A DNA stretch of 64,000 nucleotides from Eledone cirrhosa. Its lineage: Eukaryota. A program made the translations under genes and the position numbers. Position 1 is the first letter of the stretch. Each line of letters starts with the position of its first letter. The stretch spans positions 30,566,001 to 30,630,000 of the forward strand of contig OZ024752.1 in the NCBI GenBank assembly GCA_964016885.1, given 5' to 3'. Below, in pieces: positions 1 through 64,000 of the stretch. The notes beneath the pieces are model-generated. The model saw only the letters and a list, made by a program, of their open reading frames with translations, had not been told where the DNA came from and did not search any database.

Positions 1-90
1 GCATCTAACAGAGTCAGAAATGATGGATAACTCTGAGTAGTGATTCATGCAAACTCAACTTTGAATATACTATGTGTATATATATATATA

Positions 91-141
<51 letters not shown>

Positions 142-150
142 CAATATATT

Positions 151-253
151 AATTGTTGCTACTTTAGGCACAAGGCCAGCAATTACCCAGTGCATTACTG
201 GTACTTTATTTTATCGACCCCGTAAGGGGTCGATAAAATAAAGTACCAGTAAT
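151..253 (-). mobile_element. Nin-domain-like SINE 3' part ending in a fold-back hairpin
   Basis: Matches the window's recurrent SINE (ggggtcgataaaataaagtaccagtaatgcactggg...ccttgtgcctaaagtag); 194-253 is a palindrome with a gtaa loop. Confidence 0.75.
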
Positions 254-305
254 ATACAATATACAATATATTAATAAATGGAAACTAGATTTATAGAACC
301 ATAAT

Positions 306-370
306 TATTTTATTATATATATTTCAAGGGCAACCAAGGCATTCTTGGTGCGCTTTCATCAGATAAAATA
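306..370 (-). ncRNA. Type I minimal hammerhead ribozyme (family B)
   Basis: Minus strand: tattttat-CTGATGA-aagcgcaccaag/cttggttgccctt-GAAA-tatata-TA-ataaaata; perfect 8-bp stem I and intact core. Confidence 0.8.
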
Positions 371-504
371 CAAGATTTGTTTTATAAATATTGACATAAC
401 CGTGGAAACACAACCTTGACGGTTGAAAGTTCACTGGATAGTGAATATATATAGCAGCGATTCTTTGCTTAAACTTTAATCTGTTATTTTAATAAATATA
501 GATG

Positions 505-572
<68 letters not shown>

Positions 573-899
573 GGTGTGTGTATATATATATATACATATA
601 GGTATATATATGTATGTATGTATATATATATATATGTGTGTGTGTGTGTGGTATTTCATAACTTCACAGTTATAAGATTCAGATCTTATATGTAATTTTT
701 TTAAATTCAATTTTTAAGTGTTCCATTAACGTTTCATTACAGTCTTTCTAATGGGTTTCGTATTTCAATTAATTTTGAAAATAACCAAATATTACTTAGG
801 AAACATTTCTAAAATAAAATTTGACGAAACGTTTTTTTATATAAGGATAAACATTTTAAAAGGAGCATTTTTTCCTCCTAAATCCAGGGCTGTTTGATA

Positions 900-1110
900 T
901 AATAATAATAATGAAAATTATTGTGTACAATGCTCAGGTGCTCTACAACTCATCAAAGGTGCATGTATAGTGCACAGAATAATGTACAAATGTCAGGAAA
1001 GTGAACAGTGTATGAGTCATGATATACACACAGTTACACACATGCGTGCATGTGTATGGAGGGGGAATATCAGGTGTAGTGTTGGTGAATTTCGAGAAGC
1101 ATAGAAGTTT
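900..1110 (-). mobile_element. 3' end of an interspersed retroelement (unclassified)
   Basis: Homologous in inverse orientation to 24385-24750; ends in an (ATT)n-like tail. Confidence 0.5.
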
Positions 1111-2587
1111 GGAAAAGGGTTAAGTCCATCCTATTTATTCATAGCTTGTTAAGTTAGTGAAGAGTGGTGTATTACTTAATGAATTAATTAATTAATTAAT
1201 TAATTAAGATACTCTTTAGTCATGTATTTAATGAGATATGTGACTCAAATAGAAGGAGAAGTAGTTAATTTAGCCCCTCGTTAGTCATTTACTTACAACT
1301 AGATTCATTTTTCTCCCTAAGATGTTTAATGTTCGTAAATAAAAGCAAAATAACTTCACACTGGAATTATAAACTAGTCATAAGCCATAAGCTCTTCTAG
1401 CTACAATTTTTGCCATTTCTCTATAATGTCTGCAAAAAATCTTCAGCAATTTATGAAGATCAGAAAATAGAATGTTTCCTCCAATCCCCATTCTCATTCA
1501 ATCAGCCTCTTTATTGTTTAATCTTTAGCATGCTGGATTTTTTTAATGAATTGCTTCCCTTGATACTGCATTATGTATTAAGGGGAGATTACTCTATAAG
1601 CGACATAAATCACCCAGAGCGCCCAGAAAATTAAGCTAGTTCTTCTTTTGAAAAGTAGTTTAACAAATTCCTATAAACCTTAATAGATATTTCTATCTCT
1701 CTTTTATAACTGGTTCTTTATTTTACATAAATTATCAAACAATAACAATTGGCTGAAAGAATGTAATCAGAGATAAAAACAAAGTAAACAAAAGGCAGAA
1801 GACATGCAACACTTGTGGCATTGCTGTGGGTGATAGCATGGCTAAGATGCTGGAATAACCAAGCACTCTGATATATTAGTAAAGCTAGCCACCACCAACA
1901 ATGACAGGAACCATGTCATTGTCTTGAACGACACAGGTTGAAAACACAAAATAGTTTGTAATTAATTCACACTCTTCCCTGCTATCATAATATATTTGTG
2001 TTAATATTTTAAACATTCCACTACACATGAAACATTAAATACTATAATACTATATAATACTAAAGCATGTTTTGATTATTTGATAGGCATGTATAGAAAC
2101 CAAGAAATTGTTTGTGTTTTTGCACAACAAACGTGTGTTGGTTATTAAAATTATCAACATTTATTTGATTTTTCTAAATTTTACCTTTGCTACATAATTA
2201 CATAATTTTAACCAAATTCAATAACATTGATTGATTCACAATTCTAGACAAATGCAACAATCTAGTGTGGGTTTTTTTAATATTTATAATCTTTTGTTTA
2301 GTAAAAATGTCTTGTAGTTAGATTTTGTAGTGTTGATCTAATATTTTCTAGTATAAAACTATTTATTATTTTACTGAAAATTAATTTACACACTCTATTA
2401 TTTCTGATATAAAACTATTTATTATTTTATTAAAAATTAATTTAAACACTTTATACTTAAATATTTTCTTTCACAATATTATAGTGCTACATTGTTTTAT
2501 TTTATTTTACAATTTTCTCACAATTAAATTTACAATTGTGTATCTTTGAGTTGTAATGGTAATTTTCCTTTTATTCTTCTTCTTCAG

Positions 2588-2968
2588 AATGCCGTGTGGG
2601 ATTCTACAAATTGGGCAGCAAATGTGTTGCCTCTTGTCCAGTACAATATTATGGTTATGTCGAAATTGTTTCATCACATAATGGCAATACAAATAAAACA
2701 GTGGCTACTTGTCGCAAATGCCATCCAGCATGTAATAAATGTAAAGGAGGAAGAAATACTGACTGCTTTGAATGTAATTCTGGATATATTCTAGAAAATA
2801 GACAGTGTATTCCTAAGGAATTCATTGAATCTATGAACCCTTATAAATTCCTTATTTGGTTTGCATCAATTGTTGTCATGCTCTTTGTCTTTTATTGTGC
2901 GTTTAGGTTGTGTCCTCACTACCTAAAGCAACAAAAGAAGCAAAGTATTGATCAACAAACCTCTCAAG
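2588..2968 (+). CDS. Internal exon with furin-like cysteine-rich repeats and a transmembrane helix; likely furin/PCSK5-type proprotein convertase
   Basis: Acceptor ttcttcag (2587) and donor g|gtaagt (2969); 381 nt, phase 1-1; CRVGFYKLGSKCVASCP...CRKCHPACNKCKGGRNTDCFECNSGYILENRQC, then hydrophobic FLIWFASIVVMLFVFYCAF and basic juxtamembrane residues. Confidence 0.85.
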
Positions 2969-3079
2969 GTAAGTAGATGGCTTTTTACTTCATCTAAAAA
3001 TTCAATTATAAAACAGTATGTTATATGACGGTAGATTTCAGAATAAATTGAAGGCAACAATGATGTTGGTGAGTTACCT

Positions 3080-3119
3080 GTCCTAATATTTTGGGTCTAT
3101 AGACCCTTTGTCAGAAGAC
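3080..3119 (-). ncRNA. Degenerate hammerhead-like motif
   Basis: gtctt-CTGACAA-agggtc/gaccc-AAAA-tatt-aggac; stems intact, and the two core changes are CpG-type transitions from CTGACGA and CGAAA. Confidence 0.4.
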
Positions 3120-3933
3120 TTTGACAAGAGACTGGCTCAATGCCATCAATTTATTCCAAAATCTACCGTCCGTTTTGCATTGTCATAGCCTTCAGATAGC
3201 ATACTGTTTTATACACTAACGTTATGCACTAATACTCCAAGCAAACTACAACATCCTCTTAAAATTAAATTGTATAATTAATCACATGACCACTATTAAT
3301 GTGATCTTCTTTATGTATTTCTCAAAAGTATTAGCAACACACATGATTTGTTTCAACCACTTTGTCGCACTAGTTTTATTCAATAAGTTTACCTCCCTCC
3401 TGCTGTTTCGCACTGGACCATATTGCTAATTAATATTTTTTTAAATGTAAATCTAATGTCATTTAAAATGGAGGAGGTATTTAACTAGCATGTTTTTCTT
3501 TCCTCTCTTGTCAAAATTTCAAGTTTTATTTATCCTTGAAATATTTTAATTTGGGACTCTTTTTATTGTACATTATTGAAAGAAGGATAAAATAAAGCTG
3601 TTGAAACAAATGAATTTTATATTTTCATATTTCTTTAACCATTTTGATATGAACTCCACAAAAAATGCCACCTCTGGTTCTATGAAACAAAGCCATACAT
3701 TTTGAAAAGTTCTTTTGTAAATTAAAACCGCTCAACAGATGTTGATCTAAGAAGTTCTTGTTAAATTATGTTAGAAATACAATCTTCATATGAAATAAAT
3801 AATAATTTTAGTAAATCTTTCCAAATTCTTTATTAATTATGTTAATTAAAATTCAGATTATTTTACTTAATAATTTAACAACTTCATTTATAAAAAATTA
3901 ATTTTAAAATATTTTTTGTTTTTTGTTTTCTAG

Positions 3934-4025
3934 AAATGTCTATGCCGCCAGCACCTGCATCACCTCCACACAACACCTGGTCAACATGTAACCATGCCCA
4001 CCAACCTGTGGAGCAAGGCTTTTGA
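3934..4025 (+). CDS. Probable terminal coding exon (cytoplasmic tail) of the furin-like gene
   Basis: Strong polypyrimidine acceptor ttttttgttttttgttttctag at 3933; phase matches the upstream donor; reads (E)MSMPPAPASPPHNTWSTCNHAHQPVEQGF*. Confidence 0.55.
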
Positions 4026-4420
4026 TCACCTCCACACAACACCTGGTCAACATGTAACCATGCCCACCAACCTGTGGAGCAAGGCTTTTGATCACCTCCA
4101 CACAACACCTGGTCAACATGTAACCATGCCCACCAACCTGTGGAGCAAGTCTTTTGATCACCTCCACACAACATCTGGTCAACAGGTAACCTTTCCCACC
4201 AACTTGTGGAGCAAGGCTTTTGATCACCTCCACATATTACCTGGTCAACATGAAACCATTCCCACCAACTTGTGGAGCAAGGCTTTTGCTAACCTCCACA
4301 CAACACCTGGTCAACATGAAACCATTCCCACCAACTTGTGGAAGAAGGCTTTTGATCACCTCCACACAACACCTGGTCAACATGAAACCATTCCCACCAA
4401 CTTGTGGAAGAAGGCTTTTG
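3960..4420. repeat. 66-bp tandem repeat, ~7 copies
   Basis: Unit tcacctccacacaacacctggtcaacatgtaaccatgcccaccaacctgtggagcaaggcttttga. Confidence 0.95.
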
Positions 4421-7398
4421 AACTTTCTGAAATACCAAAGCAATTTACTTTCTCATCAAATTGACGAAATTAAGATTTCGGTTTCTTTCTCGATATAAAC
4501 GCAAGGAAAGCTCTTACCAAACTACCATCTTAAACTCTATCCAGCAAGCAGAAAATACCTTTGTCCATTCTCAGCTAATTTTGGGGTGAGGAATCTTAAA
4601 TCTTAAATGCCAAAAGATTGGTAAATGTATAAGCCTGAAGGTGACAATATGAAACCATCTTACAATGCTATAGTGTTACATAACAGCTATGTCATACCTT
4701 AATATCTCTCTCTCTCACAATCACACATAAACACACAAGTGCATGCATGTGTGCAGTAACACTCACAATCACACAAACACACAAGTGCATGCATGTGTGC
4801 AGTAAAACGCACATTCTAGAAACAAACATACCCTTATTAGTGTAAATACATTTAAAAGTAAATTTCTTGTTAAATCATGAAATTCAGAGTACACTTGATT
4901 TATATTTGGGGCTAAAGATAAAATTCATGTTATATTTATTAATAATTAAGACAAGTACTAATGTTAATGTTGCTTTCAATTGATAATGTTGTCAAGTCCA
5001 TGTAAAGAATATAATTTACTATAATCTAAATTATTGCTACTTTGTATTTAAAGGTATGATCAGGATCAGTTAGGTGTAAGGCATGGTTAAACTTGATCTT
5101 ACTCTAAGTTATATCCTTGGATGCAGAGAAGTTGTGGAAGTCCAGTTAGGCTGGTAAACAACTCTTATCTCAGCTGCATATATTTACACTTGAAAATCAA
5201 ATAAATCAAGTTTACAATTACAAACATCTTTAGAAAAGTGTGCCTAACACAGATTAATCTGATGTTTAGGGGGCAATAACATTTACCAAGAATAAATATG
5301 AAAGGTGCTATAGTTCATATAGACACTTTGTATTTATTCCTGGTTGATGACTTCATTCAGAATTCCAATGTGAAATACTTCAGATTTTTAAAAGTGAAGC
5401 TAAAAGATCGTCTATATATATTTTAAACTAAGCAAGATAAAAATGTTATAAAAGCTTGATTAAATGAAGTCAGTTAGATACTTTTTATATTACATTAGAT
5501 GGAGATGATATAAAGTTATATCTGTGTAAATACAGATTGTAGTGTGGGACCAAGATAATATTGTCATGTAGAAATATGGTTTACTAAATATTGGGTGATA
5601 AAACATTCAATCAGTCAGCTGGAAAAGTAAAAGAGTATATATTCTTCATTTTTAAAAACAGGGGTAATTCATTGATTTAGAAAAGTCTTCGGGGGCTTTC
5701 AAAAAGTGGAAGAGTTAGAAAATATTAAGAAATTATTCAAGTGAATTTTACTTTTCCTTATTAAATTGTAAAAGTGAGTAATTGGAAGGAATACAAGATG
5801 TAAATACATTTTTTTATAAAGCTACATTTATAATGAAAACAGGATAGGTTAGCTCCATGATTTGGGGGAGCTTTTTTTTTTAGTCCAAGGAAGAGTGCAG
5901 AGCCCTCTAAGACCTATTCAGATAGTAAGATTAATATGGTTGGTGTTTTACTTGAACTTTTACAAGTTGATATCTGTAGGGAAAAGTAGGAATTGTAGTT
6001 CCGAGGGGGCGGATAGGTCGACCCCAAAATGTTTCTTGGATAAGATAATAATCTCGTTTTCAACTTATTTTTTTTATCTTTAATTTTGTGTTAGATATTA
6101 TATTCCCTAATGAGACTTTCAGCTGACATTAGTATTCTTGTTAACACTAATTCATCAAAATCTGGAGACTACATAATACAATATATGTGACAAAGCCTAA
6201 TATTCATTCAAACTTCCACTAGGTAATTAAAAATGTGAAAATAATAGTCCAAAAGTGTCTATAAGTAAAAGAATTATATTCTTAAACTGAAAGGAAATTC
6301 TTTAGATTTTTATACTTGTACTGAAATTGTACTATCTTTTTATGAATGTATTATATTTAAGGTTGTGAGTTATAAAAGATGTAATACACATTTTTTTTTT
6401 TTTTTTAATGAATATGTCTTGATAGTAATTTAGTAGAATTTGGCTCTTCCATTCCTTACAATAATATAACACATAGCTGTTGTCAAACTACTTTCATTCT
6501 TCAGAAATACTGACTATTTCTGAGTTGCCAGCTGTACATGTGTGAGAGCTCTTTTTAAATTATGTGTAAAAAAAAAAAAAAAAAAAGTTATTTTAGAAAA
6601 CTTACATTAAAAAAATCCACTTAAAAAGACTTCATAAAACTGATTACATTTGAAGTCCGTCTCCTAATTTAAGGCAGTGCCTCTTTATAATGTATAAAAA
6701 TGTTTATACATATATAAATTTCTGAAAGCTGAATTTCCACTGGATATTTAGCCATCCATCCTAAATCTAAAGAAACTTCCATCTGACTCTATTAAGTCAT
6801 CTACCTTAAGTGTTGTATTAAAGTTCCTGGAAATATCTTGTTATATTTTCATACCGATTCTTACAGAAAATTATTCTTTGTCTATGTATCATCATGTTTT
6901 CAAATCTGGCATTTAAGCTATCTTAAAGACTTCTTGTTCCCTGCAAGAAGAACTTGTTTAGCCTAGTTTTGGTAACAGAGTCATATAGGTTACCACTATA
7001 TGAAAGCTCAATATATTTTGTACATTTTGAGTAAATATTTTTTTCTAGTCTTTGTTTATATATTTTAGCTTTTGTAATACAATTTCCTAATTTTGATTAT
7101 AAGTCTGCTTTTTATATGCTGGCTGTGTGAGAAAATGGTAATGAGTTAAGTGGGACATGACCTTTCATCGTTTCTATCATTCTAATTTTGGCTGTTTCTG
7201 CTGTCTCAGGGACTGCATTGACACGTATAACTAAACCATTGTCACCCAGCATTAAAGATTACTTTTAAATATCATTCCACAAACTAAATACCATTTGTAC
7301 AAACAAACTAATGATCTCAATAAAAATACATTTTTAAAAAGAAACATTTGGTATATTTTGTTTCATATGTTATTTTTTCTCATCATTTATATTAAAAT

Positions 7399-9620
7399 GT
7401 GAATATTATATAATGTATGTTTGGTAGTGTGTAAAAATGTTGATATTATATAATGTGTACATATGGTAGTGTTTAAAAGTGTTAATATTACATAATATAT
7501 ATTTGGTAGTGTGTGGAAGTTTTAATATTATATAATGTATATATTTGGTAGTGTGTAAAAATGTTGATATTATATAATGTGTATATATGGTATTGTTTAA
7601 AGGTGTTAATATTACATAATATATATTTGGTAGTGTGTGGAAGTTTTAATATTATATAATGTATATATTTGGTAGTGTGTAAAAATGTTGATATTATATA
7701 ATGTGTATATATGGTAGTGTTTAAAAGTGTTAATATCATATAATGTACGTTTGGTAGCATGTAAAAATTTTGATATTATATAATGTGTATATATGGTAGT
7801 GTTTAAAGGTGTTAATATTACATAATATATATTTGGTAGTGTGTGGAAGTTTTAATATTATATAATGTATACATTTGGTAGAGTGTAAACATTTAATATT
7901 ATATAATGTATATTTGGTTGAATGTAAAAGTTTTGATATTATATAATATATGTTTGGTAGTCTGTAAAATGTTTAATATTATATAATATGTTTGGTCGAA
8001 TGTAAAAGGTTTAATATTATATAATGTATGTTTGGTAGTGTGTGGAAGTTTTAATATTATATAATGTATGTTTGGTAGTGTGTGGAAGTTTTAATATTAT
8101 ATAATGTATGTTTGGTAGTGTGTGGAAGTTTTAATATTATATAATGTATGTTTGGTAGTGTGTGGAAGTTTTAATATTATATAATGTATGTTTGGTAGTA
8201 TGTGGAAGTTTTAATATTATATAATGTATGTTTGGTAGTATGTGGAAGTTTTAATATTATATATTAGAATCAGTAGAGGAGCTGGAGAATAGATTCTGGC
8301 TATGGAAACAGCAGTTGGAATCAAGAGGACTGAGAGTGAACCTAGCTAAGACAAAAGTGTTGATGAATAGAAAAGAGGACAAAACTCTGATTCTGTCAGG
8401 GAAATGGCCATGTTCGATATGCAGAAAAGGAACTGGCTTAAATTCTATAAAATGTACACAATGCAGATCTTGGGTACACAAGAGATGTATTGGGATAGCA
8501 GGCAAACTAACAGGTAGGGAGAAATATGTATGCAGTAGATGTACAAGAAAATTTGACAGAAGTCACATTGATAGACACATTTTTCAAATGCAGGTGGGTG
8601 CTATAGAAGTGGTTGATAGCTTCCGATACCTAGGTGATCAGATTAGCATGGGAGGGGGGGGGGGGGGGGGGGGGGCTGTTCCGAGGCCATAGTATCTAGA
8701 ATAAATATGGGTTGGAAGAAGTTTAGGGAGCTGCTTCCTCTGCTGACGAAGAAAGGTTTCTCCCTGTGTACGAAAAGTTGGCTGTATGATACCTGTGTGA
8801 GGTGCGCGATGCTGCATGATAGTGAGACATGGGCAGCAACTGTAGAGGATATGCGATGGCTGGAGAGAAATGAGGCAAGCATGCTCCGTTGGATGTGCAA
8901 TGTCAATGTGCGTGAACGCCCGAACTATGTCTGAGAGGGATAAATTGTTGTGTACGGGAGAGAAGACTGTGATGGTATGGACATGTGTTGCGCATGGAGG
9001 ATAACCGATGGGTGAAGAAGTGCCAAGAATGCCAGTTGAAGGAAGACCATGAAAAACATGGGCAAAGGTGGTGAGAGCAGACCTCAGATCGCTGAAGCTC
9101 ACGGTGGAGATGACAAAGGACCGTGACAAGTGGAGAGATGCTGTGCTGAATAGGACCCGTCCCACCCTTGCAAGCAGGGAAAAGCAGACGTAAAATGATG
9201 ATGTTGATAATGTATGTTTGATAGTGTGTGGAAGTTTTAATATATAATGTATGCTTGGTCGAATGTAAAAGGTTTAATATTATATAATGTATGTTTGATA
9301 ATGTGTGGAAGTTTTAATATTATATAATGCATACATTTGGTAGTGTGTAAAAGGTTTAATATTATATAATGTATGTTTGATAATGTGTGGAAGTTTTAAT
9401 ATTATATAATGCATACATTTGGTAGTGTGTAAAAGGTTTAATATTATATAATGTATGTTTGATAATGTGTGGAAGTTTTAATATTATATAATGTATACAT
9501 TTGGTAGTGTGTAAAAGGTTTAATATTATATAATGTATGTTTGATAATGTGTGGAAGTTTTAATATTATATAATGTATACATTTGGTAGTGTGTAAAAGG
9601 TTTAATATTATATAATGTAT
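7399..9620. repeat. AT-rich 40-42-bp minisatellite, split by an RTE insertion
   Basis: Unit aatattatataatgtatgtttggtagtgtgtggaagtttt on both sides of 8263-9207. Confidence 0.9.
8263..9207 (+). mobile_element. 5'-truncated, frameshifted RTE-clade LINE
   Basis: LESRGLRVNLAKTKVL, Cys cluster WPCSICRKG...CTQCRSWVHKRC, VVDSFRYLG, WKKFRELLPLL, ASMLRWMC; (GAT)n tail. Confidence 0.85.
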
Positions 9621-9903
9621 ATTATAATGCAGATTAAGACAGTTGAAAGATATGTTTAATAGTTAGTGTAACATCTGCCAGATCAAAGATATGTTTTGTG
9701 TAACATCTGGCAGTTGAAAGATACATTTAGTGTAGCATTGACACTTAGTTGTCCTTCATGTCACTCTAACATGTAGAAAAGTAGACAGACTGTAAAAATC
9801 AATGTTTCATGTGACCGGTGTCATATTTACTTACTCTTTACTTACTCCCAGATACTTCATAAAACCTGTTTTCCAGAGAGAAACCAGATATGCTAATGTG
9901 ACA

Positions 9904-12900
9904 TGCAGTGTTAATGATGTTTGCTACAGATCATTGCACACTCTACTTTGCTGGTGTGCAGTGTTAATGATGTTTGCTACAGATCATTGCACACTCTACC
10001 TTGCTGGTGTGCAGTGTTAATGATGTTTGCTACAGATCATTGCACACTCTACCTTGCTGGTGTGCAGTGTTAAGGATGTTTTCTGCAGTTTATTGCACAC
10101 TCTACCTTGCTGGTTATGCAGTGTTAAGGATGTTTGCTGCAGTTTATTGCACACTCTACTTTGCTGGTGTGCCGTGTTAAGGATGTTTTCTGCAGTTTAT
10201 TGCACACTCTACCTTGCTGGTGTGCCGTGTTAAGGATGTTTGCTGCAGTTCATTGAACACTCTACCTTGCTGGTGTGCAGTGTTAAGGATGTTTGCTGCA
10301 GTTCATTGCACACTCTACCTTGCTGGTGTGCAGTGTTAAGGATGTTTTCTGCAGTTTATTGCACACTCTACCTTGCTGGTGTGCAGTGTTAAGGATGTTT
10401 GCTGCAGTTTATTGCACACTCTACCTTGCTGGTGTGCAGTGTTAATGATGTTTGCTGCAGTTCATTGCACACTCTACTTTGCTGGTGTGCTGTGTTAAGG
10501 ATGTTTTCTGCAGTTTATTGCACACTCTACCTTGCTGGTGTGCAGTGTTAAGGATGTTTTCTGCAGTTTATTGCACACTCTACCTTGCTGGTGTGCAGTG
10601 TTAAGGATGTTTGCTGCAGTTCATTGCACACTCTACCTTGCTGGTGTGCAGTGTTAAGGATGTTTTCTGCAGTTTATTGCACACTCTACCTTGCTGGTGT
10701 GCAGTGTTAATGATGTTTGCTGCAGATCATTGCACACTCTACCTTGCTGGTGTGCCGTGTTAAGGATGTTTGCTGCAGTTCATTGCACACTCTACTTTGC
10801 TGGTGTGCTGTGTTAAGGATGTTTTCTGCAGTTTATTGCACACTCTACCTTGCTGGTGTGCAGTGTTAATGATGTTTGCTACAGATCATTGCACACTCTA
10901 CCTTGCTGGTGTGCCGTGTTAAGGATGTTTTCTGCAGTTTATTGCACACTCTACCTTGCTGGTGTGCAGTGTTAATGATGTTTGCTGCAGATCATTGCAC
11001 ACTCTACCTTGCTGGTGTGCCGTGTTAAGGATGTTTTCTGCAGTTTATTGCACACTCTACCTTGCTGGTGTGCAGTGTTAAGGATGTTTTCTGCAGTTTA
11101 TTGCACACTCTACCTTGCTGGTGTGCAGTGTTAAGGATGTTTGCTGCAGTTCATTGCACACTCTACCTTGCTGGTGTGCAGTGTTAAGGATGTTTTCTGC
11201 AGTTTATTGCACACTCTACCTTGCTGGTGTGCAGTGTTAAGGATGTTTTCTGCAGTTTATTGCACACTCTACCTTGCTGGTGTGCAGTGTTAAGGATGTT
11301 TGCTGCAGTTCATTGCACACTCTACCTTGCTGGTGTGCAGTGTTAAGGATGTTTTCTGCAGTTTATTGCACACTCTACCTTGCTGGTGTGCAGTGTTAAT
11401 GATGTTTGCTGCAGATCATTGCACACTCTACCTTGCTGGTGTGCCGTGTTAAGGATGTTTTCTGCAGTTTATTGCACACTCTACCTTGCTGGTGTGCAGT
11501 GTTAAGGATGTTTTCTGCAGTTTATTGCACACTCTACCTTGCTGGTGTGCAGTGTTAAGGATGTTTTCTGCAGTTTATTGCACACTCTACCTTGCTGGTG
11601 TGCAGTGTTAAGGATGTTTGCTGCAGTTCATTGCACACTCTACCTTGCTGGTGTGCAGTGTTAAGGATGTTTTCTGCAGTTTATTGCACACTCTACCTTG
11701 CTGGTGTGCAGTGTTAATGATGTTTGCTGCAGATCATTGCACACTCTACCTTGCTGGTGTGCCGTGTTAAGGATGTTTTCTGCAGTTTATTGCACACTCT
11801 ACCTTGCTGGTGTGCAGTGTTAAGGATGTTTGCTGCAGTTCATTGCACACTCTACCTTGCTGGTGTGCAGTGTTAAGGATGTTTTCTGCAGTTTATTGCA
11901 CACTCTACCTTGCTGGTGTGCAGTGTTAAGGATGTTTGCTGCAGTTCATTGCACACTCTACCTTGCTGGTGTGCAGTGTTAATGATGTTTGCTGCAGTTC
12001 ATTGCACATTCTACCTTGCTGGTGTGCAGTGTTAAGGATGTTTGCTACAGATCATTGCACACTCTACCTTGCTGGTGTGCAGTGTTAAGGATGTTTGCTG
12101 CAGTTCATTGCACACTCTACCTTGCTGGTGTGCAGTGTTAAGGATGTTTGCTACAGTTCATTGCACACTCTACCTTGCTGGTGTGCAGTGTTAATGATGT
12201 TTGCTGCAGTTCATTGCACACTCTACCTTGCTGGTGTGCAGTGTTAAGGATGTTTGCTGCAGTTCATTGCACACTCTACCTTGCTGGTGTGCAGTGTTAA
12301 TGATGTTTGCTGCAGTTTATTGCACACTCTACCTTGCTGGTGTGCAGTGTTAATGATGTTTGCTACAGATCATTGCACACTCTACCTTGCTGGTGTGCAG
12401 TGTTAAGGATGTTTGCTGCAGTTCATTGCACACTCTACCTTGCTGGTGTGCAGTGTTAAGGATGTTTGCTGCAGTTCATTGCACACTCTACTTTGCTGGT
12501 GTGCCGTGTTAAGGATGTTTTCTGCAGTTTATTGCACACTCTACCTTGCTGGTGTGCAGTGTTAAGGATGTTTTCTGCAGTTTATTGCACACTACCTTGC
12601 TGGTGTGCCGTGTTAAGGATGTTTGTTGCAGTTCATTGCACACTCTACCTTGCTGGTGTGCAGTGTTAAGGATGTTTGCTGCAGTTCATTGTACACTCTA
12701 CCTTGCTGGTGTGCAGTGTTAAGGATGTTTTCTGCAGTTTATTGCACACTCTACCTTGCTGGTGTGCAGTGTTAAGGATGTTTGCTGCAGTTCATTGCAC
12801 ACTCTACCTTGCTGGTGTGCAGTGTTAAGGATGTTTTCTGCAGTTTATTGCACACTCTACCTTGCTGGTGTGCAGTGTTAAGGATGTTTGCTACAGTTCA

Positions 12901-13645
12901 TTGCACACTCTACCTTGCTGGTGTGCAGTGTTAAGGATGTTTGCTGCAGTTCATTGCACACTCTACCTTGCTGGTGTGCAGTGTTAAGGATGTTTGCTAC
13001 AGTTCATTGCACACTCTACCTTGCTGGTGTGTAGTGTTAATGATGTTTGCTGCAGTTCATTGCACACTCTACCTTGCTGGTGTGCAGTGTTAAGGATGTT
13101 TGCTGCAGTTCATTGCACACTCTACCTTGCTGGTGTGCAGTATTAAGGATGTTTGCTGCAGTTCATTGCACACTCTACCTTGCTGGTGTGCAGTGTTAAG
13201 GATGTTTGCTACAGTTCATTGCACACTCTACCTTGCTGGTGTGCAGTGTTAATGATGTTTGCTGCAGTTCATTGCACACTCTACCTTGCTGGTGTGCAGT
13301 GTTAAGGATGTTTGCTGCAGTTCATTGCACACTCTACCTTGCTGGTGTGCAGTGTTAAGGATGTTTGCTGCAGTTTATTGCACACTCTACCTTGCTGGTG
13401 TGCAGTGTTAATGATGTTTGCTACAGATCATTGCACACTACCTTGCTGGTGTGCAGTGTTAAGGATGTTTGCTGCAGTTCATTGCACACTCTACCTTGCT
13501 GGTGTGCAGTGTTAAGGATGTTTGCTGCAGTTCATTGCACACTCTACTTTGCTGGTGTGCCGTGTTAAGGATGTTTTCTGCAGTTTATTGCACACTCTAC
13601 CTTGCTGGTGTGCAGTGTTAAGGATGTTTTCTGCAGTTTATTGTA
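9904..13645. repeat. 53-bp satellite, ~70 copies
   Basis: Unit gcagtgttaaggatgtttgctgcagttcattgcacactctaccttgctggtgt. Confidence 0.97.
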
Positions 13646-13690
13646 TACTTTACTTTCCACTCCAGACAGGGTGAACATTGGAATGTTCAA

Positions 13691-13907
13691 CCCTTTAGCA
13701 TTTAAACCAGCTGTATCTGGCCAGAATTCTCACCTCTTTCTATTCAAACCGATTGTAACTGGCTGTTCATATTTATGTTAATGTATTGTTCTCAAAATAA
13801 ATAATATCAAAATCTCATAGATTCGATATTATGTGAGATAATTATGTGAAATAATGTTTACCATGAAAATACAATTGTAAATATAGAGTAATGTAAATGT
13901 TAAAGGG
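13691..13907. mobile_element. piggyBac-like MITE
   Basis: TIR ccctttagcattta...taaatgttaaaggg, flanked by tcaa/ttaa; homologous to 18814-19016 and 45693-46123. Confidence 0.75.
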
Positions 13908-14370
13908 TTAATGCAGGGTTTTGATGGAGAGACAGATTTGTGAGAGTGAACAGGTGGTGAATTATTACATAAATTATTAGTTGAGAGAATCAGAGTAGTC
14001 ATTATAATAATGAGAGAAAATATAGGTGAAGGATATTGCATGTTGTGGTACTATTGATTGTAGTGTGTTAATGAATAGAGGATTGTCAATCAGTTAGGTG
14101 ACCTGAATGTAGTTTTAAATATTTCTGGTTGTAGTTATTTCCTTATTCCAGTCATGTGAACAGTACACTAACATAGGAAGTGTCTTGAACGGAGTCAAGA
14201 TATATATATATATATATATAAACTAATATATATGATGAAACACAGATACCAACACATCTGTATTTATATTGCAAAAGAAAATTTAGCCAGAATGAAGTAT
14301 ACTAATTATTATACTACAGTTTGTCCATATCGATTTAAAATAATAAATCAACAAAGACGAACTGCATTGC

Positions 14371-14407
<37 letters not shown>

Positions 14408-14910
14408 TGCAGGGTGTCCAAATATCACCCTCCTCACCAAGCAAGCTTGGTGGGATTGCCGGCGACCCGACCATGAGACAGGTAGGTTGTACTGGGTTAC
14501 ATGTTACCAGTAGCACTCGAGAGTGACCTGAAATACAAGACCTGGCAAAGGACAGAGGAACTCAGCAGAGTCAATGGCCATCCAAAAGTACTTTTTTTTT
14601 TTCACCTGGGAGTGAAAGGCCCCCAGTTGTTGTCATAACACCTTTCTAGGAGAGGGAAACTCTGAAAATAAACCTGCGGCTTCAGAAGCATCCAATGATG
14701 TTGACCAGTTCTCCTTTTTGGGTAGTGTTTTCGATGCTCAGAGAGTGGGATTGGTCGAGTGCAAGGCCTTCCTCCACTTAAAAAACCTACAAAGCACAGA
14801 CATTGCCTGTTCAGGATATGTTACAGGTTTGTGTGGTGGGTTGTTGCCTAAAAGTGCACCAAACTCTATAATCTAACAAGCGATTGCAGTACTCTTAGCA
14901 GAGTTTGCAA

Positions 14911-14915
<5 letters not shown>
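14408..14915. mobile_element. Interspersed repeat inserted in (TA)n, possibly RTE 5'UTR-like
   Basis: GC-richer block bounded by TA tracts; contains ctaggagagggaaactctgaaaataaacc; classification from recall only. Confidence 0.3.
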
Positions 14916-14942
<27 letters not shown>

Positions 14943-15011
14943 CGTGAGTCCTGGGTTCAATCAGGTGTAACCACAGTAAGTAAGGTACTCAATACATAGT
15001 AGCTTATATAG

Positions 15012-15087
15012 AAGATTTAATATAGAAATGGCTTCTAATGGAACAGTTCTAGTCCTGTGGCTAGAAGCCATTTCTATATTAAATCTT
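15012..15087. repeat. Fold-back inverted repeat between TA tracts
   Basis: aagatttaatatagaaatggcttcta ... tagaagccatttctatattaaatctt. Confidence 0.8.
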
Positions 15088-15392
15088 ATATATATATATA
15101 TATGCAGAAATATATGGTGGAGAAAGCAAGACATTTAATAACAAAATTTATTTCTTACACAGTGTTTTGTTGTTAAATACATTCATAATTCAGCAGGTGG
15201 ATATATATTAGGTTTATATCTTACTGTAGAAATGTACCTCTTAGACTCTTCAGAAAATAATTCTGCCCTTAAAAATGTCAAAAAAGGGATAGTCAAAGTT
15301 CGTACAAATGCAAAATATGAGCTACCCATTTATGAACAGTTTATCCTTTAAAAATTTGAAGGTATTATGAACACATCCATCGCCATGTTATG

Positions 15393-15425
<33 letters not shown>

Positions 15426-15431
<6 letters not shown>

Positions 15432-15630
15432 ACAGACCCTCCATCTCAACTCTACTTTTGAAAAGCAGAAGAACTGCGAAACCGGTAAAGGAACCAAATA
15501 AATATATATATTTTTTTTAAATAAGACTCCAGCTGCATTTTCGATTTCATCTCTTTTTCTTTATACTTTCACTCGTGTAGGACACCTCGGTTATTTTTCA
15601 TTTTGTAAAAAAAAACCTCACTTTCTAATA
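15426..15630 (+). mobile_element. ~205-bp HHR-bearing element (family D) in (TA)n
   Basis: Near-identical to 62270-62473; HHR at 15455-15491: ctt-TTGAAAA-gcag/ctgc-GAAA-ccgg-TA-aag. Confidence 0.75.
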
Positions 15631-15643
15631 TATATATATATAT

Positions 15644-15941
15644 ACGTGAACGGCAAAGCATAAACGAACTAAGGAAAAAATTAGAAATAAGAGGGATCAG
15701 ATGTTGTTTACTCAAGAGAAGGCTACGTTGGTATGGTCACGTGATGCGCATGAAGGACGATAGCTGTATAACAAAGTGCAGGGCAATAAAGATAGACGGT
15801 AGCCACGGAATAGGCAGACCCAGAAAAACCTGGGACGAGCTGATAAACTCCGACCTCACACACTTACACCTCTCCAAGACAATGTCACTGGACCGAGACC
15901 TTTGGCGGTACTCAGTAATAGAGAAGACCCGCCTTACCTAA
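15644..15941 (+). mobile_element. RTE-clade LINE C-terminal fragment (second family)
   Basis: RRLRWYGHVMRMKDDSCITKC...GRPRKTWDELINSDL...DRDLWR. Confidence 0.8.
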
Positions 15942-16063
15942 ATACATAGTAAAACCTACTACAGTCAGTAGACATCTCTAACAAAATACACCCCCGTCCC
16001 ACCACCCCCACCCCATCCACACCGCCCCTTTCTATGTAAAGTTATGTTGGTGCCACACCATCC

Positions 16064-16335
16064 AGGCCGAAACAAATGAGATCGTGTAGGTGTCACGACA
16101 AAAAAACACACAGTCCACGCTGTAATGTGGCCGTGTAGGCAACACGGTAAAAACCTCCCAGACCCACACTGTAAATGTGGTTGGTGTTAGGAAGGGCATC
16201 CAGCCGTAGAAAACCCGCCAGACAGTCCTATGCGAGCAAGATAACCACTCTTGCCTCAAGTGGGAAAACCCCCGTCCAAACCCATGCAAGCGTGGAACAC
16301 GGACGTTAAACGATGATGATGATGATGATGATGAT
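16064..16335 (+). mobile_element. SINE or RTE-related 3' element with (GAT)n tail
   Basis: Contains ttaggaagggcatccagccgtagaaa; near-identical inverse copy at 48619-48894. Confidence 0.75.
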
Positions 16336-17122
16336 ATATATATATATATAGCATTAACACAGTACATTCCAAATAAAAGCATATATAGACCAATATACAA
16401 TATGTTTATGTATAATAAACATACATATATTGTCTCGCTATAAATATTCTAAAATTTGATATCACAGAAACCTCAGTAGCAGCCTGGTAATTTATTTTAT
16501 TGAACTCAAAAGGGAAGAAAAAATGAAATTGACTTTGGTTGGATTTGAAATCAGGAGGTAAAGATCTGTAATACATATTAGAAGAAATTTTGTCCAGTAC
16601 TCTGTCAATTTACTACCATGATTGTTTTATATATATATGTATATATATATATCATCATTGTTTAATGTGTATTTTTCTAAGCTTGCATGGGTTAGACTGG
16701 TTGTCACATTATGAGATAATTCAGATCTGGAGATTATGTCTTGCACATATGGATCTGTATTTTGGCTTGGTTTCTACAGCAGGATGCCCTTCCTAACATC
16801 AACCATGCTACAATGTGGACTAGATGGTTTTTGTCATGTCACCAGCATGACCATCTTATTGGGTGGACTAGGCACAACCAACCAACAAGGTAGACTGGGT
16901 ACTTTTTTCATGTCACCAGCATCAACTTACAAGTGATTAGTGTTAACCCTTACATGTATATAAGTGTGTGTATGTGTGTTAGGGTCATATGTGTGTGGGT
17001 AGTAAAAGCTTTACAAATGCTAACTTCCACGCACACATACACACATACACACACATAATTCTATGTATATATAGATCCATCATTCCATCAGTTAACTATA
17101 TTAACACTATTCTGATTAAGTT

Positions 17123-18813
17123 GTTAGTAGTTAGTAGTAGTTAGTACACTGTGATATACTAATCACACCACCATAGAGGTGGTACTAACCTGTAGTTAGT
17201 AGTAGTTAGTATACTGTGATATACTAATCACACCACCATTGAAGTAGTACTAACCTGTAGTTAGTAGTAGTTAGTATAATGTGATATACTAATTACACCA
17301 CCATTGAAGTAGTACTAACCTGTAGTTAGTAGTTGTTAGTATACTGTGATATACTAATTACACCACCATTGAAGAAGTACTAACCTGTAGTTAGTAGTAG
17401 TTAGTATAATGTGATATACTAATTACATCACCATTGAAGTAGTACTAACCTGTAGTTAGTAGTAGTTAGTATACTGTGATATACTAATCACACCACCATT
17501 GAAGTAGTACTAACCTGTAGTTAGTAGTAGTTAGTACACTGTGATATACTAATTACACCACCATTGAAGTAGTACTAACCTGTAGTTAGTAGTAGTTAGT
17601 ATACTGTGATATACTAATCATACCACCATTGAAGTAGTACTAACCTGTAGTTAGTAGTAGTTAGTATAATGTGATATACTAATCATACCACCATTGAAGT
17701 AGTACTAACCTGTAGTTAGTAGTCGTTAGTATACTGTGATATACTAATCACACCACCATTGAAGTAGCACTAACCTGTAGTTAGTAGTAGTTAGTATAAT
17801 GTGATATACTAATCATACCACCATTGAAGTAGTACTAACCTGTAGTTAGTAGTTGTTAGTATACTGTGATATACTAATCACACCACCATTGAAGTAGTAC
17901 TAACCTGTAGTTAGTAGTAGTTAGTATAATGTGATATACTAATCACACCACCATTGAAGTAGTACTAACCTGTAGTTAGTAGTAGTTAGTACACTGTGAT
18001 ATACTAATTACACCACCATTGAAGTAGTACTAACCTGTAGTTAGTAGTAGTTAGTATACTGTGATATACTAATCATACCACCATTGAAGTAGTACTAACC
18101 TGTAGTTAGTAGTCGTTAGTATACTGTGATATACTAATCACACCACCATTGAAGTAGTACTAACCTGTAGTTAGTAGTAGTTAGTATAATGTGATATACT
18201 AATCATACCACCATTGAAGTAGTACTAACCTGTAGTTAGTAGTTGTTAGTATACTGTGATATACTAATCACACCACCATTGAAGTAGTACTAACCTGAAG
18301 TTAGTAGTAGTTAGTATAATGTGATATACTAATCATACCACCATTGAAGTAGTACTAACCTGTAGTTAGTAGTTGTTAGTATACTGTGATATACTAATTA
18401 CACCACCATTGAAGTAGTACTAACCTGTAGTTAGTAGTAGTTAGTATAATGTGATATACTAATCACACCACCATTGAAGTAGTACTAACCTGTAGTTAGT
18501 AGTTGTTAGTATACTGTGATATACTAATTACACCACCATTGAAGTAGTACTAACCTGTAGTTAGTAGTAGTTAGTATAATGTGATATACTAATCACACCA
18601 CCATTGAAATAGTACTAACCTGTAGTTAGTAGTAGTTAGTATACTGTGATATACTAATTACACCACCATGGAGGTGGTACTAACCTGTAGTTAGTAGTTG
18701 TTAGTATACTGTGATATACTAATTACACCACCATGGAGGTGGTACTAACCTGTAGTTAGTAGTTGTTAGTATACTGTGATATACTAATTACACCACCATG
18801 GAGGTGGTACTAA
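17123..18813. repeat. 65-bp satellite, ~26 copies
   Basis: Unit tagttagtagtagttagtatactgtgatatactaatcacaccaccattgaagtagtactaacctg. Confidence 0.95.
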
Positions 18814-19016
18814 CCATTTAGTATTTACATTATATATACTATTATATTTTCATGGTAAAGGCTTTACCTCACATAATATTAAATCTACGAGATTTTGATA
18901 TAATTTATTTTGAGAACAGTTGCTTAACATCAGTATGAGTAGCCAATTGCAGCCAGTTTGAATAGAAAGAGGTGAGAAAATTCTGGCCGAATATGGCTGG
19001 TTTAGATGCTATAGGG
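18814..19016. mobile_element. piggyBac-like MITE between two related satellite arrays
   Basis: ccatttagtattta...tagatgctataggg|ttaa; inverse homologue of 13691-13907. Confidence 0.75.
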
Positions 19017-19020
19017 TTAA

Positions 19021-19914
19021 TCTGTAGTTAGCAGTAGTTAGTATGCTGTGATTTACCACTAACACCACTCTAGAAGTGGTATTTACCTGTAATTAGTATG
19101 CTGTGATTTAGCAGTCACACCACCATAGAAGTGGTATTTACCTGTAATTAGTATGCTGCGATTTACCACTAACACCACCATAGAAGTGGTATTTACCTGT
19201 AATTAGTATGCTGTGCTTTACCACTAACACCACCCTAGAAGTGGTATTTACCTGTAATTAGTATGTTGTGATTTACCCCTAACACCACCCTAGAAGTGGT
19301 ATTTACCTGTAATTAGTATGCTGCGATTTACCAGTCACACCACCATAGAAGTGGTATTTACCTGTAATTAGTATGCTGCGATTTACCAGTCACACCGCCA
19401 TAGAAGTGGTATTTACCTGTAATTAGTATGCTGTGATTTACCACTAACACCACCCTAGAAGTGGTATTTACCTGTAATTTGTATGCTGTAATTTACCACT
19501 AACACCACCATAGAAGTGGTATTTACCTGTAATTAGTATGCTGTGATTTACCAGTCACACCACCCTAGAAGTCGTATTTACCTGTAATTAGTATGCTGCG
19601 ATTTACCAGTCACACCACCCTAGAAGTGGTATTTACCTGTAATTAGTATGTTGTGATTTACCACTAACACCACCATAGAAGTGATATTTACCTGTAATTA
19701 GTATGCTGCGATTTACCAGTCACACCACCATAGAAGTGGTATTTACCTGTAATTAGTTTGCTGCGATTTACCAGTCACACCACCATAGAAGTGGTATTTA
19801 CCTGTAATTAGTATGCTGCGATTTACCAGTCACACCACCATAGAAGTGGTATTTACCTGTAATTAGTATACTGCGATTTACCACTCACACCACCATAGAA
19901 GTGATATTTACCTG
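19021..19914. repeat. 55-bp satellite, ~16 copies
   Basis: Unit tagaagtggtatttacctgtaattagtatgctgtgatttaccactaacaccacca. Confidence 0.95.
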
Positions 19915-20090
19915 TTCACCTGTTCACCTGTTCACATCAGTTGATCAATCAGTTAAACTTCTCACTCTAAAAAATCATACACTAATGCTTACCTCAATTC
20001 TCCATTAACAGGTGTGTGTTATGTAATAATAATAATAATAATAATAATACACATATGTATAGAAAGGATAAGGGGAGGGGTTGTTCTCTC

Positions 20091-22102
20091 ACCACCACCA
20101 CCTCCACTTCCACCTCTTCCACCACCACCACCACCTTCCTGTCTCTACCACCACCAACACCACCACCACCACCGTCTTCCTGTCTCTACCACCACCAACA
20201 CCACCACCACCGCCTTCCTGTCTCTACCACCACCAACACCACCACCACCACCGTCTTCCTGTCTCTACCACCACCAACACCACCACCACCGCCTTCCTGG
20301 CTCTACCACCACCAACACCACCACCACCGCCTTCCTGTCTCTACCACCACCAACACCACCACCACCACCGTCTTCCTGTCTCTACCACCACCAACACCAC
20401 CACCACCGTCTTCCTGTCTCTACCACCACCAACACCACCACCACCGCCTTCCTGTCTCTACCACCACCAACACCACCACCACCACCGTCTTCCTGTCTCT
20501 ACCACCACCAACACCACCACCACCGCCTTCCTGTCTCTACCACCACCAACACCACCACCACCACCGTCTTCCTGTCTCTACCACCACCAACACCACCACC
20601 ACCGCCTTTCTGTCTCTACCACCACCAACACCACCACCACCGCCTTCCTGTCTCTACCACCACCAACACCACCACCACCACCGTCTTCCTGTCTCTACCA
20701 CCACCAACACCACCACCACCGCCTTTCTGTCTCTACCACCACCAACACCACCACCACCACCGTCTTCCTGTCTCTACCACCACCAACACCACCACCACCG
20801 TCTTCCTGTCTCTACCACCACCAACACCACCACCACCGCCTTCCTGTCTCTACCACCACCAACACCACCACCACCACCGTCTTCCTGTCTCTACCATCAC
20901 CAACACCACCACCACCATCCTGTCTCTACCACCACCAACACCACCACCACTGCCTCCCTGTCTTTGCCACCACCAACACCACCACCACCACCGTCTTCCT
21001 GTCTCTACCACCACCAACACCACCACCACCTTCCTGTCTCTACCACCACCAACACCACCATGTGTGTGTTATACGACAATATATATGTATAGAAGGGAGA
21101 AGGGTTGTTCTCTCACCACCATCACCACCACCACCACCACCACCATCACAACCACCACCACCACCACCACCATCACAACCACCACCACCACAACCACCGC
21201 CACCACCTTCCCAACACTTGTGTGTTATACAACAATATTACACATGTTCAGAAGGTGAGGGGGGAGGGGAATGTCTCCCACCACCACAACCATCACCACC
21301 ACCACCACCACCACCACCATCACAACCTCCACCACCACCACCACAACCACCACAACCACCACCACCACCATCACCACCACCACAACCACCACCACCACCA
21401 TCACCATCACCACCACCACAACCACCACCACCACCACCATCACCACCACCACCACAACCACCACCACCACCACCACCATCACCACCACAACCACCATCAC
21501 CACCACCACAACCACCACCACAACCACAACCATCACCACAACCACCATCACCACCACCATCACAACCACCACCACCACCATCACCACCACCACAACCACC
21601 ACCACAACCATCACCACCACCACCACCACCACCACTACCACCATAACCACCACCACCACCATCACCACCACCACAACCACCACCACCACCACCACCACCA
21701 CCATCACCACCACCACCATCACCACCACCACAACCACCACCACCACCATCACAACCACCACGATCACCACGATCACCATGACCACCACAACCACTACCAC
21801 CACGACCACTTCCACCATAACCACCACCACCACCATCACCATTACCACCACCACAATCACCACCATCACCACCACCACAACCACCACCATCACCACCACC
21901 ACCACCACCACCACCACTACCACCACCATCACCATTACCACCACCACAATCACCACCATCACCACCACCACCACCACAACCACTACCACCACCACCACCA
22001 TCACCATTACCACCACCACAATCACCACCATCACCACCACCACCACCACAACCACCACCATCACCACCACCACAACCACCACCATCACAACCACCACCAC
22101 AA
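20091..22102. repeat. (CCA)n-derived ~37-40-bp minisatellite (to ~21060), then an imperfect (ACC)n microsatellite
   Basis: Units ccaccaccaacaccaccaccaccgtcttcctgtctcta, then cac/cat/caa triplets. Confidence 0.95.
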
Positions 22103-22647
22103 CCTTCATTCAATACTTTTTCCACTATACTGTTTTAATTGTATTCAATATCAAATACACCCACAAACACCTCCTCTCTCTTTCACTTACACACCCTCCC
22201 TCTCTCTCTCACTCGCACCCTCTCTCTCTCTCACTCACACACTCTCTCACTCACACCCTCTCTCCCTCTCGCTCTCACTCACACCCTCTCTCTCTCACTC
22301 CTCTTAAATTTTGTGTGAAATTAATTCTTAATTTATTGAAATGAACTCTCTTCCTCCTTCTCTCTCTCTCTCTTCCTCTCTCCACTCACTCAGGTGTCAC
22401 ACACAATACATATCTTCTCTCTCACTCTCACTTTCTCTCACTCTCACTCTCTCTCACTAATACACTCACTCATCTACCTGTCATTCAGGTGTCTCACAGA
22501 CACACACACAACACACCACACACCACACACCACAATACACCACACAACACACCACACACATCACACACACACACACACTCATCCTATTAATGACAATGCA
22601 ATATGATGTCCTTGGTGAGACAACAGAAAACTAACTTTTATTTACAA

Positions 22648-23559
22648 TTAGCAGTGGTACCCGGCGTTGCACGGGATAAGGTATTTTGGAATGCGGGCTG
22701 CCAACAGACCTAATCGTGGAAAAACTGCATGCCTGGACAATATGTAAAGAAAATAAACCGAATACTCTGATGGCTGGATAGTCTTTAAGATTTTCCTCGA
22801 TGAAGCAGGAAAAATGCAGTTTTCTCCTAATGCGGGCCCTAGGGATCAAGAAAATGAATTTTTTTTTATGTGCATAATATGCTTTGAAATTTCGGGAAAA
22901 TCGGCTAGACGTAACGCCTCAAGAAAGCCCTAAAAAGCTGAAAAAATGAAGTTTTTCACCTTATGCGGGCCCTAGACCATAAAAAAGTTGGATTTTCTTT
23001 GCTCACGGTATGAAGAAGAGACTGACTAATACATAGTTACAATTTCAAGGAAATCAGTCTGACGTAACGACTCAAAAAAACCCTAAAAACCTGAAAAAAC
23101 GCAGTTTTTCAACTAATGCGGGCCCTAGTAGATCAAAAAGTCGAATTTTTTTATGTGCATAACACTCCCTGAAACATAAGTAATACACATGTAAAGTTTT
23201 GAAAAAGGTCGGTTGGGTACTTCTCAAGTTTTAGGGATTCAAACTCACAGACACACACACACGCACACACACAGGGAAGTGACGTAATGCAGACATCCAG
23301 ACATACAGACAGATATTATAACGGCGCGACGTTATATATATGTATCTATCTAAAAAGAGAAAGACTAAGAATTATAGAGAGAGATCGCTAAATCGCCAAA
23401 TGCGGTCCCTAGGGCATTTAAAATTAGAAATTTTTTTTTTTGCTCAGAACACTCCCTAAAACATAAGTATTACATGTGTAAAGTTCGGTTGGGTGGTTCT
23501 CGAGTTTTAGGGATTCAAACTCACACACACACAGACATCCTCAGTTTTATATATATAGA
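22648..23559 (-). mobile_element. Non-autonomous Helitron A
   Basis: Minus strand starts TCtatatatataaaactgagg; ends with hairpin cccgtgcaacgccggg and CTAA (degenerate CTAG); internal subrepeats (atgcgggcccta). Confidence 0.75.
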
Positions 23560-24334
23560 CTAGCAGAAAACCACCCAGTGGGCGGTTTTCTGCTAGCAAA
23601 TCTAGTGTATATACTGAAATTTTAATCATACTATTAGGTGTGAATAAGGAAATATTTTTTTATTGTCAAAACAAATGTTCAAAAGTTAAACTTCAACTTT
23701 TTGAATTATTTCCAATTTTTTCATGAAATTGAACACTGGACATTGGCTGCTGGAAATGGAAATTAAATCGTATTTAATTGTATTTAAATTTCTAACCTTA
23801 TTTTATTATTTATATTTTTTCAATAAGAAATAAAAAAAAAACAACAACAAATTTGAAGAAAAATATTGAACAAATCAAACGCAGGTTATGGAACTGCGCA
23901 ATCTGATTAATAAATTACCTCATCAGCAGCAACCTTCTTCAAATGGTCCTTATTATCAGCAGCAACAACCACAAATTCAATGGCAACCTTCTTCGCATGG
24001 TGTCAAGTCAGAAGCGCCTCGAACTGGTTACTTCTGGCTTGTGCAAGGTGTCTCTATAGCAACCAGCGATTCCCTCGGCCTCAGTGACCAAAGTCAGTGG
24101 AGAGGGGAAGGTAATGTTTCTATAGCGACAGTGTTTCTCTTGGTAGTACCAAAGTGGAGCAAGGAAGGGGAAGGTAATATTTCTGTAGCACGTGTTTTAG
24201 CGTCTATTCACTCTCTCTCTCTCCCTCCCGCTATCCCCTCTCGAAGTCTGTCTCTTTCTTTCACTCTCACTCTACGCACGTGTTTCCACTGTCGGACAGA
24301 CAGATAAATTGCTGGTTATATATATATAAGTAGA
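23560..24334 (-). mobile_element. Probable non-autonomous Helitron B abutting Helitron A
   Basis: Minus strand starts A|TCtacttatatatata; ends in a 37-bp near-palindrome terminating CTAG. Confidence 0.55.
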
Positions 24335-24507
24335 TAGGATGTTCCCAATCTACCAACCAACCTGTCAGGACACTGCATCCTTCAAAACTTCCATGCTTCC
24401 TGAAATTCTCGCTACACCTGACATTCCCCCTCCATACACACACAGACACACATGTGTGTGTGTGTATCATGATTCATACACTGTTCAATTTCCTGATTTT
24501 TGTACAT

Positions 24508-25170
24508 TCAGTAGAAGGTTGGACGCCATGCTTTACAGCACAGAGTCACGGCCCTTTACAGTCTGAGTTCAAATTCTGCCGAGGTTAACTTTACCTTTCA
24601 TCCTTACGGGGTTGATAAAATTAAAGTACCAGTAACGCACTGGGATAATTGCTGGCCTTAGGCCAAAAGTAGAAACAATTATTCTATGCACCTTTGATGA
24701 GTTTTAGTGCACCTGAGCACTGTACACAATAAATTTCATTATTATCATTAGAAGGGTGGTGAATTGGCAGTATCAGTAGAGGGTCGGACATGCTTTCCAG
24801 CATAGTTACGTCCCTTTATGATCTGAGTTCAAATCCCGCCGAGGTTAACTTTGCCTTTCATCCTTACGGGGTCGATAAAATAAAGTACCACTGGGTAATT
24901 GCTGGCCTTGTGCCTAAAGTAGAAATAATTATTATCATTAGATTGGCAATATCTGTAGAGTGTCAGAGACCATGCTTTGCAGTATAGAGTTATGGCCCTT
25001 TACGTTCTGGGTTCAAATCCCGTCACGGTTAACTTTCCCTTTCATCCTTACGGGGGGGGGGGGTCGATAAAATAAAGTACCAGTAATGAACTGGTTCAAT
25101 TTAATCAACTTTGCCTTCTCCAAAATTTGCAGGCCTTGTGCCTAAATCAGAAACCATAATTATCATTATT
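24508..25170 (+). mobile_element. Cluster of three Nin-domain-like tRNA-derived SINEs
   Basis: Each has a gagttcaaatcc-type B box, cctttcatccttacggggtcgataaaataaagtaccag, and tail ggccttgtgcctaaagtagaaa(att)n. Confidence 0.8.
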
Positions 25171-25460
25171 ATTAATCAATCAATCAAATATTTAAAACAG
25201 GTCTAAAATCTATATTTTGTTATTAATGTAATATTTACTCTAAGACTGTTATATCTGTAGCAGCTTGGTCGATTCAACAGCTGACATACAGGTTTCACTG
25301 TTTTGTCACATGGCTTCTTTTAACCAATCAGAACCTAGTAAATCATTGAGCCAGGTTTTGTAGGAGGGGGGGGGCATATGGGATGGGATTGGGTTGGGTA
25401 GTTGGTATTTAGACATGTATATATTATAAGCATATCATTCTATATGGGTGTAATTGTGTT

Positions 25461-25517
<57 letters not shown>

Positions 25518-25610
25518 AGATCAAAAGATGGTTAAAGGAGTTCCATATATTTTATTATGCGCATTTCAAAAACAAACATCATGCAAACACAATTACACCC
25601 ATATAGAATG

Positions 25611-25648
<38 letters not shown>

Positions 25649-25651
25649 ATT

Positions 25652-25682
<31 letters not shown>

Positions 25683-25685
25683 ATT

Positions 25686-25738
<53 letters not shown>

Positions 25739-25842
25739 AAATATATAAATATATAAATATATAAATATATTTATATATATATAATTATATATATATATAT
25801 ATATAATATATAAGATAAAAAGATGGTTAAAAGAGTTCCATG

Positions 25843-25913
25843 TATTTTATTATGCGCATTTCAAAAACAAATATCATCATGCAATAATATTTGTGTTTTC
25901 ATCAGATAAAATA
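25843..25913 (-). ncRNA. Type I hammerhead ribozyme (family A)
   Basis: tattttat-CTGATGA-aaacacaaatatt/atatttgttttt-GAAA-tgcgca-TA-ataaaata; palindromic stem III AUGCGCAU. Confidence 0.85.
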
Positions 25914-25971
25914 TGTTGATTTAAAACTGCACTATTCACAAGTGTTTTTTAACCTTCATATCATGTCTTCT

Positions 25972-26042
25972 TATTTTATCTGATGAAAACACAAATATTA
26001 TTGCATGATGATATTTGTTTTTGAAATGCACATAATAAAATA
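25972..26042 (+). ncRNA. Type I hammerhead ribozyme (family A)
   Basis: tattttat-CTGATGA-stem II-GAAA-tgcaca-TA-ataaaata. Confidence 0.8.
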
Positions 26043-26168
26043 CATGGAACTCTTTTAACTATCTTTTGATCTTATATATTATGTATACTGCAGTCCTACA
26101 AACTGTAGAGTGCTTCTTATCCAATATCTGCATTGCTTTATTGTACTACAATAAAACTCACCTCCTAC

Positions 26169-26231
<63 letters not shown>

Positions 26232-26233
26232 TT

Positions 26234-26442
26234 ATGCAAAAGTTCTATTTAAATTGTTGGGATACAACAAGCAAATATTTTTATAACTGATATAAAGCAC
26301 TCGACAAATATTTGGAGTAAATATACGATATTAACAAATGGAAACTATATTTATAAAACCATATTTATTTCATTATATATATCCTTGAAATATATATAAT
26401 GAAATAAATATGGTTTTATAAATATAGTTTCCATTTATTAAT

Positions 26443-26445
<3 letters not shown>
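26234..26445. mobile_element. Family B fragment with fold-back; truncated HHR at the apex
   Basis: Arms ~26327-26380 and ~26392-26445; apex atcctt-GAAA-tatata-TA-atgaaata; homologous to 53200-53360. Confidence 0.7.
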
Positions 26446-26493
<48 letters not shown>

Positions 26494-26528
26494 TTATATA
26501 TATATTTATATTTATATATATATATATT

Positions 26529-26561
<33 letters not shown>

Positions 26562-26571
26562 ATATATATAT

Positions 26572-26656
<85 letters not shown>

Positions 26657-26805
26657 GAATATATATATATATATATATATAGTTGAATATAAAAGAGAGA
26701 TGAACACAGATATAAACATATATGTGTTCAAAGCTATTTAATTGTAAGAGACTATTTTGAATTTCTAACTCAATATATACCTTTATATATATATATATAT
26801 ATATA

Positions 26806-27028
26806 GTGAGTGCTGGGTGCTTTTTTGCCGTGGCACCTCCACGACCACTTTACAGTGGAATGATATCGACCCCAGTCCCTATCATCTCATTTCTACAGCT
26901 GAGTAAACTGGAGCAATGTGAAATAAAGTGTCTTGCTCAAGGAAACAACACATCACCTGGTCTGAGATTTGAACTCACAACCTTTCGATTGCAAGGCCAA
27001 TGCTCTAACCACTAAGCCATGTGCCTCC
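26806..27028 (-). mobile_element. tRNA-derived CORE-like SINE (5' part)
   Basis: Inverse of 34166-34390; A box tggcttagtgg, B box gttcaaatc. Confidence 0.8.
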
Positions 27029-27218
27029 AACCAAGAGATATACTTTAACTTTAATTATATCTCATAAAATAATACAACTGGTTTTTCCACATTATACATA
27101 TTGTTAGCACCCCAAACACTTAAATTGGGTTTATATTTTAATATAACCTAATGTTTGTTGAGTGAGATGGTTACCAGTCAGAGTTTAGCTTTAAACTATC
27201 TCTGTTATTGTATTAAAT

Positions 27219-27257
<39 letters not shown>

Positions 27258-27374
27258 TAAACGGAATAGAAAATGCTGACAAATTGTTCACAGTTGAAAA
27301 ATGGTTTAATTAGGAATAAAAGAGTATTAGTGATTGTATGGGTTAGTATTCAGTTGTGGTTTTAAGTTTTTAAG

Positions 27375-27413
27375 TTTTTACCGGTTGCGCATTTCTAAAT
27401 GCTTTTCAAAAAT
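27375..27413 (-). ncRNA. Variant hammerhead-like motif in the PLE left arm
   Basis: Reverse complement of 30027-30065. Confidence 0.55.
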
Positions 27414-27835
27414 AATTTTGAGATAGAGTGTCCGTGCTGTTTGCTCTGATCTGATTAGTTTTGGGAATTCTACCTGTTTTTATGTTAAAAAAGTGGCTCC
27501 AGCGTTACTTTGGTGTTGCAAAAATTCTTGTGGTCAAAACAATTTTGATTGGTCGGTAGAGGTCATGTGAATGTAAAAAATTGATTTTGCGCCAAGACTG
27601 TTTTTATGTTAAAAAAGTGGTTCCAGCAAAAATTCTTGTGGTCAAAACAATTTTGATTGGTCGGTAGAGGTCATGTGAATAAAAAATTGGTTTTGCGCCA
27701 AGATTGAGAAATGACTCTTTCACAACAAATATGTGTGTGTGTGTGTAGTAGTAGTAGTAGTAAGGTGTTCGATGTTGTGATAATGGTTAGCAGCGATGTG
27801 TGTCAAATGGCTATTAAGATAAGTGTGTGTGTGTA

Positions 27836-29016
27836 ACAAACCCTACAGGCAGAAATCTGGGACCGCTATGGGAACGAAAACAGCCCCCACTTATGCCAAC
27901 CTAGTCATGGGATACCTGGAAATCACCCTCTACACTAAAGTCCTAAACAAATTTGGAAACACCCTCCACTTACACATTGAACTGGAAGCGATATCTAGAT
28001 GACTGCTTCATCCTTTGGCACGAAAACATAGAAAAACTTAAAGAATTTCACACCCTTATAAATGGGCTCAACACAAATATTAACTTCACGATGGAATACA
28101 GCCATCAACAACTCCCCTTCCTCGACATCCTCATTAAGATCCATAACAAAAAAAATAGAAACAGACATATACTACAAGCCCACAGGACTCCAAGCAATAT
28201 CTCCCCTTCAACTCTTGCCACCCTAGACACGTTAAAATTAATATTCCCTACAACTTAGCCAAGAGAATCTGTACTATAGTCTCCAATAAAAACATCTGCT
28301 ACTTACGGCTACAAGAACTAAAGGACACACTCATAGGCAGGGACTACCCTGCATCACTAATTGACAATGGAATCCAACGTGCCCTAAAACTCAGTACCCA
28401 GGACCTTAGACACCCTAAAGTAAATCAACCAAAACTAAAAGCTCTTCCATACATCTCCACACACAACCCCCTCAACAATGAGGCCTTTGACACCATCCTC
28501 CAGAACATCCCTGTATTGAAAAAGGACCATAGAATGAACCAAATTCTACGAACACACGATATCATAAAGAGCAAAAGACAATCCAAGTCAATGAAAAACA
28601 TCTTAACACATGCCAAAGTACTGCCAACCACAACAACGAAACCCACAGTAAAAAAATGCGATAGACCCAACTGTGGCATTTGCATCAACCTAATAGAGGG
28701 TTCGGAATTCTATTTCAAAGATGGACAACGTTTTATAGTAAAACACAATTTCACATGTGAATCGGAAAATCTAATATATGTATTAACTTGTTCAGGTTGT
28801 CGAGAACAATACATAGGCCAGACCAAAATCAAAATACGGGAATACAGGAAAATACCACTGAGTGAACACATTGATACCTGTGCCGCCCAAAATCATCCCA
28901 ACTTCAGAATCTTTCCCCTCTACAAATTTAAAGATAATGCCACCCACACCCAGCGCATCAGCAAGGAATCTTACTTCATTAACAAATACGGACCCCGTCT
29001 AAACACTTCTCCCTAA
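27836..29016 (+). pseudogene. PLE reverse transcriptase C-half, Cys linker and GIY-YIG endonuclease (frameshifted; Neptune-like)
   Basis: YRQKSGTAMGTKTAPTYANLVMGYLE, WKRYLDDCF, LPFLDILI, QYLPFNSCHP, CDRPNCGIC, NLIYVLTCSGCREQYIGQT. Confidence 0.9.
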
Positions 29017-29166
29017 GACGAACCCACAACATACACACGTCAACATACATACCTACATCAGCACACATCTCTACCCACATATAAACACAATGACATATGT
29101 AAACACACATGCTCTATGGTGCAACACAAAAAAATATATGTGCATATATGTATGTATATATATGTA

Positions 29167-29236
<70 letters not shown>

Positions 29237-30026
29237 ATATATGTATGTGTATATATATATAGTGAATATCATTTCACACCTTTTATTGTTAAGATTTTTG
29301 ATGTTCTATTAGGAGAACCGATTTTACTGAAAAAATCGAATAATGTACACCATTTTACCAGGGGGAAAAAATACTGGTCCCCCCCCCCCCACACACACAC
29401 ACATACACACATATACACACACACATACACACGCGTACATCAACATACAAAGAGACTTATATATACACACACACACACGCACTTCTCCGTATAAGACAAA
29501 AGCTGAAAAATATCTTTTGACATGCTAAAATACCCCCCATTGCTTTCAGACACATTCTTACTGACCATCCCTGCCACCACGAATTACTCTGCTATACACA
29601 CACACACACACACACACTTATCTTAATAGCCATTTGACACACATCACTGCTAACCATTATCACAACATCGAACACCTTACTACTACTACTACTACACACA
29701 CACACACATATTTGTTGTGAAAGAGTCATTTCTCAATCTTGGCGCAAAACCAATTTTTTATTCACATGACCTCTACCGACCAATCAAAATTGTTTTGACC
29801 ACAAGAATTTTTGCTGGAACCACTTTTTTAACATAAAAACAGTTTTGGCGCAAAATCAATTTTTTACATTCATATGACCTCTACCGACCAATCAAAATTG
29901 TTTTGACCACAAGAATTTTTGCAACACCAAAGTAACGCTGGAGCCACTTTTTTAACATAAAAACAGGTAGAATTCCCAAAACTAATCAGATCAGAGCAAA
30001 CAGCACGGACACTCTATCTCAAAATT

Positions 30027-30065
30027 ATTTTTGAAAAGCATTTAGAAATGCGCAACCGGTAAAAA
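30027..30065 (+). ncRNA. Variant hammerhead-like motif in the PLE 3' region (U3:A8 core; GCAA instead of GAAA)
   Basis: ttt-TTGAAAA-gcattt/aaatgc-GCAA-ccgg-TA-aaa; same architecture as family D. Confidence 0.55.
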
Positions 30066-30130
30066 CTTAAAAACTTAAAACCACAACTGAATACTAACCC
30101 ATACAATCACTAATGCTCTTTTATTCCTAA

Positions 30131-31081
30131 CTAGCAGTAAAGCCCGGCGTTGCTCGGGGTCGCTCAGTAGCTGTGTTAAAGTTACAATGTTAAGTTTCTT
30201 TTTTGGCTTAAAAACTGTAGTGTCTACTGTGCAGACTTGCATGTGGTGTTTTTGATTAATATTCCCTCAACCAACAATATGCCTTATGAAGTTAAGAAAA
30301 CATAACGATAACCCGAATGTTATAACAAAAGAGGATGCTGGGGATAAAAACTGCACTGGTTATTTATTAACAAAGATCGAAAATGTAAACACTGCAACGC
30401 AGAGAAAAACATTAGCGTAACCAAATTATCAGTTATGTCTGTCTGCACGCCTATATCACCCCTCTGCACGACTGTCTGTCTGCACGCCTATATCACCTCT
30501 CTGCACGAATGTCTGTCTGCACGCCTATATCACCTCTCTGCACGACTATCTGTCTGCACGCCTATATCACCTCTCTGCACGACTATCTGTCTGCACGCGT
30601 ATATCACCTCTCTGCACGACTGTCTGTCTGCACGACTGTCTGTCTGCACGCCTAACGACGAAATATTTGCTTGTTTTACGTAGTCTTTAAATAGACTTGT
30701 TTTCAAGTAAAAATATTGTTTTAAAATGCTTTTAAATGGAAATGAAGCAAAACGGAAGCTTAGTGTTCGAACTGATGAATTTTGCAGGTCAATATTTTGC
30801 TGGCTCGACAACTGTTAAAGCCAGCGTAATTTTTTACGTAAGACGCTCAATGTAAACAGAACAAAGGGAAATAACTGATCACTTACGCTCAAAAATCGAT
30901 ACATTATATTCGATTTCGTCACATAGGGTGGGTCAATTTGAAATTTTTTTTTTCCGATGTCTTCGCTAGGGCTCAATGTACAAGTATAGCAATTTCGGTG
31001 CAATTCCGTGAGAGATTCTAAGAGGAGATGTGTGCCAAAAATCGATAGACAGACAGACAACCACAGTTTTATATATATAGA
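30131..31081 (-). mobile_element. Non-autonomous Helitron C (951 bp) inserted in the PLE right arm
   Basis: 5' TC, 3' hairpin cccgagcaacgccggg then CTAG; A|T insertion without TSD, confirmed by the empty site in the left arm (atggtttaa|ttaggaataa); internal 37-bp repeats at 30436-30655. Confidence 0.9.
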
Positions 31082-31172
31082 TTAAACCATTTTTCAACTG
31101 TGAACAATTTGTCAGCATTTTCTATTCCGTTTACCAATATATAATAACTTGTGTGTTACACCGCTATTCTTT

Positions 31173-31241
<69 letters not shown>

Positions 31242-31332
31242 TATATTTAGAGTTATAAACTCAAACAGTCTTTTACAATTAATTAGCTCAAAGAAAGAAG
31301 CATTTCTGAGCCGTGAAATACAAGTTAATAAA

Positions 31333-31511
31333 AATTAATATATGATAAACACTAATATAATCATATAAGTGTTTGTATTGTAAATGACCAAGTTAGCTAG
31401 ATCGAGACAGGCAAACTGTATTAATCTAATTAGTATTTTTCAATCTAGCTAACTTGGTCATTTACAATACAAACACTTATATGATTATATTAGTGTTTAT
31501 CATATATTAAT
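31333..31511. repeat. Fold-back inverted repeat (~70-bp arms) between TA tracts
   Basis: 31333-31402 is the reverse complement of 31442-31511. Confidence 0.85.
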
Positions 31512-31512
31512 T

Positions 31513-31551
<39 letters not shown>

Positions 31552-31673
31552 AGGAGGTGAGTTTTATTTTAGCACAATAAAGCAATGCAAATATCGGATA
31601 AGTAACACTCTACAGTTTGTAAGACTGGAGTATAAATAATATAAGATCAAAAGATGGTTAAAAGAGTTCCAAG

Positions 31674-31744
31674 TATTTTATTATACACATTTCAAAAACA
31701 AATATCATTATGGGATGATATCTGCGTTCTCATCAGATAAAATA
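31674..31744 (-). ncRNA. Type I hammerhead ribozyme (family A; element 31549-31805)
   Basis: tattttat-CTGATGA-gaacgcagatatcat/atgatatttgttttt-GAAA-tgtgta-TA-ataaaata. Confidence 0.8.
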
Positions 31745-32193
31745 GGGATACATGATATGAAACTTAAAAAACACTTGTGAATAGTGAAGTTTTAAATCAA
31801 CATATGAAAAATAAATTAAGATTGATGTATGAGATTGGGAAAAAGTGAGGAAGAGGAAGAGATGAGAGTAAAGAATGGCGGGGGAGGAGTATAAGAAGGA
31901 AGGATGAGAGAGGAGGAGAGATGGGTGATAGAGAGAAAGAGATAGCCTTTACAACTGAGAAAAAAATATATGTTGTCTCACAGAGAGAAATTAAAAAGCC
32001 GTTGGAAGATAATAGATAATTTAAAAGAATTTGAAATTAAAAGTTAATGAGGTTTATGCATGAAGAGAAAAAGGAATTAAGAATAATATTAAATTAAGGT
32101 TTGTGGAACTCTTTTAACTATCTTTTGATCTCATATATAAATATATAGAAATTTTTAGAAATTTATATATATAGAAATGGCTTCTACATGACT

Positions 32194-32975
32194 TGAGACC
32201 TACACAATCAATTTGCAGCATAGACTGGGTGCTTTTTGTTGTGAGACCTAGACAACCAGTTTGCAGCATGGACTGGGCGCTTTTTGTTGTGAGACCTAGA
32301 CAACCAGTTTGCAGCATGGACTGGGTGCTTTTTGTTGTGAGACCTAGACAACCAGTTTGCAGCATGGACTGGGTGCTTTTTGTTGTGAGACCTAGACAAC
32401 CAGTTTGCAGCATAGACTGGGTGCTTTTTGTTGTGAGACCTACACAACCAGTTTGCAGCATGGACTGGGTGCTTTTTGTTGTGAGACCTAGACAACCAGT
32501 TTGCAGCATGGACTGGGTGCTTTTTGTTGTGAGACCTAGACAACCAGTTTGCAGCATAGACTGGGTGCTTTTTGTTGTGAGACCTAGACAACCAGTTTGC
32601 AGCATGGACTGGGTGCTTTTTATTGTGAGACCTACACAACCAGTTTGCAGCATGGACTGGGTGCTTTTTGTTGTGAGACCTAGACAACCAGTTTGCAGCA
32701 TAGACTGGGTGCTTTTTGTTGTGAGACCTACACAACCAGTTTGCAGCATAGACTGGGTGCTTTTTGTTGTGAGACCTACACAACCAGTTTGCAGCATAGA
32801 CTGGGTGGTTTTTGTTGTGAGACCTAGACAACCAGTTTGCAGCATAGACTGGGTGCTTTTTGTTGTGAGACCTACACAACCAGTTTGCAGCATGGACTGG
32901 GTGCTTTTTGTTGTGAGACCTAGACAACCAGTTTGCAGCATGGACTGGGTGCTTTTTGTTGTGAGACCTAGACAA
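32194..32975. repeat. 51-bp minisatellite, ~15 copies
   Basis: Unit tgagacctagacaaccagtttgcagcatggactgggtgctttttgttg. Confidence 0.95.
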
Positions 32976-33057
32976 ACTCTTTACAGTGCGGATTGGGCAC
33001 TTTTTGTCATGTCACCTACACTACCACTTTATAGTGTGGGCTAGGCACTTTTGTCTT

Positions 33058-33477
<420 letters not shown>

Positions 33478-34082
33478 GGGAGGGAGGTTACAGGTATTGT
33501 TCTTACCCCCACCTTTTGGAGGTGTGTATGTTGATATATGTATGTGTGTGGTGTGTTCATATATATTTATATGTGTATGTGTGTATCTATATATCACTAT
33601 AAGTGTTACATTGTTACAGGAAAATCCTGAATAAATAAAAATGAAACGGTTAAGTGAGAAATATCAGAGATATTATGAGATGAAATATCATGAGGTCTAA
33701 TCACACTGTATATTTATGGCAGCTGCCTCCACAATCAGGGCTGGATTAAGGTCAAGTGATGCCCTTAATCACAGCCTAACAATGGGGTCTCAGCAACCCT
33801 TATATTGTCTAACTCAATGACACTAAAACAGTGCTGGATGTGAAACAATAGATTAAATATTCACGTTATTTCCAGGCAATCCTCTGGTCATCCTCAAGGC
33901 CAGAATCCATAACTATATTTAATATAACCTTTTTGTTTGTTGGTTTTGTTTAACACTAAATAGCAACAAACAATATATGCAAATTATTTATTTATAAAAA
34001 GAACAGGAAAAATGCCATTTTTTAACATGTTTTTATACATTAAATATCTGATGACCCTGTGATAAACAGACAAAATTCCAGA

Positions 34083-34165
<83 letters not shown>

Positions 34166-34166
<1 letters not shown>

Positions 34167-34514
34167 GAGGCACATGGCTTAGTGGTTAGAGCATTGGGCT
34201 TGCAATCGAAAGGTTGTAAGTTCAATTCTCAGACCGGGTGATGTGTTGTTTCCTTGAGCAAGACACTTTATTTCACATTGTTCCAGTTTACTCAGCTGTA
34301 GAAATGAGATGATAGGGACTGGGGTCCCTATCATTCCACTGCAAAGTGGTCGTGGAGGTGCCACGGCAAAAAAAAAAACACCCAGTACTCACTGTAAATG
34401 AGGTTGGTGTTAGGAAGGGCATCCAGCTGTAGAAATCAAGCCAGAATCAGTTTCCGTCCCACCCTTGGAAGCAGGGAAAAGCGAACGTAAAATGATGATG
34501 ATGATGATGATGAT
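34166..34514 (+). mobile_element. Full-length tRNA-derived CORE-like SINE with an RTE-derived tail
   Basis: A box tggcttagtgg, B box gttcaattc, CORE-like ccttgagcaagacacttta; tail ccgtcccacccttggaagcagggaaaagcgaacgtaaaa(tga)n matches the RTE end at 9158-9207. Confidence 0.85.
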
Positions 34515-34567
34515 ACATATAGGTGGTGCTGTTGGCCTGGGCCAATACTGGCTGAAACCTATCAAAG

Positions 34568-34613
<46 letters not shown>

Positions 34614-34661
34614 GGAATAGATACATATATATATAAATGGAATAGATACATACATACTTAC

Positions 34662-34708
<47 letters not shown>

Positions 34709-34735
34709 TAGTTCCGCAACAGTTAGTTCACCATT

Positions 34736-34778
34736 ACCGAGAACAATTGTTTCACCTTATACGGATCATCAGCTTAGT
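34736..34778 (-). ncRNA. Minimal hammerhead-like motif
   Basis: actaag-CTGATGA-tccgtataaggt-GAAA-caattg-TT-ctcggt; palindromic stem III ACAAUUGU; stems I and II weak; next to TA tracts. Confidence 0.55.
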
Positions 34779-35406
34779 CTAAATGGTAAACTACTTCTAC
34801 CAAACTCACCCCATGGACTGAGTGCTCTACTACTAAGGTTATAACCCACCAGTGTTCTACAATTATATATATATATATCTATATATATATAATTAGGGAA
34901 CAAAGAATCAGTGCTGTATCATATTCATATTTAATCACATATTACAACTTAGATATAATTAGATTGCACCTTAGTAAATTTGGCACTGGAAAGCACTTTA
35001 TGAGGTGCCATATTTTCTTAATGTGTGGCCTTATTTTTGTTTTATGAAATCAACTCTGTCATCAGGATCAGGCTGGTTGAATTTGGTCTAAACGGACCAC
35101 CAGTATTCCTTCTAGACTTTGACCACAGGGACAAAAAAAGGAAAGGAGAAAAAAGGGAAATAAAAAAAAATAAAAAAGGGATCAAACAAGTATTCCTTGT
35201 GTTGAAATGTATTCAATCATATAATACTTTAAAAATATTTTTCTAATATTTAATCTCCTAAGGATTGTTTGTTGTAAGGAGAGATCGGACCACATAGGAA
35301 GGGGAACCAATTTTAAATATCAAGGCAGCTGCTGATCATGAGGGAGAAAAAAGACAAAGACGGGGAGGGGATGTATGTATGTGTATGTGAGAGAGAGAGA
35401 GAGAGA

Positions 35407-35662
<256 letters not shown>

Positions 35663-36766
35663 TTAATACTAGGTACCCCAACAAATGAAAAAGTAGGAAA
35701 TGAACTTTTATTATTTTGCCAAAAGTAGAAACAATTATATTATATTTTATTTTATTATATTATATTATACTATACTATACTGTACTATACTATACTATAC
35801 TATACTATACTATATTATACCATACTATACTATATTATACTATATTATATTATACTATATATATATATATAGATATTATTTGAGCTCCAGCCGAGGGGCT
35901 GAGGCCATGCTGGGGCACCGTCACTGATGCTACACTTTCTATAGCCTGCCTTCCATGGTGGCCACTAATGCAGAAGGGAGTTTGTTGCTGCTGCTCTTAT
36001 TTCTGTTTATATATACACAAAATGGCAAGAGGTTCCACCCATGTTAATAATACGTAATCACAAACGAGCCAGCATGGAAGTCGCTAAACAGTCGTTTGAT
36101 TTGCTAGAAATAGCAGCCAAATCTTCAACTCACAACCCGCTACTGCGGAAAAAAGGAAGAGCACATTAAATAATTGTTTCTACATGCAATCCATTATATG
36201 TATAGAAAGACAGGGTGATCATGACCTGACTGAACGTCTGCTCGACCCAGGCTGACCTAGTATCAAACAACAATAACAATGACAAGGAAAAATGACAATG
36301 TCGTCTAGAAACGTAAACATAATAAAAGGTCATTAATACAATTTGTTCAACGTTTAAAATTTCTTCCCACAAAGTCAGAAATGTGGTGATAGTAGTAGTG
36401 TTGGTGGGGTGAGATGATTGATTTAATAGAATCAGCAGTATACAGGGCTAAATCCATCCCAGCTGGATTAGAACTCAAAATCTAAAGCGACCTAACGTTT
36501 TATTAAGCTCTGAAAATACTCCTCTGTTCATCAGCTCCCTACAAGTTCTTATATTACTAATTAACAGTTCAGTTTAGTGTACTAATTATAATTAGTTCAT
36601 TTAAAGGTTAAGAAGAACTATCGACATTGAGACAATACAACAACGATAAGTTGTGAACTTTTGACGTTTCGCTTATTCTGTCAGCTGCGATTCTCTCCCG
36701 AGTTCAAATGAAAATAAATTTGAAATAATAATTTGAATAAAGATACGTTGCTTATAATAAATAATT

Positions 36767-37730
36767 AATTGTTTCTACGTTAGGCACAAGGCCAGCAATT
36801 ACCCAGTGTATTACTGGTTGGTACTTTATTTTATCGACCCCGTAAGGATGAAAGGCAAGGTTAACATCGGCGGGATTTGAACTCAGAATGGCAAGGGCCG
36901 TAACTCTATGCGTCAAAGCATGGCGTCCGACCCTCTACAAGGCCAGCAATTACCCAGTGCATTACTGGCTGCCAATAATTAATAAACGAGAAAAATATCA
37001 GGAAATGTATTAAAGGTTAGTTAATTAGCAGGTTTTTAATTAATTACGGCCTGTGTTGGTGTTTATTTATACAGCTGTGGCTACTCCCTGGTATTTTCAA
37101 GAGGGAAAAGTTTATAATTGTTTATAAACACAGTCTTACAACTTGAATATTCGTTGGAAGATTTTTTTCCCGAAGAGGTGAAAAACTAAAAATATTTTAT
37201 TGGATTTCATGTTATTATATTTTAGCAAATTAGTATATACTATTCGGGGGGAGTTTTATGTGATTATATCTTACGAAATTACAATATATTTTACGTATTA
37301 GTACGTACTAATTTTACCGAATTAGTATATATTATTTTATTGAATTATTATATACTATTTTATCGAATTAGTATATACTATTTTATCAGTTCCTGATTCT
37401 AGAATTCTAAAACTTGGTTTGTGTTTTAGTAATTCTTTAACCTTTTATTTATAATTGTTTCTACTTTTGGGCACAAGGCCAGCAATTACCCAGTGCATTA
37501 CTGGTACTTTATTTTATCGACCCCGTAAAGATAGACTCGATAAGGTGTCTGGAATAACAATGATTTCTACTATAGGCGCAAGGCGAGCAATTTGGGGGTG
37601 AAGGGAATCGATTAAATCGATACCAGTACATTACTGGTACTTTATTTTATCGACCCCGTAAGGATGAAAGGCAAAGTTAACTTCAGCGGGATTTGAATTC
37701 AGAACGTAAAAGGCCGTAACTCTATGCGCC
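36767..37730 (-). mobile_element. Three Nin-like SINE copies or fragments (~36767-36970, 37453-37530, 37560-37730)
   Basis: gtactttattttatcgaccccgtaaggatgaaaggc motif. Confidence 0.75.
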
Positions 37731-37989
37731 GTAGTGTCTGTGAAATAACAATAAGAATGTTCAGGGTTAGATTTTTTTTTTCATATTAGTTTTATATTTC
37801 TTTAAATCGATAACTGTCGAAATATGATTTCATAAAACTGATCGAAAGTTACTATCGCAATTCATAATTGAATTCCCATTGTCTCGTTATTACAACCGAT
37901 GCTAATCTATCAGGCGCCATACTCTATTGTTGATATCCTACTGTTGATAACTTGTCCGCTTGCTCAGGACTCTATTGTTGTTGGTACTA

Positions 37990-40900
37990 TGGTGGTTGTT
38001 GCCGTTGTTGTTGTTGTTGTTGATGTTGCTGTCATAAAGAAACCATTATTGTTGTTGATGTTGTTGATGATGTGGTTATTGTTGTTATTGGTTTTGTTGA
38101 CGTTGTTGATGTTGTTGTTATTGTTGTTGTCACTCTAGTTGTTGATGTTGTGGTTATTGTTGTTGTTGTTATTGTTGTTGACGTTATTGTTATTGTTGTT
38201 ATTGTTGTTGTGGTTATTGTTGTTGTGGTTATTATTGTTGTGGTTATTGTTGTTGTCATTATTGTTGTTGTTGTTATTGTTGTTGTGGTTATTGTTGTTG
38301 TCGTTATTGTTGTTGTGGTTATTGTTGTTGTGGTTATTGTTGTTGTAGTTATTGTTGTTGTGGTTATTGTTGTTGTGGTTATTGTTGTTGTGGTTATTGT
38401 TGTTGTCGTTATTGTTGTTGTGGTTATTGTTGTTGTCGTTATTGTTGTTCTGGTTATTGTTGTTATCATTATTGTTGTTGTCGTTATTGTTGTTATGGTT
38501 ATTGTTGTTGTGGTTATTGTTGTTGTGGTTATTGTTGTTGTCGTTATTGTTGTTGTCGTTATTGTTGTTGTTGTTATTGTTGTTGTGGTTATTGTTGTTG
38601 TGGTTATTGTTGTTGTCGTTATTGTTGTTGTGGTTATTGTTGTTGTGGTTATTGTTGTTGTCGTTATTGTTGTTGTGGTTATTGTTGTTGTGGTTATTGT
38701 TGTTGTCATTATTGCTGTTGTCGTTATTGTTGTTATGGTTGTTGTTGTTGTCGTTATTGTTGTTGTGGTTATTGTTGTTGTCGTTATTGTTGTTGTGGTT
38801 ATTGTTGTTGTTGTGTTTATTGTTGTTGTTATTGTTGTTGTGGTTATTGTTGTTGTGGTTATTGTTGTTGTGGTTATTGTTGTTGTGGTTATTGTTGTTG
38901 TGGTTATTGTTGTTGTGGTTATTGTTGTTGTGGTTATTGTTGTTGTCGTTATTGTTGTTGTCGTTATTATTGTTGTCGTTATTGTTGTTGTCGTTATTGT
39001 TGTTGTCGTTATTGTTGTTGTCGTTATTGTTGTTGTCGTTATTGTTGTTGTGGTTATTGTTGTTGTCGTTATTGTTGTTGTGGTTATTGTTGTTGTTGTT
39101 ATTGTTGTTGTCGTTATTGTTGTTGTCGTTATTGTTGTTGTGATTATTGTTGTTGTCGTTATTGTTGTTGTCGTTATTGTTGTTGTCGTTATTGTTGCTG
39201 TGGTTATTGTTGTTGTCGTTATTGTTGTTGTCGTTATTGTTGTTGTGGTTATTGTTGTTGTGGTTATTGTTGTTGTGGTTATTGTTGTTGTGGTTATTGT
39301 TGTTGTGGTTATTGTTGTTGTCGTTATTATTGTTGTGGTTATTGTTGTTGTCGTTGTTGTTGTTGTGGTTATTGTTGTTGTGGTTATTGTTGTTGTCGTT
39401 ATTGTTGTTGTGGTTATTGTTGTTGTGGTTATTGTTGTTGTGGTTATTGTTGTTGTCGTTATTATTGTTGTCGTTATTGTTGTTGTCGTTATTGTTGTTG
39501 TCGTTATTGTTGTTGTCGTTATTGTTGTTGTCGTTATTGTTGTTGTGGTTATTGTTGTTGTCATTATTGCTGTTGTCGTTATTGTTGTTATGGTTGTTGT
39601 TGTTGTCGTTATTGTTGTTGTGGTTATTGTTGTTGTCGTTATTGTTGTTGTGGTTATTGTTGTTGTTGTGTTTATTGTTGTTGTTATTGTTGTTGTGGTT
39701 ATTGTTGTTGTGGTTATTGTTGTTGTGGTTATTGTTGTTGTGGTTATTGTTGTTGTGGTTATTGTTGTTGTGGTTATTGTTGTTGTGGTTATTGTTGTTG
39801 TCGTTATTGTTGTTGTCGTTATTATTGTTGTCGTTATTGTTGTTGTCGTTATTGTTGTTGTCGTTATTGTTGTTGTCGTTATTGTTGTTGTCGTTATTGT
39901 TGTTGTGGTTATTGTTGTTGTCGTTATTGTTGTTGTGGTTATTGTTGTTGTTGTTATTGTTGTTGTCGTTATTGTTGTTGTCGTTATTGTTGTTGTGATT
40001 ATTGTTGTTGTCGTTATTGTTGTTGTCGTTATTGTTGTTGTCGTTATTGTTGCTGTGGTTATTGTTGTTGTCGTTATTGTTGTTGTCGTTATTGTTGTTG
40101 TGGTTATTGTTGTTGTGGTTATTGTTGTTGTGGTTATTGTTGTTGTGGTTATTGTTGTTGTGGTTATTGTTGTTGTCGTTATTATTGTTGTGGTTATTGT
40201 TGTTGTCGTTGTTGTTGTTGTGGTTATTGTTGTTGTGGTTATTGTTGTTGTCGTTATTGTTGTTGTGGTTATTGTTGTTGTGGTTATTGTTGTTGTGGTT
40301 ATTGTTGTTGTCGTTATTATTGTTGTCGTTATTGTTGTTGTCGTTATTGTTGTTGTCGTTATTGTTGTTGTCGTTATTGTTGTTGTCGTTATTGTTGTTG
40401 TCGTTATTGTTGTTGTGGTTATTGTTGTTGTCGTTATTGTTGTTGTGGTTATTGTTGTTGTTGTTATTGTTGTTGTCGTTATTGTTGTTGTCGTTATTGT
40501 TGTTGTGATTATTGTTGTTGTCGTTATTGTTGTTGTCGTTATTGTTGTTGTCGTTATTGTTGCTGTGGTTATTGTTGTTGTCGTTATTGTTGTTGTCGTT
40601 ATTGTTGTTGTGGTTATTGTTGTTGTGGTTATTGTTGTTGTGGTTATTGTTGTTGTGGTTATTGTTGTTGTCGTTATTATTGTTGTGGTTATTGTTGTTG
40701 TCGTTGTTGTTGTTGTGGTTATTGTTGTTGTGGTTATTGTTGTTGTCGTTATTGTTGTTGTGGTTATTGTTGTTGTGGTTATTGTTGTTGTGGTTATTGT
40801 TGTTGTCGTTATTGTTGTTGTGGTTATTGTTGTTGTGGTTATTGTTGTTGTCGTTATTGTTGTTGTGGTTATTGTTGTTGTGGTTATTGTTGTGGTTATT

Positions 40901-43900
40901 GTTGTTGTGGTTATTGTTGTTGTGGTTATTGTTGTTGTCGTTATTGTTGTTGTGGTTATTGTTGTTGTCGTTATTGTTGTTGTGGTTATTGTTGTTGTGG
41001 TTATTGTTGTTGTGGTTATTGTTGTTGTGGTTATTGTTGTTGTCGTTATTGTTGTTGTGGTTATTGTTGTTGTTGTTATTGTTGTTGTCGTTATTGTTGT
41101 TGTCGTTATTGTTGTTGTCGTTATTGTTGTTGTCGTTATTGTTGTTGTCGTTATTGTTGTTGTCGTTATTGTTGTTGTGGTTATTGTTGTTGTGGTTATT
41201 GTTGTTGTGGTTATTGTTGTTGTGGTTATTGTTGTTGTCGTTATTGTTGTTGTCGTTATTGTTGTTGTCGTTATTGTTGTTGTCGTTATTGTTGTTGTGG
41301 TTATTGTCACTCTAGTTGTTGATGTTGTGGTTATTGTTGTTGTCGTTATTGTTGTTGTGGTTATTGTTGTCGTTATTGTTGTTGTGGTTATTGTTGTTGT
41401 CGTTATTGTTGTTGTCGTTATTGTTGTTGTGGTTATTGTTGTTGTTGTTATTGTTGTTGTCGTTATTGTTGTTGTGGTTATTGTTGTTGTCGTTATTGTT
41501 GTTGTGGTTATTGTTGTTGTTGTTATTGTTGTTGTCGTTATTGTTGTTGTCGTTATTGTTGTTGTGGTTATTGTTGTTGTCGTTATTGTTGTTGTCGTTA
41601 TTGTTGTTGTCGTTATTGTTGTTGTCGTTATTGTTGTTGTCGTTATTGTTGTTGTGGTTATTGTTGTTGTCGTTATTGTTGTTGTCGTTATTGTTGTTGT
41701 CGTTATTGTTGTTGTGGTTATTGTTGTTGTGGTTATTGTTGTTGTGGTTATTGTTGTGGTTATTGTTGTTGTGGTTATTGTTGTTGTGGTTATTGTTGTT
41801 GTCGTTATTGTTGTTGTGGTTATTGTTGTTGTGGTTATTGTTGTTGTGGTTATTGTTGTTGTGGTTATTGTTGTTGTGGTTATTGTTGTTGTGGTTATTG
41901 TTGTTGTCGTTATTGTTGTTGTCGTTATTGTTGTTGTCGTTATTGTTGTTGTCGTTATTGTTGTTGTGGTTATTGTTGTTGTGGTTATTGTTGTTGTCGT
42001 TATTGTTGTTGTCGTTATTGTTGTTGTGGTTATTGTTGTTGTGGTTATTGTTGTGGTTATTGTTGTTGTGGTTATTGTTGTTGTGGTTATTGTTGTTGTC
42101 GTTATTGTTGTTGTGGTTATTGTTGTTGTCGTTATTGTTGTTGTGGTTATTGTTGTTGTGGTTATTGTTGTTGTGGTTATTGTTGTTGTGGTTATTGTTG
42201 TTGTCGTTATTGTTGTTGTCGTTATTGTTGTTGTCGTTATTGTTGTTGTCGTTATTGTTGTTGTGGTTATTGTTGTTGTGGTTATTGTTGTTGTGGTTAT
42301 TGTTGTTGTCGTTATTGTTGTTGTGGTTATTGTTGTCGTTATTGTTGTTGTGGTTATTGTTGTTGTCGTTATTGTTGTTGTCGTTATTGTTGTTGTGGTT
42401 ATTGTTGTTGTTGTTATTGTTGTTGTCGTTATTGTTGTTGTGGTTATTGTTGTTGTCGTTATTGTTGTTGTGGTTATTGTTGTTGTTGTTATTGTTGTTG
42501 TCGTTATTGTTGTTGTCGTTATTGTTGTTGTGGTTATTGTTGTTGTCGTTATTGTTGTTGTCGTTATTGTTGTTGTCGTTATTGTTGTTGTCGTTATTGT
42601 TGTTGTCGTTATTGTTGTTGTCGTTATTGTTGTTGTCGTTATTGTTGTTGTCGTTATTGTTGTTGTCGTTATTGTTGTTGTGGTTATTGTTGTTGTGGTT
42701 ATTGTTGTTGTGGTTATTGTTGTTGTCGTTATTGTTGTTGTGGTTATTGTTGTTGTGGTTATTGTTGTTGTGGTTATTGTTGTGGTTATTGTTGTTGTGG
42801 TTATTGTTGTTGTGGTTAATGTTGTTGTTGTTATTGTTGTTGTGGTTATTGTTGTTGTGGTTATTGTTGTTGTGGTTATTGTTGTTGTGGTTATTGTTGT
42901 TCTGGTTATTGTTGTTGTGGTTATTGTTGTTGTCGTTATTGTTGTTGTCGTTATTGTTGTTGTGGTTATTGTTGTTGTGGTTATTGTTGTTGTGGTTATT
43001 GTTGTTGTCGTTATTGTTGTTGTGGTTATTGTTGTCGTTATTGTTGTTGTGGTTATTGTTGTTGTCGTTATTGTTGTTGTCGTTATTGTTGTTGTGGTTA
43101 TTGTTGTTGTTGTTATTGTTGTTGTCGTTATTGTTGTTGTGGTTATTGTTGTTGTCGTTATTGTTGTTGTGGTTATTGTTGTTGTTGTTATTGTTGTTGT
43201 CGTTATTGTTGTTGTCGTTATTGTTGTTGTCGTTATTGTTGTTGTCGTTATTGTTGTTGTCGTTATTGTTGTTGTCGTTATTGTTGTTGTGGTTATTGTT
43301 GTTGTCGTTATTGTTGTTGTCGTTATTGTTGTTGTCGTTATTGTTGTTGTGGTTATTGTTGTTGTCGTTATTGTTGTTGTGGTTATTGTTGTTGTCGTTA
43401 TTGTTGTTGTCGTTATTGTTGTTGTCGTTATTGTTGTTGTTGTCGTTATTGTTGTTGTTGTTATTGTTGTTGTCGTTATTGTTGTTGTCATTATTGTTGT
43501 TGTGGTTATTGTTGTTGTGGTTATTGTTGTTGTTATTGTTGTTGTGGTTATTGTTGTTATTGTTGTTGTTGTTATTGTTGTTGTCGTTATTGTTGTTGTC
43601 GTTATTGTTGTTGTTGTCGACATTGTTGTTGTCGTTATTGTTGTTGTTGTCGTTATTGTTGTTGTTGTTATTGTTGCTGTTGTCGCTACTGTTGTTGATG
43701 TTGTTATTGTTGTTGACGTTATTGTTGTTTTCGTTATTGTTGTTGTGGTTATTGTTATTGTTGTCGTTATTGTTGCTGTTGTTATTGTTATTGTTGTCGT
43801 TATTGTTGTTTTCGTTATTGTTGCTGTTGTTATTGTTATTGTTGTCGTTATTGTTGCTGTTGTTATTGTTATTGTTGTCGTTATTGTTGTTGTCGTTATT

Positions 43901-44770
43901 GTTGTTGTTGCCGTTACTGTTGTTGTCGTTATTGTTGTTGTTGTCGTTATTGTTGTTGTCGTTATTGTTGCTGTTGTCGCTACTGCTGTTGTCGCTACTG
44001 TTGTTGTCGTTATTGTTGTTGTCGTTATTGTTGTTGTCGTTATTGTTGCTGTTGTCGCTACTGTTGTTGATGTTGTTATTGTTGTTTTCGTTATTGTTGC
44101 TGTTGTTATTGTTATTGTTGTCGTTATTGTTGCTGTTGTTATTGTTATTGTTGTCGTTATTGTTGCTGTTGTTATTGTTATTGTTGTCGTTGTTGTCGTT
44201 ATTGTTGTTGCCGTTATTGTTGTTGTCGTTATTGTTGCTGTTGTTATTGTTATTGTTGTCGTTATTGTTGTCGTTATTGTTGCTGTTGTTATTGTTGTTG
44301 ATGTTGTCATTGGCGTTGTTGATGCCGTTATTGTTGATGCCGTTATTGTTGTTGTCGATGTTGTTGATGTTGTTGTCGTTACTATTGTTGATGTTGTTAT
44401 TGTTGTTGTCGTTATTGTTGTTGTCGCTATTGTTGTTGTCGTTATTGTTGTTGTTGTTGTCGTTACTGTTGTTGATGTTGTTATTGTTGTTGTGGTTATT
44501 GTTGTTGTCGATGTTGTTATGATTATTGCTGATGTGGTTCTTGTTGTCGTTGTTGTTGTTGTTATTGGTTGTTGATGTTATTGTTCTTGTTATTGTTGAA
44601 ATCATTATTATTGTTACTGTACCAGTAAAGTACCAGTAATGCACTGGGTAATTGCTGGCCTTGTGCCTAAAGTAGAAACAATTATTATTGTTACTGTTGT
44701 TAATGTTGTAGTTCTTGTTGTTATCATTGTTGTTGATGTTGTTGATGTTGTCGCTGTCGTTGTTGTTTTT
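37990..44770. repeat. ~6.7-kb (GTT)n-derived array with a 15-bp core unit gttattgttgttgt(g/c)
   Basis: Homogeneous 15-mer centre with degenerate GTT-rich flanks. Confidence 0.97.
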
Positions 44771-45064
44771 GTTGTTTATTTATAGATATCATTTATCATC
44801 GATTAGCTATCAATATCAATGTGGTTATTATATTTACATATTATTCTAGTCAAACACTGTTGATATTGAAAATGTTTTTTTGTTATTTTAGATAAAATTT
44901 AGAAATATTTTAATATTTTACAAACAACATTAAATATATTGAAAGATAAAATAATATAAAGCCAATATTTTGATAATATTGATTTTTTTATTTTCTGTTG
45001 TATTTTTTTTGTACGTTTTTTTTTTTTGAAGGGTTGGGTTGACTTTATGACACTAGATAGTAAT

Positions 45065-45362
45065 AATAATTGTTTCTACTTTAGGCACAAGGCCAGCAAT
45101 TACCCAGTGCATTACTGGTACTTTATTTTATCGACCCGGTAAGGATGAAAGGCAAAATCAACCTCGGCGGGATTTGAACTCAGATCGTAAAGGAACATAA
45201 CTATGCTGGAAAGCATGGCGTTTGACTCTCTAATAATTGTTTCTACTTTTGGCACAAGGCCAGCAATTACCCAGTGCATTACTCGTACTTTATTTTATCG
45301 ACCCCCCCCCCCCCCCGTAAGGATGAAAGGCAAAGTTAACCTCGGTGGGATTTGAACTCAGA
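45065..45362 (-). mobile_element. Two tandem Nin-like SINEs
   Basis: Same motifs as the 24508-25170 cluster. Confidence 0.8.
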
Positions 45363-45692
45363 CCGTGTTTCATGTGTTGGCCACAAGGGTCAACATAGAG
45401 GGAACAATACAATTGACGGGGACAGTGGGGGGGGGGGGTTACACAAAATTCGAGGAAAAAAAATAGGAAAACAATAACAATAAACAAGAAAAATAGAACA
45501 ATGAAAATTCCCCAATAGGAGGGGGGGATAACCACACAGTGTTGATTCAGGTACCCCACCAATCTTGAACCACCCGACGCTTGAAGGGCACCTGTGAAGG
45601 GCAGCCCTCTCCTCCTCGATTCACCAGCATGATCAGAGGTACATGATAATTTATTTATTAGCCACACAGGGCTCATATTAAGGAAACATTAA

Positions 45693-46123
45693 CCCTTTAG
45701 TATTTACATTACTCTCTATATACTATTGTATTTTCACGGTAAAGGCTTTACCTCACATAACATTTACATTACTCTCTATATACTATTGTATTTTCACGGT
45801 AAAGGCTTTACCTCACCCTATCGGTAGAGGGTCGGACGCCATGCTTTGCGGCAAAGAGTTACGTCCCTTTACCGTCTGAGTACAAATCCCGCCGAGGTGA
45901 ACTTTTGCTTTTCATCCTTATGGGGTATAAAGTACCAGTAATACACTGGGATAATTGCTGACCTTGTGCCAAAAGTACAAACAATTATTATTTCACATAA
46001 TATCGAATCTATGAGATTTTGATATCTATTTTGAGAACAATAGATTAACATCAGTTTGAGCAGCCAGTTACAGGCGGTTTGAACAAATTCTGGCCATATC
46101 TGGCCAGTTTAAATGCTAAAGGA
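45693..46123. mobile_element. piggyBac-like MITE with a 60-bp internal duplication and a nested Nin-like SINE (~45818-45990)
   Basis: ttaa|ccctttagtattta...taaatgctaaagga|ttaa. Confidence 0.75.
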
Positions 46124-46615
46124 TTAAAGACGTAATAAAAAATTTATGGCTTTATAACATTTATAAAGACTTTTTTGTTACAAAAGCACAATGCTTATCA
46201 TATTTGAAGCAGTGGTATAGTTGATTATATCAAACACCAATATTTAACAGATATTTATTTATTTTATCAACAACTGTAGAACAATGATAACGATTTTTGA
46301 AATTAGTACAAGGCCAATAAAACTAATATTGAGAATGTAGACAGTAGATTTTATTTATTTATTTATTTATTTAAGTATTATTTATTTTTTATCTATTTAT
46401 TTATTTATTTATTTTTCATCATGTCAGCCATTTATTCAGCCAGAGTTAAAGAACAGTTAAAAGAATTAGGACTGATCCAGCTATTGACAGAGTCCATCAT
46501 GAAAATCGCCCCACTGTCCACCTTTAATTAGGAAATGGCCAACAATTTTCCTATGTCTGGGTGACTATGGTGAAAGAGGTTATGTGACAGACAAGACCAG
46601 TGTTGGACTTAACTA

Positions 46616-47645
46616 AAAGCTAAATAAACAATAGCTTAGAGCCACACACCCTAGTGGGCCTCAGTATAGTCAGTGCCAGACTTACCTATAAGGTTAATAA
46701 ACAATAGCTTAGGGCCACACACCCTTGTGGGCCTCAGTGTAGTCAGTGCCAGACTTACCTATAAGGTTAATAAACTATAGTTTAGGGTCATACACTCTAG
46801 TGGGCCTCAGTGTAGTCAGTGGTGGACTTACCTATAGCTTAAAGCCACACACCCTTGTGGACTGCAGTGTAGTCAGTGCTAGACTTACCTATAAGGTTAA
46901 TAAACTATAGCTTAGGGCCACACATCCTAGTGGGCCTCAGTGTAGTCAGTGCTAGACTTACCTATAAGGTTAATAAACAATAGCTTAGGGCCACACACCC
47001 TTGTGGACCGCAATGTAGTCAGTGCTAGACTTACCTATAAGGTTAATAAACAATAGCTTAGGGCCACACACCCTTGTGGACCGCAATGTAGTCAGTGCTA
47101 GACTTACCTATAAGGTTAATAAACAATAGCTTAGGGCCACACACCCTTGTGGACCGCAATGTAGTCAGTGCTAGACTTACCTATAAGGTTAATAAACTAT
47201 AGCTTAGAGCCACACACCCTAGAGGGCCTCAGTGTAGTCAGTGCCAGACTTACCTATAAGGTTAATAAACTATAGCTTAAAGCCACACACCCTAGAGGGC
47301 CTCAGTGTAGTCAGTGCTAGACTTACCTATAAGGTTAATAAACTATAGCTTAAAGCCACACACCCTAGAGGGCCTCAGTGTAGTCAGTGCTAGACTTACC
47401 TATAAGGTTAATAAACAATAGCTTAAAGCCACACATCCTAGAGGGCCTCAGTGTAGTCAGTGCCAGACTTACCTATAAGGTTAATAAACAATAGCATAGG
47501 GCCACACATCCTAGTGGGCCTCAGTGTAGTCAGTGCCAGACTTACCTATAAGGTTAATAAACAATAGCTTAGGGCCACACACCCTTGTGGACCGCAATGT
47601 AGTCAGTGCTAGACTTACCTATAGCTTAGAGCCACACACCCTAGG
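46616..47645. repeat. 73-bp minisatellite, ~14 copies
   Basis: Unit cttacctataaggttaataaacaatagcttagggccacacacccttgtgggcctcagtgtagtcagtgccaga. Confidence 0.95.
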
Positions 47646-47745
47646 GGCCTTCACTATTTAAAATATATCTTTATTCTATCATTAGTGTTTTATTCTTTAC
47701 ACTAAATCATCAAAAATCATATGTGTGTGTGTGTGTGTATGGATA

Positions 47746-47810
<65 letters not shown>

Positions 47811-47996
47811 GTGGTTAGTGTTAGGAAGGGCATCCAGCCAGAAACACCCCTATATGAGCAAGACATGGTCACCCGACACAACTTGCCTCAAAATAGGACC
47901 CGTCTAACCCATGCTAGCGTTGAAGATGGATGTTAATCGATGATGATGATGATGATATATATATATACATATGTATATACATACATATATACATAC

Positions 47997-48029
<33 letters not shown>

Positions 48030-48618
48030 CGTGTGTACATACATACATGCCAGATTTAGATGAAATAGTTTGTGGTATTTGCCAACAGCTTTTACATTCT
48101 AAGCCAAGTTCAAATCCTACCAACGTCACACGCCCCCCCCCCCCTCATACTTCCGGTGTCGATAAGATAAGCACTCAATGGCCTACGTACGTAATACACA
48201 CAATCATAATGTAAAACAATAACTATACCCCCCCCCCCGCTATCACCTGTTGTAGATAAACATGGGTGATCCCTTAAAACATTGAGCATATTTCAACACG
48301 TTACTAATCTTTCTATTCTGTCAACTGTATATATGTCCCAATTACTGAACTATGAATCTTTTATCCATATGGTAAGGTGAAGCCTGGTTAACTGTTTACA
48401 AAATATTTGTTTACACTGTATGTCATTATCATTTTTTACGTAAAGAAATATTTTGTTATTTAAGGAGAGGATAGAATCCCCCCCCCCCTTCCCCCCTCAA
48501 ACACGGTTCTGCAGTCCTTGAACTCTAATTTTTCCCTCATCTGGTGTTCTGAGCATAGTTGTCAACAAGTGTGTGAGAAGAAGAAGTCAATTTTTAGGAA
48601 ACAGCATATAGTTGAAAT

Positions 48619-48894
48619 ATCATCATCATCATCATCATCATCAACGTTTAACGTCCGTGTTCCACGCTTGCATGGTTTTGGACGGGGGTAGTCCCACTTG
48701 AGTCAAGAGTGATTGTCTTGCTCGCATAGGACTGTCTGGCAGGTTTTCTACAGTTGGATGCCCTTCCTAACACCAACCACATTTACAGTGTGGGGTCTGG
48801 GAGGTTTTTACCGTGTTGCCTACACGGCCACATTACAGCGTGGACTGTGTGTTTTTTTGTCGTGACACCTACACGATCTCATTTGTTTCGGCCT
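48619..48894 (-). mobile_element. SINE or RTE-related 3' element
   Basis: Inverse near-identical copy of 16064-16335. Confidence 0.75.
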
Positions 48895-48915
48895 ATGTTT
48901 AGTCATATTCTTACA

Positions 48916-48971
48916 CCATGACTATGATGTTTCAGTGAAGTATATATTCACTAAGCTTCATCAGATAATAA
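48916..48971 (-). ncRNA. Hammerhead-like motif, partly degenerate
   Basis: ttattat-CTGATGA-agcttagtgaa/ttcact-GAAA-catca-TA-gtcatgg; stems I and III imperfect. Confidence 0.45.
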
Positions 48972-48991
48972 AAGGGGAAAACATTCTCATA

Positions 48992-49175
48992 TTGGCAGTA
49001 TCGGTAGAGGGTCGGACGCCATGCTTTGCAGCATAGAGTTACGCACCTTTACGGTCTGAGTTCAAATCCCACCGAGGTTAACTTTGCCTTTCATCCTTAC
49101 GGGGGTCGATAAAATAAAGTACCAGTAATGCACCGGGATAATTGCTGGCCTTGTGCCAAAATTAGAAACAAAATT
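48992..49175 (+). mobile_element. Nin-like SINE, near full length
   Basis: ttggcagtatcggtagag...gagttcaaatccc...ggtcgataaaataaagtaccag. Confidence 0.8.
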
Positions 49176-49588
49176 ACTGTTAAATAAACAAAGATAGATT
49201 TATTGTAAAAAAATTCAAGTGTCTTTTGTGGTTATGGAAATGGAAAAAGAAGCAGAGGGCAAGGGCTCTAGGGTCACAGAAAAATAGGGAGGGTGATGGG
49301 TTCTAGGGCTAGGGCACGATGGTATTGGGGCTGCGCACTGCGGACAAGACCAACCACAAAAGCATTCCCGCGGACAATGGTTAGCGACACCCTACCTCAC
49401 AGGGCTCCTTCCTCAGACAGGCTGCTGAGGTTCCAATCTTGTGGAGGAATTTGGCAGTATGGGGTTTAAGTACACTTGGGGTCAAACTGAACAAGATCCA
49501 AAAGATTAATTTTTTTTTTGTGTTTTTTTTCCAGTCTAAGACATTTCAGCGTCAAATTTACACATTAATTATGAATCCAAGAAATATA

Positions 49589-50192
49589 CAGGGTGTCCAC
49601 AAAGTCACTAGACAATTATATATATCATCATCATCATTTTACGTCCGCTTTTCCCTGCTTGCAAGGGTGGGACGGGAACTGATTCTGGGTTGATTTCTAC
49701 AGCAACCTCATTGACAGTGAGTGCTGGGTGCTTTTTTTCCGTGGCGCCTACACGTCCACTTTCCAGTGTGGGCTGGGTGCTTTTTGCCGTGGCCCCTCCA
49801 CGACCACTTTGCAGTGGAATGATAGGGACCACAGTCCTATCATTTCATTTCTACAGCTGAGTAAACTGGAACAATGTGAAATAAAGTGTCTTGCTCAAGG
49901 AAACAACACATCACCCGGTCTGAGAATTGAACTCACAACCTTTCGATTGCAAGGCCAATGCTCTAACCACTAAGCCATATATATGTGTGTGTGTGTGTTA
50001 CGTAATTCCGAAGGAAAAGCAAAGGAAAAAAGAGTGCTCTATGTATAGAACAGAACTATTTAATTAGAAAGTGAACAACACAAAATATAACTACTCCATT
50101 ACCAAAGGTTTCTGGATCCCAGACAATATTAATATACGTCTGGATCAGTCGTCAGACAGATTTGTTATATTTTGTGTTGTTTACTTTCTAAT

Positions 50193-50233
<41 letters not shown>

Positions 50234-50617
50234 TCATTCATCATCATTTCATTTTACGTCCACTTTTCCCTGCTTGCAAGGGTGGGACGGGAACTGATTC
50301 TGGCTTGATTTCTACAGCTGGATGCCCTTCCTAACACCAACCTCATTTACAGTGAGTGCTGGGTGCTTTTTTGCCGTGGCACCTCCACGACCACTTTACA
50401 GTGGAATGATAGGGATCCCAGTCCCTATAATCTCATTTCTACAGCTGAGTAAACTGGAGCAATGTGAAATAAAGTGTCTTGCTCAAGGAAACAACACATC
50501 ACCCAGTCTGAGAATTGAACTCACAACCTTTCGATTGCAAGGCCAATGCTCTAACCACTAAGCCATGTGCCTATATATATATATATGAAATTGTCTAATG
50601 ACTTTGTGGACACCCTG
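49589..50617. mobile_element. Tc1/mariner-type TIR pair enclosing two CORE-like SINEs (~49625-49977 and ~50240-50572, both minus)
   Basis: TA|cagggtgtccacaaagtcactagacaatt ... aattgtctaatgactttgtggacaccctg|TA. Confidence 0.75.
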
Positions 50618-51053
50618 TATTTTAGATGTTGTGAAAAACTTTAAATGGTGAACTGACATTTGAATGTCACAAGTGGGAGGCTTATGTGTCTATTTCTTTC
50701 CTTTTCTCATTTGTTTTCATCTACCTTACATCAGGAATTACACATTGAGGGAAGGAAGAAGCCCTCTATGTGGTTGGTTAACTCCTTCTTATTGGCAGCA
50801 AATTTTTAAGGGAGCAGCAGGTTTTATTGTTTTGTTTTTTTAAACTGCTGCAACACAGCATCAGCCTTTTAGAGAACCTAAGCCTTTGAATGGCTGAGCA
50901 TTCTAGATGCAAGAAATAGCAACCAGATCTTCCTCAGGTGACAACCCCCCCCCCCCCCCCCCCCTCATACTGTCTTTTTAAAGCCAGACACATTACATAC
51001 ATTGAGTGTAATAAAGAATAGTAAAAAATAAATAATAGAAACAAAGGCGATGG

Positions 51054-51162
51054 TCACAGAGTTATCCTCTAATGTAACAACCATGTCAGCATGAATGTCC
51101 TTGAGGGCTAAACCCTTTCTCTGCAGATACTTGATAACACCATGATGCCAAATGTTGTCCAT
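51054..51162 (-). pseudogene. mariner transposase N-terminal fragment
   Basis: MDNIWHHGVIKYLQRKGLALKDIHADMVVTLEDNS resembles the first HTH of mariner transposases. Confidence 0.6.
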
Positions 51163-51224
51163 TTTAAAGAGAAGTCGATACTAGTTACTTTTTAAGTCTC
51201 CTTTGAACAGTCAGCCCACTTTCA

Positions 51225-51255
<31 letters not shown>

Positions 51256-51262
51256 TACACAG

Positions 51263-51309
<47 letters not shown>

Positions 51310-51397
51310 CCTTAACGGTTCAAGTTTTCCTTGGATAGTCAAGGAAAACTTAAGGTATATTTTCCTTGGCTATGTCAAAAATTTATAAAACATTTTG

Positions 51398-51458
51398 TAT
51401 TTTATCTGATGATAGCGTACCAAAATTTTGGTACTCTTGAAATATATATAATAGAATA
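51398..51458 (+). ncRNA. Type I hammerhead ribozyme (family B; element ~51310-51600)
   Basis: tattttat-CTGATGA-tagcgtaccaa/ttggtactctt-GAAA-tatata-TA-atagaata. Confidence 0.8.
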
Positions 51459-51621
51459 AATATGGTTTTATAAATATAGTTTCCATTTATTTAATATCCT
51501 TGAATATTATACTCCAGAACACCTGTCGAGTGCTCTGAATCAGTTATAAACATTTATATTTGTTGAATTACCAACAAATTGAATATCCCATCTGCTTAAA
51601 CATATATATATATATATATAT

Positions 51622-51880
51622 ATCATCATCATCATTTTACGTCCACTCTTCCCTGCTTGCAAGGGTAGGACGGGTCTTATTCAGCACAGCATCTCTCCAC
51701 TTGTCACGGTCCTTTGTCATCTTCACCGTGAGCTTCAGCGATCTGAGGTCTGTTCTCACCACCCCCGCCCATGTTTTTCGTGGTCTACCTCTCCCACGTA
51801 TTCTTTCAACTTGCATTTCCTGGCACTTCTTCACCCATCGGTCATCCTCCATGCACATCACATGTCCATACCACCTCAGT
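51622..51880 (-). mobile_element. RTE LINE 3' end (same family as 8263-9207)
   Basis: LRWYGHVMCMEDDRWVKKC...RGRGRPRKTW...DRDKWR plus (GAT)n tail. Confidence 0.85.
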
Positions 51881-51934
51881 GGCATGGACATGTGATATAT
51901 ATATATAAGCTGAAGCATATAGACAATATGCCCA

Positions 51935-52378
51935 CATCCACTCCCACTGCAAAGTGGTCGTGGAGGTGTCATGACAAAAAAGCACCCTGCCCACACTGTA
52001 AAGTGATCGTGTAGGCGCCACGGTAAAAAAGTATCCAGTACTCACTGTAAATGAGGTTGGTGTTAGGAAGGGCATCCAGCTGTAGAAATCAAGTCAAAAT
52101 CATTTCCCGTATGAGCAAGACAAAGTCACCCGACCTGGCACTGCCCACAACAGGACAACCCGTCTAACCCATGCTAGCGTTGAAAAATGGACGTAAAACG
52201 GTGATCATGATACACACACATCATCATCATCATCACCGTTTTACGTCCGTTCTTCCACGCTAGCATGGGTTAGACGGGTTGTCCTGTTGTGGGCAGTGTC
52301 TGGTCGGCTGACCATGCCTTGCTCATACAGGAACTGATCTGGCTTGATTTCTACAGCTGGATGCCCTTCCTAACACCT
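51935..52378. mobile_element. Two SINE 3' parts arranged tail-to-tail
   Basis: ~52055-52203 and ~52233-52378 are imperfect inverse copies meeting at (CAT)n. Confidence 0.7.
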
Positions 52379-52409
52379 ATAATTGTTTTTATATATGTAA
52401 TATATGTAA

Positions 52410-52546
<137 letters not shown>

Positions 52547-52547
52547 G

Positions 52548-52579
<32 letters not shown>

Positions 52580-52758
52580 ATTAAAAGTTTAACAAGGTTC
52601 AATGAATTCATCAATGAATAAAGTTTCACAATAGATTAGAAGCACTCTACAGTAGGTTTACTGGAGTTATTAATGTTACTTCAAAATATTAATTTAGTCA
52701 TGGCAGTCATGACTAAATTATAACCATCAACATAGTCAAGGTATGTCAGGCATCAACT

Positions 52759-52824
52759 TATTTTATCTGATGAGGACGTACTGTTGAAATAGCTCAGTAC
52801 CTCTGAAATATGTATAATAAAATA
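52759..52824 (+). ncRNA. Type I hammerhead ribozyme (family C)
   Basis: tattttat-CTGATGA-ggacgtactg/cagtacctct-GAAA-tatgta-TA-ataaaata. Confidence 0.8.
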
Positions 52825-52862
52825 TATTTGATCACATGAATGTCTATATTAATATTTTGAAG

Positions 52863-52904
<42 letters not shown>

Positions 52905-52944
52905 GATATTAAACAAATGGAAACTATATTTATAAAACCATATT

Positions 52945-53010
52945 TATTTCATTATACATATTTCAGGGATACCATATTAAAAATATGGCATGCCTTCTTC
53001 AGATAAAATA
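52945..53010 (-). ncRNA. Type I hammerhead ribozyme (family B, inverted arm)
   Basis: tattttat-CTGAAGA-aggcatgccatatt/aatatggtatccct-GAAA-tatgta-TA-atgaaata. Confidence 0.8.
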
Positions 53011-53161
53011 CAATATATAAGCAGTTTTATAAATAAATTTGACGTACCATAAATATTGATCAACTTCCATTTAAAAAGTTGGTTTGGTAGTTGGTTTTTA
53101 AATGGAAGTTGATCAATATTTATGGTACGTCAAATTTATTTATAAAACTGCTTATATATTG

Positions 53162-53227
53162 TATTTTATCTGAAGAAGGTATGCCATATTTTTAATATGG
53201 TATCCCTGAAATATGTATAATGAAATA
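53162..53227 (+). ncRNA. Type I hammerhead ribozyme (family B)
   Basis: tattttat-CTGAAGA-aggtatgccatatt/aatatggtatccct-GAAA-tatgta-TA-atgaaata. Confidence 0.8.
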
Positions 53228-53354
53228 ATTATGGTTTTATAAATATAGTTTCCATTTGTTTAATATCGTATATCTACTCCAAAACTTGTTGAGTGCTTTA
53301 TATCAGTTATAAAATATTTACTCGTTGTAACCCAACAATTTTAAATAAAACTTT

Positions 53355-53421
<67 letters not shown>

Positions 53422-53816
53422 CATCATCATCATCATCGCCGTTTAACGTCTATCTTCCCCGCTAGCATGGGTTAGATATTTGTATATGAATATACATCTT
53501 TATTGAGAGGGGGGGAGAAATGGTCACTATAAAGAGAGAGGAATGGGGGTACAAATATATTCCAAGTTTCAAAGAGGAATTTCACTTAACAATTCAACAA
53601 CTTGCTTTAAAAATGAATTTGAAATGATGAAAATATAACGAAGAAATTCAGCGAAATAATTTTATCATTTTAAATTTTATTTTAATCTTTTATTCTTTTC
53701 TCTAATTTATCATCGTGACGTTTTATAGTTTGTCTTTGGAACGGCTCGATGTAAATAAACATTTACTGTCAAACTGTGTGTGTGTATATATGTCAACCAA
53801 CGAACCAACTTATCAA

Positions 53817-53878
<62 letters not shown>

Positions 53879-54373
53879 GCATACATATATACACACGCAC
53901 ATATTTATATATATATATATATATACACACTAAATAAATGTATACTTCCTTTTATATATATACACAGGCACTCACTATAAATAAACGTACACTACCTTCA
54001 TATATATATATATACACACACAGACGTACATTAAAGATAAACGTATATTTCCTTCTTATACACACACATAAATTAACGTATAGTTCCGTTTTATATACTA
54101 CACGGGCACATGCTATAAACGTATACTTCTTTCAAATATATATATACACATACACACACTATAAAATAACGTACAGTTCCGTCATATATACACACACAAG
54201 AACATGCTTATATATGCTTTGTAAATAAATGCATAGTTCTCTCAAAAATATACACACGGTCACATACTAAATTTTAATTGAATTCGTCTATTGGGAACAA
54301 TCACAGGAACTTTACAAAGCACCTCTGCCATTCTACTGATGAACAGCTGCAGATATTTGCATATATACACACA

Positions 54374-54409
<36 letters not shown>

Positions 54410-55029
54410 TATATATACTTATATATACATACACACATACATACACATACATATAATACATACATATATATATATATATATACATACTTATTTATACATA
54501 CACACATACATATATATGTGTGTGTGTGTTAAGTGGATCCCTCTACTAAATTCATAAAAATATTTATAAAATAAATATATATGTATATAAATATGTGTGT
54601 GTTAAATGGATCCCTTCACTAAATATTTTATATAAATATAAATAAATATGTATATGTGTGTATGTGTGTGTGTATGTATATATATATATATATGTGTGTG
54701 TGTGTATACATAGAGTATTAATTCTTTGCTCTAAATATATAAAAGGTGGTTATTCTATAGTTAGTAGGTATTCCCTTATTTAAATATGATGCAATGTTAA
54801 CATCTATGTCTTTATCTCTATTCCTTTATTTATCTTTCTCTCTCTTTATTTATTTATCTTTATCTTTATCTTTGATTCTTTTTTTCTCTCTCTATGTCTC
54901 TTTATTTCACTCAATCTCATTCTTTATTTATTTCTGCTTCTGTCTGTCTCTCTCTCTGTATTTCTTATCCTCCAGCCTGAGGAGAGTTCCAGTGAATACT
55001 TTAATAAAATAGGTTGGTGTTTTTGTTTT

Positions 55030-55387
55030 GGTTGCGTTTCTAAAAAAGCGCCCCCTCTTCCTTCGTCAATCTCATACGTTAATGCCCATATTTAGAGTGT
55101 AGGTAATTTTAATATTAAGTAGGTAGCTCCATATAAGGAGACGTTGTTTAGTATCAACCAATGAGAAGGCTCCAATCTAAAGGTAAACAAATGAGTGGTG
55201 CTGCTGCTGTTATTATTAATGTTGATATTGTTGTTGTTGTGGTGGCCATCATCATCTTGGGTTGTATGTTGCCAGTTGTGAGCAGTCTTTACTGAAAACA
55301 AACAAACGCAAATACTTTGAACATTTTCCTCAAAACCTAATTTATATAAAACATTCGTTTGTGATCTCAACTTCCATTAAGGTAAAT
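55030..55387 (+). promoter_or_regulatory. Possible promoter and non-coding first exon
   Basis: Unique sequence with two CCAAT boxes (~55158, ~55172), forkhead-like gtaaacaa, and donor-like aag|gtaaat at 55381. Confidence 0.25.
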
Positions 55388-55919
55388 TACAACCATATAT
55401 TTTCATTCCAGCTAGTGCTTTTTATTTTTTTTCACAAGAGAGAAAAAAAAATTATATCTATTTTAATTGTTGATATATATTTATATATATTTTATATTTA
55501 TTCCCTATTTTGTTTATAATTCACAATGGTAACCGTTTTTTGTTTTTGTTTTTATCAATGCCAGCTCTCTATGTCTTCTTCTTTATACTGCTAGCTTCCC
55601 TAATAGAAAATGTAATTTAAATCAGTGCCTCAAGAGTTGTGGGGAGATGTCCCTATCATAAATTCTACGTTCGGAAAATATTTTGAAAATATTCTTGATT
55701 CTTGTTTCATCATATATTTCGGACAGCCCAAGGTCAGAGAAGGGGGGGAAGGGGCAAGAGACAGAAAGAGAGAGAGAGAGAAGTGCGTCAGATTTTTTTT
55801 TTTTTTTTGCGTGTGTATGTTTACATCTAACACACACACATGTATGTGTGTGTGTATACACACATAAATGTATATATAAAGATGCATATATATATGTATA
55901 TATAAATGTATGTGATCCT

Positions 55920-56006
55920 ATATATGTATATGTATATATATGTGTGTATATATGTGTGTATATATATGTGTGTGTATATATATGTGTGTGTGTGTATATA
56001 TATATA

Positions 56007-56037
<31 letters not shown>

Positions 56038-56194
56038 ATATATATATGTGTGTGTGTATATATATATATGTGTGTGTGTGTATATATATGTGTGTGTGTG
56101 TATATATATGTGTGTGTGTGTATATATATGTGTGTGTGTGTGTATATATATGTGTGGGTATGTATATATGTGTGTGTGTGTATATATATATATA

Positions 56195-56243
<49 letters not shown>

Positions 56244-56278
56244 ATATATATGTGTGGGTATGTATATATGTGTGTGTG

Positions 56279-56313
<35 letters not shown>

Positions 56314-56324
56314 ATATATATATA

Positions 56325-56371
<47 letters not shown>

Positions 56372-56385
56372 ATATATATATATAG
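55920..56385. repeat. Compound (TG)n/(TA)n microsatellite
   Basis: Direct inspection. Confidence 0.95.
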
Positions 56386-56674
56386 TAATGTTGAGATTAT
56401 TTTTCTGTTAATCAGATTTTCCGTTTTTACTGTTATTGACGTAAAGCGAAACTGTGGGTAGATACAATGAGTGGAACTAATCTTGACACTACAATATAAA
56501 TATTTCCACCCAACTTTCGTCTTCAGTACTTTTTCCTCTTGTTTGTAAACACAGGCAGACATGACTGTGTATATAAAGAGAGAGAATTGTATGTATATAC
56601 ACAAATACACATAATTACACATACAGATAGTTGATAACAATTATAAGAGTCGAGCGGAAGATGCGACTTAATTA

Positions 56675-56718
<44 letters not shown>

Positions 56719-57569
56719 CTTGATAGATATATAGATAGTGAGAGAGATAGCTAGATAGATAGAGTGAGAGATAAATAGAACGATAGATAGAGTGAGAGAG
56801 AACTAGGTAGGTAGATAGATAGATAAAGATAGACAGATAGATAGACTGATAGATATATTTCTTTATTAGCCACAAGGGCACAAAAGAAGGGGACAGACAT
56901 ATAGATAGATAGACTGATAGATAGAGAATGGGTGAGAGAGAAATAAAGTAAGAAATAAATAGATAAAGAGTGGGAGAAAGAGAGTTTAAATTTACTAGCA
57001 AGAATTTTAATGGTAAATATAATACGATTTAAAAACAAAGTAAGATAAAAACTGTTTACAATAATTTCATTCATGGATTTAATATAAACGTCATTTTTCT
57101 AGAGGTTGCTTAGTTTTAAACGACGAAGATCAGCTGATAGATTTGACATTAAGCAAGTACCTGCTCACAATTTTATTATTGTTTCCGTTGATAGCAAAAG
57201 ACTGCAACTTCTCAAATTGGATCGAGTATCCAACGTACTCTGCAAAATCACAATGGCCTTTTAAAAATATGTTGTTTATTTCTTTAAATTATCTTAGAAT
57301 TATAATTTTTGTTTAATATTTTATTTACTTTGAAAATGTATTTTATATTGACGTTTTAAAATCTTTCCTTCGGTTAGACAATAAATCGTTTGTCCTCATT
57401 TTTTTCCTTCAATCTAACAGTTCGCATTAATCAAAATAGAAATCCAGTTGAATACATATACAGTTATTTAGTTTTGTTTATATATGTGTGTGCGTGTATA
57501 TATATTGGAATACTGTTTGCTTCTTGCTCACAATAATTTCTATACTTTTCATTTATATATATATACACG

Positions 57570-57646
<77 letters not shown>

Positions 57647-57849
57647 GCACACATATATATACGCACACGCACATATATATATATATATAATAGTTGTATC
57701 TACTTAAGGCACAAGACCAGCAATTTGGTGGAGGAGAAAGTCGTATATATATATATATATAATAGTGATATATATATATATATTTGTATTCCAAGTGAAA
57801 AGATTTGCTTTAAATGACGTGTTATGACAACAAACATCTCCTTCATAAA

Positions 57850-58401
57850 CTGTCCCTTTTATATATACACCCACTGTTGTACTCTGTCTTCTTCATATAT
57901 ATATATAACCACTGTTGTACTCTAACTATCCCCTTCACATATATACAGCCACTGTTGTACTCTAACTGTCCCCTTCACATATATATAGCCACTGTTGTAC
58001 TCTGACTGTCCCCTTCACATATAAGCCCACTGGTACTCTAACTGTCTTCACATATATATAACCACCGCTGTACTCTAACTGTCCCCTTCACAAATATATA
58101 ACCACTGTTGTACTCTAACTGTCCCCTTCACATATATACAGCCACTGTTGTACTCTAACTGTCCCCTTCACATATATACAGCCACTGTTGTACTCTAACT
58201 GTCCCATTCACATATATAAACCCATTGTTGTACTCTAACTGTCCCCTTCACATATAAACCCACTGTTGTACTCTAACTGCCTCCTTCATATATATATAAC
58301 CACTGTTGTACTCTAACTGTCCCCTTCACATATATACAGCCACTGTTGTACTCTAACTCTCCCCTTCACATATATATAGCCACTGTTGTACTCTAACTGT
58401 C
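57850..58401. repeat. 40-bp minisatellite, ~14 copies
   Basis: Unit gccactgttgtactctaactgtccccttcacatatataca. Confidence 0.93.
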
Positions 58402-58563
58402 AAAATATCAAACCTGCAACAATGACTCAGTCGAGGCCGACACTTACACTCAGCACTCACACTCTCACCACTGACAGCTGATTGTCAAGTCTTACTCACA
58501 ATATGTCCCATACTATTAAAGAAAGGGCTGGGCAAACAACGCATTACTTCTCTCTCCCTCTCT

Positions 58564-58600
<37 letters not shown>

Positions 58601-59399
58601 TTAGTGTTTATACATATATATATATATGTGTATATATATGTACATGTATATATGTGTTTGTGCATATATATATTGATATATATGTATATATGTGTGTGTG
58701 TGTGTGCGTGCGTATATGAGAGAGAGATGGTGGTAATATATTTATCATATAAACATCCAAAATATTTTCTCAAAACACTACCTCCGTCTCAGCGAGTTGT
58801 GGTCGTAACTAACCTAAACTTCCAGTTTTACCAAACCAAAATATTATTGAAATACAAACGTCATAAGAAAGGTTTAGTGGTATAAACTACTGTATTGTTA
58901 AGAATGGTAAGTGCCAGTGATGGTGGGTTTGGGATCTTAGAATGGGCTTTTGTTATGATTAATAGTTACTGATTTAGGCACAAAGCCAACAATTTTGGGG
59001 GAAAGGGGAAAGTCGATTAAATCGACCCAAGTGTGTTACTGGTACTTTATTTTATCGACTCCGTTAGGATGAAAGGCAATGCTTTTATTATAAATAAAAG
59101 GCAAGGTTTTTTTTTTTTTTATTAATAACGATATAATGATTTTATTTGAAATGAAAATCTAGTAATGGATTATTTTTTATTTATTTATTCATTGTTAAAT
59201 TAATAATAGAGCTTGTTGGTGTGGTGTCAATAAAAGGTGAAAGGAAGGAAAGCCACGTAAATGAATACAAGTGGCTGGTCTGGTGCAATTAGACAACAAA
59301 TATTGATGGCTAAATGAAGGGATGATTGGATAAAGTAAACGAGAAGACTTTTACAACACAAACACCTGTGTATGTATGTATGTATGTGTATGTATGTGT

Positions 59400-59709
59400 A
59401 TATATATGTATATATATATATCTATATCTATATATATATATCTATATATATATCTATATATATATCTATATATATATCTATATATATATCTATATATATA
59501 TCTATATATATATCTATATATATATCTATATATATATATATATATCTATATATATATCTATATATATATATCTATATATATATCTATATATATCTATATC
59601 TATATATCTATATCTCTCTATATATATATATATCTATATCTATATATCTATATATCTATATATATATCTATATATCTATATATATCTATATATCTATCTA
59701 TATCTCTAT

Positions 59710-59740
<31 letters not shown>

Positions 59741-59748
59741 TATATATA
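59400..59748. repeat. (TA)n/(TATC)n microsatellite
   Basis: Direct inspection. Confidence 0.95.
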
Positions 59749-60058
59749 ATCAACTGAACGTTAGCTTATATAATATTAATGTAGTAATATAATAGTTGGT
59801 ACAATTCTATTGACTATCGACAAGGCAATTATTTAAATTAACTGAGGTTGATTGCTTTATCAGAAATGTATCAATCATATATAAGTGAGTTTGTTCTCTC
59901 TTCTCTCACTCACTCGTCTCCCCCACATCTCTCTCTACCTCCCTCATTCTCTCAACCTCTTTATATATATATGAATATGTATATATGTATGAATATGTAT
60001 ATATATATATGTATGAATATGTATATATATATATGTATGTATATGTATATATATATAT

Positions 60059-60248
60059 AACGAAGGAAATGTGGTAAGGAACCAGATGGACCATAACGCA
60101 CCAAAGTACTCAATACTTAGGGTAGTAGAGTGGGTAATAGGAACGAGTAGGACCCCGACGGCTGAGCTCAAGCCGTTTCGACGGCTAATTCTGGTCCAGA
60201 ATTAGCCGTCGAAACGGCTTGAGCTCAGCCGTCGGGGTCCTACTCGTT

Positions 60249-60253
<5 letters not shown>
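60059..60253 (-). mobile_element. 5'-truncated HHR-bearing element ending in a near-perfect 117-bp palindrome
   Basis: 60137-60253 palindrome; each arm has GAAA-cggct/agccg-TC-ggggt but no CTGANGA half; (TA)n on both sides. Confidence 0.65.
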
Positions 60254-60290
<37 letters not shown>

Positions 60291-60924
60291 GTGTGTGTAT
60301 TGTGTGTATGTATAATACATGTTTATAAATTATTATTCTTCACAAAATATTTTCCACTTTGGAAGAAAAATACTCAGTGACGCCTGCTGCATGAAAACTT
60401 AATAGCAAAGTGGAGGTCAGCATACTTGATGTCATAACATAGGAAATAGTAATTAAAATCATTAAGCAGATGACTAATTCTGTCTAAAAGACGTAAGCTA
60501 CCTCAGAATTTTAATTAAATACAATTAATTATGAAATACACTGGGGAGTGACTCTGAAATTTGACAAACTCCAGGCTTCAGTCTTCTTAAACTTCTTTTA
60601 CCGTACCGCCATACCTTTAGTTTAAACGGTGGCTGTAAATATTAGATGACTAACAAGGTGTATAAGATGTATATTTGTGTGTATAAACACAGCGACGTTG
60701 TTATAACTCACGAATGACTGGGAGATGGAGCTGGGAATGAATACCTAGGGACTCAAGCTGCATGGAAACTTCATAGTAAAGTGGTGGGTGCTGGCATATA
60801 TGATGTAATAAAGCAATATACATACATCTCAATGAAATAAAATAAGATCTGTATCTGTGTCATATATATACTAGATGGCCCAGCTACCATTGGCGTGTTC
60901 TTCGGCATCCAGATATATATATAT

Positions 60925-61828
60925 ATAGCTGACGCACCTAGCTTCGCTTGGATAAACAGACGATAAGCCGTCTGTGTAGTATATTATTACTGTTGAAAAT
61001 ATATAGTATAGTATTACTGTTGAAAATATATAGTATAGTATTACTGTTGAAAATATATAGTATAGTATTACTGTTGAAAATATATAGTATAGTATTACTG
61101 TTGAAAATATATAGTATAGTATTACTGTTGAAAATATATAGTACAGTATTACTGTTGAAAATATATAGTATAGTATTACTGTTGAAAATATATAGTATAG
61201 TATTACTGTTGAAAATATATAGTACAGTATTACTGTTGAAAATATATAGTATAGTATTACTGTTGTAAATATATAGTACAGTATTACTGTTGAAAATATA
61301 TAGTATAGTATTACTGTTGAAAATATATAGTATAGTATTACTGTTGAAAATATATAGTATAGTATTACTGTTGAAAATATATAGTATAGTATTACTGTTG
61401 AAAATATATAGTATAGTATTACTGTTGTAAATATATAGTACAGTATTACTGTTGAAAATATATAGTATAGTATTACTGTTGAAAATATGTACACGTATAT
61501 ATAATTAATTAAAAGGTGGTTAGAAGCGAAGTCAATGCAGACATACAGACAGATATTATAAGGGTGCGACGGTATAGCTATGTATCTATCTAAAAAGACA
61601 GACTAAAAAAAAGAGAGAACGCTAACCGGAAGTGTTGATATTTGAACATTTTAAAGAAGTGAATGTTTAAATAAACAATAAAATATCTTTAATCTTTTAA
61701 CTAAATTTAGTAGGCAAAAATACCCTAACTTTCTTACTTGGAAAAAGTTACATCTATGGTGCTGATTGGTCCAGCCGTTTGGCGAAAAGTTTGTTACATA
61801 CATACGGCCGTCAGCTTTATAATATAGA
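60925..61828 (-). mobile_element. Non-autonomous Helitron D with an internal 27-bp satellite
   Basis: Minus strand starts A|TCtatattataaagctg; degenerate 3' hairpin ccaagcgaagctagg then CTAT; 61535-61625 homologous to 23285-23390 of Helitron A. Confidence 0.65.
60975..61490. repeat. 27-bp minisatellite, ~19 copies
   Basis: Unit tagtatagtattactgttgaaaatata. Confidence 0.95.
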
Positions 61829-62076
61829 TACATTCACACGCACACACACACATATATATACATATGTGTATGTATATATACATATGTGTATATATATATA
61901 TATACATATGTGTATATATATATATATATGCATACACATGCATACAAGATCTATCACTGACAGTTCTACAGTCAGCAGGTACCTAAGTACATGTGGGGGA
62001 GGGAGAGTACTTAGAATCGTGTGCATATATGCATATAAACATATATACATACATACCTACACACACATCAGCAGGC

Positions 62077-62133
<57 letters not shown>

Positions 62134-62141
<8 letters not shown>

Positions 62142-62466
62142 AAAAAGGGATGAAATCGAAAATGCAACTGAAGTCTTATTTTTTTTTAAAATATATATAT
62201 TTATTTGGTTCCTTTACCGGTTTCGCAGTTCTTCTGCTTTTCAAAAGGTGAGTTGAGATGGAGGGTCTGTAAACCACAGACCCTCCATCTCAACTCACCT
62301 TTTGAAAAGCAGAAGAACTGCGAAACCGGTAAAGGAACCAAATAAATATATATATTTTTAAAAAAAATAAGACTTCAGTTGCATTTTCGATTTCATCCCT
62401 TTTTCTTTATACTTCCACTCGTGTAGGACACCTCGGTTATTTTTCATTTTGTAAAAAAAACCTCAC

Positions 62467-62473
<7 letters not shown>
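62134..62473 (+). mobile_element. Family D element with ~135-bp fold-back arms, in (TA)n
   Basis: 62134-62270 is the reverse complement of 62276-62411 (loop aaacc); 62270-62473 matches 15426-15630. Confidence 0.85.
62298..62335 (+). ncRNA. Minimal hammerhead ribozyme with U3:A8 variant core (inverse copy at 62211-62248)
   Basis: cctt-TTGAAAA-gcag-aagaa-ctgc-GAAA-ccgg-TA-aagg; palindromic stem III ACCGGU. Confidence 0.7.
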
Positions 62474-62526
<53 letters not shown>

Positions 62527-62657
62527 GAAATGTAAATATGTAAATGAAAAGTATAGAAATTATTATGAGCAAGAAGCACACAGTATTTCATTATATATAA
62601 AAATAAAGTACCAGTAATGTACTGGTTTATTGATGGCCTTGTGCCAGAAGTAAAAAC

Positions 62658-62698
<41 letters not shown>

Positions 62699-63179
62699 GC
62701 CTGCTGATGTAAGACACCTGTCAGTAATAGATCTTATAACCGAATTTATCAGTTATTCATTGTTGCTAAAATATATCCTGGCCAACATCCCAAGGTCTGT
62801 CGGAGTTAACATATTTTTATATTCATCCATCTTTTTTAAATATATATTTTTGTCAACCTTATTCTAAAAGAATGTGTTACGTAATTGCTTTCTCGATTCA
62901 GAGCGTTGATATATATATAACGAAGGAAAGGACGTTGCTGGTTGTTGGTGGTTGCTAGTTATTTACGATATAATTTAGTGCTCAAACCTACATATGCTAT
63001 CTACCCACAGTAGAAGTGATCTTACTGAAATGATGTGATATACTAACAATTACATCTAGAATAGAATAAATGACGAGGTCACAAGCTCAAAAATAAACCT
63101 TAAGACGGTCTCTCTCTCTCACTCTCTCTCTCTTTCTCTCTCACTATATATATATATACACATACATACTTATATGTAT

Positions 63180-63391
63180 ATATATATGCACTGTATATAT
63201 ATATATATATATGCACTGTATATGTATATATATATATGCACTGTATATATATGTATATATATATATATATGCACTGTGTATGTATATATATATATGCACT
63301 GTATATGTATATATATATATGCACTGTATATGTATATATATGCACTGTATATGTATATATATGCACTGTATATGTATATATATATGCACTG

Positions 63392-63422
<31 letters not shown>

Positions 63423-63428
63423 GCACTG

Positions 63429-63460
<32 letters not shown>

Positions 63461-63916
63461 TATGCACTGTATATATATATATGCACTGTATATATATATA
63501 TGCACTGTATATATATATATATGCACTGTATATATATATATATATGCACTGTATATATATATATGTATATATATATATATGCACTGTATATGTATATATA
63601 TATATGCACTGTATATGTATATATATATATATATGTATATGCACTGTATATGTATATATATGTATATGCACTGTATATGTATATATATGTATATGCACTG
63701 TATATGTATATATATGTATATGCACTGTATATGTATATATATGTATATGCACTGTATATGTATATATATGTATATGCACTGTATATATATATATATGCAC
63801 TGTATATGTATATATATATATATGCACTGTATATGTATATATATATATATGCACTGTATATGTATATATATATATATGCACTGTATATGTATATATATAT
63901 ATATGCACTGTATATG

Positions 63917-63948
<32 letters not shown>

Positions 63949-64000
63949 TATGCACTGTATATGTATATATATATATGCATATATATATATATATATATGC
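63180..64000. repeat. TA-rich minisatellite with a recurring tgcactgta core
   Basis: atatgcactgtatat units separated by variable (TA)n. Confidence 0.93.

Follow-up and report, generated by a model that had tools for sequence, protein, structure and literature searches.

Penelope-like elements (PLEs) are known to carry an inverted, 5'-truncated copy of themselves and a 30–40-bp tail, and to insert with a bias for (TA)n (PMC8557442). The element described here, which lies between two (TA)n runs at positions 27255–31176 of the window (the whole 64-kb stretch of DNA that was analysed), resembles members of the Neptune clade in its C-terminal GIY-YIG endonuclease, in a CX2-5CxxC linker with a long spacer, in the DKG and GxKF motifs of its full-length homologs, and in its inverted 5'-truncated copy, 30–40-bp tail and microsatellite target (PMC8557442). 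It differs from them in the GCAA core of the family's hammerhead and in being a truncated and broken copy. The same general arrangement, with an inverted 5'-truncated copy at the 5' end, insertion in (TA)n and hammerheads on both strands, is found in Penelope-13_HM of the Hydra clade (File S1 and File S2 of PMC8557442), and the inverted 5'-truncated copy at the 5' end is likewise found in Pen2a and Pen2 of Adineta vaga, where the tail of Pen2a stands on one side (PMC3846280). However, these elements belong to other clades (in Hydra, CCHH is missing and DKT and CxCX5C are found), and the hammerhead core of Penelope-13_HM is the canonical C3:G8/GAAA.

Described counterparts also exist for the hammerhead and for the mode of insertion. 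The minimal type I hammerheads that Cervera & de la Pena (2014; PMC4209133) described from PLE pseudo-LTRs share with our motif the U3:A8 covariation, the UUGAAAA core being listed for Schistosoma, a palindromic stem III for dimer folding, and pairs of opposite-strand motifs 100–700 bp apart; our motif differs from them by A13C, by having no extra base between 9 and 10.1, and by a stem I of 3 bp. Frangieh et al. (2024; PMC11167929) showed for Poseidon from Anolis, PAc, that the protein nicks and extends both strands from two start sites, one on each side of the tail, and that insertion proceeds normally when the hammerhead is mutated. The two 3' ends around the tail, the use of both strands and the independence of insertion from hammerhead activity are likenesses to the present element. 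As a counterpoint, PAc starts at sites that are not homologous to the cut DNA; in our element the inner end is TATA, matching (TA)n. Non-LTR retrozymes (PMC7229834; bioRxiv 10.64898/2026.07.22.740005) are short elements that carry a type I hammerhead and are related to PLE pseudo-LTRs, but they form head-to-tail tandem repeats, whereas the short elements of the window are monomers or head-to-head fold-backs. A reading of the present element as such a retrozyme, made of non-coding head-to-tail hammerhead units, was rejected since it is coding and head to head. Earlier publications already cover the fold-back shape, the targeting of (TA)n, hammerheads with U3:A8 and insertion in the absence of ribozyme cleavage.

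An earlier note on this DNA had described a Penelope-like insertion embedded in (TA)n, with inverted arms of ~580 bp that differ at few positions, and this description was confirmed. The element is a 5'-truncated Neptune-type PLE flanked by (TA)n at 27222–27254 and 31177–31246; with (TA)n on both sides, a target-site duplication cannot be read. The left arm (27255–27834, minus strand) is an inverted, 5'-truncated 580-bp copy of the 3' end of the element, which begins in a (CA)n tract and terminates at the inner TATA site without a tail. The right arm, on the plus strand, is made of two pieces, the 3' pseudo-LTR region at 29606–30130, which has an internal 108-bp duplication, and a second piece at 31082–31136. 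Positions 27310–27834 are the reverse complement of the first piece with 4 mismatches in 525, all of them transitions, and positions 27255–27309 that of the second with none in 55, giving 99.3% identity over 580 bp. The inner ATATATA site and a 33-nt tail follow on the right side only (31137–31176, plus strand), so the one-sided tail is 33–40 nt long; the 33-nt tail was also found in one sibling contig, of organism label B. An inverted pseudo-LTR, a 5' truncation and a one-sided tail of 30–40 bp are thus present, as in the definition of EN+ PLEs (PMC8557442). The 3' untranslated region (29017–29605, plus strand) contains (TA)n at 29144–29261 as well as (CA)n tracts. One sibling contig lacks this long (TA)n and seems to continue near 29275, judging from a short match only.

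Helitrons begin with TC, end with CTRR preceded by a subterminal hairpin, and insert between A and T without duplication. The right arm is split by 951 bp at 30131–31081 (minus strand) that are missing from the left arm, so that the arms are inverted as claimed while the continuity of the right one does not hold. The insertion site lies between A and T, the minus-strand ends read TC...CTAG with the hairpin before CTAG, no target duplication is present, and a 37-bp tandem repeat lies inside; as the ends and the empty site fit the rules above, we take this to be a later, non-autonomous Helitron-like insert. Its subterminal hairpin, at -5.8 kcal/mol, is not better than those of shuffles. The insertion had also been called recent, which needs qualifying because the insert, three frameshifts and a deletion must have taken time.

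The ORF remnant (27835–29016, plus strand) is 5'-truncated and runs from RT motif B' through the thumb to a CX4CxxC linker and a GIY-YIG endonuclease. The assignment of an RT/Cys-linker/GIY-YIG remnant is borne out by motif B' at 27844–27873, motif C at 27983–28003, the linker beginning at 28657 and YIG at 28810–28821, and by 60 homologs of 500–783 aa (best E 3e-91, 57% identity). Pfam found RVT_1 in 4/4 homologs and GIY-YIG in 3/4, and on the deleted copy GIY-YIG at E=0.011 only, under the cut-off. RT and endonuclease form one ORF, as in EN+ PLEs, its remnant now extending across three frames. The copy is dead: the RT is cut at motif B', there are three frameshifts (near 27978, 28148 and 28185), and at 28828/28829 an in-frame loss of 13 aa has taken out the part of the endonuclease that holds the conserved Arg and first His. 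From the CCHH around the GIY-YIG core, the cysteines and the second His are present and the first His falls in the part lost by deletion, which is still present in homologs and sibling reads. No further ORF of the RT-endonuclease kind was found in the 64-kb window, and protein-based locus scans yielded 70 pattern matches in genome_contigs and 44 in viral_contigs, none of which was confirmed.

With regard to the clade, the endonuclease is C-terminal to the RT in all 49 homologs where both motifs were found, and DKG is present in 35/35 homologs of at least 700 aa. The spacer between linker and endonuclease is 24 aa in the remnant and 23–27 aa in 55/60 homologs, long like the Neptune rows and not short like the Nematis rows of Fig. 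S2 in PMC8557442, although this comparison is our own reading of two Neptune and three Nematis rows and not a published criterion. Naiad/Chlamys is ruled out, as the endonuclease follows the RT instead of being N-terminal to it; Hydra (DKT, CxCX5C linker, no CCHH) is ruled out by DKG in the long homologs and by the CX4CxxC linker; and Penelope/Poseidon, which have no Cys-rich linker between RT and endonuclease, by the presence of that linker. A C-terminal endonuclease with a CX2-5CxxC linker points to Neptune, a clade which is itself paraphyletic (PMC8557442). The assignment to the Neptune type would accordingly be one by domain order, linker, spacer and motifs rather than by a tree with named references, and we hold the locus to be, with high confidence, an ordinary Neptune-type PLE insertion.

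The explanation that best covers the whole locus, and which we regard as probable, is a single retrotransposition of an abundant Neptune-type PLE family into (TA)n, giving a copy that is now dead. For the origin of the two arms we lean slightly towards two-strand priming. The GIY-YIG/RT protein would nick (TA)n on both strands, and each 3'-OH would prime near the RNA 3' end. The first cDNA, begun at the outer site and containing the tail, would have extended ~3 kb as far as RT motif B'; the second, begun at the inner TATA, would have broken off 580 nt further on, within a (CA)n tract (the order of priming being presumed). Head-to-head joining of the two truncated ends, with microhomology of 1 nt, would have followed, and the frameshifts, the deletion in the endonuclease and the insertion of the Helitron-like element would be later events. 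At the joint, 27834/27835, the left arm meets the ORF remnant with 1 nt of microhomology at 27834 and there is no palindrome. A less probable account invokes one priming event and a template switch: the cDNA end at 27835 would have jumped to its own (TG)n and copied the 3' end back in sense, and microhomology at the first TATATA would have joined it to the left (TA)n, so that the inner end would be a joining site and not an RT start. Self-priming has been proposed for PLE inverted joints (PMC3846280), and a switch of this kind accounts for the short arm having, in 5/5 fold-backs examined, its end at a target-matching inner TATA; TATA/ATAT begins at 43 of 1293 positions in these elements. It sits poorly, however, with a joint of mere 1 nt microhomology and without a palindrome, and with the copies at 25503–25586 and 259–390, which stop at the inner site, lack an adjoining long partner and are expected of a second RT start.

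Both arms were said to carry a U3:A8 motif with ccgg-UA of the type found in the short elements of family D, with GCAA in place of GAAA, and we found this to be the case. The minimal type I hammerhead-like motif lies at 27376–27412 in the left arm (minus strand, C13 at 27387) and, as a sense copy, at 30028–30064 in the right arm (plus strand, C13 at 30053 and A17 at 30061). Its order is UUGAAAA, stem II, GCAA, CCGG, UA, at 30031 (plus) and 27409 (minus), with a U3:A8 core, a 5-bp stem II, a palindromic ACCGGU stem III, a UA cleavage site and a stem I of three A-U pairs. The C3/U3 U4 G5 A6 N7 G8/A8 A9 core, stem II, palindromic stem III and U16.1-H17 of a minimal type I hammerhead are thus present, and both arms, like sibling contigs, have GCAA in place of G12 A13 A14 A15.1. 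An alternative register with GAAA within stem II was rejected by eye, there being no stem II and no U16.1. Our descriptor has 12 matches in the 64-kb window against a mean of 0.13 over 30 shuffles; Rfam found no hammerhead at gathering score in the window and recovered none of these 12. The same hammerhead pattern had no match in viral_contigs and one in metagenome_contigs (L001), which resembles bacterial coding DNA (44% GC) and was rejected as chance because blastn did not match it to the window, nor tblastn to the 60 homologs.

In folding computed for an 81-nt piece without protein, stem I is out-competed by another hairpin, with a pairing probability of <0.001 compared with 0.30 and 0.006 in two family D copies; the folding z-scores of the hammerhead region (-1.19 and -1.20) are not significant. 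A13 is a consensus core base (PMC3088659), and core substitutions lower hammerhead activity 10- to 1000-fold (PMC7092961). Our literature search returned no paper on hammerhead A13C, and no measured cleavage rate for it in the parts of the sources seen; the survey of PLE hammerhead variants by Lunse et al. (2017), the most extensive one, may already list such a variant, and at the 7 of 14 GCAA places inspected in the supplement of PMC4209133 none is in the core. Given A13C, the weakness of stem I and the hairpin that competes with it, the family hammerhead is probably poorly active or inactive.

Siblings were compared through 4496 contigs (run X1) and 17097 reads (run X22), leaving out runs with small word shares and not taking summed contig depth as copy number. 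GCAA is present in sibling contigs under three organism labels, among them a label-B contig with 0 differences across 27248–27428 (depth 46.9) and a label-D contig with 8 differences across 27307–27556, none at 27387, and a diverged X1 contig likewise has it. The share of GAAA is loosely bounded: among the 40 variant rows listed of 213, the weakest X22-driven row has ~110 reads, against ~1800 at the site, and by fraction the weakest is ~38%. GCAA (A13C) is therefore the majority or family state and GAAA a minority at most, although the family could be driven by a minor master lineage with GAAA. The change predates the arm duplication, as had been supposed, since both arms carry it. The suggestion that a copy with a probably defective ribozyme may have been retrotransposed stands only in altered form, since GCAA is not this copy's own defect and is common to the family; as the family multiplied despite a probably poorly active or inactive hammerhead, cleavage was probably unneeded for insertion. 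The siblings have the in-frame letters at the three frameshifts in 325/427, 189/277 and 226/373 X22 reads, and at 28828 they continue, in 556 loose reads, into the part of the endonuclease that is deleted here. X22 read ends at 27285, 27308, 27414, 27417 and 27469, all on AATT, and a read start at 28612, on CATG, were rejected as molecule ends; because of these positions, presumably restriction enzyme sites, we regard them as effects of a restriction library.

It is also conceivable, though we think it unlikely, that GCAA is a working natural variant, active as an ACCGGU dimer or with the element's protein, and kept by selection. The remaining motif is intact; none of the 40 listed variant rows (of 213) falls in 27247–27428, where ~3.8 would be expected if they were even and depth is high; a common 1-nt loop deletion (261/1795 reads) spares stem II; the stem III duplex between molecules is computed at -8.3 kcal/mol; and the anole PLE hammerhead cleaves only in the presence of protein (PMC11167929). 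Against this stand the consensus status of A13, the cost of core substitutions and the out-competed three-pair stem I described above, and the conservation may instead stem from RT recognition or mapping bias.

Beyond the literature examined are GCAA (A13C) as a family state and the inner-TATA end of the short arm in 5/5 fold-backs. We tentatively put forward, as a possibility below even chances, that a (TA)n-targeting Neptune-type family under at least three organism labels has fixed A13C with the fold kept, as a working variant or, more likely, as a non-cutting structural signal, and that the inner TATA of the RNA may pair with nicked (TA)n to start the second cDNA. If true, such pairing would account for the one-sided tail, and a non-cutting hammerhead would count as in vivo evidence that cleavage by PLE hammerheads is dispensable, as found in one in vitro study (PMC11167929); that PLE ribozymes merely ride along was raised by Craig et al. 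(PMC8557442). The A13C family and the neighbouring, homologous GAAA family D form a natural test pair for the role of the hammerhead in endonuclease-bearing PLEs, and descriptor searches that require GAAA would overlook A13C families. The recurrent inner-TATA end is a testable rule for the formation of tail and inverted arm on (TA)n; the insertion per se is that of an ordinary, dead copy.

The earlier note had further proposed this PLE lineage as a candidate trans-mobiliser of the short ribozyme elements, families A–D, which we consider doubtful, also for family D, its best case. Family D has GAAA in its motif at 15458, 62244 and 62302, and its hammerhead region scores 52–59 against the PLE, compared with a shuffle mean of 22 (reached by 0/200 shuffles). 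This homology covers ~65 nt, from the 5' start of D to the cleavage site, and then stops: 135/300 shuffles score equally well downstream of the cleavage site and 223/300 in the tail, and four other short hammerhead elements share with the PLE only a (CA)n tract and one weak match (2/200). The comparison of 3' ends therefore revealed no specific common end. Fold-back geometry and the (TA)n target do agree with the short elements, the asymmetry recurring in every fold-back examined, but this is the textbook PLE insertion shape and so marks no special link. The proposal draws on the ~65 nt of homology, on the common target and shape, on siblings that are frame-intact across the stretches seen, on the lack of another such ORF in the window and on the argument that retrozymes are non-autonomous PLE derivatives (bioRxiv 10.64898/2026.07.22.740005). 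However, similarity is missing where the RT binds and starts in the sole PLE tested in vitro (PMC11167929), D retains GAAA, the tails are unequal (40, 64 and 90 nt), and no cross-mobilisation was seen between co-existing PLE types in an earlier study (PMC3846280). The short fold-backs of the window are probably products of this kind made by other PLE lineages, and family D is probably the short 3'-end form of a sister lineage that would also supply its mobiliser.

Lastly, PLE inverted structures are troublesome in short-read assemblies (PMC8557442) and the 27834/27835 inversion joint is unspanned among the reads and contigs listed, but an assembly artefact is very improbable because the arms are distinguished by 4 substitutions, the 951-bp insert and the tail, and opposite-strand joints occur elsewhere in siblings (27447/27451 and 27856/28516).

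In this analysis, we show that the unit between two (TA)n runs (27222–27254 and 31177–31246) is a Penelope-like element (PLE) copy at 27255–31176, measuring 3922 bp, or 2971 bp without an insert in one arm. The near-identical inverted arms of about 580 bp, embedded in (TA)n, that the earlier note had described are confirmed, with the qualification that the right arm is not continuous. The left arm (27255–27834, 580 bp) is the reverse complement of 29606–30130 plus 31082–31136, with four mismatches in the 525 bp of the former and none in the 55 bp of the latter. The right arm is interrupted between an A and a T by a 951-bp insert (30131–31081), whose empty site is visible in the left arm, and ATATATA with a 33-nt tail lies beyond it and is absent on the left side. 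On its minus strand the insert starts with TC and terminates with a hairpin and CTAG, presumably the ends of a non-autonomous Helitron. Similar ends (36 bp, 89% to 31049–31084), then CTAG and a hairpin, occur at 23330–23560, probably a related non-autonomous Helitron family. The arms differ at 27325, 27567, 27596 and 27794; in three of these four places the left-arm letter is not among the listed differences of siblings (other family members in sequencing runs). It is apparently the right arm that changed, with too few sites for significance. The divergence of 4 in 580 (0.69%) would put the insertion at roughly one million years, if the arms started identical and the calibration of PMC13282606 (0.09 = 25 million years) applies; this age is only rough because the arms may stem from different templates or be homogenised, and the calibration may not fit this host, tentatively taken as octopus-like by its repeat landscape.

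The coding remnant (27835–29016), which opens immediately upstream of RT motif B′, is split over three frames by three frameshifts. From 886 candidates, its last frame, of 285 aa, picked out 60 proteins of 500–783 aa, the best match having E 3e-91 and 57% identity, and four scanned homologs contained RVT_1 (4/4) and GIY-YIG (3/4) domains. Compared with nine homologs, the frame lacks 13 endonuclease residues, including the conserved Arg and the first His stretch. The endonuclease follows the RT in all 49 homologs in which both motifs were found, DKG is present in all 35 homologs of at least 700 aa, and the linker is CX4CxxC with a spacer of 24 aa in the window frame and of 23–27 aa in 55 of the 60 homologs, the remaining five being without a match. 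Membership in Naiad/Chlamys, Hydra and Poseidon is excluded by endonuclease order, DKG and this linker with its spacer, as these clades are set apart in PMC8557442, and the linker and spacer resemble the two Neptune rows, not the three Nematis rows, of Fig. S2 there. By architecture, rather than by a tree with named references, the copy would be "Neptune-type". A tblastn search with the 60 homologs as queries found no other PLE-type ORF in the window.

Of the 24 runs listed, 20, belonging to 16 studies, contain part of 27255–29140; the sibling counts and variants come from four of those 20. Family members are numerous under organism label A (4496 contigs in run X1, 17097 reads in X22), and 38 contigs under label B and nine under label D also belong to the family. 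In-frame letters at the three frameshifts are carried by 325/427, 189/277 and 226/373 reads, and 556 reads run on into the deleted endonuclease stretch. Since most siblings are thus in frame and keep this stretch, the damage is largely particular to the window copy or its subfamily. Upstream of 27834, siblings have further ORF sequence; this pins down where the copy was truncated and reveals 1 nt of microhomology at the inversion joint (27834/27835), spanned by none of the sibling records listed. The tail was found in one label-B contig, and (TA)n follows in two label-D contigs, in one case from the inner end. A 944-nt label-B contig (run X4) differs from 27834–28514 by two substitutions over 681 bp and has none of the three frameshifts; it may be either very close kin or a recent transfer between hosts.

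Both arms carry a hammerhead-like motif (UUGAAAA, 5-bp stem II, GCAA, CCGG, UA), and the descriptor gave 12 matches in the window versus a mean of 0.13 in 30 shuffles. Stem II is stable (predicted pair probability 0.98); stem I, three A-U pairs, falls below 0.001 because a hairpin upstream captures the core, and reaches 0.30 and 0.006 in two copies of family D (short elements with a GAAA core). A UCAA conserved upstream of the core in the PLE family and family D (30019–30034; 62289–62305) can pair with the core UUGA, and this pairing may hold the ribozyme off. GCAA replaces the consensus A13 (PMC3088659) with C, a change earlier read as a probable defect of this copy; it is not, as siblings gave GCAA under labels A, B and D. 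A label-B contig over 27248–27428, with a depth of 46.9, shows no differences, C13 (27387) included, and its run has no G>T change listed at any position; a label-D contig over 27307–27556 has eight differences, all at listed places other than 27387; and a diverged X1 contig also has GCAA. About 1800 X22 reads cover 27387, which is in no row among the 40 of 213 variant rows listed. This agreement argues that GCAA is the family state and not decay, and GAAA could still be a minority state because the ranking rule behind the listed rows is unstated. The A13C hammerhead, for which the literature searched yielded no measured rate, could, less probably, be a working variant. A label-D sibling (run X7, 27370–27385) ends prematurely at the hammerhead CCGG, close to the predicted cleavage site (a few bases away), and passes straight into (TA)n.

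The proposed common fold-back geometry and (TA)n target of this insertion and the short elements held in all five hammerhead-related fold-backs compared (the PLE insertion, 62135–62472, 52896–53358, 26235–26454 and 25798–26169): one arm includes a tail and extends to (TA)n, and its partner breaks off at an inner TATA-type site, where it meets (TA)n. TATA or ATAT begins at 43 of 1293 positions of these elements; their edges against (TA)n are not sharp, and at 25798 the left flank is irregular. In a rival account, a single cDNA might have switched onto itself, its junction with the target then falling at the first TATATA. The best model, we infer, is two-strand priming, in which (TA)n would be nicked on both strands, each nick would prime a cDNA, one starting at the outer site beyond the tail and the other at the inner site (ATATATA), and the truncated cDNA ends would be joined head to head. 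This model draws on the anole Poseidon protein, which in vitro cuts and extends both strands from two start sites bracketing the tail (PMC11167929). Insertion there was indifferent to hammerhead mutations, and the family-wide A13C is compatible with dispensable cleavage.

Kinship with the short families was borne out in part. Homology to family D spans about 65 nt, from its 5′ start to the cleavage site (score reached by 0/200 shuffles; 1/300 for the upstream part alone), and no similarity to D was found downstream of the cleavage site (135/300 shuffles as good) or in the tail (223/300). Five other short hammerhead regions did not match the arm except via a (CA)n tract, one having a weak 3′-end match (2/200). 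The starts of the three D copies differ by no more than 5 nt and correspond to 27442 in the PLE. Among the sibling reads, 24 with four starts show a joint of fold-back type at 27447/27451; it may be genuine or have arisen in the library. From the homology extent, the D starts and this joint, D looks like a short 3′-end form of a sister lineage, and the PLE family seems to make such forms too.

Inverted truncated copies, tails and (TA)n bias (PMC8557442, PMC3846280), and U3:A8 cores and motif pairs on opposite strands (PMC4209133), are already described for such elements, and a PLE origin of retrozymes is argued in a 2026 preprint (bioRxiv 10.64898/2026.07.22.740005); PMC3846280 reports no cross-mobilisation between PLE types. 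The insertion belongs to a known kind of element, and it stands out by the GCAA core found throughout its family and by the inner-TATA rule: neither a family-wide A13C core nor an inner end matching the target was found in the portions of the literature available, and Lunse et al. 2017 or supplementary files of other papers may already include the variant.

Short hammerhead elements of the C3:G8 type, with an 8-bp stem I, make up at least three more families in or beside (TA)n (25798–26169, 25503–25586, 31549–31761, 52896–53358, 26235–26454, 259–390 and 52580–52870), and no ORF in the window matches them. Long palindromes with no hammerhead match occur at 31328–31517, 52059–52377, 60137–60253 and 194–253 (arms 87–99%). 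A tRNA-like match at 50504–50567 (Rfam, 29.9 bits) has similar repeats elsewhere, including 26805–27035; all of these resemble tRNA-derived SINEs.
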